Shown here in pieces: positions 1 to 64,000 of a stretch of 64,000 nucleotides of DNA (positions are counted from its first letter, which is position 1; every line of letters begins with the position of its first letter). The notes below the pieces were generated by a model. The model searched no databases. It was not told the DNA's origin and saw nothing but the letters and a program-made list of their open reading frames with translations. Where the stretch lies: IMG/VR virus record IMGVR_UViG_3300032373_001170, positions 15,762 to 79,761 of that record; one strand, 5' to 3'. A program made the translations under genes and the position numbers. Source of the DNA: a virus (Duplodnaviria; Caudoviricetes).

Positions 1-1
1 A

Positions 2-745
2 GGGATTAGCGAATATCAAGATGCGTTTGTGAGCGTGGAGATGTTCGATGGGCAAGAAACAATGGATGGTTTTTTTGGTTATATTCGAAGACCTAAGCCG
101 CTTGTGAGTGGAATGATTGCGCAATTCTTTGGTGAGAATGGCGACGACTCTGACAAGATCGCTGCTCTGAGCTTGAGTAATTTCCTAGATATGCGACTGA
201 CGTTTTGTGTGAGGTATATCCAAGATCCGGCAGGCAAAGATATGAAGAAAGCCAAAGGCCCATATAGCGAAGCGGCTTCGCTTTTGTGGAGGTCTAGCTT
301 CTTCGCTACTCCTGACGTCTGGGTAAAGACTGGTACAGATAAAGAATTCCTCGCGTGGGTAATTACTCGGCCTTGTTGTATTTCTAAAGAATATGGAAAT
401 CACAAAGGTGACATCGTTCCGATGCATGTTCGTCGTGTTGCTAACGGTTCAGGGACTAGTATTAAACCTGAGTATAGTGCAATTGCCGGTTGCTGGTTTC
501 ATCATAATGCGATGCAGCATCAGAGTGGCGAGAGTGCTGTAGGGGGGCGAGATTTTTTCGATAGGCAACGCATACAGCACTTAAGATTATGGGGTTGGCA
601 GTGCTTGGTTAGTTTAAACAAGGCAGAAAGTATGACGTTCGTTCCACCAGAGTTCGTGTACTCATGGGCAGTTGCAAATTCTGTAGACCAGTACCTACCG
701 CTGCAATATCGGAAGTTTGTTAGGTTAGAGGCTGGGAACAAGTAA
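2..745 (+). CDS. DUF968-like His/Cys (HNH-type) nuclease, probably 5'-truncated by the window
   Basis: Frame is open from base 2. C-terminal pattern CC..., H-V-R-R...G-x-G-x-x-I-K-P..AIAGC..HH...QH resembles the DUF968/Ref family. Confidence 0.45.
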   Translation, partial: GISEYQDAFVSVEMFDGQETMDGFFGYIRRPKPLVSGMIAQFFGENGDDSDKIAALSLSNFLDMRLTFCVRYIQDPAGKDMKKAKGPYSEAASLLWRSSFFATPDVWVKTGTDKEFLAWVITRPCCISKEYGNHKGDIVPMHVRRVANGSGTSIKPEYSAIAGCWFHHNAMQHQSGESAVGGRDFFDRQRIQHLRLWGWQCLVSLNKAESMTFVPPEFVYSWAVANSVDQYLPLQYRKFVRLEAGNK

Positions 746-748
746 CAA

Positions 749-1021
749 TTGAAAATGTTTATAGCAGAAGCGATAGAAATCATGACAAGACCTGTAACAA
801 TATTTGAATACTGGAGGCCGGACGATGCTGAGTATGATGATTCATATCAGAAGCGTGAAATGGGAAAGGGTGTTTTCCATGAGTTCGGTGTTAGCTACGA
901 AAATGTTGGCGATAGCGTGGGTAACTATTCAACCGCGATTATTGAACTACCAAATGGACAAATTGTTAATGAGCCTGTTGAAATGATTCAATTTGATGAC
1001 AAAGGTAAGGAAAATGGCTAA
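749..1021 (+). CDS. hypothetical protein
   Basis: 90-aa ORF tightly packed between neighbours. Confidence 0.6.
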
Positions 1022-1478
1022 AGGTGTAAATAAGGTGATTTTGGTTGGCAACATAGGTGGTGATCCGGAGGTTCGTTATACTCCCGGCGGAAGTGCTGTC
1101 GCAAACGCAACAATAGCAACTAGTGATACCTGGAAAGACAAAAATACTGGGCAAAAGCAGGAGCGCACTGAATGGCATCGGGTTGTGTTCTTTAATCGTC
1201 TAGGGGAGATAGCAGGCGAGTATTTAAAGAAAGGATCAAAGGTTTATGTGGAAGGAAGTTTGCGAACACGCAAGTGGCAAGATAAAAATGGTCAAGATCG
1301 GTACACGACTGAAATAGTTGGTAGTGAAATGCAAATGCTTGATTCAAAAAGTGGCTCTCAAGCGGGCACAGGCAGTCCAGCAGGTAGTTATCAGCATTCC
1401 CCGAATAATAGAGCCCCATCACCGGAGCCAGTGGCCGCAGCAGACTATTCTGATTTTGATGACGATATTCCTTTCTAG
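1014..1478 (+). CDS. ssb: single-stranded DNA-binding protein
   Basis: [22 protein letters not shown]...TEWHRVV...[13 protein letters not shown]-terminal DDDIPF. ATG 1014 follows AAGG. Confidence 0.97.
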
Positions 1479-1522
1479 ACGGAATATCATAGACTAGTTG
1501 TTTAATTAATCACAGGACTTGA

Positions 1523-2173
1523 ATGATGCTAAGAAAGTTAACCAAGCAAATGAAATCGGAACTTTTTCAATTGATTGCGATGAAACTCGTGAGATCTGAA
1601 GTTGAAGAGTATGAACACTCAATTAAAGTACTAGCTGACGCGCTATGGGAATGGAAATACAAAAAAGATATAGACATTATTACGACTCTCCCTGACGGGT
1701 TCATGCGCACTTGCAGCTGCGCAAACCTAGCGCACATCGATTTTCTAGTAATAAATATAAACCAAATAACAAATTGTTATATGCCAGAAAAACTAAGTAA
1801 TAGCTCTTCTAGTTGGGCACATACCACAAATTCAATTTCGTTTACTTCAAAAAAACGTGTTAAGCGTGATGATCAATATAGTGTGTCCATTGCCGCACAT
1901 GAGCTACCAAAAAGCTTAATGAATCGCATTGATAAAATGAAAAAGAAGTCGGAGGTCCTGCGAGATAAAATTAGTAGTCTCATGGTGGAGCTGAAAGGCG
2001 TTATACAGTCTAGCAAAACTATAAAAGATTTGAGAGAAATACTGCCAGAATTTAGTGAGTTTTATCCTTCCGATAATGCGGATAGTTTTCCTGTAATTTC
2101 CGTTTCAGCGGACAATATTCAATCCGCTGCTAGAAAATGGGCAAAAAATAACGCTGCCACATCAGCTCAATAG
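1523..2173 (+). CDS. Nmad5-like phage protein
   Basis: N-terminal RKLTKQMK and C-terminal LKGVIQSSKTIKDLREILPEF match the recalled Nmad5 pattern. Confidence 0.5.
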   Translation: MMLRKLTKQMKSELFQLIAMKLVRSEVEEYEHSIKVLADALWEWKYKKDIDIITTLPDGFMRTCSCANLAHIDFLVININQITNCYMPEKLSNSSSSWAHTTNSISFTSKKRVKRDDQYSVSIAAHELPKSLMNRIDKMKKKSEVLRDKISSLMVELKGVIQSSKTIKDLREILPEFSEFYPSDNADSFPVISVSADNIQSAARKWAKNNAATSAQ

Positions 2174-2181
2174 ATCCGTAA

Positions 2182-3291
2182 ATGGAGTGTGACATGATTG
2201 GATTTAATGTAGGTGATTTACTTAACTCTCTTAATGTAGTTGGTTTGGCGAAACCATCAAGGGAGGTGATACCTATTCTCGGTAATGTTTATATTAATTA
2301 TGGTGCCAATTCACATTTGCTAGTAACAGATATGGATGTTCAGTTAGCTAGCCGAATTGATATCTCTCGCAGTGATTTAAGTGGTAGCTTGTTGCTACCA
2401 CTTGGTAAGCTAGTTGGCATTTGTAAAGTGCATGATAAGAGTGAAGATGGGGTTATCAATATCGGGGCCAATAATCTCTCTATTCGAATAGGTGTGGGGC
2501 GATATACGTTTAATAAAGTTTCTCCTGATGATTTTCCTGTCCAGGTTTCAAGAGAGGATGAGGAGTCGCTGTGTCCAAGTATATCATCACCGCTTATGAA
2601 AAAATGCGTGCAACTCGTCGAGCATGCTCAAGCAATCAATGACGTTAGATACTATCTCAACGGGATTCACTTTGAGGTTATTGATAACGTTATGCATGTA
2701 GTAGCAACCGACGGACATCGCTTAGCCTATTTTAGGATGGATGTGGATATGAAAAACACTAATTTCACAGTGCCGAAAAAAGGAGTTGAGGTTTTAAAAA
2801 AAGCACTTGACCAGGAGGAGCAAGTGGAGATCAAGGTTGGAAATAAAAGCATTGAGATTGTCGGGGAACAGGTATCCGCAAGATCAAATCTAGTGGATTG
2901 CCGGTACCCTGATTACAGGCAATTTTTTAAGCAGAAAGGCGACTTAAAGGTGCTTGTGAAAAGAGCAGATCTGGTCAATGGCTTAAGACGAGCTGTTATT
3001 ATTTTGGATCTCAAGAGACGAGCTATCAAACTCACGTTTGACAAAGACAAGATAGAAATATTTGCCACGAATGCTGCAGGCGAAACGGCTGACGATGATG
3101 TGCCGTGCTCGATGAGTAAGAATATAAAGCTGGAGCGTGGTTTTAATCCAGAGTACATCCTTGATGCGATCAGTGTTATCGGCTCAGAAAACATTGAGAT
3201 GTGGATAGATCCCAATAGTGATAGCGGTCTAGTTATTATGGGTGAGGGCGATGAATCATACGCTGCGGTAGTGATGCAGATGCGATTGTAG
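2182..3291 (+). CDS. dnaN: DNA polymerase III beta sliding clamp homologue (phage copy)
   Basis: DVRYYLNGIHF, VATDGHRLA, RYPDY and GFNPEYILDAI motifs; about 370 aa. Confidence 0.9.
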   Translation: MECDMIGFNVGDLLNSLNVVGLAKPSREVIPILGNVYINYGANSHLLVTDMDVQLASRIDISRSDLSGSLLLPLGKLVGICKVHDKSEDGVINIGANNLSIRIGVGRYTFNKVSPDDFPVQVSREDEESLCPSISSPLMKKCVQLVEHAQAINDVRYYLNGIHFEVIDNVMHVVATDGHRLAYFRMDVDMKNTNFTVPKKGVEVLKKALDQEEQVEIKVGNKSIEIVGEQVSARSNLVDCRYPDYRQFFKQKGDLKVLVKRADLVNGLRRAVIILDLKRRAIKLTFDKDKIEIFATNAAGETADDDVPCSMSKNIKLERGFNPEYILDAISVIGSENIEMWIDPNSDSGLVIMGEGDESYAAVVMQMRL

Positions 3292-3301
3292 GTGAAGATC
3301 G

Positions 3302-3469
3302 ATGCTTAATATTCCTCAGCTTAAAGGTGGCATGTGCGCAAAATGCAAAGATAGAGACGAAGACTGTAGTCATTTGCCGTTTTACAAAATGCCGGTGATA
3401 AAAAAGGAAGAAGATGCGACTAACGTCAAGCGCAGTTCGTCCAGCCGCCCAGAAAAGCCAAAGAATTAG
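3302..3469 (+). CDS. small Cys-containing phage protein (55 aa, not in ORF track)
   Basis: Translates MLNIPQLKGGMCAKCKDRDEDCSHLPFYKMPVI...; the 3' end runs into an attC-like site. Confidence 0.55.
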   Translation: MLNIPQLKGGMCAKCKDRDEDCSHLPFYKMPVIKKEEDATNVKRSSSSRPEKPKN

Positions 3470-3516
3470 TGTGCGAAATGATATGGCTAAAGATGATTTG
3501 CGACGACTGGTTAATT
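3418..3516 (-). mobile_element. degenerate attC-like site
   Basis: + strand GACTAAC-gtcaag-CGCAGTTC...GATTTGCG-acgactg-GTTAATT; the L-box pairing is imperfect. Confidence 0.4.
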
Positions 3517-3551
3517 TCGATTGTACTAGATAGATTCTATGGAGGTAATTA

Positions 3552-3740
3552 ATGGAGGATTGGATGGACGATTACGCGCAAATGATAGCAGACTGCATTA
3601 AGCGAGAGCCTAGGATGTCTGAATGGGAGCAGGGCTTTATTCAGTCGATTAACGATCAAGTTAATAGGGGGAAATCATTAACACCAAATCAAATTAGCAA
3701 GCTAAATAGTATTTGGGAAAAAGTCACAGAGAAAGGTTGA
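3552..3740 (+). CDS. small phage hypothetical protein
   Basis: GGAGG RBS; SEWEQGFIQSI...LTPNQ...IW pattern common in phages. Confidence 0.7.
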   Translation: MEDWMDDYAQMIADCIKREPRMSEWEQGFIQSINDQVNRGKSLTPNQISKLNSIWEKVTEKG

Positions 3741-3752
3741 TTTGAAAATTTT

Positions 3753-3959
3753 ATGCATGAATTTATCGATCAATCTTATCACGGTTTTGGAAGGTGGAAG
3801 CAATGCGTGAATTGCGGAGCTACGCGGCATAGTGGTTTGTATTGGTTAGGTGGCTACAAATCAAAGGTAAAACCACCATGCACTATAAACCATGATAACG
3901 AATTCAAAAAGTGGATTGATAATGCACTTGACGCAATAGACGGAGAAGATGATGCCTAG
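3753..3959 (+). CDS. small Cys-containing hypothetical protein
   Basis: 68-aa ORF with CVNC. Confidence 0.5.
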   Translation: MHEFIDQSYHGFGRWKQCVNCGATRHSGLYWLGGYKSKVKPPCTINHDNEFKKWIDNALDAIDGEDDA

Positions 3960-4296
3960 AAATATGAGCTTCGCTCTTACTAAAGAGCAAATAAAGAATA
4001 GAACCAAATTTGTGACCAGACGTTTTGGTTGGCTTTTCTTAAAACCCGGTGATGTTTTAAATGCTGTAGAGAAGTCTATGGGGCTGAAGAAAGGTGAAAA
4101 AGTGAAAAAACTTGCGCTTATCCGAGTGATTTCTGTCGGAGAGGAGCCTCTAAGTGAAATCACAAAGGAAGATTGCATCCTGGAAGGCTTTCCAGATTAC
4201 GAACCTGTAGATTTCGTGAATATGATGATCGATCATTCTCAGGGGAAAGTTAAGCCTGACGATGAAGCAAATAGGATTGAGTTTGAATACATTTAG
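3949..4296 (+). CDS. ASCH domain protein
   Basis: MSFALTKEQI..RTKFVTRR.GW..LKPGD...EEPLSEIT.EDCILEGF. Confidence 0.75.
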   Translation: MMPRNMSFALTKEQIKNRTKFVTRRFGWLFLKPGDVLNAVEKSMGLKKGEKVKKLALIRVISVGEEPLSEITKEDCILEGFPDYEPVDFVNMMIDHSQGKVKPDDEANRIEFEYI

Positions 4297-4341
4297 TTCT
4301 TCATTCAGTTAGCTTGAGGAATTTGCATTGGGGTTTTTATT

Positions 4342-4590
4342 ATGAATATTTACGACAGTCAAAAGTGGGGCGTTTACATTGCTGGCCCAGGGAATGTGTT
4401 AGCAGCGAATACATTTGAGGAAGCTACAGAAAAAGCGGCAGAATTAAACAAGATAGTTGTTGACCACATAAAATCAAATTATTCAGGCGGCAACTACCCC
4501 ATTGTTTTTGCTAATGTTGATAGATGGGAAAATATATCAAAGTTCGAGCACAGCCCAAGCGAAACAGATTGGGAAAATGCGTTTTCGTAA
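4342..4590 (+). CDS. hypothetical protein
   Basis: 82-aa ORF in operon context. Confidence 0.6.
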   Translation: MNIYDSQKWGVYIAGPGNVLAANTFEEATEKAAELNKIVVDHIKSNYSGGNYPIVFANVDRWENISKFEHSPSETDWENAFS

Positions 4591-4617
4591 CGCATCTATA
4601 TGGATAAGGACTAGAGC

Positions 4618-4797
4618 ATGCCCGTGATAAATGTAGAGTGTCAAAATGAAGAATGCACAAAATATAATGATTACGAATGCGAGTGGGAATCCTGTGCCGA
4701 AGGCTCCACTCATGTTTGCGAATGTGATTGCGGGACTAAAGCGCAATTCACTATCAGTTACCCGGATCCAATTGCTGATGAAGAGCAAGCAATTTAG
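4618..4797 (+). CDS. Cys-rich small protein (59 aa, not in ORF track)
   Basis: AAGGA RBS; MPVINVECQNEECTKY...CECDCGTK. Confidence 0.5.
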   Translation: MPVINVECQNEECTKYNDYECEWESCAEGSTHVCECDCGTKAQFTISYPDPIADEEQAI

Positions 4798-4837
4798 TTT
4801 TGGCGTATAGGCTGTATTTATGCAAACAGAGGATCCT

Positions 4838-5581
4838 ATGATGGGTGATAAAACAGGAATAAGTTGGACTGACCACACATTTAATCCGTGGTGGGGATGC
4901 ACGAAAATAGCGCGAGGCTGCGACAATTGTTATGCAGCAACGCTGGATAAACGAACAGGTGGTGACTACTGGGATGTGAATCAAAAGCCTCGCAGAACAA
5001 GCAAGACTAACTGGCGTAAAGTGCTGACCTGGCATAACCAGGCAGTCAAAGAAAACCGACGACATCGTGTCTTTTGTGGCTCCATGATGGACTGGTGTGA
5101 TAAGGATGCGCCAGAGGGTGCGTTAACCGATCTCTTTGAGTTGATAAAGACAACACCCATGTTGGATTGGCAGTTACTCACTAAGCGCGCCACCCTTATT
5201 AAACATAGGTTGCCTGATGATTGGGGGACCGGTTACGACAACGTTTGGCTTGGTGTGACAGTGGAAGATCAGGAATATGGCAAACCCAGAATTGATGCTC
5301 TTCGGAACATACCTGCAAAAGTAAGATTTATAAGTGCGGAGCCATTGCTAGAAGATCTTGGTGATATATGCCTAGCTAATATTGATTGGTGCATTATCGG
5401 TGGGGAGTCAGGGCCTGGGTTTAGAGCCATGAAAGAGGATTGGGCAATTAAATTAGCGTTATATTGCAAGTCGTTCAGTGTTGCAATTTGGTTCAAACAG
5501 CATGGCGGTAACTCACGCGATAAAGGTGGCGATATGCTTGGTGGTCGTGAATTCAAGAACTGGCCTAGATCTGCTGTTTAG
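4838..5581 (+). CDS. DUF5131 / phage Gp37-Gp68 family (radical-SAM-like three-Cys motif)
   Basis: ISWTDHTFNPWWGCTKIARGCDNCYA, WQLLTKR, VWLGVTVE, RFISAEPLL, IIGGESG, WFKQHGG. Confidence 0.9.
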   Translation: MMGDKTGISWTDHTFNPWWGCTKIARGCDNCYAATLDKRTGGDYWDVNQKPRRTSKTNWRKVLTWHNQAVKENRRHRVFCGSMMDWCDKDAPEGALTDLFELIKTTPMLDWQLLTKRATLIKHRLPDDWGTGYDNVWLGVTVEDQEYGKPRIDALRNIPAKVRFISAEPLLEDLGDICLANIDWCIIGGESGPGFRAMKEDWAIKLALYCKSFSVAIWFKQHGGNSRDKGGDMLGGREFKNWPRSAV

Positions 5582-5613
5582 TGTGAATTTTAGATATTAG
5601 TTTTATAAAAGGA

Positions 5614-5958
5614 TTGAAAATGAAAGCATCAGTTAAAGTAATGAGATCGTATGACTACAATCATTTCGAAGTATCATTGTCTTCTGAAGAAGTTTCATCT
5701 TTAGAAGAGGTGGACGATCTGAGAAAGAGTGCTGCCAGACTAGTTGATAAGGCCGTCATTCAATATCAAACCTCCAAAAACCATGCGTTAAGAATTCCGG
5801 ATCAAGAGTTATCTAGGCAAGCAAAAATAATTACGGAGAATCATCCGAAATCTGAGTGGACAGAAGAGCAAAAAGCGATAATCAAAAAGCATGAAGATGA
5901 TATGTACTGGTCTAATCGAATATTTGATTATGAAGACGAGTGGGATGTAGATAATTAG
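5614..5958 (+). CDS. hypothetical protein
   Basis: 114-aa ORF, VKVMRSYDYNHFEV. Confidence 0.65.
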   Translation: MKMKASVKVMRSYDYNHFEVSLSSEEVSSLEEVDDLRKSAARLVDKAVIQYQTSKNHALRIPDQELSRQAKIITENHPKSEWTEEQKAIIKKHEDDMYWSNRIFDYEDEWDVDN

Positions 5959-5980
5959 ACGAGCGCCAGCGGGAAAGATA

Positions 5981-6238
5981 ATGAGTGCTGTCACTGATAA
6001 GGGTGGAAGTATAGGTGATGTTTGTGGTGTGGAGTGTCCAGCGTGGGTGATGTTTGGCGGTGAGCGCTATGATTACTGCCGAGAAGCTTATTACGAAGAT
6101 ATAGGTGGAGTGCTACGCTGCCAGATGACCGATGGAGAAATTCACCTGTCTCCTGGAGTGGTTTACAGAAAAGCTGACAAAAACACTGAAGCGCCATGCT
6201 GCGCTGGTGAGTGTGAATACTGTATTGGCGACTATTAA
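5981..6238 (+). CDS. hypothetical Cys-rich protein
   Basis: 85-aa ORF after GGGAAAG. Confidence 0.55.
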   Translation: MSAVTDKGGSIGDVCGVECPAWVMFGGERYDYCREAYYEDIGGVLRCQMTDGEIHLSPGVVYRKADKNTEAPCCAGECEYCIGDY

Positions 6239-6277
6239 TAAGCCAGGTTTAAAGGGGAGACATAAAGGAGATGCAAT

Positions 6278-6484
6278 TTGAAAATTAGCAAAGTTATTGA
6301 GCGATTGGAGCAAGTGAAAAAAGCTGAAGGAGATATCGAAGTAACAGGAACATCATCGTTTTTACCGGATGGATACAGCCGAGATGACGGGCCTATTGCT
6401 GATGTATTTGAAAGTACCATTGAGAATTTCGTGATTGTGAATGATTCATCGGGATTAGGTCGCAGAGTTAGGCTGTTTTTATAG
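6278..6484 (+). CDS. hypothetical protein
   Basis: AAGGAG RBS; MKISKVIERLEQVK...GDIEV. Confidence 0.6.
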   Translation: MKISKVIERLEQVKKAEGDIEVTGTSSFLPDGYSRDDGPIADVFESTIENFVIVNDSSGLGRRVRLFL

Positions 6485-6530
6485 CGCGACGCTAGGTATT
6501 GAGTGATTGCTATATTTTTGGAGAATTCAG

Positions 6531-7010
6531 TTGATAACAAATAGCTACCAGCCAACTCATCGTCAATTGTGTGATAGAGCAGCTTATTGGTTGCAACAAA
6601 GCAGAAATTGTAAGCTGGTTTTAGTGGAGCGAAATTCTGGAATGGGCGGTGAAGAGCCTGACGCTATTGGATGGACACCTTGCGGGTATAGCTATTTAGT
6701 TGAAGCTAAAGTATCGAGAGCTGATTTTTTAGCTGACGCTAAAAAGCCTCACCGAAAAAAACCACAAAGTGGAATGGGAAAAAGTCGCTTTTTACTGTGC
6801 CCTAAAGGAATGATTCAACCTGAAGAAACGCCTGAAGGCTGGGGTTTGCTCTGGGCTACTGAGCATCAAATTAGGCTTAAAAATCACGACGATTTGGTTA
6901 ACAAAGGTGAATTCGAGATTGATCAAAAAAAGGAAATGCAAATGCTTATCCATTCTTACCGAATGGTAAAGCTTGGCGTGATGATTGTGCCGATTGGAAA
7001 CGAAATTTGA
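6531..7010 (+). CDS. MmcB-like PD-(D/E)XK nuclease-fold phage protein
   Basis: GEEPDAIGW...VEAKVSRADFLADAKKP.R...GMG..R...CP.G.I...E.PEGWGLL. TTG 6531 follows GGAGA. Confidence 0.65.
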   Translation: MITNSYQPTHRQLCDRAAYWLQQSRNCKLVLVERNSGMGGEEPDAIGWTPCGYSYLVEAKVSRADFLADAKKPHRKKPQSGMGKSRFLLCPKGMIQPEETPEGWGLLWATEHQIRLKNHDDLVNKGEFEIDQKKEMQMLIHSYRMVKLGVMIVPIGNEI

Positions 7011-7069
7011 AGACAATAGATTTCTCAAGATACCGAGAACCGTTATTTTAACAATCCGAGACCGAAAAC

Positions 7070-7573
7070 ATGAGTGAAACCGCCAATCTAGAATCAAGAA
7101 GTGCATTAGCTGCTACCAGAGAAGATGTTGTCATATCGCCCTGCTCTATGACTACATCACAAAACGAAAATGACGTAGCTGAAGGTCAATCCGTCTCTAA
7201 GCCATTGCTAGATTTTGCCTACTCATTGGACGACGAAAGATATACAGATTTTGAAAGTATCGTGGACGAAGTTAATTCCGATTATCCAGCAGGTAAAGCA
7301 GTGATAATAAGCAAAGGCGAAAAAATACAATACTCTCACAGTGATTTCATCAACATCGATGTATTTTTTGAGCTTTTGAATGAAGCAGCTTACGAGGAAT
7401 GCGGGGAGTATGGCGAAGACTATATGTGCAAAGTAGATAAAGAAAAGCGCGATGAGCTGAAAAAGATTATATCAGAATGGTTGGGTGAGAATTTTGAAGC
7501 GCCCAACTTCTTTACTGTTAAAAACATAACAAAAATGGAAGTGGTTGCTGTTTGCGCGCCAGAAACTAAATGA
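7070..7573 (+). CDS. hypothetical protein
   Basis: 167-aa acidic ORF; the true start may be further downstream. Confidence 0.6.
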   Translation: MSETANLESRSALAATREDVVISPCSMTTSQNENDVAEGQSVSKPLLDFAYSLDDERYTDFESIVDEVNSDYPAGKAVIISKGEKIQYSHSDFINIDVFFELLNEAAYEECGEYGEDYMCKVDKEKRDELKKIISEWLGENFEAPNFFTVKNITKMEVVAVCAPETK

Positions 7574-7929
7574 ATAAAGAAGTGCTGGACTGCATAGATC
7601 GGCTGAAGGAGGTGTTCCCGAAATCGTTTATTTACAAGAATGACGAGCTGATAGTTGAGCCGAAGAACAATATCTACTTCCGAATTGATGACGTGGAAAG
7701 TGAAATCGATTTTAAGTGCAAGATTGTCGAATGGCTATCTAGGCCAGCACACAAAGGGCTTAGCAAGTGGTGGCAAAGTAGAATTAGAAGCGGGATGAAT
7801 AAGTTTCTCGGGACAGCGTTCACGCCTGAAGAAATGAGCACAATTTACACCCACCTTGGATGCTGCTGCAATCGACAAAAAACAAAGGTCTTTATCTTAT
7901 CTGGATACGATGTTGGTACATTGGCATAA
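7570..7929 (+). CDS. hypothetical protein
   Basis: 119-aa ORF with ATGA overlap; its stop codon lies inside an attC core (TAAC). Confidence 0.7.
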   Translation: MNKEVLDCIDRLKEVFPKSFIYKNDELIVEPKNNIYFRIDDVESEIDFKCKIVEWLSRPAHKGLSKWWQSRIRSGMNKFLGTAFTPEEMSTIYTHLGCCCNRQKTKVFILSGYDVGTLA

Positions 7930-8049
7930 CGGTTTAGCTTACTCGTGCTGTGCGAACTGGAGATTAAACGATGGCAACTGAAACAAGAGAACAACCAAGC
8001 AACAGCGAAACGTCGATACGTAGCGTTGATGTAGAGCCTGCTGTAATGC
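7924..8049 (-). mobile_element. attC-like site (one core degenerate) containing the RBS and start of the next gene
   Basis: Minus strand GCATTAC-5nt-GCT[C]TACA...AGTAAGC-6nt-GTTATGC; unpaired C at position 4 of L''. Confidence 0.65.
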
Positions 8050-8255
8050 CTACCGCTCATCAGGGCGCAGCGGTTGGAGCACTCAGGATCGCACTGTTGG
8101 CGATGGATGAAGCACAGAGACATATCGAAAGCCACTATCTAAATGACCTGATTTTAAATCGAACCGACTATATTGAGAAACAAGCAGAACTCAACAATAT
8201 GCGCTTAGCAGCAGCCGAAGCATTAAAGCCTATGTGGAAAATTGTTGAGGTGTAA
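7971..8255 (+). CDS. hypothetical protein starting inside an attC-like site
   Basis: GGAG RBS at ~7959; the N-terminus is encoded across the attC arm. Confidence 0.6.
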   Translation: MATETREQPSNSETSIRSVDVEPAVMPTAHQGAAVGALRIALLAMDEAQRHIESHYLNDLILNRTDYIEKQAELNNMRLAAAEALKPMWKIVEV

Positions 8256-8281
8256 CGTCGCAACTAACAGGAAACAAGCAC

Positions 8282-8476
8282 ATGAGTATTCAGCCCTGGA
8301 AACACCCTCCATTAAATGAATGGTCTATTTGCGGAATGAACCACTACCACGTTGACGGTGAAAAACGCTTATTTGTATCAATGACAAAAGATGGTAAATG
8401 CATTACTGAAGAAGGTGCTGACAACGAATATTTATGGAATCGCCTTTGGCATAAAGCTGATATGGGGAGAAAATAA
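8282..8476 (+). CDS. small phage hypothetical protein
   Basis: 64 aa, WSICGMNHYHV..LFVSMTKDG.CITEEG. Confidence 0.65.
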   Translation: MSIQPWKHPPLNEWSICGMNHYHVDGEKRLFVSMTKDGKCITEEGADNEYLWNRLWHKADMGRK

Positions 8477-8754
8477 TGTCAAACACAATACCACCAATAA
8501 CAAACCCATTAGGGAAACACTGGCAGCAACCCAAGGTCAGCGAAATTGAAATTGATGATAAATATGCAGTAATGGAAAAGAGTGCATTCAATAAGTTACT
8601 TGAGTATTCAACATCAACACCATCTGGTGTGTATATCGGCAAAATGTGGAAGGGTCAGTACTCAAATGGAAAATGGTATCTAGCTTGGTTTAGTAAAGGT
8701 GATGATGCTGGAACGTACTTGAACAATAACTATAGAATTATATTAGGCGTATAA
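8476..8754 (+). CDS. phage hypothetical protein
   Basis: 92 aa, YSTSTPSGVYIGKMWK; the stop lies in an attC core. Confidence 0.7.
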   Translation: MSNTIPPITNPLGKHWQQPKVSEIEIDDKYAVMEKSAFNKLLEYSTSTPSGVYIGKMWKGQYSNGKWYLAWFSKGDDAGTYLNNNYRIILGV

Positions 8755-8819
8755 CAAATAAGCTCATTTGTTGCGAACGATGTACGAGTGAATAATAAAT
8801 GTGAAGCGCCTGGTTATGG
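8749..8819 (-). mobile_element. attC-like site
   Basis: Minus strand CCATAAC-CAGGC-GCT[T]CACATTT...AAATGAGC-TTATTT-GTTATAC; 5/6-nt spacers. Confidence 0.75.
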
Positions 8820-8833
8820 CGCGTGGAGGAATA

Positions 8834-9739
8834 ATGACACAGATTAACCGAACTGGAAGGGTTGTTTTTGGCGATGTCTCTTTGAGTGTATGGGAAGAAG
8901 GGCTTGGCGGGTCATTGCAAGAGCGCGCAGCCTGGGAAAAGTCTTTTAAAAGACAGGTATTCAAGCGGATCATTCAAACATTAAACCGCATAGGTTGGAA
9001 ATGCGTTATCCCTCAGGATGACATTGATCAGTATGGCCAGCGATTTGCTGAGGGACGACGCTACTGTGTCAAGGGTAATCTGAAAGCCGACTTATCTATT
9101 GCAGGCAGGCACATCGAGCTCAAGATGTTCCAGAATACTAATGCCCCTGATCGCCCAGACCATGAAGGGCGCTATCAGTTCGATAAAGAGAGGCACATGC
9201 CTTACGTAATGCGCCTGGAGATGGAGCGATCCAGGCGGAAGATTAAAGCTTATTTGTGCAATGTATTCTCCGGGTATGAGTTTAAATCTGATAAAAATGA
9301 TGGGCGATCAAATAAATGCGGACCAAGTCACATGACAGCGATGGAATGGCTTGACGGGTGCTACAAGACAAGCTGTCACTTTAAAGGCGACCTAACTACA
9401 TATCAAATTAGTAACTACAACAGAAAGTCAGCTAATGACACTTTATTGAAGCATGGCCAGCGCGTCTGGTTTGCTGATCGAAAAGGGAGAATTTGCACCG
9501 GTATTGCTTACTACAACATTAATAATATGTGGTGGGTGATAACTGGGAAATACGATCATACAAACATGGGCTCACACAAACTCTTCACCGTACAACCTGA
9601 GAACATTCGGCAGAAGCGGAATGAAAGACAGAGAGAGGCAAAACTAAAGAACCTATTAGCTGAATCAGTAGAAGCTATGAAATTCGAGCGATCCGTACAA
9701 CTGCGTGATCTATTGTATCCGGCTGCGATAGCGCCATAA
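8834..9739 (+). CDS. phage hypothetical protein (cassette cargo)
   Basis: GGAGGA RBS before ATG 8834; 301 aa; bounded by attC-like sites. Confidence 0.75.
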   Translation: MTQINRTGRVVFGDVSLSVWEEGLGGSLQERAAWEKSFKRQVFKRIIQTLNRIGWKCVIPQDDIDQYGQRFAEGRRYCVKGNLKADLSIAGRHIELKMFQNTNAPDRPDHEGRYQFDKERHMPYVMRLEMERSRRKIKAYLCNVFSGYEFKSDKNDGRSNKCGPSHMTAMEWLDGCYKTSCHFKGDLTTYQISNYNRKSANDTLLKHGQRVWFADRKGRICTGIAYYNINNMWWVITGKYDHTNMGSHKLFTVQPENIRQKRNERQREAKLKNLLAESVEAMKFERSVQLRDLLYPAAIAP

Positions 9740-9795
9740 CACCCGGCAATAAAGCGCCGACGCTTAAGGAGGTCGCGTTGATTGCTTGGTTATAC
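9734..9795 (-). mobile_element. attC-like site
   Basis: Minus strand GTATAAC-CAAGC-AAT[C]AACG...CTTTATT-GCCGGGT-GTTATGG, with an inner CGAC/GTCG stem. Confidence 0.8.
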
Positions 9796-9814
9796 GAATT
9801 TTGAGGAAGATAAT

Positions 9815-10513
9815 ATGAGAGACTATTTTTATCAAATCAAAGGAAAGGACTCTAGCGAATACGCGAATTCCCCCTGGGCTTGGCCTCCTCTATTTTGCGG
9901 AAAAGTATCCGCTCAAGACAAAAAGGAAGCTAAGCTAATTATTGAAGAAGAATACTGTAGAAAATTCCCTCTTAGAGTGCTTCGTAAAGATTTGGAGCAG
10001 AATCATTACCTGCTAAATATACGGGAGATAGCTGAGAACGACCAGCGGACCCGCGATCTTTTTAATTCTAACGAATGCCAGCAGTGCGGCAAGAAGTTTA
10101 GACGAATCGATCTTTACAATGACCATAACGAATCATATAAAGGTAGCGAATACTGCAGTCAAGAATGCAAGCAGACTTATCTTGAATTAAATCGTGTTGT
10201 TGAGTTGGATGTGACCGGGAATGGTAAGCCGGTAATATACCGAATACGCAACATCAAAACTGATATGTCCTATGTAGGTAAAACCACTCAAGTATTTACA
10301 TTACGTTGGTACCAACATTTCTACCAAGGAGGAGCTTGTAAGTTTCATCAAGCTATAAAAGATTCAAATCTCGACGAATGGGAATTTAGAATTCTGGAAA
10401 TAGTGGATATATCGGATGCGGCTTGTCGAGGTCAACTAATCGCTGATAGAGAGCGTTTCTGGATTAAAACATTAGACACTATTGAATGCGGCTATAACAG
10501 TGCATTCGTATAA
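9815..10513 (+). CDS. Zn-finger plus GIY-YIG nuclease (cassette cargo)
   Basis: CQQC...YCSQEC Zn motif, then VIYRIRNIKTDMSYVGKTTQ..LRWYQH...ERFWI...GYN. Confidence 0.75.
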   Translation: MRDYFYQIKGKDSSEYANSPWAWPPLFCGKVSAQDKKEAKLIIEEEYCRKFPLRVLRKDLEQNHYLLNIREIAENDQRTRDLFNSNECQQCGKKFRRIDLYNDHNESYKGSEYCSQECKQTYLELNRVVELDVTGNGKPVIYRIRNIKTDMSYVGKTTQVFTLRWYQHFYQGGACKFHQAIKDSNLDEWEFRILEIVDISDAACRGQLIADRERFWIKTLDTIECGYNSAFV

Positions 10514-10635
10514 CGAAAAACGTAACCTGTTCACTACCGTAACTTTGAACAGGTAAACGACGATGAATTTTAACCAAGGCAAGCACCACAACGAAACCAC
10601 GCGGTAGTGAATCTGCGTTGACGTGCTTGTTATAT
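10508..10635 (-). mobile_element. attC-like site, 128 nt
   Basis: Minus strand ATATAAC-AAGCA-CGT[C]AACG...GGTTACG-TTTTTC-GTTATAC; inner 10-bp stem TTCACTACCG/CGGTAGTGAA. Confidence 0.85.
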
Positions 10636-10658
10636 TTTTTGAGGTGTGAGGGTGATTA

Positions 10659-10901
10659 ATGATTACTGATAAAATCGAAATATTACACAAGGCCGTGCTA
10701 GATGGTTTTGAAGTCAGGCAGTTTGGCCGAAACAACAACCCGCACATAAGAGCCGAATTGCAAAATTTTAGTACAGGGGAAACCATAGAGTGTAGCTCTA
10801 AAGCAGTCTTGGAGCTTGAGCGAGATAATATGCTAATTCTAGATTGCTGCGCTGGTGGATCTGAATATGCTCTACAGCCTGCATTTAGAAAAGGAGATTG
10901 A
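10659..10901 (+). CDS. hypothetical protein (cassette cargo)
   Basis: 80-aa ORF after GAGG. Confidence 0.55.
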   Translation: MITDKIEILHKAVLDGFEVRQFGRNNNPHIRAELQNFSTGETIECSSKAVLELERDNMLILDCCAGGSEYALQPAFRKGD

Positions 10902-10904
10902 GCA

Positions 10905-11090
10905 ATGCCAACTTACCAAATTGAAAGAGATATCACAGAAGCCAACGGGACTCAGACATTTACAGTCGAGGCAGAAAATGAATTCGAAGCAAGGGAGAAG
11001 TTTGCAGACGGCGCCGGCAAATTGATCGACGAGGAGCTGAATGCCGAAGGGTTAGAACCCGTAGACACATGTGAAGTTTACGAAATATAA
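10905..11090 (+). CDS. small acidic hypothetical protein (cassette cargo)
   Basis: AAGGAG RBS; stop lies inside ATATAAC. Confidence 0.6.
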   Translation: MPTYQIERDITEANGTQTFTVEAENEFEAREKFADGAGKLIDEELNAEGLEPVDTCEVYEI

Positions 11091-11141
11091 CTAATATTAA
11101 AACGCATAAATGCGGATATACACTGCTTTGAGGAGATTTGT

Positions 11142-11402
11142 ATGGCAAAAAAGGATGAAGAGGCTTTGTGGGTGATAACAGATCATGTCTGTCGGTTCTG
11201 TTTTGGTCGAGTTCTCCGGTCGCAAGACGGGGCTTTGGTAAGGTGTGCAGATTGTTCGGCCCAAGTAAAGAATAAAAAAGTAACTGAGTTATGCGCCTGT
11301 GGTCAGGAATATAAAACAGGTGGGCCAGTTGCTTTGAAATGCAAGAAGAATCCAGAGCATATTGTCGGCATCGGTCAAGAAGTCATGGTCGAGCACGGTT
11401 AA
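11142..11402 (+). CDS. Cys-rich Zn-binding protein
   Basis: CRFC, CADC, CACG; GAGGAG RBS. Confidence 0.6.
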   Translation: MAKKDEEALWVITDHVCRFCFGRVLRSQDGALVRCADCSAQVKNKKVTELCACGQEYKTGGPVALKCKKNPEHIVGIGQEVMVEHG

Positions 11403-11453
11403 ATAGTACGTAATTTGCGCAGCGCTATCATTCACTATCGTTCTCTCTATCAT

Positions 11454-11468
11454 TCGTGAAGATACTAT
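11454..11468 (+). promoter_or_regulatory. putative late promoter TCGTGA-N3-TACTAT
   Basis: Recurrent motif; upstream of the terminase genes. Confidence 0.65.
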
Positions 11469-11506
11469 CAAATAAATATTGATAGTACTGATAGCTGAGG
11501 GCGGTA

Positions 11507-12112
11507 GTGGCGGTATCAAAAGAAATTAAGTTACAAGCTGTTAGCGATATCCAGCAGCACTTGAAAAATGTTGGCTCAAAGGATTGGGCCAAATTGAGAG
11601 TGAAGTACAAAGACGTGCCTGAGCCAACGTTTTTTCGATGGGTCAAGGCGATTAAAGAGGGGAAGCTGACAACAAAAAAGCAGGTTAAGTCTCATCAAAA
11701 GCAGATCGAGCGTGAGATGAAATCGGGGAAGCGAGTAGCGAAAGCGCTTCCTGTTGCGCCACCTCCTAGCTACATATCCAAAACCGAAGGCGAAGAAAAT
11801 AACGGCACTGATCTCGTTGATTTTATGACGCAGTATGAGTTTCTGTACAACGATGCGGTGATGCTTCGCGATGCATCTTTCAATGCTGATGGCAAGCTTC
11901 GTAATGCGCGGACGTTTGGTGACTCAGTAAAGCTCAGAACATCTCTACTTGATACAAAGCTGAAGGCCCTAAAGGAAATATGGGATCTTCAGCAAATGCA
12001 AAAATTCTACGAAGTTGTTCTCTTTGAAATACGACAAGAAAATCCGGAGACGGTAAAGCGAATTATTAAGCGTTTGCGCGAAGCCAATGCGCTGCACGGT
12101 ATGTCAGTTTAG
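11507..12112 (+). CDS. putative terminase small subunit (HTH)
   Basis: VPEPTFFRWV HTH-like segment; directly upstream of terL. Confidence 0.5.
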   Translation: MAVSKEIKLQAVSDIQQHLKNVGSKDWAKLRVKYKDVPEPTFFRWVKAIKEGKLTTKKQVKSHQKQIEREMKSGKRVAKALPVAPPPSYISKTEGEENNGTDLVDFMTQYEFLYNDAVMLRDASFNADGKLRNARTFGDSVKLRTSLLDTKLKALKEIWDLQQMQKFYEVVLFEIRQENPETVKRIIKRLREANALHGMSV

Positions 12113-12114
12113 GC

Positions 12115-14133
12115 GTGGCTAGAATCCCGAATTACCAACGCGGTCTTGATGACATGCTTATGGAGCTGGAGCTGGAGACTGGTTATCGCCTAAAAACTGT
12201 TGTTATTCCTCCTGAAATGACATTTAGGGAATGGGTCGAGAAGTTGGGCCGTGAAGGGTTAAAGGTAGATGGAAAGCCGTTCACTCTTGATAATCGCGGT
12301 GCTCTGCACTTTATTTACGATCTTATACCAACCACGATTGAGGAAGCGCATAAAAAACATATTGTGCTGATGAAGGGTGCCCAGATGGGGCTGACGGTGT
12401 GGGAAATGCTCGCTGATATTTACATGGCGATCAAGTTTACACCTTGCTCGATTGGTATGTATGTCCCGTCTTCAATGCTCGCACCATACAAATCAACGCA
12501 TCGTTTCTTACCAGTACTGCGGACTGTCCCAGATGCTTATCAAATGCTGCTTGAATCAGGTAGAGCGGATGGCAGTAAACGCTCAAGCGAAGGTAATGTA
12601 TTAACTCGAGTACTTGGTGATTCAAAACTGTTGTTTCTATGGACTACAGGTAGCGTAGCGACAGAATCATTTCCGCTAGATATTATCAGCTTTGATGAAG
12701 TGCAAGAAATGCTCGTTGCTGACATGGAAAAGGTTATGGAACGGATGTCGGCGTCGGACATTAAGTACGTCATGATGTTGTCTACAGCAAAATGGCCCGA
12801 TTCTGATATTCACTACTGGTATAAGCAGGGCAAGGAATACCAGTTTCATAACACTTGCGGTTGTGAAGGTGGCGTTATCTTGGATGAAGAGTTTCCAGAT
12901 TGCATCCAGTATAACGATGGGAAATACGGTGAAGCGACAAAAGGCGAATATGTATATGCCTGCCCCAAGTGTGGCGAGCATATTCCAGACAATCAAGCTG
13001 GCGAATGGGTTGCAAAATATCCAGAGGCTCATATTGACAGTGCACACCTTCCTCAGTTAATTAGCGCAACGGTCACACCGGGCGAAATGCTTCTGGCATT
13101 CAATAACGCGACTGATATGCAGAACTTTTACAATAGAAAGTTAGGCAAGCCGTTTGCGGATCCATCACAGATACCGATTAACTTAGCCATGCTAAATCTT
13201 TGTGCCGAGGATGGTATGAAGATTGGGTTGAAATGGAAAACGTCAGCAAAAGATACTTACATGGGTATTGATCAGATGGGGGCATTTAATTGTGTAATGA
13301 TTAAAGAACGGTTACCGGACGGGCGTCAAGCTGTCATCCATGTGGAGTCCATCTATCAAAACGATCCTTTTTCCCGGTGCGATGACATAATCAGGGAGTT
13401 TGGCGTGTCAGTTTGCGTCGTTGAAACACTGCCGAATTATAATGATGCAAAGCGGTTTGCTATTAGATGGCCAGGCCGTGTATTTCTTGCTAGTTACAAA
13501 AAACTAGAGAATGATATGATTCAATGGGGTGATGCGAAGCAATCTAAAGCAGACAGAAAAACAGATGAGAACGAACGTGACAGATATACGGTAATGCTTG
13601 ATCAGTACAAATGCATGCAGACATCGATGTCCAGATTTTCAAAACGTCAATGCGTTTTTCCTGATCCGAAAGGACTCTACCAAGATATCCTAGAAAAAGG
13701 TATGAAGAAACGGATTGCGATTCTGCAGGATGAGGTATTCCTTCACTTCACGAAAACTGCGCTAGTAGTAGAAAAAGATCCTGATGAGAAGAAGTTTAAA
13801 CGAAAAGTTGTGAAAGTTGGTATCGATCCGCATTACAGTTATACAAACATGTTGTGCGATGTCGCCTGGGCAAGAGCTCATGGCACGACATCATTCATAT
13901 TAGCTAATGAAACAAGGGAGTTAGATCACGTGCAGGATAAAATTGTTGAAGCTATGCCGGGATTGCCAGCAGAGGTTGTCGATATGCTTGCGGAGTTGTC
14001 TGGCGATGTTTGTGGACGCTGCATTTCGTATGAAAAGGATAAGTCGAAGTGTGAATCGCGAAATCTCTTAGTCAGGGCTAAAGATCCTGGTTGTTTTGAG
14101 TTTATCGTTAATCCTTTTTACTCTAAGACTTAG
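12115..14133 (+). CDS. terminase large subunit (lambda GpA-like)
   Basis: MKGAQMGLT Walker A variant, ISFDEVQEM Walker B, Zn ribbons, MGIDQMG nuclease motif. Confidence 0.85.
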   Translation: MARIPNYQRGLDDMLMELELETGYRLKTVVIPPEMTFREWVEKLGREGLKVDGKPFTLDNRGALHFIYDLIPTTIEEAHKKHIVLMKGAQMGLTVWEMLADIYMAIKFTPCSIGMYVPSSMLAPYKSTHRFLPVLRTVPDAYQMLLESGRADGSKRSSEGNVLTRVLGDSKLLFLWTTGSVATESFPLDIISFDEVQEMLVADMEKVMERMSASDIKYVMMLSTAKWPDSDIHYWYKQGKEYQFHNTCGCEGGVILDEEFPDCIQYNDGKYGEATKGEYVYACPKCGEHIPDNQAGEWVAKYPEAHIDSAHLPQLISATVTPGEMLLAFNNATDMQNFYNRKLGKPFADPSQIPINLAMLNLCAEDGMKIGLKWKTSAKDTYMGIDQMGAFNCVMIKERLPDGRQAVIHVESIYQNDPFSRCDDIIREFGVSVCVVETLPNYNDAKRFAIRWPGRVFLASYKKLENDMIQWGDAKQSKADRKTDENERDRYTVMLDQYKCMQTSMSRFSKRQCVFPDPKGLYQDILEKGMKKRIAILQDEVFLHFTKTALVVEKDPDEKKFKRKVVKVGIDPHYSYTNMLCDVAWARAHGTTSFILANETRELDHVQDKIVEAMPGLPAEVVDMLAELSGDVCGRCISYEKDKSKCESRNLLVRAKDPGCFEFIVNPFYSKT

Positions 14134-14416
14134 CAGGTTTATTTTTGTGTTGCTCAAGTTTTAGTAAAGCACACTGGAGTTCGATAACGTGTGGCCCAGA
14201 GAATACGAGCGGATATCCTTTGGTGAATTGCCTAGCTGCGCTTTTAATTCTAATGCTGAATTCTTTGTTTGATTTGTACTGACAGCGCAACCAGTCTAGG
14301 TAACTGCCAACTTCCAATGGAGGTGACGCCCAGCATGTAACGCCTATTGTCGTGTCTATTTCGTAAGCCTTGATTTTACCGGTCGGAATATCAGGCTTCA
14401 TGTCTATATAGTTCAA
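14123..14416 (-). CDS. hypothetical protein
   Basis: 97-aa ORF, third gene of a reverse mini-operon. Confidence 0.5.
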   Translation of the reverse strand: MNYIDMKPDIPTGKIKAYEIDTTIGVTCWASPPLEVGSYLDWLRCQYKSNKEFSIRIKSAARQFTKGYPLVFSGPHVIELQCALLKLEQHKNKPAKS

Positions 14417-14628
14417 GTGATTGTCGTGTTTTTGCTATCTCTTAGTACTTTGTAATTAGCAATTCCACGCCTTAGCTCGTCAGACCATTTAACCGGGATG
14501 GGGTGGTTGTCGGCTGCGTAGCGATTGATAGCCTCGCTTAATTCAACAAGCCGATCAAATTGAATCATTTCTTTGTGAAGGAATTCTGGCTTAAGCCCAA
14601 CAGTTGGTTTCTTGTGTTTTGATGCCAT
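14413..14628 (-). CDS. small phage hypothetical protein
   Basis: 71 aa, KPTVGLKP...R..EL.EAI.RY...IP..W..EL. Confidence 0.6.
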   Translation of the reverse strand: MASKHKKPTVGLKPEFLHKEMIQFDRLVELSEAINRYAADNHPIPVKWSDELRRGIANYKVLRDSKNTTIT

Positions 14629-14807
14629 TAGGTTTTTCCTCTATTCTCAAATTCGTATTCGTCGCAGTCATATATATCTTCATTACCGACAATACAAGCA
14701 AACACTTTTACCGGGCGCCAGGGCATAGCCCAATCGATATCTTTCACTCCAAGGTATGTAATCCACGCAATAAATACTGCTAGTGGCAGCTGTTGGGATA
14801 GTCTCAT
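14628..14807 (-). CDS. small protein with an N-terminal hydrophobic segment (59 aa, not in track)
   Basis: GGAG RBS; MRLSQQLPLAVFIAWITYLGVKD...; its stop overlaps the next ATG. Confidence 0.5.
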   Translation of the reverse strand: MRLSQQLPLAVFIAWITYLGVKDIDWAMPWRPVKVFACIVGNEDIYDCDEYEFENRGKT

Positions 14808-14841
14808 GGTGTTCTCCGTTTCTTGCGGTATTAATCAAGCG

Positions 14842-14884
14842 AATATACATTCACGACATATTGTAAATGTCGTGAATATAAGAT
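14842..14884. promoter_or_regulatory. divergent pair of putative late promoters
   Basis: Minus TCGTGA-ATG-TATATT (14856-14842) and plus TCGTGA-ATA-TAAGAT (14870-14884). Confidence 0.7.
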
Positions 14885-14891
14885 TCATCAC

Positions 14892-16610
14892 ATGAGAAGA
14901 AACCGTGACGACCCCAGGCAAATATCATTTTTGAATACTGCGCCAGCTGATGAGCGGATGGATGCTCAACGTGAGTTATCTAAATCTCACATGCCGCTCT
15001 CTTCAGAACTGATTCCAAATGAAGATATTCAACGCGTTGTTGACCATATAAATAACATTTATCAAGAACAGCAGATGAATAAAGCGACTGTTATTCCTTT
15101 TCCATCAAGGAAAAAGAAATCATCTCGTGGACTTCAGTCGGTTTACCTGGATGATTTGCAGATATTTGCGCATGGGGAGTACTTTGATAAGCCTTCGCCA
15201 ATGGGTTTTGATGCATTGCGGTCTATGGTTGATCAAACGCCAGTATTAAATGCTGTGATTATGACGCGCATTAAACAGGTTAGTCGTTTTACTCGACCTC
15301 AAGAAGATGATAATGGAACTGGTTTTGTTATTCGTCATAGAGACAAAGATCACAAAGTAACGCCCGATGAGCAGGCCGCGATAATTCAAATTACAAGATT
15401 TTTTAATAATTGTGGCTGGGAGTTCGATCCACGCAAACGACAAAGATTAAAGCGCGATAACTTCACTCAGTTTATGGCTAAGTCTGTTCGTGATTCGCTG
15501 ACAATGGATGCAGCCCCGATTGAAACAGAAATGAAAAAAGATATCCGAAAGGGAATGGATGGGTTCTACGCTGTCGATGGAGCAACCGTTAGGCTATGTA
15601 GTGAATCCGGGTATCGCGGTGACGATGAAATATTTGCACTGCAAGCTATTCAGGGGCAGATACGCACAGCTTACACTTTCAACGATTTAATATATGTTCC
15701 TCGAAACCCTCGCACGGATGTAAAACTTGCAGGTTATGGTCTTGGTGAAACCGAACTGATGATACGAGTTGTTACAGGCTTTCTTAATGCCATGACGTAC
15801 AACATCAAAGGGTTTGATGACAACGCAATACCTAAAGGTATGCTGCATTTGTCTGGCGATTATGACGCCAACGAGTTAGCAGCGTTCAAACGTTATTGGG
15901 CTTCAATGGTCAAGGGAATTAATAACGCGTGGGCAGCACCAGTGATGGTTTCGAAAGATCAAGAAAGCCGTGCAAGTTTTGAGACGTTCGGTAACGAATA
16001 TAATGAAATGCATTTTTCTAAATGGATGACTTTTTTAGTATCTATTATTTGTGCAATTTATTCGATGTCGCCTGATGAGATTAACTTCGAATCTTTTTCC
16101 GCGAATACGTCGTCGATGTCTGGAGAAGATACGGCAGAGAAGTTAGCAAGCTCTAAAGACAAAGGTTTACGACCTTTATTGGCCTACTATGAGTCATTGA
16201 TGAGTGATTACATCTGCTCTGTTTTTTCTGATAAGTATGTTTTCCGTTTTGCAGGGCTTGATCCTGAGGATAAAGAAAAGAAATTTGAAGTCAATAAGCT
16301 AACGATGTCGATTAATGAATTACGTTTAGCAGAAGGGGGCACTAAGGCACCCGGTGCTTGGGGTGATGCTCCGGCAAATCCAACTTTGCTACAAGTGTGG
16401 GTGCAAGAACAGCAAGCTGGTAAGACTGAAGACTTTGGTGCTGTTGATGAGAGCCAACCTGATCAAGAAAACGAAATGGAAAAACATCAAGAAGGGGTGG
16501 GCGGTGAGGATGTAGATGATAAAACGGAGAGTGCTGATAACGTTGGCAGCGGCGGGGATGATTTGGAGTTAAGGAAATCAATACCTGACATATATGTGAT
16601 AGACACATAG
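14892..16610 (+). CDS. portal protein
   Basis: 572 aa after terL; YGLGETE, FDDNAIPKGML, KDKGLRPLL, MSINELR motifs. Confidence 0.85.
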   Translation: MRRNRDDPRQISFLNTAPADERMDAQRELSKSHMPLSSELIPNEDIQRVVDHINNIYQEQQMNKATVIPFPSRKKKSSRGLQSVYLDDLQIFAHGEYFDKPSPMGFDALRSMVDQTPVLNAVIMTRIKQVSRFTRPQEDDNGTGFVIRHRDKDHKVTPDEQAAIIQITRFFNNCGWEFDPRKRQRLKRDNFTQFMAKSVRDSLTMDAAPIETEMKKDIRKGMDGFYAVDGATVRLCSESGYRGDDEIFALQAIQGQIRTAYTFNDLIYVPRNPRTDVKLAGYGLGETELMIRVVTGFLNAMTYNIKGFDDNAIPKGMLHLSGDYDANELAAFKRYWASMVKGINNAWAAPVMVSKDQESRASFETFGNEYNEMHFSKWMTFLVSIICAIYSMSPDEINFESFSANTSSMSGEDTAEKLASSKDKGLRPLLAYYESLMSDYICSVFSDKYVFRFAGLDPEDKEKKFEVNKLTMSINELRLAEGGTKAPGAWGDAPANPTLLQVWVQEQQAGKTEDFGAVDESQPDQENEMEKHQEGVGGEDVDDKTESADNVGSGGDDLELRKSIPDIYVIDT

Positions 16611-16663
16611 GTATGCTGAAGCGACGTAACAGGATAATCGTTTTGTAACTGAGAGAGAAATTA

Positions 16664-17182
16664 ATGATAGTGGACCATTATACAAATAAAGATTCGCATC
16701 TCCAGCAAGACGGTAGGCGGCGCGTAGAGCATGTTTTTGTTGATCACGCGGGGATGAAGTATCTTGACGGTGCTAGGCTGGTCAGTGGTTTATGGGGTGA
16801 GAGTGAATATGCTGCGCAGCGCGAATCAATGGTCGCCACGAAGAATCAAAAGTTGCTAAGTAATGAGTTTTCATTCTATTTGCAGGAGCTTAAAAATAAT
16901 AGAAATCCGTTTCGAGATCCAGAAAATAATCTTGTACCGCCGAAGTATCACTCATTTCAGTCTGCTGTGAAGGCGGTTTCAGATTTTTTAAGAGAGCTGA
17001 GTGGCGATGAGCTTGTCGAGTTTCGTTTTGTTTTTAATCACTTGCTGAATTTGGGCACTGATGACGAATTGATTGCCATCCTAGAGCTAACTTCAGAAGA
17101 GCTGATAGAAATAAGACTACGAGAAGATGTGTTTAAAAGACTTAATAGTGCATTAGCGCCAATGGGGGCGATGAATGGTTGA
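16664..17182 (+). CDS. hypothetical protein
   Basis: 172-aa ORF. Confidence 0.6.
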   Translation: MIVDHYTNKDSHLQQDGRRRVEHVFVDHAGMKYLDGARLVSGLWGESEYAAQRESMVATKNQKLLSNEFSFYLQELKNNRNPFRDPENNLVPPKYHSFQSAVKAVSDFLRELSGDELVEFRFVFNHLLNLGTDDELIAILELTSEELIEIRLREDVFKRLNSALAPMGAMNG

Positions 17183-18527
17183 TATGGCTGTTGATTCCTT
17201 TTCCGGCAGCGATGCAAATGGTGGCGCTGACTGGAATGATGAGCTAGCAACGTTAACTGCAGCATTTGCTGCTGCCTCATCAGGAGACACAATATATCTG
17301 CGAAATTCAAATGGCGGTGGTTTCTTAGAGCAGTTTGGCGGGGATGCTACGTTCTCAGGGCCTACTGCGGTTGGTAGTAGGCCAATAAGGATCATCGCCG
17401 TTCTATCAACTACGACTAACTGGCCTCCTCAAGAATCAGATCTAGTAGTTGATCAGCTTGATTCAGATGTTGCCGTTCTGGAAAACACTGGCAACAATGA
17501 CATTCGTAGTGATGGCTTCAATTATTGGCGAGGGGCAATAGTTAAAGCTGGTGCTTTTTTTAATGATAGCCGGTCTCAGTGCTCTAGCATTTTTGAAAAA
17601 TGCCAGATCCATTATGGTGTCGTGGCAGGGGGATCTAGGTATATTTATATTGGAGCGACCTCTTCCCCCGCAGGCCCATGGACTCTGACGCTCATTGATA
17701 CAGACATAGTTCCATCGGCTGCCGATGATGCTATTGCAAATTTTCATCGAGGAGCGAAGCTTATTTGGCGTGGCGGAAGTGTGCTCGGCTCTTCTGTGAA
17801 CGAGGCGTTTGTTTTTAATGAGGGAGGGAGTGCAGAGGTATTTGGCGTTAATATGTCTATAATAACTGGCACTATTGTCTCAGTACCAGCTAGTGCAGAA
17901 GTCGCGATTGATGCGCTCTTTCATCGTTGCACTGTAAATGCTCTTGCGACAAAGGTGGTAAACAATGCGCCGATGTCTATCGGTAGAGTGCGGTTTCTTG
18001 AGTGTGACTCTGTTGATAATGTAAATAATGCAGAAATCAGTGATAACGAGGGTGATGTTTTTAATGATACTGGTATCACCATGGTTGGTGGTTATAGCGC
18101 GTATTCAGCTGATTACAGTTTAAAGTTTGTGACTACTGCTAACGTGGTTCCAATTATTCGTCCACTACGATATTTGGTTGGCAAGATTAATGTTGATCTA
18201 TCATCAGTGAGAACGTTTGTTATTCCGTTCGTTCATGATTCCGCAACACCGCTGGATAATACTCAAATTTGGCCTGAGCTAGAAATCATCAGTCAATCGT
18301 CAACCTTAGGGCAGATAATATCAGGACGGGTTTCTAGTATTCTCAGCACACCGGCTGTTCATTCGGCGTCTACAGAGACTTGGAATAACACTCAAGGCAT
18401 GACTAGCGAGAATAAACAAGAAATGTCCATTTCTACACCCATTAGCAAACACTCTGTAGTTTATGTTTATGCTTGTTTGGCAGAGTTAAGTTATGCAGCC
18501 TATATTGGCAAGGTGAGTCATTCCTAA
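17175..18527 (+). CDS. putative beta-helix virion fibre/decoration protein
   Basis: N-terminal VDSFSGSDANGG.DW...ATL.AA..AASSGDTIYL (pectin-lyase-like start); G/S/N/V-rich. Confidence 0.5.
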   Translation: MVDMAVDSFSGSDANGGADWNDELATLTAAFAAASSGDTIYLRNSNGGGFLEQFGGDATFSGPTAVGSRPIRIIAVLSTTTNWPPQESDLVVDQLDSDVAVLENTGNNDIRSDGFNYWRGAIVKAGAFFNDSRSQCSSIFEKCQIHYGVVAGGSRYIYIGATSSPAGPWTLTLIDTDIVPSAADDAIANFHRGAKLIWRGGSVLGSSVNEAFVFNEGGSAEVFGVNMSIITGTIVSVPASAEVAIDALFHRCTVNALATKVVNNAPMSIGRVRFLECDSVDNVNNAEISDNEGDVFNDTGITMVGGYSAYSADYSLKFVTTANVVPIIRPLRYLVGKINVDLSSVRTFVIPFVHDSATPLDNTQIWPELEIISQSSTLGQIISGRVSSILSTPAVHSASTETWNNTQGMTSENKQEMSISTPISKHSVVYVYACLAELSYAAYIGKVSHS

Positions 18528-19705
18528 TGGACCTGCTAGGTGCTGATGGAGTTTTTGTTGAGACCGGATCAGGTTTTGATTTACTAACCGCTGAAGGTGT
18601 TGTTTTTGATGTGCTGGCAGGGGCTGGTACACCGGTGGCTTCTGCATACTCGGCGGGCTTGGAATATGCTTCGACTATCCAGGTTAGCAAAGGTGCGTAC
18701 GTCGAAAGCAACACTGATGTAGAGACTCAGCAATCACAATCAATCGAAAATAGAAGTAATATCGCGTCGCTGGATTTCGGTCGATTTGAAAGCGTTGCTG
18801 ATATTTCAGCAGCAACCGATTTGTGCGTAGAATCTCTTGCTCAGGTTGTTTCTCAGGTTCTAGGTCAGCGTGAAAATGTTACCGAGATTTCAATAGCCGC
18901 TGTTTCCCGTGCTGAGTTGCTGGCGAGGATGATTGTGAGTCTAGACGCGCTCAAAGAGAACAGTGCCTTACTCGTGGCTTCTGCAATTAGTCAGCCCGAG
19001 AACCTGGGCGGCCTTATTCGTCAGGAGTTATCGTTATTTGAATCGGGACAAGGCTTAGCTGCTGTTGCTGCGTCAGTATCATCAGTTATTGAATCGTTAC
19101 AACTAGTAGTTTCTGACTATGCTTCATTGCATGAAGTGAAAGCAGGTGTTGTCTCGGTAAATGCAGCATTAGCAAGTCAAATCGAGTCTGCAAGCTCGGT
19201 TTACGTAGAGTTGAGCAGTTTGCTTGAATCACGCGGAATCATAGTGTCGGCTATTCCAGCAAGTGATGAAGGTCTTTCCTCGCTATCAATTGGGCAAAGT
19301 ATTGTTTACGAATCGATAAATTCGTCTCTAGTGATTTCCTCTGGGCCAGCAAGCTACGAAATGTTGCAGCGAGTAAAGCAAAGCGACAATCAACCATATG
19401 CTTTTATTCAGGCGATTTCTATATCGCGAATAGGGCAGTATCAGACTGTAGCGACGGTCATTGCGACGGGCAGTGAAGCAAGTGAAATATTAAAAAGTAC
19501 CGGCACGGGCTATCAGGTTAGCGATGAAGCCTTGCAATTATTGCAGAGCGTATCAGAATCAAAAATAGAGTTTTTCTCTTCCGGCTTCGCTCTATATTAT
19601 ATTGATTTCGTGGGACTGCTAACCGAATTCATCGACAGTAGTAGCGCTGGAATGGATTTCGATGTATCGGTTTCAAAGTTCATAGACACAACAAGCGCGA
19701 AGTAG
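18527..19705 (+). CDS. putative virion fibre-like protein
   Basis: 392 aa, A/S/V/E-rich and quasi-repetitive; TAATG coupling. Confidence 0.4.
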   Translation: MDLLGADGVFVETGSGFDLLTAEGVVFDVLAGAGTPVASAYSAGLEYASTIQVSKGAYVESNTDVETQQSQSIENRSNIASLDFGRFESVADISAATDLCVESLAQVVSQVLGQRENVTEISIAAVSRAELLARMIVSLDALKENSALLVASAISQPENLGGLIRQELSLFESGQGLAAVAASVSSVIESLQLVVSDYASLHEVKAGVVSVNAALASQIESASSVYVELSSLLESRGIIVSAIPASDEGLSSLSIGQSIVYESINSSLVISSGPASYEMLQRVKQSDNQPYAFIQAISISRIGQYQTVATVIATGSEASEILKSTGTGYQVSDEALQLLQSVSESKIEFFSSGFALYYIDFVGLLTEFIDSSSAGMDFDVSVSKFIDTTSAK

Positions 19706-19720
19706 TCGTGAATATAAAAT
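19706..19720 (+). promoter_or_regulatory. putative late promoter TCGTGA-ATA-TAAAAT
   Basis: Recurrent motif. Confidence 0.65.
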
Positions 19721-19746
19721 TGTCGCAACTTTAAAAGAGGTGCGAT

Positions 19747-20499
19747 ATGGCAATTTTAGTATCCGAGCTGAAGAAATATGGCGCTGCTAATCGTCCAGAA
19801 GATGATGTCAGCGTATCTGGTGGTGGGATAGATGCGAACTGTGTATTGGATGTTGCTCAGTTAACCGCCAATACTACCCTTCGTATTTTTTCTGATAACG
19901 CAGCAGACACCACTCAGTCAATTACAATCACGGGTAGGCTCCCGTCAGGCGAAATTTCGAGTGATGTTATCCCTATGAATGGGGTGGATGGGACAATATT
20001 GGTTGTCGGTGCCGTAACCTTTGAACGTTTTCTCAAATTGGCTGCAAGCGCTCCATTGGTTGGAAACTTAACGGTGGAACAAGATACTGACGGAGCTGAT
20101 ATTGTCACCCTTCCAGCGGGAAAAACTCACGCGTCTATTATGTTTATCGGTTCGGAAAGTGAGGCTGCTGAAACGGATCGATATGAACAAGAGATTTGGC
20201 GCAATGAAAGCGCTGAGTCAAAAACACTTCTGAATGCTGCAATGCAGCTTCTTTCCGATCCAAGCGCAATCATTATGGTGGGAATGGAAATCGCAAAAGA
20301 CAGCGCGACAAGTGTCGCAAACAGAAAAGCGCTGCCCGCCGGTGTCTCTTTCTTTGATGATGGCGCATCCATTGCTGTGCCAGGCAATCAGCTTGAAGCC
20401 AACTCTTCCATTATTTTATGGGTAAATCAAAAGCTAGCCGCTGGTGCGGCTCCCTTAAAATCTACATTCACAACTGAATTGTCGGGATCATCAATATGA
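19747..20499 (+). CDS. putative virion structural protein
   Basis: 250 aa, beta-rich; AGAGGT RBS. Confidence 0.5.
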   Translation: MAILVSELKKYGAANRPEDDVSVSGGGIDANCVLDVAQLTANTTLRIFSDNAADTTQSITITGRLPSGEISSDVIPMNGVDGTILVVGAVTFERFLKLAASAPLVGNLTVEQDTDGADIVTLPAGKTHASIMFIGSESEAAETDRYEQEIWRNESAESKTLLNAAMQLLSDPSAIIMVGMEIAKDSATSVANRKALPAGVSFFDDGASIAVPGNQLEANSSIILWVNQKLAAGAAPLKSTFTTELSGSSI

Positions 20500-20786
20500 G
20501 CGCAGCTAAACCCATAAAGCCTTCTCCAAAATGTGCCGGTCGTGTCGTTGGTGTTTATAGCGAAGCTGACGTTAGCGGGGCTAAGACAAGAGAGCTAAAG
20601 TTGATTTTAACAAAAAAATTGGGATTTCAAAAGCGGGCGGGATGCGGCTTTGATCTCTCCGAGTTAGCAGCTAAGCTTCCGCATGATGGCAAAGTCCGAA
20701 GCGTTGAGTGCCCTAAATGCGGTAATATAATCAAAGCATTCAATGCTGCATTTAAATCCGAGCCCGGTTTGGATAAAGGCGAGTAA
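20496..20786 (+). CDS. Zn-ribbon protein
   Basis: Cys residues and CPKCG. Confidence 0.5.
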   Translation: MSAAKPIKPSPKCAGRVVGVYSEADVSGAKTRELKLILTKKLGFQKRAGCGFDLSELAAKLPHDGKVRSVECPKCGNIIKAFNAAFKSEPGLDKGE

Positions 20787-21115
20787 TGGATGCAGAGGTC
20801 GAAAAATATGTATCCGGAGAGTCCGGCGTAGGTCTTCGGCATAATACCGGCAGGGATCTAATAGCAGCAATAAGTCTAAAGCTTACTATTACGACGCCTA
20901 CAGGTGATATATGGGAAGCGGTTGGTGTTATTGTCGGTGCCTCTGATGTTACAACAAAAAGATTAGGTTTATTTAAGGGTGGGGAATATGCTGTATATAT
21001 AACAAAGCCTGGTGAATTTGTTGCTCTAGGTTATTACTTTCTTCAGTGGGAATTTGATTTCGGAGGCGGGAAGGTTTTGAAACCTGAGCTACAGATACTT
21101 GAAGTCGAATTATGA
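20786..21115 (+). CDS. BppU-like / Ig-fold small structural protein
   Basis: NTGRDL...LTITTPTG..W....Y.T..G...ALG.Y.LQ..F.FGGG pattern. Confidence 0.4.
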   Translation: MDAEVEKYVSGESGVGLRHNTGRDLIAAISLKLTITTPTGDIWEAVGVIVGASDVTTKRLGLFKGGEYAVYITKPGEFVALGYYFLQWEFDFGGGKVLKPELQILEVEL

Positions 21116-22317
21116 ATAATCGAAGCGTTAGCAAAGGCGATTCGGTTTATTTTCAATCAAAGCATGGCCCTAAGTCTGGTGTTGTCCTTTCTCACGGTGA
21201 GCATGGCTTGTCGGTAGATTCTGATGGGCAAACTCATAAAGTTTATTGGAAGCACCTGCTTGGTCATAAGCAGCGTTTGCAGCACAAAATGTCGCTTGTT
21301 GAAAAAGGCGAAGACGGTGCAATCGTAAAAAATGAAAAAGGTGATCATAGCTATATCGCGGGCGAAATGCCAGAGGCTGCTGGTTATCTCGACAAGATAT
21401 CATCCCTAGATGAAAATTCCGAAGGTGATTTAATTACCAGACGCATAGAGCGCGAACTTGAGCAAGTAACTCGCTATATGGTTGTTGACGCAAGGTCTCT
21501 TGACGACGGTAATGTGCTAGTCATAGAGTCAGTTAAAACATCACCATTACTGCTAAAACATCTGGAAGACAATAAACTTCAAATCGACTATGACGCATTT
21601 AACATGGTTAAAGCTGATGGCGATAAAGAAGAAAGCCTCGTTCTCATTCAATTTACTGTTGAAGATGATCAATTGCAAAATCTTGTTAATGCGGTCGCGA
21701 TATTTCAACGTAAAAAGTCTACAGATAATGAAATGATTATTGTACGCGGACGTGAGGTTAAGGGCATGCAGTCTGCGACTATGGCTATTAAGTCAATTAG
21801 TGGTCGCTCTGTATTTTATTTTGATCAAAAAGCAGATGAGGAAGTGTCAGAAAATGTGTCAGTATCAAATGACCTGGTGGATTTAATGATGAAATCTAAT
21901 TCATTAGTGATATTCAAAAGCTCTACAGTAAATCGTCAAGGACCAGTTTTAGATAATTCATCAGATGTAAAGCATGAGATAGAGACGGAAGATGATGATA
22001 TTGTGGATTCTAGTGATCAAAGCAGCGCGAGCGCTGAAGTGTTTCCAGAGCAGAGCGAAGAGGAAGAGGAGCTGGCAACTTCGGTAGGCGGTGAAAATTC
22101 AGAAGGTCAAATTGAAGAAAATGAGCAAGATGAATTGTCGCCTGAGCCTTTAGAGGTCAAAGATAATGATGAGTCGATAGAAAAAAAAAGTAAGCCGAAA
22201 CTTAGAAAATCAATAGCCGGTTTTTTTAGCCGTATGTTCTCCCGTTCGGGAGGCAACCCTCAAGAAAAAGCAAGCAAACCTGTTTTGGTTGTTTTCAAGT
22301 CAGGCAAGAATGACTAA
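21112..22317 (+). CDS. putative internal head protein
   Basis: 401 aa with an acidic linker and several hydrophobic-x-K-S motifs. Confidence 0.55.
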   Translation: MNNRSVSKGDSVYFQSKHGPKSGVVLSHGEHGLSVDSDGQTHKVYWKHLLGHKQRLQHKMSLVEKGEDGAIVKNEKGDHSYIAGEMPEAAGYLDKISSLDENSEGDLITRRIERELEQVTRYMVVDARSLDDGNVLVIESVKTSPLLLKHLEDNKLQIDYDAFNMVKADGDKEESLVLIQFTVEDDQLQNLVNAVAIFQRKKSTDNEMIIVRGREVKGMQSATMAIKSISGRSVFYFDQKADEEVSENVSVSNDLVDLMMKSNSLVIFKSSTVNRQGPVLDNSSDVKHEIETEDDDIVDSSDQSSASAEVFPEQSEEEEELATSVGGENSEGQIEENEQDELSPEPLEVKDNDESIEKKSKPKLRKSIAGFFSRMFSRSGGNPQEKASKPVLVVFKSGKND

Positions 22318-23473
22318 GCCTGTCTTATTCGATATTGGACCGTTAAGCTGCTCATGCACTGATCATGTGCTTGAAGAAATGCATAAGGCGCTTATTGACC
22401 CGCCTGGATCTGAAGGAGTATGGAAGCCGCATCATGACTTATACGTGCGTGATCACATTGAAGACGTAACTCAGTGGGGACTAAAAATATTAGTCGATAT
22501 TCAATCAGATATGCTTTCAATTATCGAAGGCAGCCCGGTCAAAAATGACGAAAACCTGTTAGGCAAGGCGTTAGGCTGGACTCGATATACGGAAAAGGAA
22601 TTCGAAGCAATACAGCGGTTATTGGAAGATAAAGGCCCAGAAAATTACAGCGTTGACGACTGGATGATGGTAGTTGATTTGATTGTGCATCGATATTTGC
22701 CAAGTGATGTAGTACGGACTGAAGCGGAATATATTGCAATGCGCTCTGTGATGCTCGGTAAAATACAGGCGAGCACTGAGCGCAAAAAACTTAAAAATAA
22801 GGAAATTCTTGCGCTTGCTGGCGGCTTACCGGAAAGCGCAGCCAATATTGCATCGATATCAAAGCTCTCATTGAGAGAGCAATCTGTATTTGATATCTCA
22901 AAAGCTAGGTCTGCACTATATATTACTGAGCTTGGTGATAGCACAAGGCGTCGAATAAAACAGATTGTCATTAATCATCATCAAAATATATTAAACGACG
23001 ATCCTGATTCAAGCCTGTGGAATTTAGAAAGTAATTTGCTTGATGAGTTTGGTGTGCTTAATCGTGACTGGCGAAGAATTGCATTAACCGAAGTGGCAGA
23101 GAATACAAATCAAGGTTTTATCGCAAGTCTCGAAGAGGGGACGGTAGTTCAGCGTGTTGAAGCATACGATGGTGCCTGTAGTTTCTGCCGTAAAATTAAT
23201 GGATCGAAATACACCGTGGTGGACGCAGCTAGAACAGATAAACGCGGTGAAACTGAGGTATGGGTTGGAAAAACAAATGTTGATAGATCTTCAAGCCCAA
23301 GAAAGCGAGTTGGAGACGAACTGATTGATAGGTCGCCTTCTGAGTTATGGTGGCCTGCAGCTGGTGTCCAGCATCCACATTGTCGCGGGACGTGGAGAGT
23401 TATTCATCAGGCTTCCTCTGACGTTGATCCTGAGTTCGCGAAGTGGATTGACAAAGCTTTATCAGCCGCTTAG
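22310..23473 (+). CDS. MuF-like head morphogenesis protein
   Basis: RDWRRIALTE, ACSFCRKING, QHPHCRGTW. Confidence 0.75.
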   Translation: MTKPVLFDIGPLSCSCTDHVLEEMHKALIDPPGSEGVWKPHHDLYVRDHIEDVTQWGLKILVDIQSDMLSIIEGSPVKNDENLLGKALGWTRYTEKEFEAIQRLLEDKGPENYSVDDWMMVVDLIVHRYLPSDVVRTEAEYIAMRSVMLGKIQASTERKKLKNKEILALAGGLPESAANIASISKLSLREQSVFDISKARSALYITELGDSTRRRIKQIVINHHQNILNDDPDSSLWNLESNLLDEFGVLNRDWRRIALTEVAENTNQGFIASLEEGTVVQRVEAYDGACSFCRKINGSKYTVVDAARTDKRGETEVWVGKTNVDRSSSPRKRVGDELIDRSPSELWWPAAGVQHPHCRGTWRVIHQASSDVDPEFAKWIDKALSAA

Positions 23474-23488
23474 TCGTGAACTTATATT
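23474..23488 (+). promoter_or_regulatory. putative late promoter TCGTGA-ACT-TATATT
   Basis: Recurrent motif. Confidence 0.65.
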
Positions 23489-23537
23489 AACGGTCGAACA
23501 TGATGGTTTTGTTTCACGTAACAAATCGGAGAAATTA

Positions 23538-24032
23538 ATGAATAGAATTAGAGTATGTATAGCAACAATATTGCTGGCGGTCAGCACTTCAGCTTCAGCT
23601 TGGGTTAGTGATCTAACCAATCCATTGTCTGTAAACTATTCTGCTGTGGAGAAAGATATTACCGTATCGGTTAAATCAGATTACAGCGTCAAATCAGTTG
23701 GTGGCTTGAAAGAAAGTAAACACTCAGAAGATATTATCTTACTCGTCAAGCCTGATTACGGAGCCAAATCAGCTGCTGACTTTAAAGTCGACAAGCGGAA
23801 TATCTGCGTTAGTTGTCATGCAAACGAAAACCCGATGTGGCCACCCTCATTTGCGGGAGCAAGCATCCAGATTAACGATGGTGAACCGAGTGGGAAGATA
23901 AGCGCCTCTTATCATGTGCATGGACCAGGTTGCAGTCATAAAGCAAACGGAAATGCTAAGCGTATTGATAAGACACTCATAGCAACCGCTAGCGGTATGC
24001 TTGCTGAGAAAATCCTTCGGACAGATTTGTAG
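23538..24032 (+). CDS. exported protein with a CxxCH motif
   Basis: GGAG RBS; signal peptide MNRIRVCIATILLAVSTSASA; CVSCH. Confidence 0.6.
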   Translation: MNRIRVCIATILLAVSTSASAWVSDLTNPLSVNYSAVEKDITVSVKSDYSVKSVGGLKESKHSEDIILLVKPDYGAKSAADFKVDKRNICVSCHANENPMWPPSFAGASIQINDGEPSGKISASYHVHGPGCSHKANGNAKRIDKTLIATASGMLAEKILRTDL

Positions 24033-24062
24033 CGCTCTATAGCTCAAAGTTAGATAAAAGCG

Positions 24063-24088
24063 AAAGGCGGCCTGAGGCCGTCTTTTTT
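24063..24088 (+). terminator. intrinsic terminator
   Basis: GGCGGCC-TGA-GGCCGTC followed by T6. Confidence 0.8.
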
Positions 24089-24092
24089 ATTG

Positions 24093-24107
24093 TCGTGAGC
24101 ATAATAT
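24093..24107 (+). promoter_or_regulatory. putative late promoter TCGTGA-GCA-TAATAT
   Basis: Recurrent motif directly after the terminator. Confidence 0.7.
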
Positions 24108-24135
24108 CAAGGCACGTACAAAAGGAGAAAACCAG

Positions 24136-24708
24136 GTGGAAAAAATCAAGTGTTACATGCTAATGGAAACAGAAAGCGCTAGGCTTTATGTGCGCCGATA
24201 TAGCAAGTCACCGGGGTGCTCTGTCTCAGCGTCAGGCGTGCATAACAAAATAGAACTGATTTCAGAAGACGCTAAAAGCGTAATTAGCGACATATTTGAA
24301 TCTGAGAAACGTAAGCTTGTTTCGTGTGAGTGTGGATACAAGTTCAAGGATGACGACCCTGCTGTTTATTCCATTATTGATGTCTATAGTCGCTCTGATA
24401 CTGGTGAACTCGTAGAGCTGAGAAATGCGGATGTTGGAGCAATGTGGTTTTCAGATACGTATCCATGGAAAGGGCCTGATCGAAAATCTCTAGTAGTCAG
24501 AACGCCAGGTGGCGACTGGCCAATTGATATGCAGGCAAGTAATTGTGATAAGAAAGATGATAAAACTCACAAATGCTGGGTACGTCATGGTAAGCCACCT
24601 GAAGTAACTGTTGATAAAAACGGTAATACCTGCGGCGCTGGTGCAGGCTCAATTCTTATTAAGGGTTATCATGGATTCCTTCGCAACGGATATCTGGAGC
24701 GCTGCTAA
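24136..24708 (+). CDS. Cys/His-containing hypothetical protein (DUF6527-like C-terminus)
   Basis: AAGGAG RBS; C...HKCW...CGAGAGSI...YHGFLRNG. Confidence 0.5.
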   Translation: MEKIKCYMLMETESARLYVRRYSKSPGCSVSASGVHNKIELISEDAKSVISDIFESEKRKLVSCECGYKFKDDDPAVYSIIDVYSRSDTGELVELRNADVGAMWFSDTYPWKGPDRKSLVVRTPGGDWPIDMQASNCDKKDDKTHKCWVRHGKPPEVTVDKNGNTCGAGAGSILIKGYHGFLRNGYLERC

Positions 24709-25607
24709 TGACATTAGCCGTATTTTATAAATCACCTACGCCCGCTCAGATCGAAGCAGGTAATTATCCGAAAAAGCATATTCGTTTGTATGGAATGAAG
24801 ATTTCTATAGAGAATAGAAAAGGCAGTATTCGGACTGGAGTAGACAAAGGCGGTAGTAGTTGGTCTATAAAAATGAAATTTGATTACGGGGATATTAAAG
24901 GTACGGCGGGACTGGATGGTGATGACTTAGATGTTTATGTTGGTCCAGATAAAGATGCAGAAAAAGTTTATGTGGTTCATCAGCACAAAATTGAAAAAGT
25001 TAAAAGCTGGCCGAAAGAAACATGCGAAAAATGCGGAGAAGAGCATCAAGAATGTTGGCACGACATAGATGAAGATAAAGTGATGATGTGCTTTTCATCA
25101 AAGCAAGCAGCGGTCGAAGCTTACTTATCCCAATACGATAGCCCGTTATTTCTAGGTCCAGTAACTGAAATGAGTGTTGACGAGTTTAAGAAGAAAGCGC
25201 TCGCCACGAAGGACAAGCCTAAATTGATCAAATCTCTTTTTCTTAAGGGTGGAGTTAAGCCTGCGCTCTGTTTTGACTTTGATAAGGTAATTCATAGTTA
25301 TAAAAATGGATGGGAAGGCCCGTCAAAGATAAGTGGAGGACCCGTTCCCGGCGTGAACGATATGATTAAAGTGTGCCGTGAGCACTTTAAAGTTGTTGTA
25401 AATTCTGCCAGGTGTCAGAGTAAAACTGGTAGAGAGGCGATTGAAAAATGGTTGAAAGATAATGATATTGAGGTCGATGAGGTGTCAGAACATAAACCGA
25501 TAGCCGTAGCCTACATTGACGATCTAGCAATACCGTTCACGGGCGATTGGCTTAATGTTCAAAAGAGACTAAAAGAGCTTACAGATGCGAATGTAAGCAG
25601 GCCGTAG
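24708..25607 (+). CDS. InPase (pyrophosphatase-like) plus HAD phosphatase fusion
   Basis: ISIEN.KGS.R...YG.I.GT.G.DGDDLDVYVG...EDKVM; then CFDFDKVIHSY...NSAR...KP....YIDD. Confidence 0.75.
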   Translation: MTLAVFYKSPTPAQIEAGNYPKKHIRLYGMKISIENRKGSIRTGVDKGGSSWSIKMKFDYGDIKGTAGLDGDDLDVYVGPDKDAEKVYVVHQHKIEKVKSWPKETCEKCGEEHQECWHDIDEDKVMMCFSSKQAAVEAYLSQYDSPLFLGPVTEMSVDEFKKKALATKDKPKLIKSLFLKGGVKPALCFDFDKVIHSYKNGWEGPSKISGGPVPGVNDMIKVCREHFKVVVNSARCQSKTGREAIEKWLKDNDIEVDEVSEHKPIAVAYIDDLAIPFTGDWLNVQKRLKELTDANVSRP

Positions 25608-25622
25608 TCGTGAGCTGATAAT
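25608..25622 (+). promoter_or_regulatory. variant late promoter TCGTGA-GCT-GATAAT
   Basis: One mismatch in the -10 element. Confidence 0.55.
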
Positions 25623-25654
25623 TGGCCACTAATAACTCGAATTAGTGGCCGCTC

Positions 25655-28600
25655 ATGAAATTGCTTGTATTAGTCAAGTCCCTTGCGAATCAATTAGGAT
25701 TGTTTGATTCATCTGTTGAAATAGATGGCTACACGCGTAAAGACGGTGTATACGTCAAGCCTCATCGATCAACTAGAAAGAAAAAAACTGGTAAGCCTAC
25801 AAACAATAAAATCCCTTATACGCCAGACTTGTTTGCCGATAGCTCCCCATCAGTCACGCAAAAAACAAAAGCTCCCGCTAAATATGAGACAGCTGATATG
25901 TTTGGCGGAGACTCTATTCCTGTTGTATTCAACTCCCCTGTAAAAAGAGAAGATCTTATAGCTGCTGCGGATCGTGAAAACGAAAAAACAGTAACTGATG
26001 TAAAACCGAAAAAAGCTAAAAAGAAAGCAATAAGCGCCAACGAAAAAGAACTGACTAATGCACCAGATCAAGGCAGCGTCAATCAGAGTGATGATTTTGC
26101 GTTTGGAGTTCCTGAGGGAGTAACCAAAGGCGAAAGAGTAAAGCTAAACAATACAGCCCTTGAATTACTATCATCGAAAGAAGGCGATTTTACCACTGAA
26201 GAAAGAGAAGTACTCTCCAAATACAGTGGGCAGGGCGGAGTTGGAGATTCTTTAAATGAATTCTATACGCGACAAGATGTTGCTGATGCTATGTGGTCGG
26301 TACTTCGCAATAATGGATTTCATGGGGGCGATGTTTTAGAACCCTCCTGCGGCACTGGGATGTTTTTACATACTGCGCCAGACGACACAAAAGTAATCGG
26401 TGTTGAGCTAGATACAGCAAGTGCACAGATTGCAAAAGCAATACATCCAGGACATGAAGTTTCGCAAGGCAGTCTTGAAATGTTTGCTACTCAAGATGTT
26501 CGACAGTTTGATGCGGTGATCGGTAATGTTCCTTTTGGGATCCGAGGCGGGTTAATTAAAGATGATAAGCCCTATCTGTCTACCGCAGAACAGTACTTTG
26601 TTGATACTTCGATTGATAAAGCAAAAGAGCACGGGCTTGTCGCGTTGATTGTTCCTACCGGGATAATGGATGGCAAAAATAATCGCTCTTTTCGTGAGAG
26701 AGTACTAAGAAAAGCTGAATTTGTTTCAGCGTATCGTCTACCTAACACAGCATTTGCACATTCACACACGGAAGTTACTTCGGATATCGTCATTTTCAGA
26801 AAACGGCCACAAGATGTGGGGGGGGCGTTAAGTGTTGTTGATCAGCACTCGATGAAGGAGCTGGGCGTTTGGAATTCGGAATTCTTAGCGGGCAATTACT
26901 TTAGCAATAAAGGCCTAGATAACGTTTTTGGCAAGCCTGAGGCAGGTTGGCGAGCTAAGGCTGGTATGGGGAATGATTTCACCGTTGTAGGCTCGATGGA
27001 TGGTGTTGCTGATTCCATTGCGGGTATGGGTGATGGTAATTCAACATCGGATTTAACCGTTCAAAAAATATTAGAAAATCTTGATGATGAGACGAAAGCA
27101 AGAGCGCTAAACGCGACGAGAAAGCCAGTATATGAAGTTGCCGAGCTTGGCGATGTCAAGGTGATTGACGGTATTACATATGTGCTGCAGGGCGAGCCTC
27201 CTAGATGGCACAGAGCCAATGAAGAGGAGATATCTTCAGCGGTAACAGAGGCAAGCGAAGTTTCATTGCAGTTAGACGCAATGTTCGCTGACGATGAAAG
27301 TGGTCGAGATTTCAATCGTGAATCGACGATTAAGTTGTTGGATGATTATGTGTCGCAGCACGGTATCCCGTCAAAAAACAAAGATCTTCAGTTAGCAGCG
27401 AAAAATGACAAGCAGCTATATCGTTTGATTGGCGCTGTAAATGAGGATGGATCTTACTCCGATATGGTGACGGGATCTACGTCTTCCTCTGAAGATTCAG
27501 ATTTTGATAATGTCGCCACACGCTTAATTATTCAAAAAGGTATCTTCAGTGCTGAAGAAATTGCGACAGCATGGTCGGGTGGTGATAAAGAATTATCGCT
27601 AGATCACTTGTTTTCCTCTGATCTCTACGCAGTTGATTCCAACGGTAAAAACTGGACGTCGATGGATGAATATTTGTCAGGCGATCTGTGGGTTAAGTAT
27701 GACGCGATGACCCAGGCGCTTGAACGCGAAGGTATTGCTTCACATTACCTGGATAAGTACAAAAAACAGTTAAATGCACTCGAAGAAGCAATTGCGCCGA
27801 AACTTCTTGAGGATGTTGAATGCCAGATTAACAGTGGGTGGATACCGCTAGCCGTTATAGAGCAGTGGTATAACGAATCGTACGTGCAACCTCGCATAGA
27901 TAATGCTGGGGCAACTGGATGGAAGCCTGATTATATCAAGCTTAGCTATGAATCCGGATTGTATACGGTGGAAGGTGGTCTTTATGATTCTGACTTGATT
28001 ACCAAATACTTGAACCGTACCGGCGTACGAAAAGATGACCTTTCAGATGTTGAAGAATTAAATCTGAGCTTTAAAGATTGGCTATTGTCGTCTGAATCTC
28101 GCGATGAAATCGAGGATTTGTATAACCGAAAATTTCGGGGTTATAGAGCAAAGCAATATTCTGATGCGCCGATGAATATACCCGGAATGAATCCAGCGTT
28201 AGACGTTAATGCGTATCATTTTTCCGGATTACGCTGGGCGCTGGATGCTGGTAAAGGAATCGTAGCAGATGATGTTGGGTTAGGTAAAACCGCCCGTGGT
28301 TTGATGCTGGCGAAGCTTTCAAAAGTAAATGGGACAGCTAAAAAACCAACAATCGTTGTGCCTAAATCAGTGTTGGCCAATTGGAAAGAGGAAATCGATT
28401 TTTGGTTCCCTGGTTCCAAAGTGCTCATTGTCGGTGAAACTTATTCGACGGATAAGGATGGCAATCAAAAATCCGTCACTGACAATAAACAAGCCAGAGA
28501 TAGAAAACTTCACGAGCTATCTCAAAATGAATACGATTTTGTTCTTATTTCTCGACCAGCTTTTAATAATATCGATATAGATCCAATCACGAAGGGTGAA

Positions 28601-31534
28601 TATCTCAATGATGATTTTTGGGTTCAGCGATCAGATGCTTTAGGTCAGGCAGGAGATAAGCGAACCAAAAAAATCCGTGAGTCGTACAATCAAGCCATGG
28701 CTAAACGTGAGTTTAGTGATAGGACAGATGCGATATATTACGATGATCTCGGTATTGATATGTTGATCATGGATGAAATGCACGCCTACAAGAATCTATT
28801 TGCGGCAAGAAGTCGATTTGGTGAGACTCCAAAATTTTTAGGTGGATCCGGATTATCGAACCAAGCATTAGATTTTTACTATAAATCGAGATTACTCAGA
28901 GAGAATAATAACGGCCTTGGTGTCTATGGCTTAACTGCCACGCCAACTAAAAATAGCCCGCTTGAAATTTATTCAATGATTTCTCATATTGCGCCTGAAG
29001 AGTTTACTAAGATTGGTATCAAAAACTCTGAAGACTTCCTTGATCGTTTTTGCGACTTTAAACTTGAAAGTATTCTATCGACATCAGGGGATATCGAAGA
29101 ATGCTCGGCGGTTTCGGGGTTTAAAAATATGGATGAGCTTAGAGAAATAATCAAACGCCATATTGATCGCAGGACGGCTGATCAGGTTGGGTTGAGGCTC
29201 CCTGAGCGCAAAGATATTACGCACATGATCGATATGTCTCCAGAGCAAGAAGACGTCTATGCAGACCTTCGAGTGCGCGCAGCTGAGTCGCATGGTAGCG
29301 ATGATACCGGTGATGCTCATATATTCTCAATTATGAGCGATATGTCAAAAGCTGCGATGGATTTGAATTTGTACGATTCGGAAAAATATAAAAAATCGGC
29401 TAGTCCCAAATATAAGGAGGCAGCGAAGCATATATCGGAGGGCGCGAAAAACGGCGGTCAGGTTGTATTCCTTAATTTTGTAGACGCTCACGAGAAGCTG
29501 ACAGATGAGCTAGTGAAAAATGGAATGAAGCGTTCAGAAATAGGAATTATCAACGCGAAATCCGCAAAGTCATCATCTCAACGGCAAAATATTGCAAACA
29601 AATTTAACGCTGGTGTGCTGAAAGTTGTGATAGGCAACGATGCCACTATGGGCGAGGGTGTTAATCTCCAAAAGAACACTACTGATCTGCATCACATGGA
29701 TTTACCGTGGGAACCTGCGGCAATGCAGCAGCGCGATGGAAGGGGGTTGCGTCAAGGCAATAAGTCAGAGGGAATTCGAATTCATTCTTACTTGGCCAAA
29801 GGTTCTTTTGATGGTTATCGGTATCAAACAATCCGCTCTAAGAAAGATTGGCAGGACTCACTGTGGAATGGCGGTAATAAGCTTGAAAATCTAGCGAGGG
29901 AAGGGTCTTTTAGTCGCGACGATATGTTAATCATGTTATCAGCAGATCCGGAAGAGGCTAGAAAACAGTTTGAAAGCAATAAAGCAGCTGCGCAAGAACG
30001 ATTAGCTGCGGTTAAGAGAGGTGAGTCTTCTGCGTTATTTGTTAAATTTCAAGAAATGAAAAATAGCTTTTCTCAGTTGAGAAATCGCAGCTCCAAATCT
30101 GCAATGAGACTAGAGATGAGCATTAACAAAGCAAGAGATCGCTTGAGTAAAGATAAATATTTCGATTCAAAATCGGCTCTAGATAAAAAAGGGCCAGTGC
30201 TTATGCAGCCGCAAACCGGCGATGTATTTCATGCCGGGGTTGGATTTGAAATGTCGGGTGGCAAGGATCAACCAATGAACTGGTCATCTAGCAAATCAAG
30301 GTGGGTTGTAACCGACGTATCATTGAAGCATAAGCAAATTACTGCTAGGGAGTATGGTAAACCAGAAAGTCGGACGCATAAGTTCGATCTTGAAAAAATG
30401 GGGAAAGGTACTAAGTCTTTTAAGTATGATTATAAAGAAGAAGAGAAAGATATAGGTAAGTTGGCGGTTTCGTCAACGGTAAAAGGTGCCGTTCAAGGTG
30501 GAATTAAACGATGGTCTAAGAATATTGACGGTCATACTGATACCGCATTGCCTCAGAAAATGATTGATGCTGCAACAAATGCAATTCAGAAAAATTCAGC
30601 GAACGATTCTTGGCATATGAATACACAACTATCCGCAGCTATGCATGTTGCGATCAGGGATTCGCTTGATTCTGTAGCGCCTGAAAATATGCATTCTGAG
30701 ACGACTGAAGCTATTGCTGATACGATATTCAAAACCGTAAAGTTTGCCAGCCAGGGTGTTGATATAAATAAAATCAAGTCGCCAGTAGACTTGGCTAGCG
30801 CTAAGCCCGGTTTTATTGAGCATAATAAGGCAGCATTGCAAGCCCATCTTAAATCTAAGGTGCTTGATTATTCCGATGGGACTAGTGGTCCTTATGCGTT
30901 TATCGACAGGGATGGTGAGGCGCTTGCCACTCCAAGTTACGATGGAGGGAAGAAAGTTAACGAATTTGATTTAATGCTCCCTACCAAAGACAACCACTCC
31001 AAGGCCATTCGCGCTTGGGCAAACGAAGAAAAAACCAGGGAAATAGCAACCATATACGGTAATGGAAGACGTGGTTCTGACAGAGCGGAAATTGTTTATC
31101 CTAAGTGGCGATTTGGGCCACATAAACGTAATCCGTGGGCCAGTATCGGCCCCGAGTTGTTTGGTGAATCGTTTGTTGGTGAGGCTAGGGAGCATTTGAA
31201 AAAAGATATTGAGCATGAAGCTAAATATCTAGCGAAAGATTTTGTTCGAACATACAAAACATATAGGCCTCTCGTTGAAATGAAAGGGGGGCGGGCGCAC
31301 TGGCCGGAAAAAGCAATCAATGCTATGTGGGAGAAAGCGAAAACAGCGGGAGAGCTGGATACTAAGGTCAGCGATTTGATTGGTGGCTCTGCAGATTATG
31401 AGTATTTCAAGCATTTTACGAATTTGCCAGTTGGAAATATGTTGCAGCAGCTATCAAGAGTTAATAGCCATGAAGATCTTGAGAAAAAGTTACAGAAGGA
31501 AAATGAAAAGAGAGAAGCATCCGCTGTATCATAA
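25655..31534 (+). CDS. DarB-like N6-adenine methyltransferase plus SNF2 helicase, putative injected protein
   Basis: VLEPSCGTG, IGNVPFG, ADDVGLGKT, MDEMHAYKN, LTATP, QQRDGRGLRQGN. Confidence 0.85.
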   Translation: MKLLVLVKSLANQLGLFDSSVEIDGYTRKDGVYVKPHRSTRKKKTGKPTNNKIPYTPDLFADSSPSVTQKTKAPAKYETADMFGGDSIPVVFNSPVKREDLIAAADRENEKTVTDVKPKKAKKKAISANEKELTNAPDQGSVNQSDDFAFGVPEGVTKGERVKLNNTALELLSSKEGDFTTEEREVLSKYSGQGGVGDSLNEFYTRQDVADAMWSVLRNNGFHGGDVLEPSCGTGMFLHTAPDDTKVIGVELDTASAQIAKAIHPGHEVSQGSLEMFATQDVRQFDAVIGNVPFGIRGGLIKDDKPYLSTAEQYFVDTSIDKAKEHGLVALIVPTGIMDGKNNRSFRERVLRKAEFVSAYRLPNTAFAHSHTEVTSDIVIFRKRPQDVGGALSVVDQHSMKELGVWNSEFLAGNYFSNKGLDNVFGKPEAGWRAKAGMGNDFTVVGSMDGVADSIAGMGDGNSTSDLTVQKILENLDDETKARALNATRKPVYEVAELGDVKVIDGITYVLQGEPPRWHRANEEEISSAVTEASEVSLQLDAMFADDESGRDFNRESTIKLLDDYVSQHGIPSKNKDLQLAAKNDKQLYRLIGAVNEDGSYSDMVTGSTSSSEDSDFDNVATRLIIQKGIFSAEEIATAWSGGDKELSLDHLFSSDLYAVDSNGKNWTSMDEYLSGDLWVKYDAMTQALEREGIASHYLDKYKKQLNALEEAIAPKLLEDVECQINSGWIPLAVIEQWYNESYVQPRIDNAGATGWKPDYIKLSYESGLYTVEGGLYDSDLITKYLNRTGVRKDDLSDVEELNLSFKDWLLSSESRDEIEDLYNRKFRGYRAKQYSDAPMNIPGMNPALDVNAYHFSGLRWALDAGKGIVADDVGLGKTARGLMLAKLSKVNGTAKKPTIVVPKSVLANWKEEIDFWFPGSKVLIVGETYSTDKDGNQKSVTDNKQARDRKLHELSQNEYDFVLISRPAFNNIDIDPITKGEYLNDDFWVQRSDALGQAGDKRTKKIRESYNQAMAKREFSDRTDAIYYDDLGIDMLIMDEMHAYKNLFAARSRFGETPKFLGGSGLSNQALDFYYKSRLLRENNNGLGVYGLTATPTKNSPLEIYSMISHIAPEEFTKIGIKNSEDFLDRFCDFKLESILSTSGDIEECSAVSGFKNMDELREIIKRHIDRRTADQVGLRLPERKDITHMIDMSPEQEDVYADLRVRAAESHGSDDTGDAHIFSIMSDMSKAAMDLNLYDSEKYKKSASPKYKEAAKHISEGAKNGGQVVFLNFVDAHEKLTDELVKNGMKRSEIGIINAKSAKSSSQRQNIANKFNAGVLKVVIGNDATMGEGVNLQKNTTDLHHMDLPWEPAAMQQRDGRGLRQGNKSEGIRIHSYLAKGSFDGYRYQTIRSKKDWQDSLWNGGNKLENLAREGSFSRDDMLIMLSADPEEARKQFESNKAAAQERLAAVKRGESSALFVKFQEMKNSFSQLRNRSSKSAMRLEMSINKARDRLSKDKYFDSKSALDKKGPVLMQPQTGDVFHAGVGFEMSGGKDQPMNWSSSKSRWVVTDVSLKHKQITAREYGKPESRTHKFDLEKMGKGTKSFKYDYKEEEKDIGKLAVSSTVKGAVQGGIKRWSKNIDGHTDTALPQKMIDAATNAIQKNSANDSWHMNTQLSAAMHVAIRDSLDSVAPENMHSETTEAIADTIFKTVKFASQGVDINKIKSPVDLASAKPGFIEHNKAALQAHLKSKVLDYSDGTSGPYAFIDRDGEALATPSYDGGKKVNEFDLMLPTKDNHSKAIRAWANEEKTREIATIYGNGRRGSDRAEIVYPKWRFGPHKRNPWASIGPELFGESFVGEAREHLKKDIEHEAKYLAKDFVRTYKTYRPLVEMKGGRAHWPEKAINAMWEKAKTAGELDTKVSDLIGGSADYEYFKHFTNLPVGNMLQQLSRVNSHEDLEKKLQKENEKREASAVS

Positions 31535-31546
31535 ATAGAGAGAGTA

Positions 31547-31873
31547 ATGAATAAAAACGAATTAGATAAATGCTTGATTAGTATATTACAAATATTGCAA
31601 GCAAAGCCATTAGCCTACCGATCATTCGGTATTTACTGGTGGCCAATTAAAGCAATTCTGAAGCAGAAATATACAAAAGAGAATTTGTATCTGCTTGGTG
31701 ACTATGTGGATCCAGATGGTGTGGAAAGAGTGCCGGATGTCGGGGTGTCTGAAATGATTAAACAGGCCTTCTCAGAATTTCAAATGAATACTTCCTTTGG
31801 TTTTGACGGTAATCAAGTTACCGACACCGAAGGTGAACCGTACACTATATTTGATCAGGATGCGGATATCTGA
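31547..31873 (+). CDS. hypothetical protein
   Basis: 108-aa ORF. Confidence 0.6.
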   Translation: MNKNELDKCLISILQILQAKPLAYRSFGIYWWPIKAILKQKYTKENLYLLGDYVDPDGVERVPDVGVSEMIKQAFSEFQMNTSFGFDGNQVTDTEGEPYTIFDQDADI

Positions 31874-31955
31874 ACACCTAGCCGAAAAGGATCAATGGTT
31901 TTTGAAGTGTAGCCGGTGACGCAGGTCGTTACCATAGGCTATCTTCAGGTGATTG

Positions 31956-31970
31956 TCGTGAATGTAATAT
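31956..31970 (+). promoter_or_regulatory. putative late promoter TCGTGA-ATG-TAATAT
   Basis: 6 nt upstream of ATG 31977. Confidence 0.7.
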
Positions 31971-31976
31971 TTCGAC

Positions 31977-34900
31977 ATGAGCCTACTCAATAAAGCTATT
32001 TTATTCATCAAATCTATCCCTTCAGGTGCTCGCTGGATTACTGTACACCCACATAAAGACGGTAAAGGTCAACCTCTGCTCATCCAAGAAGAAAGAAACG
32101 GGACTGCTCGTGTTATTGGTGGGGCCGGAGGTAAGCTTAACTATCTGAAACTAAAAGGCGTTAAGTCCGAGGCGGAGTATAAAAAGCAATCAGCCGATAA
32201 AGCAAAAGCCAAAACTGCAGAAAAAAAAGCTCAACGAAAACGAGACAAAGATCTAGGCGTATACGAGGCAAAGAAGCAAGCAAAAGAGAATGTTTCTAGT
32301 CAACGCATAGCGCATGAAAAAGAATATATAAAAACAGTTTCTAGCGCTATGGGCTGGGATGACAAGGAGACTGAGTTTCCAGAAGAGCTTTATGAGAATG
32401 TATCAGAAAATGCGCGCACCAAAGCAAAAGAAAAGCATCATCGTCAGCTCTTATCGAAAGCTAACGAAGCGGTTGAGGTTCAACGGCGACAGCTTGTCGT
32501 TGATGCTGATGCACGAACGCAAGCCGATATCGGGGAAATACCCCTAGACTCCGATGATAGCAATGTATTATCGGTCGATGATATTGACCCTATTCACATT
32601 CCGGCAGGATTAGGTTATACGGCGAATTACAGTAAACGCGCAGAACAGAAAGGCCTGACAAAAGACCAGTTGAGTGATGAGCTGCGTTCGCTGCGAAAGG
32701 ATGGCGAAAGTAAAGCGAATTCCTCAACCAATAAAGCGAGGCAGATAGCTGATGAATTGAAAAATATTAGGGATGAGTCAGTTTCAGGTATTCATGCAGG
32801 AATCGCCGATCCAGCGGAAGCGGTCAAACTTATCAAGGCGCAGAAAGCACTTAAAGAAATTCAGAAAAAAGCGCGGCAAGCGAACACAGATATCGATTCA
32901 TCAATTGAACCTAAAGCGTATGTTTTATCTGTTTCGAATAATGAGATCAATATTGATTCTGATCTTGAGAATGATTTAAGAACGTTAAAAACAAGAGCTT
33001 TTCTTTCCGAGGTCGGAAAGATCGATGATTACGAAAAGTCACTTGGTAAACATTTAGGCGTTGGTTCGTATAACGCAATCAATTCATTCTCCCTGACTGC
33101 GACTGGATCCGCCTTAATTGATCGTGATGTCGTCGATGTGCTTGGCGTTGCTGGCGCGTCACAAGTCGTTATTCGTCGATTAACGAAAGACATGACCGAT
33201 GATGAAATGTCGAATATTAAACAGGCGCTTGAGCAATTTCATAAAGATCATTATATACCCATGACTGACAGTGCGTTGAAGCGAACGCAGGAATTGCATG
33301 ATGTCGCCAAAGAGATTGAAATTAATTCCGCCATGGATGGCGCTGATCTATCGCAGATGATGACATTGAACGAGCAGCGTAAGAATGCAATCGCTGAGGC
33401 GCAAAAGATAATCGGTCAAACGCTTGGGGAAATGGAGACAAATGCTGCGCTCATTATGGCATTAGGCCAAGGGAGAAAAGATCAAGTAGAAGTTTCCATG
33501 GGCAAAACATCAAATGAGCAAGCGATAAAACAAGCCAGGGCTATTGGGTTAGAGCGCGGTGATTACGTTATTGCCAAAGCTGGAGTAAATCGATTTTTGA
33601 CGATAAGCGCTGATGGTATGGATCGATTAGCAAGCCCGGTAAACAGAGGCGACATTGAGCACCAGCGCAAAACGATGGATATCATCGAGGGGCGCAACGA
33701 TGAAGATAACTGGCTGCCTGGAGGGATTGCAAATCGTCCTGATCTTTCTTTAAGTCTAATGCCTGGAGTTGCCGAAAAGCTTTCAAAGCCATTTAACGCT
33801 GATGGAAATGTTGAGCAGTCAATTAAGGACTACATTGGCGGCAGAACTGCTGATGGAGACAAGCCCGTCGATATCATTTCCGACCTGATGTCGCAAGATA
33901 TGCCTCAGCATACAGTTGGTCGAGACTCTTATATTGCCGCTCTTAACAAGATCGCACCTTTAAAAGCTGATGACGGCTCAATGATCCGCGCAGAAAATCA
34001 TGAGAAAGCATTTCAAAGCATGGCTGATGATTTTGTTCAGGCTCAATATGGTAGTAAAAGGCAACCAATACATCAACAGACTTTCGAAACTGATCACTTT
34101 GCAGTCGATGCGCTGCATCGGGCGTTATCACAAGAGCCGATGGGTATCGCTGCTTATAAGCCAATTGGTGAGCTTGATAAAAAAGAGTGTCACCAATTAA
34201 GGAAATATTTTGCCAAACATATTGGTAAGCAAGATGAAAACGTAAATCAGCTAAGAGAGAATTTAGCGCTGCATCTTGGCAAGCAGCCGGAAAAAGAAAT
34301 CGAGGATATGTTCGGAACCGGGACAAATCCGGAGTATACCGACTGGAAGTCAAAACGAGATTCGTTATCTGAGGATATCAATAGCGCAGAGCTAAACTGG
34401 CAAAAGTATTCAAAAATGATGGGCGGCCCTGAAAAGGCATATGCAGCGATTCAGGATGTAGTTCGTTCTAGTGTTTCGAAATCATTTCAAGAAACCTATA
34501 ACACGTTAAACCCGTCTTCACCGTTAAAATTAGGCAGAACTGTAATCCGAGGCAATTTAAACCATCTGGACGCTGTCGATCGTGACGCCAGAGATAAGCG
34601 AGTAACCGAGCAGAGAGAACTGGTGGATTCTCTAAGGGATAGAGTTCAGGGGCGTTATGCGTCAGGCGCAGTGTCTGACAAAATGGATGCCGCAAGGGAA
34701 AATATAGAGGCAATGTCTCAGTCTCAAATGGGTTTTTTCTCAACTCATGAAAGCGAACCTGAGAAAGAAGTGCCTTTAGCCAGAGACGAACGAAATACCC
34801 TCGGACATGCTGCTGAGTTAAAAATCGCAAGCATGATGCCTATTGTCGGGAAGAACTTCAAAGCTGATCAGCCTACGCAATTATGGCAAGCGAGCATGAA

Positions 34901-36467
34901 TGGAAAGTATATTAATCAGCAGCGTGCGGTAAAGCTGATTGAGCATAATAAAAGGCTTGTTCTTGCTCAGGGTGTCGGCTCAGGTAAATCGCTTATTGGT
35001 TTGGCGGGGTTTTCGCATTTGCACGAACAAGGTAAAGCGCATCGTGGGCTATTCATTGTTCCGTCAATCGTTCAAGGACAATTCAATGGTGAGGCGCTTC
35101 GTTATCTAGATCCGGGAAAATTCAAATGGCATGCGCAACCTGGAGCGAGTCGAGAAGAGAGAATTCAAGGGTACAAGGATCCTGAAAATCATTTCTCTGT
35201 TGTTACTCATGCAGGATTTCGTGATGACATGCTTTATCTTGGAGCTAAGCAATCGGGCATTGAAAAAGAGGAAATGAGCAATCGAGTTAATAGCATGACT
35301 GACCCAGAGCGAAAAGCGTGGGCAAAGTCGGTGATGACTGCCGAAGGCATTGATTACGATTATCTCATGGTCGATGAAGGTCATGATTTACTTAATCGTG
35401 CAGGAAAACAAAATTCGAGGATGGCCAATGTCATTGATGGCGTTAGTGCAAACGCGTCATATTACGTTAGCGCAAGCGCTGATCCCGTTAAAAATGACGC
35501 ATCTGAGGTCCATGATTTGCTAAGAAAAATGGACCCTGAGAAATATTCAGACAGAGATAAGTTTATGCGTCGTTATGGCGTTGATACTGTTTCGTCCAAG
35601 GAGGGGTTGCGGCGGGAAATGTCTCGTTATTTTTACCCTGGTCGTATCGAATCAGGAAAAAAGGCGCATAAGATAACAAAGACGTTACCTTTAAGCTCTG
35701 CACAAAAAGAATCTTTGGGCAGAATCGATAGAGCTGTGGCTCAGTCTCGAATTGAAAAAATTCGGGGTAATGTAGATGTTGATAGTATGAAGATATTATC
35801 TCCAGCTTCATTTGAAAATTCGGATGTTGGTCAGCACAAAGAAATCGCTGCAAAGCTTCAAGACAATGTTGGAATTATGCATTCTACGGCGGTCAGGCGA
35901 ATTCTCGATTCTCATGCTGAAAATCCAAAAATGGATTACGTGGATAAATTTGCCGAAGAAAGGCGCGGGAAACCTGGGGTCATATTTGCGCATTCACTTG
36001 ATTCCGTTTCTCAGATCGAGAAGAGACTAAGAAAAAACGGGCATAAGGTAGTAACGCTTACCGGTAACGATTCATCTAGTGACAAAGAAAAGAAAAAGCA
36101 AGCGTTTAAGCCTGAGCATGATGGTGAGGCGGAAGCGGATATTATAATTGCTTCTGATGCCGGGGCAACCGGCGCAAATTTGCAGCGCGGGCAATGGCTG
36201 GTTCAATACGATACACCGATGACCGCAAAAACACACGCGCAACGTCGAGGACGTATTGATCGTCTTGGACAAAAGAACGATGTTGAATTGGTTGACTTAG
36301 TATCTGATCATGCAACAGAACGAAAAAATCGTCGTCGCCTAACTAATAAATATCAGTTGCGTGAGGTGCTTACCTCTCCACTTGAAGGTTTAGATGATAC
36401 TGGTTTTGCCGGCTACCTTCAAAAGTCAAAACTAAAGAAAGAGGGTAACGATGGAACAGCCCATTAA
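31977..36467 (+). CDS. large SNF2/SF2 helicase-domain protein, putative injected protein
   Basis: AQGVGSGKS, VDEGH, SASADP, GANLQ, QRRGRIDRLGQ; N-terminal WITVHP motif. Confidence 0.8.
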   Translation: MSLLNKAILFIKSIPSGARWITVHPHKDGKGQPLLIQEERNGTARVIGGAGGKLNYLKLKGVKSEAEYKKQSADKAKAKTAEKKAQRKRDKDLGVYEAKKQAKENVSSQRIAHEKEYIKTVSSAMGWDDKETEFPEELYENVSENARTKAKEKHHRQLLSKANEAVEVQRRQLVVDADARTQADIGEIPLDSDDSNVLSVDDIDPIHIPAGLGYTANYSKRAEQKGLTKDQLSDELRSLRKDGESKANSSTNKARQIADELKNIRDESVSGIHAGIADPAEAVKLIKAQKALKEIQKKARQANTDIDSSIEPKAYVLSVSNNEINIDSDLENDLRTLKTRAFLSEVGKIDDYEKSLGKHLGVGSYNAINSFSLTATGSALIDRDVVDVLGVAGASQVVIRRLTKDMTDDEMSNIKQALEQFHKDHYIPMTDSALKRTQELHDVAKEIEINSAMDGADLSQMMTLNEQRKNAIAEAQKIIGQTLGEMETNAALIMALGQGRKDQVEVSMGKTSNEQAIKQARAIGLERGDYVIAKAGVNRFLTISADGMDRLASPVNRGDIEHQRKTMDIIEGRNDEDNWLPGGIANRPDLSLSLMPGVAEKLSKPFNADGNVEQSIKDYIGGRTADGDKPVDIISDLMSQDMPQHTVGRDSYIAALNKIAPLKADDGSMIRAENHEKAFQSMADDFVQAQYGSKRQPIHQQTFETDHFAVDALHRALSQEPMGIAAYKPIGELDKKECHQLRKYFAKHIGKQDENVNQLRENLALHLGKQPEKEIEDMFGTGTNPEYTDWKSKRDSLSEDINSAELNWQKYSKMMGGPEKAYAAIQDVVRSSVSKSFQETYNTLNPSSPLKLGRTVIRGNLNHLDAVDRDARDKRVTEQRELVDSLRDRVQGRYASGAVSDKMDAARENIEAMSQSQMGFFSTHESEPEKEVPLARDERNTLGHAAELKIASMMPIVGKNFKADQPTQLWQASMNGKYINQQRAVKLIEHNKRLVLAQGVGSGKSLIGLAGFSHLHEQGKAHRGLFIVPSIVQGQFNGEALRYLDPGKFKWHAQPGASREERIQGYKDPENHFSVVTHAGFRDDMLYLGAKQSGIEKEEMSNRVNSMTDPERKAWAKSVMTAEGIDYDYLMVDEGHDLLNRAGKQNSRMANVIDGVSANASYYVSASADPVKNDASEVHDLLRKMDPEKYSDRDKFMRRYGVDTVSSKEGLRREMSRYFYPGRIESGKKAHKITKTLPLSSAQKESLGRIDRAVAQSRIEKIRGNVDVDSMKILSPASFENSDVGQHKEIAAKLQDNVGIMHSTAVRRILDSHAENPKMDYVDKFAEERRGKPGVIFAHSLDSVSQIEKRLRKNGHKVVTLTGNDSSSDKEKKKQAFKPEHDGEAEADIIIASDAGATGANLQRGQWLVQYDTPMTAKTHAQRRGRIDRLGQKNDVELVDLVSDHATERKNRRRLTNKYQLREVLTSPLEGLDDTGFAGYLQKSKLKKEGNDGTAH

Positions 36468-36690
36468 TACACTAAAGCGCAGACTGATGGAGCTTTCCTC
36501 TTTAACGAGTAAATCTAATATAACGTCCGAAAAGATCAAGCAAGCTGCTGCTGATCGGCTAGACGTAGTAAATCAAAATATCAAAAAGCTGCGCCCCCGT
36601 GTCATTCAAGATGATGCCGCAGCTGAGCTGTACAAAAAATATGTATACGAGCGTGGTCAGCTTTCTTTATTGATCGGAAAATCAAAATAA
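36451..36690 (+). CDS. hypothetical protein
   Basis: 79-aa helical ORF. Confidence 0.55.
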   Translation: MEQPINTLKRRLMELSSLTSKSNITSEKIKQAAADRLDVVNQNIKKLRPRVIQDDAAAELYKKYVYERGQLSLLIGKSK

Positions 36691-36749
36691 ATCCCCTGGA
36701 ATACTCTTTTACTTTCTTTATACAGCGTTGTGTTTGCCGTAACTCGTAG

Positions 36750-36764
36750 TCGTGAAACTATATT
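36750..36764 (+). promoter_or_regulatory. putative late promoter TCGTGA-AAC-TATATT (capsid operon)
   Basis: Recurrent motif. Confidence 0.7.
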
Positions 36765-36837
36765 TATAACTCACAAAGTGAGGACCTTAGGGACGATTAA
36801 GCACTAAACAAAGCGCTTTCCGCCTCCTTTTTAATTT

Positions 36838-37710
36838 ATGCATTTATTTCAAGAACAAAAACATCTGTGTATTACGCAGATGCTTAAAGCTACACCAGCT
36901 GAAGAGTCTGGCAGGCGGTTTGTGTATATCGAAGCCTCCAATGAGGCGCTGGATATACAGAATGAAATTGTATTATCGAAGGCCTTAAAAGATTCTGCGG
37001 AATATTATCTAAAATATGGAAACATTGATTTAGATCATATTACCCAGATAGGTGCGAAATCAAATATTAAAGATTATCACTTTTACGAGATAGGAAAACC
37101 TATTGACGTAAAAATTGATGGAACAAAAACGTTTGTTAAAGCAGAAATATATTCAGGTGAAGGGTCAAGTGTAGAACGTGCAAATAAATTCTGGGATTCA
37201 CTAACAAATCAAACGCCTCCTCAGCGATGGTACCCAAGTATTGGCGGCTCGATATTGCAAAAATCTGAGGATTTTGACGCCGAAGCCGGTGAAAAAAGAG
37301 TGTTAGTTACTGAAGTTCGTTGGACAAATATCGGATTCAGTAAAACGCCGGTTAACGCCAATGTTGCAGGTGTTGCAACCGTTCCCATTGGGGCGCTTGC
37401 TAAATCGTTTAGTGGTGCCGGGTTCGATATCGAAAAAGCGCTGGAAGCGGGTTACGGAACTGATTCGGCAAGTTTAACAGGCGGTGGTGCGTTACGGATT
37501 CAGTCACTACATAGAAAGCCAGTTAATTACTGGGATTTCAGAGAGTCTTTAGGCGCAGCTGTTGTTGATCGAATGATCAAAAATCCTGGTGCTGCAAGCA
37601 TGATTGAATTTGCTGTTAACCAACTTAAATTAAACCGCGCAAAAGCATCCGAGTGGGTTGAGCGCTTTATGTCAGATGTGAAAGCGGACCTTAAAAGGAG
37701 AGCCAAATGA
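36838..37710 (+). CDS. prohead protease
   Basis: IEASNEALDIQNE, NIDLDH, WYPSIGG, IGFSKTPVN; located before scaffold and capsid. Confidence 0.75.
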   Translation: MHLFQEQKHLCITQMLKATPAEESGRRFVYIEASNEALDIQNEIVLSKALKDSAEYYLKYGNIDLDHITQIGAKSNIKDYHFYEIGKPIDVKIDGTKTFVKAEIYSGEGSSVERANKFWDSLTNQTPPQRWYPSIGGSILQKSEDFDAEAGEKRVLVTEVRWTNIGFSKTPVNANVAGVATVPIGALAKSFSGAGFDIEKALEAGYGTDSASLTGGGALRIQSLHRKPVNYWDFRESLGAAVVDRMIKNPGAASMIEFAVNQLKLNRAKASEWVERFMSDVKADLKRRAK

Positions 37711-38345
37711 GTTATAAAAAATTGCTTAATGAGTTGGAGACGATGAGTAAATCATTGCCAGCAATCGAAGATGACAAAGACAAAGATAAAGACAAAGATG
37801 TGGATGATAAAAGTCTTCCTGATGGTGCGGCGGGTGATGAGCTTATTGTTGATAATGCGGGGGATGATACCGATGACGACGATCTCACTAAGTCAATGAC
37901 TGTCGTGAAGCTCGATGACGGTTCCGAAGCTCAAGCATTTGATGGCGAGGAATTGATAAAGTCATTTAATTCTAAGCTAAACAAGCAAGCTGTCAGTGTC
38001 GGTGAGGTTTTCACTGCTCAAAACAAATTGATTAAAACATTAGCTGATACAGTCACGTCACAGGCGGAGATGATGAAGTCAATGCAAGTGAGTATCGATG
38101 AAGTCGGCAATAGCGGCAAGGGGCGTAAAACGGTTGTCAATCTACAAGAAAAGCCAGACTTAAATAAGAGCTTGGAAAACGGTAGTGAGCAACTAGGCAT
38201 AAAGCCGCATGAATTCCATGGACTGCTGACTAAAGCGCTTAAAGCAAAAGTAATTACGCCGCACGAAGCAACAACAGCAGAAACGCTAATCAACAGCGGG
38301 AGAAACCCCTCAGAAGAAGTTGTAGCTAAAGTGATGGGGCAGTAA
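37707..38345 (+). CDS. putative scaffold protein
   Basis: Acidic/helical; six [LM]-x-K-[SA] motifs. Confidence 0.6.
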   Translation: MSYKKLLNELETMSKSLPAIEDDKDKDKDKDVDDKSLPDGAAGDELIVDNAGDDTDDDDLTKSMTVVKLDDGSEAQAFDGEELIKSFNSKLNKQAVSVGEVFTAQNKLIKTLADTVTSQAEMMKSMQVSIDEVGNSGKGRKTVVNLQEKPDLNKSLENGSEQLGIKPHEFHGLLTKALKAKVITPHEATTAETLINSGRNPSEEVVAKVMGQ

Positions 38346-38403
38346 TTCTTAAATATTTTTTAATATAACTGGTAGTAAAAAGCAACCATATAAGGGGCAC
38401 ATA

Positions 38404-39834
38404 ATGAATCCATCTTTAATTTTTCCTGAAGGGGCGACGACCGGACAGGCAGATATGTCATCCGTGCAGGAGCTTCGAAAAGCGCTGGAGGCAGGATACG
38501 GAACCGATGTAAGCGCATTAACAGGCGGTGGCGCGTTACGTATTCAGTCACTAGATACAACTATGATGGCTACTATACAGCAGAACCAGCATTTTACTTT
38601 ATTTAACGCATTACAGACGTCAGACGCAACAGCGACTGTTGATGAATGGACAGAGCAAGATGGTGTGGGTGGATTCCCAGGGGGGTCAACCAATACAGAA
38701 ACTGGCGGTATTGGGTCAGCTACCGGAGAGTATGCTAGACGCACAGGCTCTGTTAAATATTTAATGACTCGACGTGAAGTGTCACTAGTTACGACACTGC
38801 AAAACAACATTACCGACGCTGAAACAATTGAGCAAAATAACGGTGCACTACAGTTGTTGACGGACGCAGAGCATTTGTGCTTTGAGGGCGATTCGACAGT
38901 CGTTCCGACTGAATATGACGGTATCTACACTCAGTTACGCGATCTGAATAGCTCTGATCATATTATTGATTTGGCTGCGACTCCATTAGATTCTATTGGG
39001 CCGATTAATAGCGCAGCCGCTGTCATTGCTGGTCCTGGTAATTTTGGACGCCCAACAGATTTGTATTGTTCATTTTTGGTCCAATCAGATTTTGATACAG
39101 GTTTAGACCCTGCATTTCGCGTCGCCCTGGACAATAATCCTAACAGCTTAATGTTAGGCGCTCCAGTGACAGGTATTCGAACATCACACGGTAATATCAA
39201 AAATTGCCCTGACGTGTTTATTCGTGATGAGGTTCAGCAACAGCCATTTGAGCTGCAGTATCCGGCTATTGCGGCAGTGAATAATTTTACCCCTCAATCT
39301 GCCGCTCCTGTAGCTTCGGCGCACGTTGATTCGAAATTTCAGGGAGCGCACGCTGGCAATTATTATTATTTGGTGGCTGGCGTGAATGCTAAAGGTCAGT
39401 CTGTAGGGTTTGTCTCTGCTCAGGTCGCCGTTGCTTCTGGAGATAGAGTGACTCTTACCATTGGTGCTTCAGCAGCGGATACAGAAACAGGGTATGTGAT
39501 TTATCGTAGCCGTAGAAATGGCTCAAACGCTGTGAATGATTTTCGTGAAATGGCGCGTATCGGCAAGACCGGTGCTTCAACTGCTTACGTTGACTATAAC
39601 ACGGATATCCCCGGATGTTCTAAGGCGTATGTTTTGAATATGCAGCAGGGTCAAAATGCTATCACCTGGCGACAACTGTTACCTATGATGCGTTTCGAGC
39701 TATATCCGACTAACTCCGCGGTTAAGCCTTGGGCGCAACTGTTATTTGGATACTTGCGTATTGCGAAGCGTAAGCAGCACGTTGTCATCAAAAACATTCT
39801 ACCCAATGGCGCGAAGTGGCAGCCTTTTGTGTAA
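38404..39834 (+). CDS. major capsid protein (Herelleviridae/SPO1-Twort-like, from recall)
   Basis: KALEAGYGTD...GGALRIQSLD N-arm, CFEGDS, EYDGI; 476 aa. Confidence 0.85.
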   Translation: MNPSLIFPEGATTGQADMSSVQELRKALEAGYGTDVSALTGGGALRIQSLDTTMMATIQQNQHFTLFNALQTSDATATVDEWTEQDGVGGFPGGSTNTETGGIGSATGEYARRTGSVKYLMTRREVSLVTTLQNNITDAETIEQNNGALQLLTDAEHLCFEGDSTVVPTEYDGIYTQLRDLNSSDHIIDLAATPLDSIGPINSAAAVIAGPGNFGRPTDLYCSFLVQSDFDTGLDPAFRVALDNNPNSLMLGAPVTGIRTSHGNIKNCPDVFIRDEVQQQPFELQYPAIAAVNNFTPQSAAPVASAHVDSKFQGAHAGNYYYLVAGVNAKGQSVGFVSAQVAVASGDRVTLTIGASAADTETGYVIYRSRRNGSNAVNDFREMARIGKTGASTAYVDYNTDIPGCSKAYVLNMQQGQNAITWRQLLPMMRFELYPTNSAVKPWAQLLFGYLRIAKRKQHVVIKNILPNGAKWQPFV

Positions 39835-39840
39835 TCCATA

Positions 39841-39878
39841 AAGAGACATGCGTCATTGTTGACGCATGTCTCTTTTAT
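39841..39878 (+). terminator. 15-bp perfect hairpin terminator after MCP
   Basis: AAGAGACATGCGTCA-TTGT-TGACGCATGTCTCTT followed by T residues. Confidence 0.75.
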
Positions 39879-40034
39879 TTGAATCTCTATGGGGTCCATT
39901 CCCCGCTCCTTGGAGCGAAAAATAAATTAGCTCAGCGATTGAATACCCCGCTTTCGAGTGAAACAAGAAAGTCGAGCGTTCAGCGAGAGAGCTTGCTCCG
40001 GGGATATTTATTTATTCTAGTGAGAGGGTCTGAC

Positions 40035-40274
40035 ATGAGTGAAAAAAAGTTTACAGTTTTATGTGTGCTACCAAATGCGTCAAAGCAAATTAGCGGTATT
40101 TCCTTTGAACAAACAGTTGATGGGATGATTGCGCGGGATGTTCCTGAGGAAATAGCTCTTAAGATGGGATCAATTGAAGGATATGAAATCAAGGAAGCCG
40201 CAGGAGATAAAAGCAGTCCCCCGGCAACTGATAACGCTAAAGGGGCTGAATCGAAGACAACAAAAGCAAAATAA
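40035..40274 (+). CDS. small virion-associated hypothetical protein
   Basis: GAGAGGG RBS before ATG 40035; VLPNAS..ISGISF. Confidence 0.6.
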   Translation: MSEKKFTVLCVLPNASKQISGISFEQTVDGMIARDVPEEIALKMGSIEGYEIKEAAGDKSSPPATDNAKGAESKTTKAK

Positions 40275-40293
40275 AATAATTACAAAACTCTGT

Positions 40294-40318
40294 GCGCCTA
40301 TTCGTTAGGCGCTTTTTT
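40294..40318 (+). terminator. intrinsic terminator
   Basis: GCGCCTA-TTCGT-TAGGCGC followed by T6. Confidence 0.75.
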
Positions 40319-40344
40319 ACTACCAAGTTCGTACGGAGTATCTG

Positions 40345-40566
40345 ATGGGTAAAAATCAAAGAAATCTCAATAAGTCCAGCCCCGTTAATGCAGATGTTAA
40401 ATTGGGTAACACGATTGCCGAATTGATTGCTGGATATAATGACTTAGCATTAAAGTATAATTCACTTCTCGCGAAATTGGATGGTGACGCTGGCGTGACG
40501 GATGCAAATTATACAGCTCTATTATCTGCCGAATCCACCGACATTACTGATATCGAGTCTCGATAA
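40345..40566 (+). CDS. small head decoration-like protein
   Basis: LLAKLDGDAGVTDANY motif seen in head-region genes. Confidence 0.5.
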   Translation: MGKNQRNLNKSSPVNADVKLGNTIAELIAGYNDLALKYNSLLAKLDGDAGVTDANYTALLSAESTDITDIESR

Positions 40567-41331
40567 GTGACTATCTTCGACAGAAAGAGATCTGTCCTTG
40601 AATTACAGAAAGACCGATTAATTCGTGTAGCTCAAACGTATTTTCCTGATGTCGAGCTGTCAGATAATTATATCTGGGGGAAGTTGCGTGCGGCTGAACG
40701 TGAGATCGAAAAGAAACTTCGTGTTTTTTTGGAGCCGGTAGTCGTTTTACCTGAAACCGCTTCCCAAACAGAGATGGATGCACTTGATGCTGCGGGTACT
40801 CGGTGGGTTGAAGAGTCCGGCTATGATTGGAGTCCAGAGCTTTTTCAGGGTAATTCCTGGGGCTTCATTATTACGCGCAGAAAGCCAATTATATCGGTGG
40901 ACTATATCAGATTTGAATACCCAATCAGTAACACAACTATTTTTACTGTTCCTGATCAATGGATTCGCCTTGATAAAAAATATGGTCACATACGGCTATT
41001 GCCAGTAGGCACGCTGGTTTCTGCTCCGCTTAATAGCTATATCATGTCTGTGATGGGGGGAGGGCAAACAGTTCCTCATATATTAATGCTGCGGTACACA
41101 GCGGGCATTAAGGATATATCAGAAGAGCATCCGGATATTGTTGATGCGATTAAAAAATTAGCTGTGTTGAAAATAATTGCTGATGAGTTTTTACCGACAT
41201 CTTCCAGCATTAGCGCTGATGGATTGATTGAATCAACGTCGATTGATATGGATAAACATCACGCGCATATAGACAAAACCATTGAAGACGCACGCGATGA
41301 GCTTCAAGGTATTAGAATGATAGCGCTGTGA
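40567..41331 (+). CDS. head-tail adaptor (neck) protein
   Basis: Position; LRYTAG, SSSISADGL.ES.S. Confidence 0.65.
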   Translation: MTIFDRKRSVLELQKDRLIRVAQTYFPDVELSDNYIWGKLRAAEREIEKKLRVFLEPVVVLPETASQTEMDALDAAGTRWVEESGYDWSPELFQGNSWGFIITRRKPIISVDYIRFEYPISNTTIFTVPDQWIRLDKKYGHIRLLPVGTLVSAPLNSYIMSVMGGGQTVPHILMLRYTAGIKDISEEHPDIVDAIKKLAVLKIIADEFLPTSSSISADGLIESTSIDMDKHHAHIDKTIEDARDELQGIRMIAL

Positions 41332-41960
41332 AACTCTCTCCCAAGAAATTCAACCGATTTGTCGCGCGTATTGGGCAAAACGTTTCTTGGAAGCGAGCGT
41401 ATGATTGTCCTTGCAAAGATCCTAATTCAGGAGCCGCTAGCTATGACTGTTTGATCTGCGATGGTGTTGGTCACGTTTGGGATGATGCTCTTCCCTGTAA
41501 TCTGGCGCTTTCTGGTCAAAAGATCCAAAGGCAATGGGCCGATTTCGGTGCATGGGAAAATGGAGATGTAGTTGTAACGATTGGCAGTGATTCGCCAGTA
41601 TACAAAGCTGGAGAATTTGATCGGATTACTCTGGAGGATTCTAGCGCACCATTTTCGATTACAAAAATCCATGATGGTAGTGAAAGACTGCCATTTAAAA
41701 TCGTTGTTATTGATCGAATATTCTGGCTAGACGATGAGAGCAATATCATTAATGGGGAAATTCCGACGGTTGATGTCGATGGCTCGCTAACCTGGATCGT
41801 TTCACCTCCGAGCGGAATTCAATACTCCATTACAGGCCGACGCAGGCCCGAGTATTATATGTATCAAGAGTTTCCTCAAGACCGCGCGCACTTTCAAGGC
41901 GCTGCTTTACCGAGAAGGGTTGTTTTGCGCTCATTCGAACTAATGAGTAAATCATTATGA
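41328..41960 (+). CDS. head-closure / neck protein
   Basis: WKRAYDCPC...DCLICDGVG, GEFDRITL. Confidence 0.6.
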   Translation: MKLSPKKFNRFVARIGQNVSWKRAYDCPCKDPNSGAASYDCLICDGVGHVWDDALPCNLALSGQKIQRQWADFGAWENGDVVVTIGSDSPVYKAGEFDRITLEDSSAPFSITKIHDGSERLPFKIVVIDRIFWLDDESNIINGEIPTVDVDGSLTWIVSPPSGIQYSITGRRRPEYYMYQEFPQDRAHFQGAALPRRVVLRSFELMSKSL

Positions 41961-42778
41961 GTGCGCTCAATATATCGATAGATCTGGGCAGGTTAATACC
42001 ACTTGATAGCGGTGTCGATAAAACTTTTCCTCACTTAGCCTTTGCGGTTAGAAAAATCACTGAACGAGGTCAAGAAATTTGGCAAGGGTATGCGTCAGGC
42101 GCTCAACTACCTGGCGGCGAAGTCATTCATTCTCGTTCCGGTAAATATCTTCGCTCAATCCAACAAAAAAGCACGGGGGAATTCAGCGGAGAAGTATTTT
42201 CTGACCTTCCTTACGCAAAAGGAATTGAAAGTGGATTTCCTGCGCGAGACATGAAAAAAATGCTCGATACTTCCGCGAAGACCAGAGTAAGCAAAAAAGG
42301 GAAGCGTTATCTAATAATACCTTTTAGACATGGGATACCGGGTTCCAACTTTAGAAGCGTTATGCCGGTCGAAGTTCATGATATGTGGCGAGGATTGAAA
42401 TCGTCAAAAGTTACTGGTACACGTTTCGAGCCGTCAGCGACCGGAGCGTTAAACATAAAAACAAGACGAGCGATGCAGGTAGCTCGGCGCACCTATAGAT
42501 GGGGTGATCGCATGAAAGCAGAGCGATTGCTGTCTGCTGGCGTCACGGGTCGAAAGTTACGTGACATGACGGGCATGGTTAATTTAAAAAATCCGGAAGG
42601 TGGGCACTCATCATATATGACGTTTCGCGTGATGGTTGAAGGTAGTAGCGGATGGCTCGCGAAAGCAAGAGCAGGATATTTCCCGGCTAAAAGTACAGCA
42701 GAGCGATTGCGGCCTGCAGCTGAAGCTGCATTTAAAGAGGCTGTTAGCCGTGATGTTCAACACTATTTATTGAGGTAA
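41957..42778 (+). CDS. neck / tail-completion protein
   Basis: YAKGIESG..ARDMK, YLIIPFRHG, YMTFRVM...W. Confidence 0.55.
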   Translation: MSALNISIDLGRLIPLDSGVDKTFPHLAFAVRKITERGQEIWQGYASGAQLPGGEVIHSRSGKYLRSIQQKSTGEFSGEVFSDLPYAKGIESGFPARDMKKMLDTSAKTRVSKKGKRYLIIPFRHGIPGSNFRSVMPVEVHDMWRGLKSSKVTGTRFEPSATGALNIKTRRAMQVARRTYRWGDRMKAERLLSAGVTGRKLRDMTGMVNLKNPEGGHSSYMTFRVMVEGSSGWLAKARAGYFPAKSTAERLRPAAEAAFKEAVSRDVQHYLLR

Positions 42779-42780
42779 GA

Positions 42781-43599
42781 ATGATTAGCTACATATCGCC
42801 ATTGCGTCCCGGTAATGCAACACATGTTTTTGTTTCCCCCCCTGAATCCGCTACTAAATGGCGATTGCTTCGGCGCACGGACGATTTGTTTTCCGGCGAA
42901 GATGATGCCGGCGCCGTGCTTGTCGAAGAAAGCAACGATACGAATATTATCGATGTGGAAGGTCTCATAAATGGCGTTCTCTATTATTACAAAATTTACT
43001 ATTTCGATGGCTTGGTCTGGACATCATCAGCAACAAGCTCAGTTACACCTAATGCAATATATGAGGGTGATGATATTGATGTGCTGTCAATTCTACGTGA
43101 CAGGCTTGCTGCAGGTTTAAAAGTGGAAGCTGCCAGGAATAAGCTAAGGCCAAATTCTGGTGAAATAAAAGTAATGAACGCGCCTCCCAAATATGAAGAC
43201 AACGCGTTCCCGGTCGTGAGTATACATTTAGATTCGGATAGCGCTTCTGAGTGGGCGACTGGCTCTAACTTGTTTGTTGACGACGATGTTGAAGGTGAAA
43301 GTTGGTTAGCTAGATGGCAGATATCCATTATTGGATGGAGCTTAAATCCAGATGAGCGTATTAGTTTGAGGCGCGCGATAAAGCGGGTGATTGCGGCAAA
43401 CTATGCAATTTTCAGTAGTAAATACGGAATGCAGCAAATCGATTTTGACCAGAGCGATGTCGAGGATATGGAAAGGTTTTCAGCACCGGTGTATCAAGTT
43501 GCTACTCGGTTTAGCTGTATGGCTCCTGCATATGTTTTAGATAATCCTGATGTGAATGCCGGATTAATCGATAGCGTCGAGGTGGTTCACGCAGTATAG
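42781..43599 (+). CDS. tail terminator-like protein with an N-terminal FN3-like segment
   Basis: GLINGVLYYYKIY FN3-like strand; FPVVSIHL, IIGWSLNPDER. Confidence 0.5.
   Translation: MISYISPLRPGNATHVFVSPPESATKWRLLRRTDDLFSGEDDAGAVLVEESNDTNIIDVEGLINGVLYYYKIYYFDGLVWTSSATSSVTPNAIYEGDDIDVLSILRDRLAAGLKVEAARNKLRPNSGEIKVMNAPPKYEDNAFPVVSIHLDSDSASEWATGSNLFVDDDVEGESWLARWQISIIGWSLNPDERISLRRAIKRVIAANYAIFSSKYGMQQIDFDQSDVEDMERFSAPVYQVATRFSCMAPAYVLDNPDVNAGLIDSVEVVHAV
43214..43228 (+). promoter_or_regulatory. putative internal late promoter TCGTGA-GTA-TACATT for the sheath/tube genes
   Basis: Perfect motif match inside a CDS, upstream of 43615/43848. Confidence 0.45.
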
Positions 43600-43614
43600 G
43601 AAAATGGAAAGTTT

Positions 43615-43836
43615 ATGAATGAAAAAATAAAACAAGCAGCAGAAAAGAAGGCTGAGATTCCAGACAGCTTCCCTTTAACGCTTGACGAATTTTGTGCGCA
43701 GATGTCTGCCGTTGATGATCGGGTTGAACTAATCGGCGGTTTTCACGCTTCGGAATTGGCATCTGGTAACGTGAAAGATACCTCGAAAAACTACAAGCTA
43801 CGTTTTAGTGTTTTCTCAAATAAAGAAGTTAAATAA
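43615..43836 (+). CDS. small hypothetical protein
   Basis: 73 aa, before the sheath gene. Confidence 0.6.
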   Translation: MNEKIKQAAEKKAEIPDSFPLTLDEFCAQMSAVDDRVELIGGFHASELASGNVKDTSKNYKLRFSVFSNKEVK

Positions 43837-43847
43837 GGGGGATTGTA

Positions 43848-45557
43848 ATGCCCGTGTTTTTTAATGGGCGAGTATATAACTCGCCAGGCGTAATGACTGC
43901 TGTCGATGACTCGGCGCTAGCGAATAGAAATATTAGCTCCGGAAACACGCTGGTATTAGTGGGAAGTTCTCTCGGTGGAGAGCCAGGTAAGGCCTTAGAG
44001 TTTAGCTCTCCCGCAGAGGCAAAGGGTGTGCTTCGTGGTGGTGAACTACTAACTGCGGTTGAATTTGCATTTAGCCCCAGCGCGCAGACTGGCGGACCTT
44101 CGAAAATAATTGCCGCACGCGTAAATCCCGCAACACAGTCTACGTTAAGCGTAGAGGCCTCTGCTGCTGAAGTGCTTTCCCTTAAATCAACTGATTATGG
44201 TTCTTATGCAAACCAGATCAAGGTGAAGATTGAGACTGGAACGAGTAAGGGCAAAAAACTTACGACTCAATTTGGGGATGACTATTTTAGTCAAGATGAC
44301 GTATATCGCGAATCGTTTAGCGTTCAGTACACAGGCGCTCAGGTAACGGGTGAGATGACCGTGAGCAATTCTAGTGTTGTGTTGTCAGCTCCATCCGGTA
44401 ATCCTGTCGCTACCATTGATCTGAATGTTTACGACACCGTTCAGAAACTTGTTGACTTCATTAGCTCGCAAGCCGATTTTACGTGCGCTGTTCTTGATGG
44501 TAACGGTGCGAAGTTAACGTTGAATAGTCTAGACAGCACTACAAACGTCGATATCAAGACTGCCTCATACGTAGCGAAAGCTGATTTACAGGCTTGCGTT
44601 GACTGGTTTAACGGTGTTGGCGAGGGCTACGTAACAGCTACTCGATCGGTAGCCGCAGGAATTGCGCCTGACAATATTTCATTCACGTACCTAGCTGGCG
44701 CAATTGACGGTGTTATTACAAATAACGAATGGAGTAGTGCTTTCAATATGCTCCAAACTGAAGACGTGCAGTGGGTCGTCCCTGTCACTTCTGATGCGTC
44801 TATACATGCAATGGCTGAAACGCATGTCAGTTACATGTCAACCATCGCAAAACAAGAGCGCCGATGCCTTGCTGGAGGTGCAATCGGTCTAACGGTTGAT
44901 AATCATATTGCCGCCGCGAAAGCGCTTAATTCTGACCGAATTTCGATGTGTGCTCCTGGGATTTACGAATACAATTCCGAAGGGGATTTAACTCTGTACG
45001 CGCCTTATATGACAGCTGCAAAAGTTGCTGGGGCTTTCGCTGGTGTAAGCCCTGGAACACCGATGACGAATAAGTCGATTGCTGTTCGGGGACTTGAATT
45101 TAAGTATAAGAACCCTAGTGATACCGATAAGCTAATCAATGGAGGCGTCCTTGCGGTCGAAGATACCGGTCAGGATTATCGAGTCGTCAAAAGCATTACA
45201 ACCTGGTTGACAGACAGTAATTACAATCGAGTCGAAGTATCAACTGGTGTGGCGCTGGACTTTGTTTCTCGAACAGTAAGACCGGCGCTTCAGCGACTAG
45301 TAGGAAAGAAAGGTGGCCCGCTCTCATTAGCTGAAGCAGTCAGTGTTGCCGATTCTACTCTGCGTGAATTAGCGAGGCCCGAGCCTGGTGGTCCAGGAGT
45401 TATTGTTGGTGATGCAGAAAATCCGGCATATAGATCCATATCAGCAAGCCTTGAGGGTGATGTGCTTAGAGTTGAATTTCAGTGTAGCCCAGTTATTCCA
45501 ATAAACTACGTGCCTACAATTATTCACGCAGTACCATTTTCAGCATCCGCTCAGTAG
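43848..45557 (+). CDS. tail sheath protein
   Basis: 569 aa; GGEPGKALEF, LKSTDYG, LINGGVL..E, VKSITT, EVS....DFV. Confidence 0.9.
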   Translation: MPVFFNGRVYNSPGVMTAVDDSALANRNISSGNTLVLVGSSLGGEPGKALEFSSPAEAKGVLRGGELLTAVEFAFSPSAQTGGPSKIIAARVNPATQSTLSVEASAAEVLSLKSTDYGSYANQIKVKIETGTSKGKKLTTQFGDDYFSQDDVYRESFSVQYTGAQVTGEMTVSNSSVVLSAPSGNPVATIDLNVYDTVQKLVDFISSQADFTCAVLDGNGAKLTLNSLDSTTNVDIKTASYVAKADLQACVDWFNGVGEGYVTATRSVAAGIAPDNISFTYLAGAIDGVITNNEWSSAFNMLQTEDVQWVVPVTSDASIHAMAETHVSYMSTIAKQERRCLAGGAIGLTVDNHIAAAKALNSDRISMCAPGIYEYNSEGDLTLYAPYMTAAKVAGAFAGVSPGTPMTNKSIAVRGLEFKYKNPSDTDKLINGGVLAVEDTGQDYRVVKSITTWLTDSNYNRVEVSTGVALDFVSRTVRPALQRLVGKKGGPLSLAEAVSVADSTLRELARPEPGGPGVIVGDAENPAYRSISASLEGDVLRVEFQCSPVIPINYVPTIIHAVPFSASAQ

Positions 45558-45569
45558 GAGAATTAAGTA

Positions 45570-45995
45570 ATGGCTCAAAAAAATGTGCAGACACATAGTG
45601 CAAATAGAGTTCTTGTTAAGATGGATGGCACAACCGTTGGTGCGATTCAATCCATGAGAAGCAGTGATGACTATTCACCCGATGCAGCTTCAGGGGTTGG
45701 TGATATCCATGCGTTTGAATACGTACCGACAATGGCTCGCCATACTATCAACGTTTCTAGCATGGTGCTGATTAAAGCTAATCTCCGAAAGCTGGGATTA
45801 ATACCAGAAAATGGTGACGCAGTGCTGAAAGGTAATGTCTATGACATTATTGAGCAAGACAAAGATACCGGTGAGATTTTACGAAAGTTCATTGGGTGCT
45901 CTTACGCAAGTGGTGATATTGATGTGCAGAAACATCAGATCGTTACTTCCAATGCGGTATTTAATGCGCTTGATGTATCTGGCTTAAATGCATAG
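45570..45995 (+). CDS. tail tube protein
   Basis: After the sheath; VGAIQS, GVGDIHAFEYVP. Confidence 0.85.
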   Translation: MAQKNVQTHSANRVLVKMDGTTVGAIQSMRSSDDYSPDAASGVGDIHAFEYVPTMARHTINVSSMVLIKANLRKLGLIPENGDAVLKGNVYDIIEQDKDTGEILRKFIGCSYASGDIDVQKHQIVTSNAVFNALDVSGLNA

Positions 45996-46032
45996 TTAGT
46001 CACCTGGATTATTTTTAGTAGGAGGGTCGATA

Positions 46033-46419
46033 TTGGAATCGTTTGCGCTTAATCCCGTAATGGAGACAATCAAAACCGATGAAGCCGGGAAGCCCGTTTT
46101 AAATAAAGGGTTGCCAGAAAAAGAGGAAAAAAAATTAGGAGAGTTCATATTTCGGCGTCGTACTTTACGAGATGAATTTAAGATCGGTGCTGAGTATTCT
46201 CGCCTCACCGAAGGAATCGATACTCCATCTCGTGGACTTAGTTATATATCAGAGGCCACTGCAAATATAAAAGTCCTGCTAGTCGCGGGTCCTGACGGAT
46301 GGGATCTTGAAAAGCTTGACCCGCTCGACCAAGACACCTTCACGGAAATAACTACGATTTACAAAGCCCTTCAAGAGAGGGAAATTTTTTTTCGTGGAGA
46401 GCGAAAACGCCACAGTTAA
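46033..46419 (+). CDS. tail assembly chaperone (G-like)
   Basis: Between tube and tape measure; ends at a T8 slippery run. Confidence 0.7.
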   Translation: MESFALNPVMETIKTDEAGKPVLNKGLPEKEEKKLGEFIFRRRTLRDEFKIGAEYSRLTEGIDTPSRGLSYISEATANIKVLLVAGPDGWDLEKLDPLDQDTFTEITTIYKALQEREIFFRGERKRHS

Positions 46420-46669
46420 AAAAATAGGACGCAGAAACGCTGGCACTTTTAGATTGTGGTATCGCCGTACGTACAACTTGGCGCCAACAGATGACCGTTA
46501 TTTAGACGCAACTGATCAAATTATTGAGGCTGAATACTACTCCCATTTTTTTGATGACCTCCATCAAAAAGGCAAGCTCGATGACTACGTTGAGGATGAT
46601 GCTTTCGATGAAACACTTGAATCAATAACTAACAACGAAGAGGAGTGGGAGGTTCCAGATGAGCGTTAG
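46394..46669 (+). CDS. tail assembly chaperone (T-like), probably made as a frameshift fusion
   Basis: LWYRRTYNLAPTDDRYLD; overlaps the upstream ORF in the +1 frame. Confidence 0.65.
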   Translation: MESENATVKKIGRRNAGTFRLWYRRTYNLAPTDDRYLDATDQIIEAEYYSHFFDDLHQKGKLDDYVEDDAFDETLESITNNEEEWEVPDER

Positions 46670-48770
46670 AATCCCGATTTACACCGACCCGACTCAGACT
46701 GTTGGTGCTCTTGATCGAATTTCTCAGGCGATTGAAAAAACTGGTCAAGAAGGGAAGAAATTTGCGGAAATTGATTTTTCACACCCTGAGCTACAACAAT
46801 TCGCAGAAGATGCAAAACAGCTGCAATCAAATTTTGAAGAGCTTCTTAAAGTTGGTCGCGGTGGAACAGCTGCAGCTATTAGGGCTGGAGAGTATGAGGA
46901 TGTTTTTGACTGGAATCAGGGGAACAAAAAACAATTTCCTAACGAAAATGAGCGCATCCGCCATCAGCGCGATGTAACAAATTACGTTTCTCAAGGCACT
47001 AGTTTTGAGAAAAAGTCGGAAGAAAACCAGGGTGGTGGATTTATGTCTTCACTGCCTTTGCCTGGAATGGGAGGGCTTCTCAAGTGGGCACTTGGAATTG
47101 CTGGAATAACAAAAGCTACCAGCATGATCTCAGAAGGCGTTCAGTCCGCTCAGCAAGAAGCTACCGGAATTGATACGCTCAGTCGTGCCACTAATGATCT
47201 AGCCGGTGATTTTAACTCTTTAAAAAATGATGTTCGCGCAGTCGGTAGTGGGTTGCAGCTCACGTACAACGAGTCTATTCGGTTGTCTGGTTTTTACGCT
47301 AAGGCATCTGGCCTGAAAGATCACGATAAGATAACTTCTGAATCACGAGACTCAGCTGCTTTTGCACGTAGCTTTGGGCTTAATCCAGATGCAACGGCAA
47401 AGAGCTTTGGGCAAATGCGGTGGATGGGGGCTGGCGGCGAAGATCGCAAGCAGTTTGCAGTTATGCTGGCTGATGCTATCAACTCCGGTGGTATGTGGGC
47501 AAAGGCGGATGAAGTTATCAGCTCTGTAGCGGCGTGGATCCAAGAGTCAGAGGGAGTCATGGTAAACGCGCCGAATGTTGAAGGTTATCTCGCTGCTCAA
47601 TCCGCAATGAATGCGTCAAATCAACCGGGGTTGCAAGGAGCGGCAGGCGCGACTGTCCTTTCTCGTCTCGATACTGGCGTCAGGCAGCCAGGCTTTGGGG
47701 AAGCTGGCATGAATTTCATGTGGAGAGCGCTGTCTCGGGGTGGAAACGCAGACCCATCATCCAGTGAAAATGATCTCGATCCATTTCAATTACGATACCT
47801 TTTGGAAGAGGGGGCCTGGGGAAGCAGGAGCTCGGCTTTTGGAAGCATGGATATCGGTCTCTCAGGGAGTGAGACGAATTTTGAAAAAATCATGAACGAA
47901 ATGAATCTTCGGTACGAGGGGCGAAGCCCCATGATGAAAGCGGACGCTCTCTCCAATTTGCTTGGGCTTAGTATGCATCAATCGCTTGCCTTATCGAATA
48001 TGGATCCATCTAGCTTTGGATCGTTAGGGAAGATGCTTAAAGATTCGAATGTCGATCTTAAAAGCCTGAATATGACCGGCTTGAAGGAGATGGGGAATAT
48101 CGATAAGGGTAGCCATGCAGATTTGATAGGCATGAGGGACAGCTTAATCAAGGACGACCGCTTGCGCCAGTTTGAAGTGGGCAGTCTAGAGCGTGCAGAA
48201 ACAAAAGAAGAGCTGAAGCAGGCTTTAATAAAAATCACCGCAAGACTCGGGCGAGAAGAAACGGAAGGTACAAAGTCGCTAGATGCCATGGTTCAGATGA
48301 AAGATGAATTAACGAGAGTCGGCGATAAAATGTTAGGGCCGCTCATCGCGATTCAATCGTCGGTCGGCGGCATTCTAAACGCAATGAATGATTTCATAGA
48401 TGGTCCTGATGTTGATACGGCTTCTCAATCTGCTAACACAGGTGGACGAGGGGATCACGGAGAAGGGCTGGTTAGTCGTGATATAAAACGAGCGGACAAT
48501 CTTGGCTGGGAAGTGCCTTTCCATGGGGAGGATTGGGGTGATCCTGAGCGCGGATTGGGCGGAGTGTTTCCTAGCAAGATTCCTAAGCAGGAGATCAGCC
48601 TCGTTAACACAAATAATTCCTCAGCTACGAGCAGATCCAACGATCCGGTAGCTGTTCATGTTAAGTTGGATATGGGGGATCTTAAGGTTATAGACTCAAA
48701 CGGTAAGACGCTAGGTAGAAAGAAAGGTCATGTAACATCTGTTGTCATCCCTCTTCCGGAGGAGGGTTGA
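46659..48770 (+). CDS. tape measure protein
   Basis: 703 aa, A/G-rich and helical; after the chaperones. Confidence 0.8.
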   Translation: MSVRIPIYTDPTQTVGALDRISQAIEKTGQEGKKFAEIDFSHPELQQFAEDAKQLQSNFEELLKVGRGGTAAAIRAGEYEDVFDWNQGNKKQFPNENERIRHQRDVTNYVSQGTSFEKKSEENQGGGFMSSLPLPGMGGLLKWALGIAGITKATSMISEGVQSAQQEATGIDTLSRATNDLAGDFNSLKNDVRAVGSGLQLTYNESIRLSGFYAKASGLKDHDKITSESRDSAAFARSFGLNPDATAKSFGQMRWMGAGGEDRKQFAVMLADAINSGGMWAKADEVISSVAAWIQESEGVMVNAPNVEGYLAAQSAMNASNQPGLQGAAGATVLSRLDTGVRQPGFGEAGMNFMWRALSRGGNADPSSSENDLDPFQLRYLLEEGAWGSRSSAFGSMDIGLSGSETNFEKIMNEMNLRYEGRSPMMKADALSNLLGLSMHQSLALSNMDPSSFGSLGKMLKDSNVDLKSLNMTGLKEMGNIDKGSHADLIGMRDSLIKDDRLRQFEVGSLERAETKEELKQALIKITARLGREETEGTKSLDAMVQMKDELTRVGDKMLGPLIAIQSSVGGILNAMNDFIDGPDVDTASQSANTGGRGDHGEGLVSRDIKRADNLGWEVPFHGEDWGDPERGLGGVFPSKIPKQEISLVNTNNSSATSRSNDPVAVHVKLDMGDLKVIDSNGKTLGRKKGHVTSVVIPLPEEG

Positions 48771-48771
48771 T

Positions 48772-50199
48772 ATGCCCATTAGAACTCACCATCCGGATAT
48801 ATCTGTCGTTTTAACAAAAACCATAGAGCGCAAAAACGGTGTATCACCAAGATACAAAGGATTACCTCGTAAATTAGAATTGAAACCATACATTAGTGAA
48901 ACAGGCAGTGTTGTTACACATAAATCAAAAAGAGAAAGCTCGGGTACATTTACATTAACGTTAACCGCAGAACCAGTACCTGAGGCTGGCGATTCGCTTT
49001 ATGGCTTAATCGAACCGATGGATCATATTGAGATCCGAATGGCCAGAGATAGCTATAAATATGCTGGCGGGCTGTTGCCGATAGTTATGCGAGGATTCGT
49101 CTCTAATATATCCCTCAGTGAAGGTATGAACGATGATGGTATACCTTATCGACACATTACAGTAACGGGACACGATTATGGGAAGCTGTTGGATATTTTC
49201 CAAGTGTTTTTTGAAAAAAACTACTTGCTTGGTCAGGATGTACTGACTCACTTTAAGTTGTTTCTTAATAACGGTGTTGGATACCGTCCGATGGGGGCAT
49301 CGGAATTCGTCTCAACTATTGTTGATAAGATCGTATCGCCTTCTTATGAGAAGATGAGGTCGGATAATTCGGCAGTCGAGGATATTCAAGTCAATGCCTC
49401 TGTTAAAAACGGGGTCGTTGCGCCTCATGGTGCTGCTGGTGCTGAAGGTACGCTCTGGTCACTCATGAAGCGCTTCTCAGACGTTTACTGGAATGAGCTA
49501 TTCATTGAAGATACCGAGGAAGGTGTATTCTTAACATACCGACCGATGCCGCTACGAGATTTGGATGATAACTACATTCTTGAGGGTGCGGAAGATCCAG
49601 GATCTATCTCTATTAGTAATGACGACATTGTTACCCGAGAGCTAAGCAGGGAGGATAACAAAGTTGCAAACTATTACTGGGTTTCGTCGCCTAGAAGTGA
49701 TATCCACAACACAGGCACTTTACGAATACTATCCCTCCAAGGCGGTTCTGAAAGTTACTTTCTCCAAAATTACCAAAACTCTCTGCCTGATGTTTATGGA
49801 TTACGGAAAATGGAAGTGGAAACCGATCAGGGAGACACTTCTCAGGTCACGGGAGACAAAAACATTCCTGCGGATGAGGCAAAGAAAGTCGCCGAGGCAA
49901 CTGCGCTCTGGGTTACAAAAAGGCGTGAAGACTTAATAAAGATGCATCGAGATAATGTTGTGTATGAGTCTGGAAGTTTCACTTTTAAAGGTGATGAAAG
50001 CGCAAAGGTTGGGAAGTATCTCAAAGTCGATTATGGGGCGTATCAGGCGGAACATTACATCATTTCCATTGATCACAAGTTCGAGCCTTTTCGCCAGTTT
50101 GTAACAACGGCGCAGATAGAAAGGGGTACCGGATTTCTTGAGAGAAGTCGACAAGAAGCGCCTTATCTGGATGAGCATAGAACAGGTATTTATCGATGA
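48772..50199 (+). CDS. baseplate hub protein
   Basis: GGAGGG RBS; IVMRGFV, ITVTGHDYGK, WNELFIED, Y.I.SI.H.F. Confidence 0.7.
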   Translation: MPIRTHHPDISVVLTKTIERKNGVSPRYKGLPRKLELKPYISETGSVVTHKSKRESSGTFTLTLTAEPVPEAGDSLYGLIEPMDHIEIRMARDSYKYAGGLLPIVMRGFVSNISLSEGMNDDGIPYRHITVTGHDYGKLLDIFQVFFEKNYLLGQDVLTHFKLFLNNGVGYRPMGASEFVSTIVDKIVSPSYEKMRSDNSAVEDIQVNASVKNGVVAPHGAAGAEGTLWSLMKRFSDVYWNELFIEDTEEGVFLTYRPMPLRDLDDNYILEGAEDPGSISISNDDIVTRELSREDNKVANYYWVSSPRSDIHNTGTLRILSLQGGSESYFLQNYQNSLPDVYGLRKMEVETDQGDTSQVTGDKNIPADEAKKVAEATALWVTKRREDLIKMHRDNVVYESGSFTFKGDESAKVGKYLKVDYGAYQAEHYIISIDHKFEPFRQFVTTAQIERGTGFLERSRQEAPYLDEHRTGIYR

Positions 50200-50936
50200 T
50201 GCAATTAGCAAAAGTTGTTGCCGGCAATCCTGACAGCAATACCGTGGACATTATTCTAAGCTCTACGGGGGAGCCGCACCCGGACGTTACGGTGCTAAGC
50301 CCTTCAGCGGGAACTCGTTTTGGCCATGCAGACATACCTCAGCCAGCTCCGCCTCCCTCTGGTGATAAATGGGACCTTGATTTCAATTTTGAGAATGATG
50401 TGTTAGCAGTAGTTGCATATCTTGGTAGTGAGTTGATTGTAATAGGCTTCATTTACCCTGAGGTTTCTCAAATGCTATTTAAAGAGCAGCGAGCTATTCG
50501 ACGTCATGAATCGGATCTATACGAAAGCATAGACTCTGAAGGTAATTACGAACTGTCGCATCCAAGCGGCACATATATTCGCATTGGCACTACACCGGAA
50601 CATGAAGATTTAACTGGTAAGGATGCTGACGAGAAATGGGCGATAGAAAAAAATACTGACAAGGCAGTTAATTTGCATTTAGCCGTTTTTAATGCCGGTG
50701 TCGAAAAGGCGTCAATCAATATTGATCCTGCCGGTGAGATAGCTATCACGACAACTGCAAATGTGACACTAACAGCCACTAAGGTAACAATTGACGGCGA
50801 GGCAGACATCAAAGGGAACGCTACATTAAATTCCGATGGAGCACCGCTTGGAAATATTGTTACTACGCAATCCACTTGTGCGTTCACTGGAGGCCCTCAC
50901 CCAGTAGGATCGTCAAGTTGCAAGGCGGGCGGGTAA
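50196..50936 (+). CDS. baseplate central spike (gpV/gp5-like)
   Basis: OB-fold-like N-terminus, beta-rich C-terminus, terminal C...H.H-like metal site (CAFTGGPH). Confidence 0.7.
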   Translation: MMQLAKVVAGNPDSNTVDIILSSTGEPHPDVTVLSPSAGTRFGHADIPQPAPPPSGDKWDLDFNFENDVLAVVAYLGSELIVIGFIYPEVSQMLFKEQRAIRRHESDLYESIDSEGNYELSHPSGTYIRIGTTPEHEDLTGKDADEKWAIEKNTDKAVNLHLAVFNAGVEKASINIDPAGEIAITTTANVTLTATKVTIDGEADIKGNATLNSDGAPLGNIVTTQSTCAFTGGPHPVGSSSCKAGG

Positions 50937-51373
50937 TGCCAAGCCCTGGCGTAGCAGACCTAAAGTCAGCCCTAGCAGCTGAGACTTTTTTGGTGGGAGC
51001 GGCAACGGTTAGTTTCGATGCCGATGGCGAAATGATAACAAAGTTAGCTACTGCGATTGATGCAGGATGGACAAGTTCGTATCCTTCGACACCAACAACC
51101 ATGGCTGCTGCTTTTGCAGCTGAGCTTGCTGGATACGCTTCAGGGGACGGTTTAGCATTCCTTAACTCCATCGCCTCCGCCATAGACGCCGATGTAGCAT
51201 TATGGGTTGCTAGTTACGTCGCCGTTACAGGGCTTCATTCTTATGTAGTGAACGCCACCGCAATTACTGCCGCAACTCTCTCATCCAGCCCTGTTAGTAG
51301 CCCTGGTGTAATTGCGCTGGCCACAGCTGCCGGCAATGCGTTTGCAGCAGAGTTTGTTCAGGAGGAAGGGTAG
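50936..51373 (+). CDS. Ala-rich hypothetical protein
   Basis: TAATG coupling to the spike gene; 145 aa. Confidence 0.5.
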   Translation: MPSPGVADLKSALAAETFLVGAATVSFDADGEMITKLATAIDAGWTSSYPSTPTTMAAAFAAELAGYASGDGLAFLNSIASAIDADVALWVASYVAVTGLHSYVVNATAITAATLSSSPVSSPGVIALATAAGNAFAAEFVQEEG

Positions 51374-51405
51374 AATACTACTTCCTTGATGGTTTGGGTG
51401 TGTCG

Positions 51406-51420
51406 TCGTGATCCTATCAT
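51406..51420 (+). promoter_or_regulatory. putative late promoter TCGTGA-TCC-TATCAT
   Basis: 6 nt upstream of ATG 51427. Confidence 0.7.
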
Positions 51421-51426
51421 GTGTCA

Positions 51427-52563
51427 ATGAGCATACCTGAATCACAAAAAGCAGCAGACAAACCTATCGGATTTCTTCTTTGGGATAACGGCCCAAATGT
51501 CGTCATTGCAGATATTGATCTTATTATTCGACCTGAAGATGTCAATATTCATGACCCGTCGAGGAATAAAAACTCACAAACACTCGGATCCACCTGGCTA
51601 GACTCATGGGGCAGGGGGATTATCAAAATCCGAATCTCCGGTACGACAGGATGGCGGGGTGATGGTGTAAAAGATGGTTACGCTTATTTTCAAGAAGTGA
51701 AGAAGACTGTTTATACGCTATGGCATGAGTCGCGCGAGAGTAAAATTTCAAACGGCTCTAATCCAGACGATATCCAGCTGGTTTATGTCGATCAACTCAA
51801 TAAGCTTGCTGTCGTTGTAGAACCAACTTCTTTTGATTTAAAGAGAAACAAAAAATCTCCACTAATTGCTAAGTATGAGATCGCCATGACTGTGCTTGGT
51901 AGTATTGGTGATTTTATTGATGATGAAAAAGACAGTATTGCAGAGGCAATTAATAATCCTAAGCAACGGTTTTACGATGCTCAGAGTAATTTAGCTGGCG
52001 TCTCGTCAGATCAAACAAGCATGGTGGATACCTTAAAAGCCACCGGAAGTGCTATTGCTGACACAGCAGAAGTCTTTGTCAATAAAAGCAATGAGCTGTT
52101 GGCAAAAATCGATGACTTGGCGGATTCAGCGATCAATCCTGTCGTAACGTTATCCGCAAATATTCAGCGTATCGGACACAACGCATTCCAATTGCTGGCG
52201 ACTCCATACCGATTAGCTGATCAGGTTAAAGCTGCATTGATGGAGATTTCCTCGAATTTCAACGATGCGTACTGCAGCATAGTTAACGGATTCGGCGTAC
52301 TGCAAACATTCCCTGATTTTTCCGATATGTTTGGCGCTTCCAATTGCTCATCGACGGGTGGTGGCACCCCCAAAAGCAAATATGCTGACATAAACCCATT
52401 TGAAGAATTGTACAATCTTGAGCAATCCGATATTTCTGTGTCGCCGCTAGCTAAAGATGCGATGGCGCAATTATACATTGACCCATTAACAAGTACGTTT
52501 AGTGAGAGCGAAATACTGGACCGACTTGGCATCATTGCCGAAGGCATTGTGATTAAGCAATAA
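51427..52563 (+). CDS. baseplate / tube-initiator protein
   Basis: LIIRPEDV, IRISGTTGWRG, FDLKRNK..PLI..YEI.M. Confidence 0.6.
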   Translation: MSIPESQKAADKPIGFLLWDNGPNVVIADIDLIIRPEDVNIHDPSRNKNSQTLGSTWLDSWGRGIIKIRISGTTGWRGDGVKDGYAYFQEVKKTVYTLWHESRESKISNGSNPDDIQLVYVDQLNKLAVVVEPTSFDLKRNKKSPLIAKYEIAMTVLGSIGDFIDDEKDSIAEAINNPKQRFYDAQSNLAGVSSDQTSMVDTLKATGSAIADTAEVFVNKSNELLAKIDDLADSAINPVVTLSANIQRIGHNAFQLLATPYRLADQVKAALMEISSNFNDAYCSIVNGFGVLQTFPDFSDMFGASNCSSTGGGTPKSKYADINPFEELYNLEQSDISVSPLAKDAMAQLYIDPLTSTFSESEILDRLGIIAEGIVIKQ

Positions 52564-53186
52564 TGCCAACGATAAAAACATTAACCGCATCCAGACAAAT
52601 AGAAACACGATGGGGTGATACGCTACAGAAAATCGCGCAACGCGAACTAGGTGATGCGTCTAAATGGATTGATATCGCGAATATCAACCAACTAAAGCCG
52701 CCGTATTTAACAGGCGACCCCATAGTTTCCAACGCAAATGTATTGCTATATGGCGATAGTCTAACAATCCCGTCGGGAGGCGGGGCAGCATCAGCAACGT
52801 CTGACCCTGACGAGGTTTTTGGTAAGGATGCCAAGCTAGATAAAGGCAAATTAACTGCTGCAAATGGAGATCTAGCGATAGTAAGCGGGGCAGGTAACGT
52901 ACTGCAAGCCCTATCAAATCGAGTACTGACCGAGCAAGACGAGTTGCTATACCATAGAAAATATGGATCCTCTGTTAGACGAATCATTGGTAAAAAAGGT
53001 AATAGCAGGTCTGGAGATATTGCTTCAGGATTTGTGCAGAGGGCGCTTTTGGCGGATAGCCGCGTAGCGCAAATCAAGTCATCTAATGTGGCGGTGTCTG
53101 GCGATTCAATGAAGATCACTGTTTCAGTGGAGACCACCACGGGGAAAATTATAACATTAGGAATAGTTGATGGCTTTCCAGCTTAA
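52563..53186 (+). CDS. LysM-like plus gp25/GPW-like baseplate wedge protein
   Basis: GDTLQKIAQRELGDASKWIDIA..N; ELLYHRKYGS, LLADSRV. Confidence 0.75.
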   Translation: MPTIKTLTASRQIETRWGDTLQKIAQRELGDASKWIDIANINQLKPPYLTGDPIVSNANVLLYGDSLTIPSGGGAASATSDPDEVFGKDAKLDKGKLTAANGDLAIVSGAGNVLQALSNRVLTEQDELLYHRKYGSSVRRIIGKKGNSRSGDIASGFVQRALLADSRVAQIKSSNVAVSGDSMKITVSVETTTGKIITLGIVDGFPA

Positions 53187-54282
53187 AAATTTCACATCCA
53201 TTGTCGCTTCGATGGTTAATCACGCACGAGGCGCAACCCAGCATTTGACGGATTTCAATGTAGGCTCAAGCTCGCGAACTCTACTTGAGGCTTCGGCTAT
53301 TGAAATAGAAGAGCTGTATCAGCAAATGTTTCACGGTCTTCGAGACGCCATTCCTGTCGCTGTTTATTCAGCTTTTAGTTTTGAATTGTTGCCAGCCGTC
53401 TTATCTAGTGGTGACGTAACCTTTACCGCATCTCCCGCACCAGCGACTCCAATCGTGATTGCGGCAGGAAGCATTGTAAAGATCGCTAATCAAGAAATTA
53501 GTTTTCAGACTCAATACGAGATCATCCTAACCAATGCGTCGCCTACCGACTCAGTACGTGTCGTCGCGCTAGTATCTGGCGTGTCTGGGAATGCTTCAGC
53601 AAACACGATCACTGAAATCTCTCCCAGCATCGCTACTGTAGCAGTGACTAATCAGCAGCCATTTACTACTGGACGGGAAATTGAAACCGAAGACGAGAGG
53701 AAAGCGAGGTTTGCAGACTATATACGAAATATCAGTCGAGGCCTAAAGGGGTCTATTGAATACGGAGCGCGAACTGCCGTAGTCACAGATATCAACGGTG
53801 ACGTGATTGAATACGTTAGATATTCAAAAATGTATGAACCATACTTAACCGATAACAGCCAGCCGCTTGGATATGTTAATTGCTATATTTACAACGGTGT
53901 CGGTTCTACCACGAATAGCTTAGTAGTAAGCACGCAAAATATTATCAATGGTTACGTTGATAACGGAGAGTATATTTCGGGATGGAAGGGAGCTGGGATT
54001 GTTTGCACTGTTATTGCTGTTGCCGAGCAAGCGGTCAATGTGACGGGTGTAATTACCGCTGCCGAGGGGTTTGATGCTGCTGAGCTAGCACCTTTGGTTG
54101 GCAATAAAATAAAATTGTACATTCAGGCGATTGAAATAGGTGAAACATGTTTTATTGCCGAGATTTATAAAAGCGCAATGAGTATAGGTGGTGTTAAAAA
54201 CTTTATTTTATCCGTGCCGTCAGTTGATACCACCGCGAATATAAATGAGAAGTTAACACCAGGCGTGGTGACAATAACGTGA
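53170..54282 (+). CDS. baseplate J-like protein
   Basis: TDFNVGS..RTLLEA, GVSGN, GREIETEDERKARF. Confidence 0.85.
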   Translation: MAFQLKNFTSIVASMVNHARGATQHLTDFNVGSSSRTLLEASAIEIEELYQQMFHGLRDAIPVAVYSAFSFELLPAVLSSGDVTFTASPAPATPIVIAAGSIVKIANQEISFQTQYEIILTNASPTDSVRVVALVSGVSGNASANTITEISPSIATVAVTNQQPFTTGREIETEDERKARFADYIRNISRGLKGSIEYGARTAVVTDINGDVIEYVRYSKMYEPYLTDNSQPLGYVNCYIYNGVGSTTNSLVVSTQNIINGYVDNGEYISGWKGAGIVCTVIAVAEQAVNVTGVITAAEGFDAAELAPLVGNKIKLYIQAIEIGETCFIAEIYKSAMSIGGVKNFILSVPSVDTTANINEKLTPGVVTIT

Positions 54283-55826
54283 TCAACACGATAGATAAAT
54301 TACTCGGCTATCTGCATAAGGTTTTTGATAAAGATCCAGAAAAGCAGCTTGCAATGCGCTTTTCTTATGACGGAAGTATGACATGGGCAGTATCTGACTC
54401 ATTATTAACAACAACAGTATCGGGCGGAGCCGGAAAAAACCTTGCTGTACAGCTTGATAATACGGGTTTAATTTGCAATGGAATTAATAACTATTTTTAT
54501 GTGCCAGTCGATTCGGCCCAGCCTATTTATGAAGCTTCGCTACCACTCGAAATAAATGCCGATTTCAGTATTTCTGCATATCCATTAGCAGTCAGTCCTT
54601 TTGTCAGCAAAAACTCATCTTATGAACTAGGTATGGCTACTGACGGACGTTTAGCAATCAGGATCGAAACTGACGAGGCTGGGTTATGGGTATGGCAATA
54701 CTTTTCCTTTGTTGTGCCTATCAACTCCCTCATGTCGATAAAAGTTATATTTGATGGTGTCGATATTCAGCTTTTTGTAGATGGGGTTCTGAAAGAAGCA
54801 ATCACATCAAGCCAGTCGGGATCCATGTCTCCCAATGAAAACAACATCTATTTCGGAGCTAGTGAATCCGGTGGATCTCTTGCCTACAGTATGGCCGTAA
54901 AGTTTTATGGCTTCAGTGTTACCAATAACAGCCTCACAAAACTAGCATTATCATTTGATGAGCTATTTGGGAAATACCTCATAGATATCACCGGCAGTGG
55001 GCAGGTTGGAATACTGGTAAACGGCCCAAAGTGGGAATCCATAACTCTTGCAGAAATATATGCATATATTGCATCTCAAACAGATTACACAGGATCTTTT
55101 TTGGATGCTGATTTGGCTGAGCTATCTGGCTCGGTTCTAATAGAAGATACGAAAAATCAATCATCGTTTAATGGTGATCATTTATACGCTTTCACTTCAT
55201 TGCTATGGGTTGTAGTAAACACCTTCGCATCATCATTGTTCTTGGCCAAAACGCACATTGGAAATATGCTTGAGCAGATGTCGCTCGCAACTACTGCTAA
55301 ATCTTGGGTTGATTTCTGGGGTGGTGTGTTTGGTTTTAAAAGGCTTGCCAACGAAGAAGATAATCATTTCCGAAATAGAATAATCCAAGATGTTGTGCAG
55401 GTTAAAGCAAATAATATCGCGTTAGAAAAAATATTGCTTGAAGTGACGGGATTGTCTATTCAAGTCGTGGATATAGACTGGGTTAACAATCCAGATGATA
55501 TTTTGGGTCAGCTTGGTTTAACTGCTTTAAAGCCAGGATCACCGCCGTCAGGTGGGTATCCATACTGGGGGGCACCAGTTAACGATAATCCCTTAGTGTG
55601 TACTTTTGCAGTAATCATTGGTGTTGCATCATTGTCTGATATTTCAGAGTTAGATAAAACGACAATTAAAGACCTAGTGGAAAAAAATAGAATATCTGGT
55701 ACTTATGCAAAATATTTCGGCCCGGTGGGGAATTTTTTATACACAAATACGGCTGGCGATAACACAAACGACATTGCCAAGCTGAGCGGCCCTAAGCCGG
55801 CGTCATATCAAGAAATTGTATTGTAG
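54279..55826 (+). CDS. baseplate I-like protein with an inserted LamG/ConA domain
   Basis: C-terminal TA.KSWVDFWG..F...R...E.D..FR.RII; LamG motif at about 54468-55040. Confidence 0.65.
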   Translation: MINTIDKLLGYLHKVFDKDPEKQLAMRFSYDGSMTWAVSDSLLTTTVSGGAGKNLAVQLDNTGLICNGINNYFYVPVDSAQPIYEASLPLEINADFSISAYPLAVSPFVSKNSSYELGMATDGRLAIRIETDEAGLWVWQYFSFVVPINSLMSIKVIFDGVDIQLFVDGVLKEAITSSQSGSMSPNENNIYFGASESGGSLAYSMAVKFYGFSVTNNSLTKLALSFDELFGKYLIDITGSGQVGILVNGPKWESITLAEIYAYIASQTDYTGSFLDADLAELSGSVLIEDTKNQSSFNGDHLYAFTSLLWVVVNTFASSLFLAKTHIGNMLEQMSLATTAKSWVDFWGGVFGFKRLANEEDNHFRNRIIQDVVQVKANNIALEKILLEVTGLSIQVVDIDWVNNPDDILGQLGLTALKPGSPPSGGYPYWGAPVNDNPLVCTFAVIIGVASLSDISELDKTTIKDLVEKNRISGTYAKYFGPVGNFLYTNTAGDNTNDIAKLSGPKPASYQEIVL

Positions 55827-55834
55827 AGGGTTTT

Positions 55835-57547
55835 ATGGAAGTAGGTATAGACTGGCTTGGTAACTATAGTCGTTTCACATACGATGAACCGAAGTTGTAT
55901 TTTGCAATGCTGAAAGAGCAAGGCAAGGCGGTTCTTGACGATGAGTTTAATATCGCCCAAGAGATACAGCTAAATTTTCTACGAAGGCTTGTTATAGATT
56001 CGTTTGGTAACGGCTCACCGAACGATGGATTCAAAATTGTCGGCATTGGTTCAGCTAACGATTTTACGATCAAGGGTGGCGACGGGACAACCGAAGGGGC
56101 CGGGCGAATCTGGATAAATGGGTATCCTATCATCTTGCCATCAGATGTTAGTTATTCGGCTCAGCCCATTGCTCAATCGCCTTTAACTACGCCAGCTGGG
56201 GTCCGCGTTGATGAGGTGTATCTTGATATTTCTTTTAAAGAATACGGGCCAATTGAAGATCCTCTAATTCAAGATCCCACACTCGGAGTGGAGACATCTC
56301 GTCGCTTAAAGTTAGTGTGGGAGCTAAAGGTTGCTGAAGGCTCAGTGACGCCAGCAAGTTATGTTGATGCTAACAATATAACTCATTCGACGTACAAAGT
56401 AGCCGAGCTAAATCGCACCGCGTCAGCTAACATTGATCCTGGGATGGTTGTTGATACGAGATCTACTGGAAAGGCTGCTGATCATATTGCAGATAATACT
56501 AATCCGCATAACGTGACTGCCGCGCAAGCCGGCGCGCCTACAACGACTCAGCATGATTCGCTGGCTGCAAGTGTTGCGTCGCATACAGGTGACTCTAATA
56601 ATCCGCATGCGGTCACGAAAGCGCAGATCGGATTAAGTAACGTCACTAACGATGCCCAGCTAGCTAGTAGTAACAACTTGTCAGATCTAGCGAATGTTTC
56701 AGTAGCCCGCACTAATCTAGGAGCATCTACTGATAACACCGGAAACACGCTCGTGTTGAGGGGTGCTGGTGGGCAAATAAGCGCTTACTCTATCAATACT
56801 GATTTCATGAGCGCTGAAAGAACATCCACGATTGGTGATATTGCAACGGTATTCGGTAATAACGCAAATTACGTTGATAACCTGATGAGAATAAAAACCA
56901 CCTCTGCGGGGAAAGCCTCTCTGTCATTTTTGCAAATGTCGTCGTCAAACACATCAGACACTGAATTTAACTTTCGCAGTGATGGTAATGGATTCTGTGA
57001 CGGTTCGTGGTCAGGTGGTGGCGCCGATTTCGCGGAAAATTTCGAATGGACTGACGGCAACCCGGAAAACGAAGACAGAGTGGGCGTTACAGTTGTCTCG
57101 GATGGGCATAGGATACGAGTTGCGTTAGATACAGATAGTGCGGCAAGCATTATCGGTGCGATATCAGGGATGCCGACTGTTGTGGGTAACTCAGATATGG
57201 GTCGATGGAAAGAAAAATATATAAAGGATGACTACGGACGCTACGTTTACGAAGATGCAACTTTAATTAAATGGCTCCAAGATGGAGAAAAGTATGAATA
57301 TTTTTCCGACAGAATACCTGTCGATATAACTCCCCCTAGCCGAGTAAAAAAAGTAGCCTCAACTCGGCGAAAACTCAATCCAGAACATGATGAAAACAAA
57401 GAGTATGTGAGTCGAGAAGATCGGAAAGAGTGGGATTTCGTTGGAATTATAGGTCGAGTGAGAATTCGCAATGATCAACCGATAAATCCAAACTGGATTC
57501 GATTGAGAAGTATTTCAGAAAGCGTCAGCGAATGGTTGGTTAGGTGA
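55835..57547 (+). CDS. tail fibre/spike with a C-terminal Peptidase_G2 intramolecular-chaperone domain
   Basis: N-terminal QGKAVLDDEFN (DUF6519-like); GGADFAENFEW...IIGAIS..P.VVGN...YVSREDRKEWDFVGIIGRV. Confidence 0.8.
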   Translation: MEVGIDWLGNYSRFTYDEPKLYFAMLKEQGKAVLDDEFNIAQEIQLNFLRRLVIDSFGNGSPNDGFKIVGIGSANDFTIKGGDGTTEGAGRIWINGYPIILPSDVSYSAQPIAQSPLTTPAGVRVDEVYLDISFKEYGPIEDPLIQDPTLGVETSRRLKLVWELKVAEGSVTPASYVDANNITHSTYKVAELNRTASANIDPGMVVDTRSTGKAADHIADNTNPHNVTAAQAGAPTTTQHDSLAASVASHTGDSNNPHAVTKAQIGLSNVTNDAQLASSNNLSDLANVSVARTNLGASTDNTGNTLVLRGAGGQISAYSINTDFMSAERTSTIGDIATVFGNNANYVDNLMRIKTTSAGKASLSFLQMSSSNTSDTEFNFRSDGNGFCDGSWSGGGADFAENFEWTDGNPENEDRVGVTVVSDGHRIRVALDTDSAASIIGAISGMPTVVGNSDMGRWKEKYIKDDYGRYVYEDATLIKWLQDGEKYEYFSDRIPVDITPPSRVKKVASTRRKLNPEHDENKEYVSREDRKEWDFVGIIGRVRIRNDQPINPNWIRLRSISESVSEWLVR

Positions 57548-57609
57548 TTAAGAACCATTAATTCACGTAAAGCAAAGCATCGCTCAATTAACTATGCAGG
57601 GATAAAAAG

Positions 57610-57882
57610 ATGACAGAAACCAGCGACAATAATGAAGCCGTAAAGCAGCGTTGGCATGTCGATAAAACTATATCGCTGAGTCATATATTAACAACGGTTG
57701 CGATGATAGCGGGGTTGTTTTTCTGGGGTAGTGATGTCGAGAAACGGATTTCAGGTAACGCTTTGGCAATACAGTATCAGGAGAAATTTACGGCCGCATC
57801 TACAAAAGTAGTTGATAGTAGGTTGTCGGAAATGGCGAAAGATTTGCGGGAAATTAGAAACGCATTGGTGAAACAAAAATGA
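57610..57882 (+). CDS. holin-like single-TM protein
   Basis: WHVDKTISLSHILTT plus a TM segment; precedes the endolysin. Confidence 0.5.
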   Translation: MTETSDNNEAVKQRWHVDKTISLSHILTTVAMIAGLFFWGSDVEKRISGNALAIQYQEKFTAASTKVVDSRLSEMAKDLREIRNALVKQK

Positions 57883-58340
57883 ACCGGCATCAATTCTCGA
57901 CTGCAGTTTTAAAACCGACACTACATAAAATAGGTCTATATTCGCACGAAGCTGAAAGACTACTGATCGGAACCGCAATTCAGGAATCAAGACTCAAGTA
58001 TATCGTTCAACTCGGAGGTGGGCCGGCGTTAAGTTACTTCCAGATCGAGCCTGATACTATTCACGATATCAACGAAAATTATTTAAAGTTCCGACCTAGC
58101 TTAAAAGAAAAGGCCGATTATTTTAAAGTAGAAAATATTTCTGTTGAAGAGCAAATTGTATGGAACATGGCTTTATCGGTTGTTTATGCGAGACTGCATT
58201 ATCGACGTATCCCCGAAAAACTGCCCGATGCTGACGATTTAACGGGGCAGGCGAGGTACTGGAAAAGATATTATAACACGGCACTGGGCCGAGGTACTGA
58301 AGAAGAGTATATCGCAAACTATAGGAGAGAAATAGAATGA
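57879..58340 (+). CDS. endolysin (lysozyme/transglycosylase-like)
   Basis: LLIGTAIQES, QLGGGPALSYFQIEP.T, YWKRYYNT. Confidence 0.75.
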   Translation: MNRHQFSTAVLKPTLHKIGLYSHEAERLLIGTAIQESRLKYIVQLGGGPALSYFQIEPDTIHDINENYLKFRPSLKEKADYFKVENISVEEQIVWNMALSVVYARLHYRRIPEKLPDADDLTGQARYWKRYYNTALGRGTEEEYIANYRREIE

Positions 58341-58753
58341 ACGAAGTAGTAGAAGTAGGTCAACGACAAGATTTGACAAATGAAATAGAATCGGAAATGC
58401 GCGATTTCACCCGTCGCTCACAAAGATGGACGACTTGGTCAAACTGGATTCTGTCCCTGATAATTATCACATCATCGCTTGCAGCAATCTCGGATTCATT
58501 TGTTTTTTTCGGTGTAGACACCAAGAACACTGGATTTATTTCTGGTTTGCTATCAGTTTCTGCGGTAATACTTAGTGGTATTTTTGCGAAACTTAAATTC
58601 ACAGCTAACTCTGACGCAGCAAGAACAACGGGTGTTCGCCTAAAGATGCTCATTATTAAGCTGAAAGATCCAGAAATTTCATTCTCGCAAATATTAAAAG
58701 AGTATGTGGATATAATTGGCGCTAATGAAGTTATTAAGAAGAAACCTGATTAG
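58337..58753 (+). CDS. two-TM SLATT/DUF4231-like membrane protein
   Basis: Helix-TM-TM-helix layout. Confidence 0.45.
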   Translation: MNEVVEVGQRQDLTNEIESEMRDFTRRSQRWTTWSNWILSLIIITSSLAAISDSFVFFGVDTKNTGFISGLLSVSAVILSGIFAKLKFTANSDAARTTGVRLKMLIIKLKDPEISFSQILKEYVDIIGANEVIKKKPD

Positions 58754-58804
58754 TGAAGAAGTGTCGAGAAAAATTATTTAGATTGGATCACTGCCTTAAA
58801 CGAG

Positions 58805-58842
58805 AAAGCCGACATTTCATTTTATGAATCGTCGGCTTTTTT
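58805..58842. terminator. bidirectional terminator
   Basis: AAAGCCGAC...GTCGGCTTTTTT between convergent genes. Confidence 0.75.
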
Positions 58843-58862
58843 GCTAAAACAAATACGGCCTA

Positions 58863-59282
58863 TTAGTCACGCCTCCTATCTTTAACAGCAACACCAAATA
58901 CGGCAAGTTTGGCAATCATAGAGAGAAAGCCTATCTCGATACCGGAGTGCGGAACACCTGGTTTCATATCTTCGATTATCCAAGGAAGCAGGGCTGAGCA
59001 ATTATTGTTTCGCATGTGTTTGACTGCTTCCATGGCATACGCCTCTCCAGTGTCTATCTGTTCACTGTAATCGCCATGTGGTTTGACTGACCATAATGAA
59101 AGCCTTGATAGACCTTGATCATTAATTTCGGCTGCGAAGGATAATCCCGAAAAGTTGCTCATTGGATTTTGGTGAACGCTGTCGCTAAGAGTAAGGTCAG
59201 ATACCTTGTTTTGAAGATCGGTTTTTTTAACCACTATCTCGTTTTCTCTAACAACCACAGTTCTAGAATTCATACTACCCAT
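58863..59282 (-). CDS. paralogue of the 62166-62516 protein
   Basis: GAGGGGG RBS before ATG 59282; shares LSRLSLWSVKP...GIETGFLS. Confidence 0.7.
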   Translation of the reverse strand: MGSMNSRTVVVRENEIVVKKTDLQNKVSDLTLSDSVHQNPMSNFSGLSFAAEINDQGLSRLSLWSVKPHGDYSEQIDTGEAYAMEAVKHMRNNNCSALLPWIIEDMKPGVPHSGIEIGFLSMIAKLAVFGVAVKDRRRD

Positions 59283-59477
59283 AAAGCCATCCCCCTCAGA
59301 TAACATTACAAAGAACTGCGTAAATAATCGCAGCTGAAGACCGACACCAGAGAGTAGTACTTTAGTACTAGTTTGTTGTATTCGCTGGTTATTTAAGCTA
59401 CATAAAAAAAGTGTGGTTGTCACATACAAATATTTTATGGTTGCTTGCTGCCATTTTTGGGTTAGTTGGAGACCTAA

Positions 59478-59867
59478 ATGGGGAAAAAGATTTTAATTAT
59501 TGATGACGATCAATTATTCTTGGATCTCGTGGAAATTATCACGAGCGATCTCGGTTGGTCTGAGTTAAATACATTTACTGACCCAACAAAGGGTGTAAAG
59601 CACTTTCATAGCAATCCAGGAATGTACCACGGGGTAATTCTTGATATTTTAATGCCTGGGAAAAACGACGGAATTAAAGTCGCTAGAAAGCTAAGGGAGA
59701 AAACCCCGAGTTTACCAATAGTGTTTTTAAGTGCGTATAAAAAAGACATGTCAGATAATGTTCGGGATTCGGTTGATGAGTTAGGGAATGTCTTGTATGT
59801 AGAAAAACCGTTTCAACCCAAAGACTTAAAAATAGCGCTTGTAAAGATGTTTGGGAGGGCTGCTTAA
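59478..59867 (+). CDS. single-domain response regulator (receiver)
   Basis: ILIIDDD, VILDILMPG..DG, IVFLSAY, VEKPF. Confidence 0.92.
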   Translation: MGKKILIIDDDQLFLDLVEIITSDLGWSELNTFTDPTKGVKHFHSNPGMYHGVILDILMPGKNDGIKVARKLREKTPSLPIVFLSAYKKDMSDNVRDSVDELGNVLYVEKPFQPKDLKIALVKMFGRAA

Positions 59868-59950
59868 TATGTGTCCCTGATTGATTTGTGGGTGTAATGC
59901 TGCCTTGTTTGCGATAGAGTGTTTAGTCATATCTTTATTCTTGGGCAAAT

Positions 59951-60814
59951 ATGCAAATCTCTGATAGCAGTATTTATTCATATAGAAAAATCATTGCTCA
60001 GTTTCTGATCTTGTCATCGATTACACTAGCGTTTCCCCCAAAATTATTTGCTGGTGAAGAGTCGTGGCGAACATACACACCGATTGAAGAGCGGAAGGCA
60101 AGTAAATTATTGGGTGATTGCTCTAGTAAAAGCCATGGGAAACTTGATACAACTGTAAATATGATGTGCTTAGAGTTGGATGCAAATGGCAGATTTAACG
60201 GCTTAATTATTGATGATATTTCGATTGCAAGGTGGACTCGGTTTAGTAAATTAAGTTGGTGGGCCAAAGATGAGAATAATAGGGTCAACACCTCCCCGCC
60301 ACACTTCGGGCTTCTCGCTATATTTAGAGGAAGCACTCCATTAAAAGTAAAAGTTAAATTCAATTCTCCAGATTTTGATCAGCTAACTGGTGAAGAAAGT
60401 GAAAGGCTTTTTGAAAAAGCAGCGAATGATCTAGGGCTCATTGAGTTTGATAAAAAAAAACACTTAGACTCCAAACAAAAAGTATTTGAAAATAAAAAAA
60501 ACTTAACTAAACCGCCGTGTGATAATCTCGTATTGACTGGGTTCGCAGCTGGAAATGCTCGTCACCTTCATCAGATGTACCAAGAAGAAGACCCGCGCAA
60601 ATTAATCCCCTATAACCCCATATCTTGCACGTTCCCTACACGGCCTGGTCAGTTACATTGGTGTGACGGGTTAATTGAGCTAATGAATAAAAAGGCAGTG
60701 CTCGTCGATTGGGGTGAAGACAATCTTCAAGTAGAGGTAGAGCTTGATTTTAATATTGGTCGTCGCTCAGCATTATTGATTGTTAAGCGAGAAACTGCCA
60801 AGTGTGTCAAGTAA
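59951..60814 (+). CDS. putative exported protein
   Basis: N-terminal hydrophobic segment ending LFA; 287 aa. Confidence 0.5.
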   Translation: MQISDSSIYSYRKIIAQFLILSSITLAFPPKLFAGEESWRTYTPIEERKASKLLGDCSSKSHGKLDTTVNMMCLELDANGRFNGLIIDDISIARWTRFSKLSWWAKDENNRVNTSPPHFGLLAIFRGSTPLKVKVKFNSPDFDQLTGEESERLFEKAANDLGLIEFDKKKHLDSKQKVFENKKNLTKPPCDNLVLTGFAAGNARHLHQMYQEEDPRKLIPYNPISCTFPTRPGQLHWCDGLIELMNKKAVLVDWGEDNLQVEVELDFNIGRRSALLIVKRETAKCVK

Positions 60815-60835
60815 GATTGCGGATTTGTTAATAGC

Positions 60836-61426
60836 ATGAATAAATATAATCCTACTTATGAAGAATATCGTAACAAAGTGGTTGGGCATATAATACACGC
60901 CACACGATTCCCTCAAAAATTTACACGGTGTGATATTGAGCATTTTCATAAAATGACTTACGAGCTGCTCCAAGATGACATTCATCCAAATCAAATTGGG
61001 TCCGAGTTATTTGATGTTTTTGCTGTTGAAAATCTTGATTTTCTATCGATTGCTATTATTGCAAGTAATGGTTTTCAAGCATTTGCTATATTGAAGAAGG
61101 CGAAGGCTGAAGGAGTGACCACCGTCCGTGGATTATCTGTGCATGATGGTTGTATTGCTTGCAAGTCTGCTGTAGATAAAAAAACATATGAGGTCGATGT
61201 TTTATTGAGGGAATATGATAAAAATCTTGTTAGCAGCATTCTCCTGCCACATATTTCATGTGCGCATATGGGTAGTGAGGGTGAAGGGTGGTGCCGATGT
61301 TCGTGGGCGCTAATGTCAAACATTGACACTACTGGAGTAGACCCAGGTTTTGTCGCTTGGCTTACTAATCGTTTAAAAAATATGATTTTACTCTTCACTT
61401 TAGTGTGTCGATCCCCTCAAGCTTAA
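60836..61426 (+). CDS. hypothetical protein with a CxxC...PH...CRC metal motif
   Basis: GCIACK...LLPHISC...GWCRCSW. Confidence 0.55.
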   Translation: MNKYNPTYEEYRNKVVGHIIHATRFPQKFTRCDIEHFHKMTYELLQDDIHPNQIGSELFDVFAVENLDFLSIAIIASNGFQAFAILKKAKAEGVTTVRGLSVHDGCIACKSAVDKKTYEVDVLLREYDKNLVSSILLPHISCAHMGSEGEGWCRCSWALMSNIDTTGVDPGFVAWLTNRLKNMILLFTLVCRSPQA

Positions 61427-61435
61427 GGGGATCGA
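61408..61435. terminator. hairpin between convergent genes
   Basis: TCGATCCCCT-8nt-AGGGGATCGA. Confidence 0.55.
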
Positions 61436-61449
61436 TTAGCTTTAACTAC

Positions 61450-62163
61450 TCATGTCGCCCCTTGTGCGTTTAATAATTTAGAAAGTTTTGCCAATCCTTT
61501 CGGAGTGATTAAAACTTGCTCCACTGTTTTCTCAGAGCCATCTGGCCGCTCAACCGTAGTAACTTTATGCTCAAGTACTCTGGCTTGAAGTTTGTCCTGA
61601 TAGGCTGTCCAGTTCTTTCCGCCAGCTCTTTTGTAAATCCAGCGATATGCTCTAAGCCAGGAAAATAATTCTTTCGGCTTTATCTGCAAATCTTTTGCTG
61701 CGTTGGTAACGCACATTCCTCCATCTGAAGTGGCAATTCTATCAAGTGCTTCCGCTTTTGGTTTGAGCTTGTCACGCTCTTCTATCGCTTCGGCTGCAAG
61801 TCTTAATGCTTCTGGTAATGTGTGGGGAATTGTTTGCTGAAGGTTATAGCTTCCAGTTTTACGGATAGTTGGTAAAACCTCACCAACCACCCATTCTTCA
61901 AATGCTTCTGCGCTTGGGAGTTTTGAACGCATGATTAAGCGGTATACATCGCGTTCGGGGATGATTTTCGTTTTCTGCGTACCTCCAGATGAAGGGGTGA
62001 ACGTTTCGTTCACCCCTTTGCAGTGGTCGCGTATAGCCTTTTGTGGATTGGCGTAACCCAGTATTGCCGCTACATCCTTGGCCGCAAACCATGGCTCTCC
62101 ATCTTTCCCTTGAATAACGCGAACATTATGATTGTTGAAATTAAATGGAATAACGTTGCTCAT
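61450..62163 (-). CDS. Bro-N plus KilAC (ANT) antirepressor
   Basis: GEPWFAAKDVA.ILGY, IPERDVYRLI.RS.L..A..FE.WV...VLP.IRKTG; KPKAEA.DR, QVLITPKGL. Confidence 0.92.
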   Translation of the reverse strand: MSNVIPFNFNNHNVRVIQGKDGEPWFAAKDVAAILGYANPQKAIRDHCKGVNETFTPSSGGTQKTKIIPERDVYRLIMRSKLPSAEAFEEWVVGEVLPTIRKTGSYNLQQTIPHTLPEALRLAAEAIEERDKLKPKAEALDRIATSDGGMCVTNAAKDLQIKPKELFSWLRAYRWIYKRAGGKNWTAYQDKLQARVLEHKVTTVERPDGSEKTVEQVLITPKGLAKLSKLLNAQGAT

Positions 62164-62165
62164 AA

Positions 62166-62516
62166 TCAACTCCTTCCGGCTTTAATTGATGAGCCGAACA
62201 TTGCTAATTCGGCAATCGATGAAAGAAACCCTGTCTCGATGCCGGAGCGCGGCATCCCTGGCCTCATATCTTCGACTACCCATGAAAGCAGGGTAGTGAA
62301 ATTATTGGTTTGCATGCACTTAATAGCTTCTACCGCGTAGGCTTCACCGGTTATGATTTGCTCATGATAATTACCATTTGGCTTGACTGACCATAATGAG
62401 AGTCGTGATAGACCTTGGTTGTTAATTTTTTCTGAGAAGGGTAATTCTGAAAAATCGTACTTTGCTTGTTCTGGTGTAACTAATGGACGGATTTGTCCTG
62501 TGGTATTAGTAGACAT
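62166..62516 (-). CDS. 116-aa protein in the icd position of a C4/antirepressor locus
   Basis: GAGGG RBS before ATG 62516; coupled to the antirepressor. Confidence 0.7.
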   Translation of the reverse strand: MSTNTTGQIRPLVTPEQAKYDFSELPFSEKINNQGLSRLSLWSVKPNGNYHEQIITGEAYAVEAIKCMQTNNFTTLLSWVVEDMRPGMPRSGIETGFLSSIAELAMFGSSIKAGRS

Positions 62517-62571
62517 GATGGTGCCCTCGGGTGTTAGTTGAGAACTGCCACCAACCAAGGCGAATCGGATT

Positions 62572-62650
62572 AGGGTGGCAGGCCGTACAGGGTTCGCCTT
62601 ACCGCTCCGAGGGGCGGCCACCCGAAGGTGCCCCATACGACCTACCATAG
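62572..62650 (-). ncRNA. C4 antisense RNA (P1/P4-type)
   Basis: Minus strand ATGGTAGGTCGTATGGGGCACC-TTCG-GGTGGCC...GGCGAACCCTGTACGGCCTGCCACC; the GGCGAA loop is complementary to flanking TTCGCC targets. Confidence 0.8.
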
Positions 62651-62659
62651 AATCTACGG

Positions 62660-62730
62660 ATTTTGGGCGTAAAAAAAGCGCTTCGAGTGAGCGCCTATGC
62701 GCTCGGAAATTCAGGAGGCGAATCCTGATT
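62660..62730 (-). promoter_or_regulatory. upstream C4 target (a1b1-type)
   Basis: Hairpin TCAGGA-TTCGCC-TCCTGA and GCGCTTTTTTTACGCCC. Confidence 0.65.
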
Positions 62731-62753
62731 GCTAATTGAGTAGCAATACTCGA

Positions 62754-62783
62754 ATGGTAAACGCTCTTTTTTATCGTTGTCAA
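62754..62783 (-). promoter_or_regulatory. sigma70-like promoter of the C4 locus
   Basis: TTGACA-18nt-TACCAT. Confidence 0.7.
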
Positions 62784-62803
62784 GGTATTTTCCCTTATAA
62801 ATC

Positions 62804-62830
62804 AAGGTGGTAGTAAATAGCTACCACCTT
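62804..62830. terminator. hairpin after rdgC
   Basis: AAGGTGGTAG-7nt-CTACCACCTT. Confidence 0.55.
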
Positions 62831-62838
62831 AACTAGGC

Positions 62839-63738
62839 TTAAGTTGCGTTAACCTCTTCGCCTCCAAAAGCATCAATCAACTTAGGTATGAAGCTTTTGA
62901 GTTCCATTGCCATGACTGAAAAATCCTCATCAAACTGTGATGCGTAGTCGTCATCAGCATCCGCTTGCTCAATTATTTCATCACTGAATTTCAGTCGATT
63001 AATAGAGAAGTTATCGTCGACGACACAGGAAACACTGTCCTGCCATTTAATGGCGAGCTTTACCACTTGCTTACCCGCTGTTACGTGGCCTTGCACTTCG
63101 TCAGCCCCAAGATACTGATGTTTACAACGAATAACTCCATCATCCGCATGAAGTTCGCACTCATCGCTTATTGAAAAATCCTCGGGAATTCCTTCGCCTG
63201 AAACCCATCTTGTCATGTTTACGGCTGGCGGCAGTAGGAGGGGAATTGGGATAACGGGTAGCGTTTCGATTGAGCGACGAAGATAAACCAAAACTTCTTC
63301 CGCTCTTTTGGAGCTAGAGGCATTAACGAAAATGAGGCCATCGCTGGGGGAAATGTAAGCAAATGTCAAATTACTTTTCACGAATGCTTGAGGAAGAAGG
63401 TCTTGCACCACATCGTCTTTAATCTGGATCTTTTCTTTGCGCCTTAGCTTTCTAGATTGAGCTGCTTCGATCTCGGAAATCTTATTGTTGACTGATTCTC
63501 GAACAACACTGGCAGGAAGGATCTTTTCTTCCTTGCGAGTGCAAATCATAATATTGCCATTAGCTGCATGGGTCAATTCAACACCATGCTTGCCTAATGG
63601 CGGCACCCACCCATAACTAGCAGGCTGTAATTTTCCGCAAGGTTTGAATTGAAACTTTTTAAGCTTGGCGCTTAATTCTTCAGCTCCGAGTGTGAACGGT
63701 TGAGTGAAGCGGTACAGCTGGATATTTTTAAACCACAT
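62839..63738 (-). CDS. rdgC: recombination-associated protein RdgC
   Basis: MWFKNIQLYRF, GWVPPLG, EEKILPASVV, LLPQAF, V.KLA..W. Confidence 0.93.
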   Translation of the reverse strand: MWFKNIQLYRFTQPFTLGAEELSAKLKKFQFKPCGKLQPASYGWVPPLGKHGVELTHAANGNIMICTRKEEKILPASVVRESVNNKISEIEAAQSRKLRRKEKIQIKDDVVQDLLPQAFVKSNLTFAYISPSDGLIFVNASSSKRAEEVLVYLRRSIETLPVIPIPLLLPPAVNMTRWVSGEGIPEDFSISDECELHADDGVIRCKHQYLGADEVQGHVTAGKQVVKLAIKWQDSVSCVVDDNFSINRLKFSDEIIEQADADDDYASQFDEDFSVMAMELKSFIPKLIDAFGGEEVNAT

Positions 63739-63772
63739 GTAAATCTCCTCGATTAATATTTCCTCAATTTCT

Positions 63773-64000
63773 TTAGAAGAACCAAAGCATAAAAACAATC
63801 AAGGCAAGCATTATTAAGCAGGGGCAGCGGTATATCATGAGATAAATAATGGCTACTAACGCCTCAGAATTGCTCATGTATTCAAGTTTTGACTGCTCTT
63901 GCTTACCTGGTCTCACCGAATTCTCAGTATTGGCTGTTTCTGATTTCTGCATTTCATCCATAGCAGTTCCTAGTTTATAAACTGCGGATCTCGAATCCAT
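63773..64000 (-). CDS. partial membrane-anchored hypothetical protein
   Basis: Runs off the window; hydrophobic C-terminus. Confidence 0.4.
   Translation of the reverse strand: MDSRSAVYKLGTAMDEMQKSETANTENSVRPGKQEQSKLEYMSNSEALVAIIYLMIYRCPCLIMLALIVFMLWFF

Follow-up and report, generated by a model that had tools for sequence, protein, structure and literature searches.

The palindromes between the genes at 7930-11090 of this stretch of phage DNA (64,000 nucleotides in all; the window) raise the question of whether phage genes can be carried as integron-like cassettes. A sequence-only reading had described four of them, read on the minus strand, as attC sites in a phage early region and had left open whether such arrays were already known. 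Phage attC clusters (CALINs) have in fact been published (Qi et al. 2023, PMC9892861), and the window array adds a new example, with an under-described feature in its orientation. We consider it likely that 7930-11090 is a CALIN, an integron-type attC cluster, in the accessory region of a temperate, myovirus-like prophage; the region lies just upstream of the packaging genes and is not clearly early. To judge from the sequence, the core observation holds for three of the four hairpins (8749-8819, 9734-9795 and 10508-10635), which were found by a geometry detector and appear to be attC-type sites bracketing prophage accessory genes.

By definition, an attC site ends in an inverse core R'' (RYYYAAC) and a core R' (GTTRRRY); the L'' and L' boxes lie 5 nt inside R'', and an extrahelical base in L'' sets the strand of the site. 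The detector that we used is rule based and follows this geometry (R'', 5-nt spacer, L'' with an unpaired 4th base, L', spacer, R'). Run on three real integrons, it recovered 14/16, 10, and 4 true attCs; in 3.8 Mb of related phage DNA its background was 2.2 hits for every 64 kb of strand. On the minus strand of the window it found the sites called w2, w3, and w4 below; the plus strand of the window gave zero matches. The sites and remnants of the array are as follows, with unpaired bases in brackets.

7924-7968, minus strand: candidate decayed site, read from the sequence, in a 41-nt gap downstream of gene 7570-7929
8749-8819, minus strand: w2, weak attC-like site of 71 nt, by geometry only; CCATAAC-CAGGC-GCT[T]CA ... 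TGAGC-TTATTT-GTTATAC
9734-9795, minus strand: w3, attC-type site of 62 nt, by the detector; GTATAAC-CAAGC-AAT[C]AAC ... TTATT-GCCGGGT-GTTATGG
10508-10635, minus strand: w4, attC-type site of 128 nt, by the detector and both models; ATATAAC-AAGCA-CGT[C]AAC ... GTTACG-TTTTTC-GTTATAC
11083-11106, minus strand: half site, with GTTATATTT as its R' core (read on the minus strand) and an L'-like TGCGTT

On the minus strand, w2, w3, and w4 all end in NNATAAC ... GTTATNN, with 1-2 departures from the RYYY letters; this is the core type of the Vibrio, Shewanella, and PH101 sites. Each has a 5-nt R''-L'' spacer followed by 3 bp, one unpaired base, and then at least 2 bp more, and the L'-R' spacers are 6 (w2), 7 (w3), and 6 nt (w4) long. 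The plus strand of w4 is the bottom strand, carrying the extrahelical G. For scoring we used two home-made covariance models trained on true integron attCs, not IntegronFinder's model: R1, from a Vibrio anguillarum integron, under which true class 1 attCs score 20-27 bits, and R2, from Shewanella, Vibrio, and TJE1 sites, under which class 1 sites held out of the model reach 20-33 bits and those of PH101 31-48 bits. The covariance-model check that had been proposed came out in part. Site w4 was first in the window under R1 (21.9 bits, full length) and the best match of the whole window under R2 (19.3 bits, E = 0.025). Site w3 was found with exact ends both times, at 11.3 (R1) and 11.7 (R2) bits, below significance, and in the window w2 received no score under either model. 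The first 40 nt of w4, from its 5' end, align to V. anguillarum attCs and to PH101 attC1, and its family also includes a site of genome G001 (L187:3650-3772); family members of w3 (L193:1116-1176 and L194:7211-7270) sit in multi-attC arrays.

Folding gave a mixed picture. The probability of the recombinogenic structure ranges from 0.003 to 0.89 among true attCs, and w3, a single imperfect hairpin (-9.4 kcal/mol, z = -1.5 relative to shuffles), falls inside that range at 0.26. Site w2 has an ensemble energy of -7 kcal/mol and a fold probability of 0.06, with no excess over shuffles (z = -0.1). For w4 the recombinogenic fold is improbable (5e-5) because local hairpins compete with it, two of them being preferred by the free single strand. 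The fourth palindrome, 7924-8049, was rejected as a full attC: its fold is less stable than that of shuffled sequence (z = +1.9), it overlaps ORF 7971-8255, and it is unscored by both models.

Remnants are seen at both ends of the array. At 7924-7968, GCATAACGGTTT matches the start of sites in the relative L003; ATTAAAC is what remains of the far core, no L' partner is left, and neither R1 nor R2 gives a hit. We regard this, with low confidence, as probably a decayed attC site. The half site at 11083-11106 has no R''/L'' half beyond it, and a 24-nt stretch there is 71% complementary to 10614-10637. Since w3 folds adequately, w2 is weak, w4 is out-competed by its local hairpins, and remnants flank the whole, the right-arm array (7930-11090) looks old and partly decayed.

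Such hairpins might instead be ordinary intergenic expression signals, that is, terminators, elements for RNA processing or stabilization, or translational controls, with an attC likeness that is coincidental or driven by TAA-C. Every site does follow a stop codon and precede the next ribosome-binding site, the w3 loop contains a perfect AAGGAGG 5 nt upstream of TTG 9782, the second of the two local hairpins favored by w4 is followed by a T run, and w2 is without excess structure. We nevertheless think this quite improbable. The terminator scan listed no intrinsic terminator (a GC-rich stem with a T run) at w2, w3, or w4, and neither it nor the sigma-70 promoter scan showed enrichment over shuffles or any signal at the sites. 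Expression signals also leave unaccounted for the fixed 5-nt spacer, the 4th-base bulge, the model hits, and the homology to true attCs, as well as a complementarity of 9-11 nt that spans a whole gene three consecutive times.

This complementarity was ranked among the approximately 330 GTTAT...ATAAC pairs lying no more than 3 kb apart in the whole window. GTTATACGAAT (9789) pairs with ATTCGTATAAC (10504) at 11/11 positions (rank 1), GTTATGGCGC (8813) with GCGCCATAAC (9731) at 10/10 (rank 2), and GTTATATTT (10629) with AAATATAAC (11083) at 9/9 (rank 5), and each of the three pairs encloses one gene unit. The claim that cores match better across neighboring sites than within a site is thus borne out for three pairs (10, 11, and 9 nt); it is what is expected when the core belonging to a cassette pairs with the start of that same cassette. 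A looser pair that had been suggested, 8043 with 8248, and the cassette 8050-8249 drawn from it found no support. Cross-site core complementarity is likewise present in G001 and in the control array of V. anguillarum, and such chains would have been left by circular cassettes that were inserted separately. The last codons of gene 8834-9739 (phrog_7674) make up one of these cores, and because these C-terminal codons are conserved throughout the gene family, part of that match predates any cassette.

An ATAAC stop context occurs in 5/69 plus-strand genes of the window, and these five are adjacent, all within 7570-11090. The plus (coding) strand would be the attC bottom strand, the one folded and cut by integron integrases between A and C of AAC, and a cut at that point places the junctions directly after each stop codon (AA/C on the plus strand, at 8754/8755, 9739/9740, 10513/10514, and 11090/11091). 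The units first proposed as cassettes (8820-9733, 9796-10507, and 10636-11084) remain candidates, supported by their complementary cores and corrected in their bounds, which lie right after TAA and not at the palindrome edges. Each unit would consist of C, the folded site, a ribosome-binding site, the ORF or ORFs, and TAA.

7930-8754, plus strand: possible older unit (low confidence), decayed site and ORFs 7971-8255, 8282-8476, and 8476-8754
8755-9739, plus strand: putative cassette C, w2 and gene 8834-9739 (301 aa; phrog_7674, unknown function), from its cores and a PHROG match of 2e-104
9740-10513, plus strand: putative cassette B, w3 and a GIY-YIG homing-endonuclease gene, from 11/11 flanking cores
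10514-11090, plus strand: putative cassette A, w4 and ORFs 10659-10901 (80 aa) and 10905-11090 (61 aa), from 9/9 flanking cores
11142-14133, plus strand: conserved right border with a zinc-ribbon gene, a 201-aa gene, and the large terminase, from homology

In the possible older unit the end cores agree at 6/8 positions only, and the third ORF is phrog_24427. The GIY-YIG gene (Pfam GIY-YIG, 8e-10; NCBIfam group I intron endonuclease) starts at ATG 9815 or TTG 9782 and ends at 10513. A PHROG search found no family for the ORFs of cassette A except a weak match to phrog_10718. In the right border, the large terminase is phrog_675 (1.7e-84), and homologues of the zinc-ribbon gene occur in 25 related loci, those of the 201-aa gene in 43.

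The phrog_7674 gene has 63 homologous loci in IMG/VR, most of them without such sites. Its neighbors differ in all three closest relatives; in L003 it is flanked by sites of the same type, and in L030 it adjoins a GIY-YIG homologue without any attC, an adjacency that speaks against cassette movement. No cassette of the window array was found in another context, and the comparison yielded no direct sign that these genes have moved as cassettes.

A mosaic could also arise with no site-specific recombination at all, through homologous recombination between short intergenic modules or through GIY-YIG homing. The phrog_7674 gene in three unrelated contexts would suit such exchange, as would the approximately 20 nt that w3 and w4 have in common at one end (GCGTTGA..TGCTTG.TTATA), and one unit is itself a homing-endonuclease gene that adjoins phrog_7674 in L030 too. 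Beyond the 20-nt stretch, only cores of 5-7 nt are common, too short for homologous exchange. The shuffling module of T4-type phages is a repeated early promoter with a stem-loop; here the hairpins have no promoter-like sites and little common sequence beyond the cores. Homing would account for one unit at most and explains neither the bulged-hairpin geometry nor the chain of complementary cores, and we hold either route to be very improbable.

For an attC-type array, the orientation of the genes is unusual. ORFs are on the attC bottom strand in 4/4 intervals of the window array and in 35/39 intervals of phage arrays, compared with 3/31 in true integrons (three integrons, 31 intervals, with same-strand ORFs in 28/31). 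The statement that the ORFs run antisense to the attC sites is thereby confirmed, and a stop at the TAA of TAAC holds for the five genes named above; in an integron cassette array the ORFs would instead be on the attC top strand, where Pc can read them. We found no discussion of this strand inversion in Qi et al. 2023 or in the literature searched.

The attC sites of Pseudoalteromonas phage PH101/H101, attC1 among them, are recombined by IntI1 (Qi et al. 2023, PMC9892861) and are among the closest parallels. There, as here, attC sites with NNATAAC/GTTATNN cores lie between small genes of a tailed phage without IntI, and the annotated genes are on the attC bottom strand; w4 and attC1 agree over nearly all of the first 33 nt. 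The PH101 sites, however, score 31-48 bits, whereas the putative right-arm sites score 0-22 bits. The phage here also differs in being temperate, in having two arrays in opposite arms, and in a cargo that includes recognizable phage genes (phrog_7674 and the homing endonuclease). With the sedentary chromosomal integrons of Vibrionales and Alteromonadales the array shares a combination of long (~125 nt) and short attCs, ATAAC/GTTAT cores, the 5-nt R''-L'' spacer, the bulged 4th base, and the complementarity of each site's core to the next site's inverse core. For comparison we used an array of this Vibrio cholerae type, that of V. anguillarum in phage Va_90-11-286_p16. Sedentary arrays, by contrast, adjoin intI and attI, their sites are far more uniform, and their genes are on the top strand in 28/31 intervals, compared with 0/4 in the window array.

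The same provirus has a second array beyond the window, in its left arm, where two attCs beside int score 39.0 and 35.6 bits, 198 nt apart; with fold probabilities of 0.79 and 0.91, these are intact. IntegronFinder calls a CALIN where at least 2 model-supported attCs lie close together and an integron integrase is not near them. Such a pair is present in the left arm of the record, and the right arm has only w4 near 20 bits. That no integron integrase is in the window proved correct, and TIGR02249 finds none in the whole 79.7-kb record (G000) either; the record has no intI with attI beside an array, as a complete integron would, and the one tyrosine recombinase that it has, at the prophage end, matches Phage_integrase weakly. 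The relatives L002, L003, and L066 have sites that are built alike and also chain-complementary, at the corresponding position and with the same orientation, and the site families recur in arrays of the complete, unrelated phage genomes G001-G003. Geometry, chain-complementary cores, the w4 scores, homology, and the left-arm attCs thus support an inverted attC-type array in a phage without a nearby integron integrase.

Integron-like sites could also serve another recombinase, Xer-type or some other host or phage enzyme, with the attC likeness reflecting a shared folded-hairpin mechanism. IntI is absent from G000, G001-G003, and G005, and the last four have no tyrosine recombinase of any kind; the genes are opposite in strand to those of bacterial integrons; and one cassette of the left arm codes for an FtsK-gamma domain, through which FtsK activates XerD. 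But the sites fit models made from IntI-served attCs only, and the fit extends to the 5-nt spacer and to where the extrahelical base lies; IntI1 recombines the closely similar sites of PH101; and no candidate for an alternative enzyme was found beside any of the arrays, so that we judge another recombinase unlikely.

Returning to an array of integron type, for the window array we infer insertion by IntI, present-day activity, and a host enzyme. Because the record encodes no integron integrase, any movement would need host IntI in trans. Integron integrases insert cassettes at genomic sites other than att, termed attG (Loot et al., bioRxiv 10.1101/2022.09.11.507474). By analogy, this would give host IntI a possible route to plain GTT sites such as the GTTATGG that ends the phrog_7674 gene, although it was demonstrated in the E. 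coli chromosome and not in phage DNA.

More tentatively, the arrays may belong to a phage-adapted pool of backwards cassettes, spread among unrelated temperate and virulent phages that lack a recombinase, reliant on host IntI, strand-exposing, and able to recruit ordinary phage genes. In this backwards build the recombinogenic strand would be the non-template and lagging-template strand, exposed by phage transcription and replication, and ordinary phage genes, e.g., phrog_7674, could be recruited into cassettes.

Taken alone, the window array is a modest, partly decayed example. The orientation rule is strong across several complete phage genomes; it would provide a concrete handle on how strand exposure controls cassette dynamics and may shed light on how cassettes arise from normal genes. 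A pool of backwards cassettes, if real, would bear on the open question of cassette birth. Should these sites be acted on by host integron integrases, one cassette pool would be common to phages and bacterial integrons, and phage accessory genes could be swapped singly, with base-pair precision.

The proviral record containing the window (79.7 kb, classed as a provirus in IMG/VR, of which the window covers bases 15762-79761) carries a chain of attC-type sites on the strand opposite to its genes. The window encodes a large terminase (12115-14133), a portal, a major head protein, a tail sheath, and a DarB-like giant protein, with nearly all of its genes on the plus strand. The array is located in a stretch of small genes immediately 5' of the packaging genes, as follows.

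Genes and attC-type sites of the array (window coordinates)
7570-7929, plus, phrog_7711 gene
7971-8255, plus, small gene
8282-8476, plus, small gene
8476-8754, plus, phrog_24427 gene
8749-8819, minus, site w2
8834-9739, plus, phrog_7674 gene
9734-9795, minus, site w3
9815-10513, plus, GIY-YIG homing endonuclease gene
10508-10635, minus, site w4
10659-10901, plus, small gene
10905-11090, plus, small gene
3' of 11090, zinc-ribbon gene and then a 201-aa gene, both conserved in relatives

The sequence-only reading had proposed that units of this stretch were inserted as integron-like cassettes, each flanked by complementary cores. Three strong complementary core pairs are indeed real: when every GTTAT in the whole window was listed with an ATAAC 100-3000 nt downstream (about 330 pairs), they ranked 1 (11 nt), 2 (10 nt), and 5 (9 nt) by outward complementarity, and they form a chain with one gene unit inside each pair. 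Genes ending in ATAAC number 5 of the 69 plus-strand genes in the window, and all five lie within 7570-11090; by our own count, the chance of five such genes falling within eight neighbors is roughly 3 in 10,000. The common minus-strand build ascribed to w2, w3, and w4 was likewise borne out: it consists of NNATAAC, 5 nt, three paired bases followed by one that is unpaired, more pairs, a middle part that varies, the partner arm, 6-7 nt, and GTTATNN. A detector written for exactly this build found w2, w3, and w4 on the minus strand and no match on the plus strand of the window, against a background of 2.2 hits per 64 kb of strand in 3.8 Mb of related phage DNA. Of the 16 attCs of the Vibrio anguillarum integron in phage Va_90-11-286_p16 it recovered 14, and it also recovered ten attCs from the integron of Shewanella M16-3 and four of class 1 from a P1 isolate. 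A fourth proposed site at 7924-8049 was rejected, as it folds worse than its shuffles, runs into an ORF, and gets no model score, and the looser unit at 8050-8249 was dropped with it. A gap sequence of 45 nt (7924-7968) remains there; its start matches sites in the related locus L003, but both its far core and its inner arm are decayed. A promoter and terminator scan gave nothing at the sites, and Rfam gave no match in 7000-12500 (E up to 5), a database with no attC family known to us.

Covariance scores were obtained with two home-built models, whose source sites adjoin real integron integrases or were bench-tested: R1, trained on 14 V. anguillarum attCs, and R2, trained on 17 Shewanella, Vibrio, and TJE1 attCs with the R (outer core) and L (inner box) pairs as its structure. 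R2 gave 20-33 bits for held-out class 1 attCs and 31-48 bits for the four sites of the Pseudoalteromonas phage PH101, which has a published CALIN (an attC cluster lacking an integron integrase). Of the three sites, only w4 reached about 20 bits.

Covariance scores of the window sites
10508-10635, minus, w4: R1 21.9 bits, full length; R2 19.3 bits, E = 0.025
9734-9795, w3: R1 11.3 bits; R2 11.7 bits; exact ends in both, not significant in either
8749-8819, w2: no score with R1 or R2

Site w4 is also the best R2 match of the window on either strand, and its first 40 nt align base for base with PH101 attC1 and with true Vibrio attCs. The fold probability, i.e., the estimated chance of the bottom strand taking the fold with both boxes paired, is normal for w3 at 0.26 (true attCs give 0.003 to 0.89), 0.06 for w2, and only 5e-5 for w4, because two local hairpins win. 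Given the mixed model scores, the homology of w4, and these fold probabilities, we regard the sites of this right arm as attC-type by build and ancestry, yet of mixed quality.

Stronger sites are found beside int in the left part of the same record (L175), 12.5-12.9 kb before the window start.

Left-arm attCs (record coordinates)
2849-2933, top strand plus, R2 39.0 bits, fold probability 0.79
3131-3233, top strand plus, R2 35.6 bits, fold probability 0.91
2086-2170 and 3377-3453, weaker candidates

Their neighboring cores are complementary, and since the attC top strand is plus and the genes of this arm are on the minus strand, these sites are inverted relative to the genes, just like those of the right arm. 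One left-arm cassette encodes a 105-aa protein (L175:3228-3545, minus strand) made up almost solely of an FtsK-gamma domain (Pfam 9.5e-26). FtsK-gamma activates XerD, so this protein, judged by its domain, might affect Xer-type or related recombination. The 79.7-kb record has no integron integrase and just one tyrosine recombinase, a weak match to Phage_integrase at the left end that is consistent with a prophage integrase.

The left-arm site family recurs in eight IMG/VR contigs and 24 metagenome contigs. Three of the eight IMG/VR records (G001, G002, and G003) are complete or near-complete phage genomes, G001 having direct terminal repeats, and are unrelated by terminase. Each has 6-8 attCs at E <= 0.01 and no integron integrase or tyrosine recombinase of any kind, and their arrays contain family members of w4 and w3. 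A filter-free search at E <= 0.5 of their fetched parts (L221:1-10000 and L222 for G001, L220 for G002, and L219 for G003) gave 8 to 23 attC candidates per genome. Integron integrase proteins had no match in the metagenome contigs with the left-arm family, which are short. Separately, all 11 IMG/VR matches to the pattern ATAACAAKCACGTCAACG trace back to a single conserved stretch that is probably coding, and none is an attC.

For each interval between neighboring sites, orientation was scored by setting the longest ORF of one strand against that of the other.

Longest ORF between neighboring sites
Three real integrons: attC top strand 28, opposite strand 3
Window array: attC top strand 0, opposite strand 4
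G001-G003 and G005 (a further phage genome): attC top strand 4, opposite strand 35
Metagenome contigs: attC top strand 6, opposite strand 23

The real integrons and the four phage genomes differ at p = 4e-12 (Fisher), and in G001 the attC strand and the gene strand flip together at about 5-6.5 kb. PH101 shows the same inversion as the window array relative to its annotated genes, whereas TJE1 does not. The inversion is not discussed in the phage-CALIN paper (Qi et al. 2023, PMC9892861), and further literature searches found nothing on it.

Closer relatives were sought through the phrog_7674 gene, which has 63 homologous loci in IMG/VR. The two closest, L002 and L003 (GC 54-55%), have the same site build and orientation, with cores complementary across genes, and were the only ones found when about 0.9 Mb of related loci were searched for within-site core extension. 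In L002, one site reaches 22.9 bits and one core is positioned 3' of a TAG stop, which rules out coding constraint as the cause of that core match. L066, a prophage from a gammaproteobacterial MAG (GC 61%, terminase 54% identical to that of the window), has three chain-complementary attC-like sites in the same place upstream of the terminase (L066:5667-6452), inverted relative to the genes, with cores GCATAAC/GTTATGC and GCCGAAC/GTTCGGC and only about 10 bits with R2. Another phage has homologs of phrog_7674 and the GIY-YIG endonuclease (42% identity) adjacent without any attC (L030:4001-6297), which suggests that the endonuclease homes beside the phrog_7674 gene; part of the array layout may thus be older than the sites or due to homing.

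The loop of w3 (9765-9784) contains AAGGAGG 5 nt 5' of a TTG at 9782 that is in frame with the GIY-YIG ORF, so this gene may start within the site instead of at ATG 9815. Elsewhere, the motif (T)GTCGTGA, followed after 4-6 nt by a TATAAT-like hexamer, recurs upstream of many structural and cargo genes (14860-14885, 19706-19725, 23474-23495, 24095-24115, 25608-25630, 31950-31975, 36735-36760, and 51395-51420) and probably acts as a late promoter or activator site of the phage.

Direct proof of movement was not obtained, since a tblastn comparison of cassette proteins with all fetched arrays showed no common cassette and none of the window cassettes elsewhere. In phage collections, megablast of the region found nothing and blastn only a 120-nt coding match; in bacterial genomes, the large terminase had relatives of <=59% identity in diverse Proteobacteria, pointing to no one host. 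The source is a microbial-mat metagenome, and public-run contigs place the same phage, without differences, in a second sample. One contig there ends at exactly 9739, with 9740-9761 uncovered; no contig joins across, so this end is not evidence. No variant that would reveal a gained or lost unit was seen among contigs of other samples. In a third microbial-mat sample, one contig has a w4-like site (window 10568-10615, 6 differences in 48 nt) continuing into unrelated sequence; the w4 family is present repeatedly in the mat community.

The bottom strand of attC, once folded, is bound by integron integrases, which cleave the AAC of the R' box between A and C, so that the inverse core of an inserted cassette pairs with the cassette's own first bases, located in the previous site. 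Taking plus as the bottom strand puts the junctions at 7929|7930, 8754|8755, 9739|9740, 10513|10514, and 11090|11091, every one directly 3' of a TAA stop. Each unit would then have its site in front and its gene behind, and the matching cores point to separate insertions, presumably by a host IntI acting in trans. In E. coli, IntI has been shown to insert cassettes at plain GTT sites (Loot et al., bioRxiv 10.1101/2022.09.11.507474), and the natural GTTATGG at the phrog_7674 gene end could therefore serve as a target. One possible reason for the position of the genes on the bottom strand is that transcription and lagging-strand synthesis would thereby expose the recombinogenic strand.

Phage attC clusters, including sites very like w4, have been published, and IntI1 recombines PH101 attC1 with a preference for the bottom strand (Qi et al. 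2023, PMC9892861). The window array is a further example of such clusters; the features for which we found no earlier description are the consistent inversion relative to the gene strand, the site families common to unrelated recombinase-free phages, and the carriage of typical phage genes as cargo.
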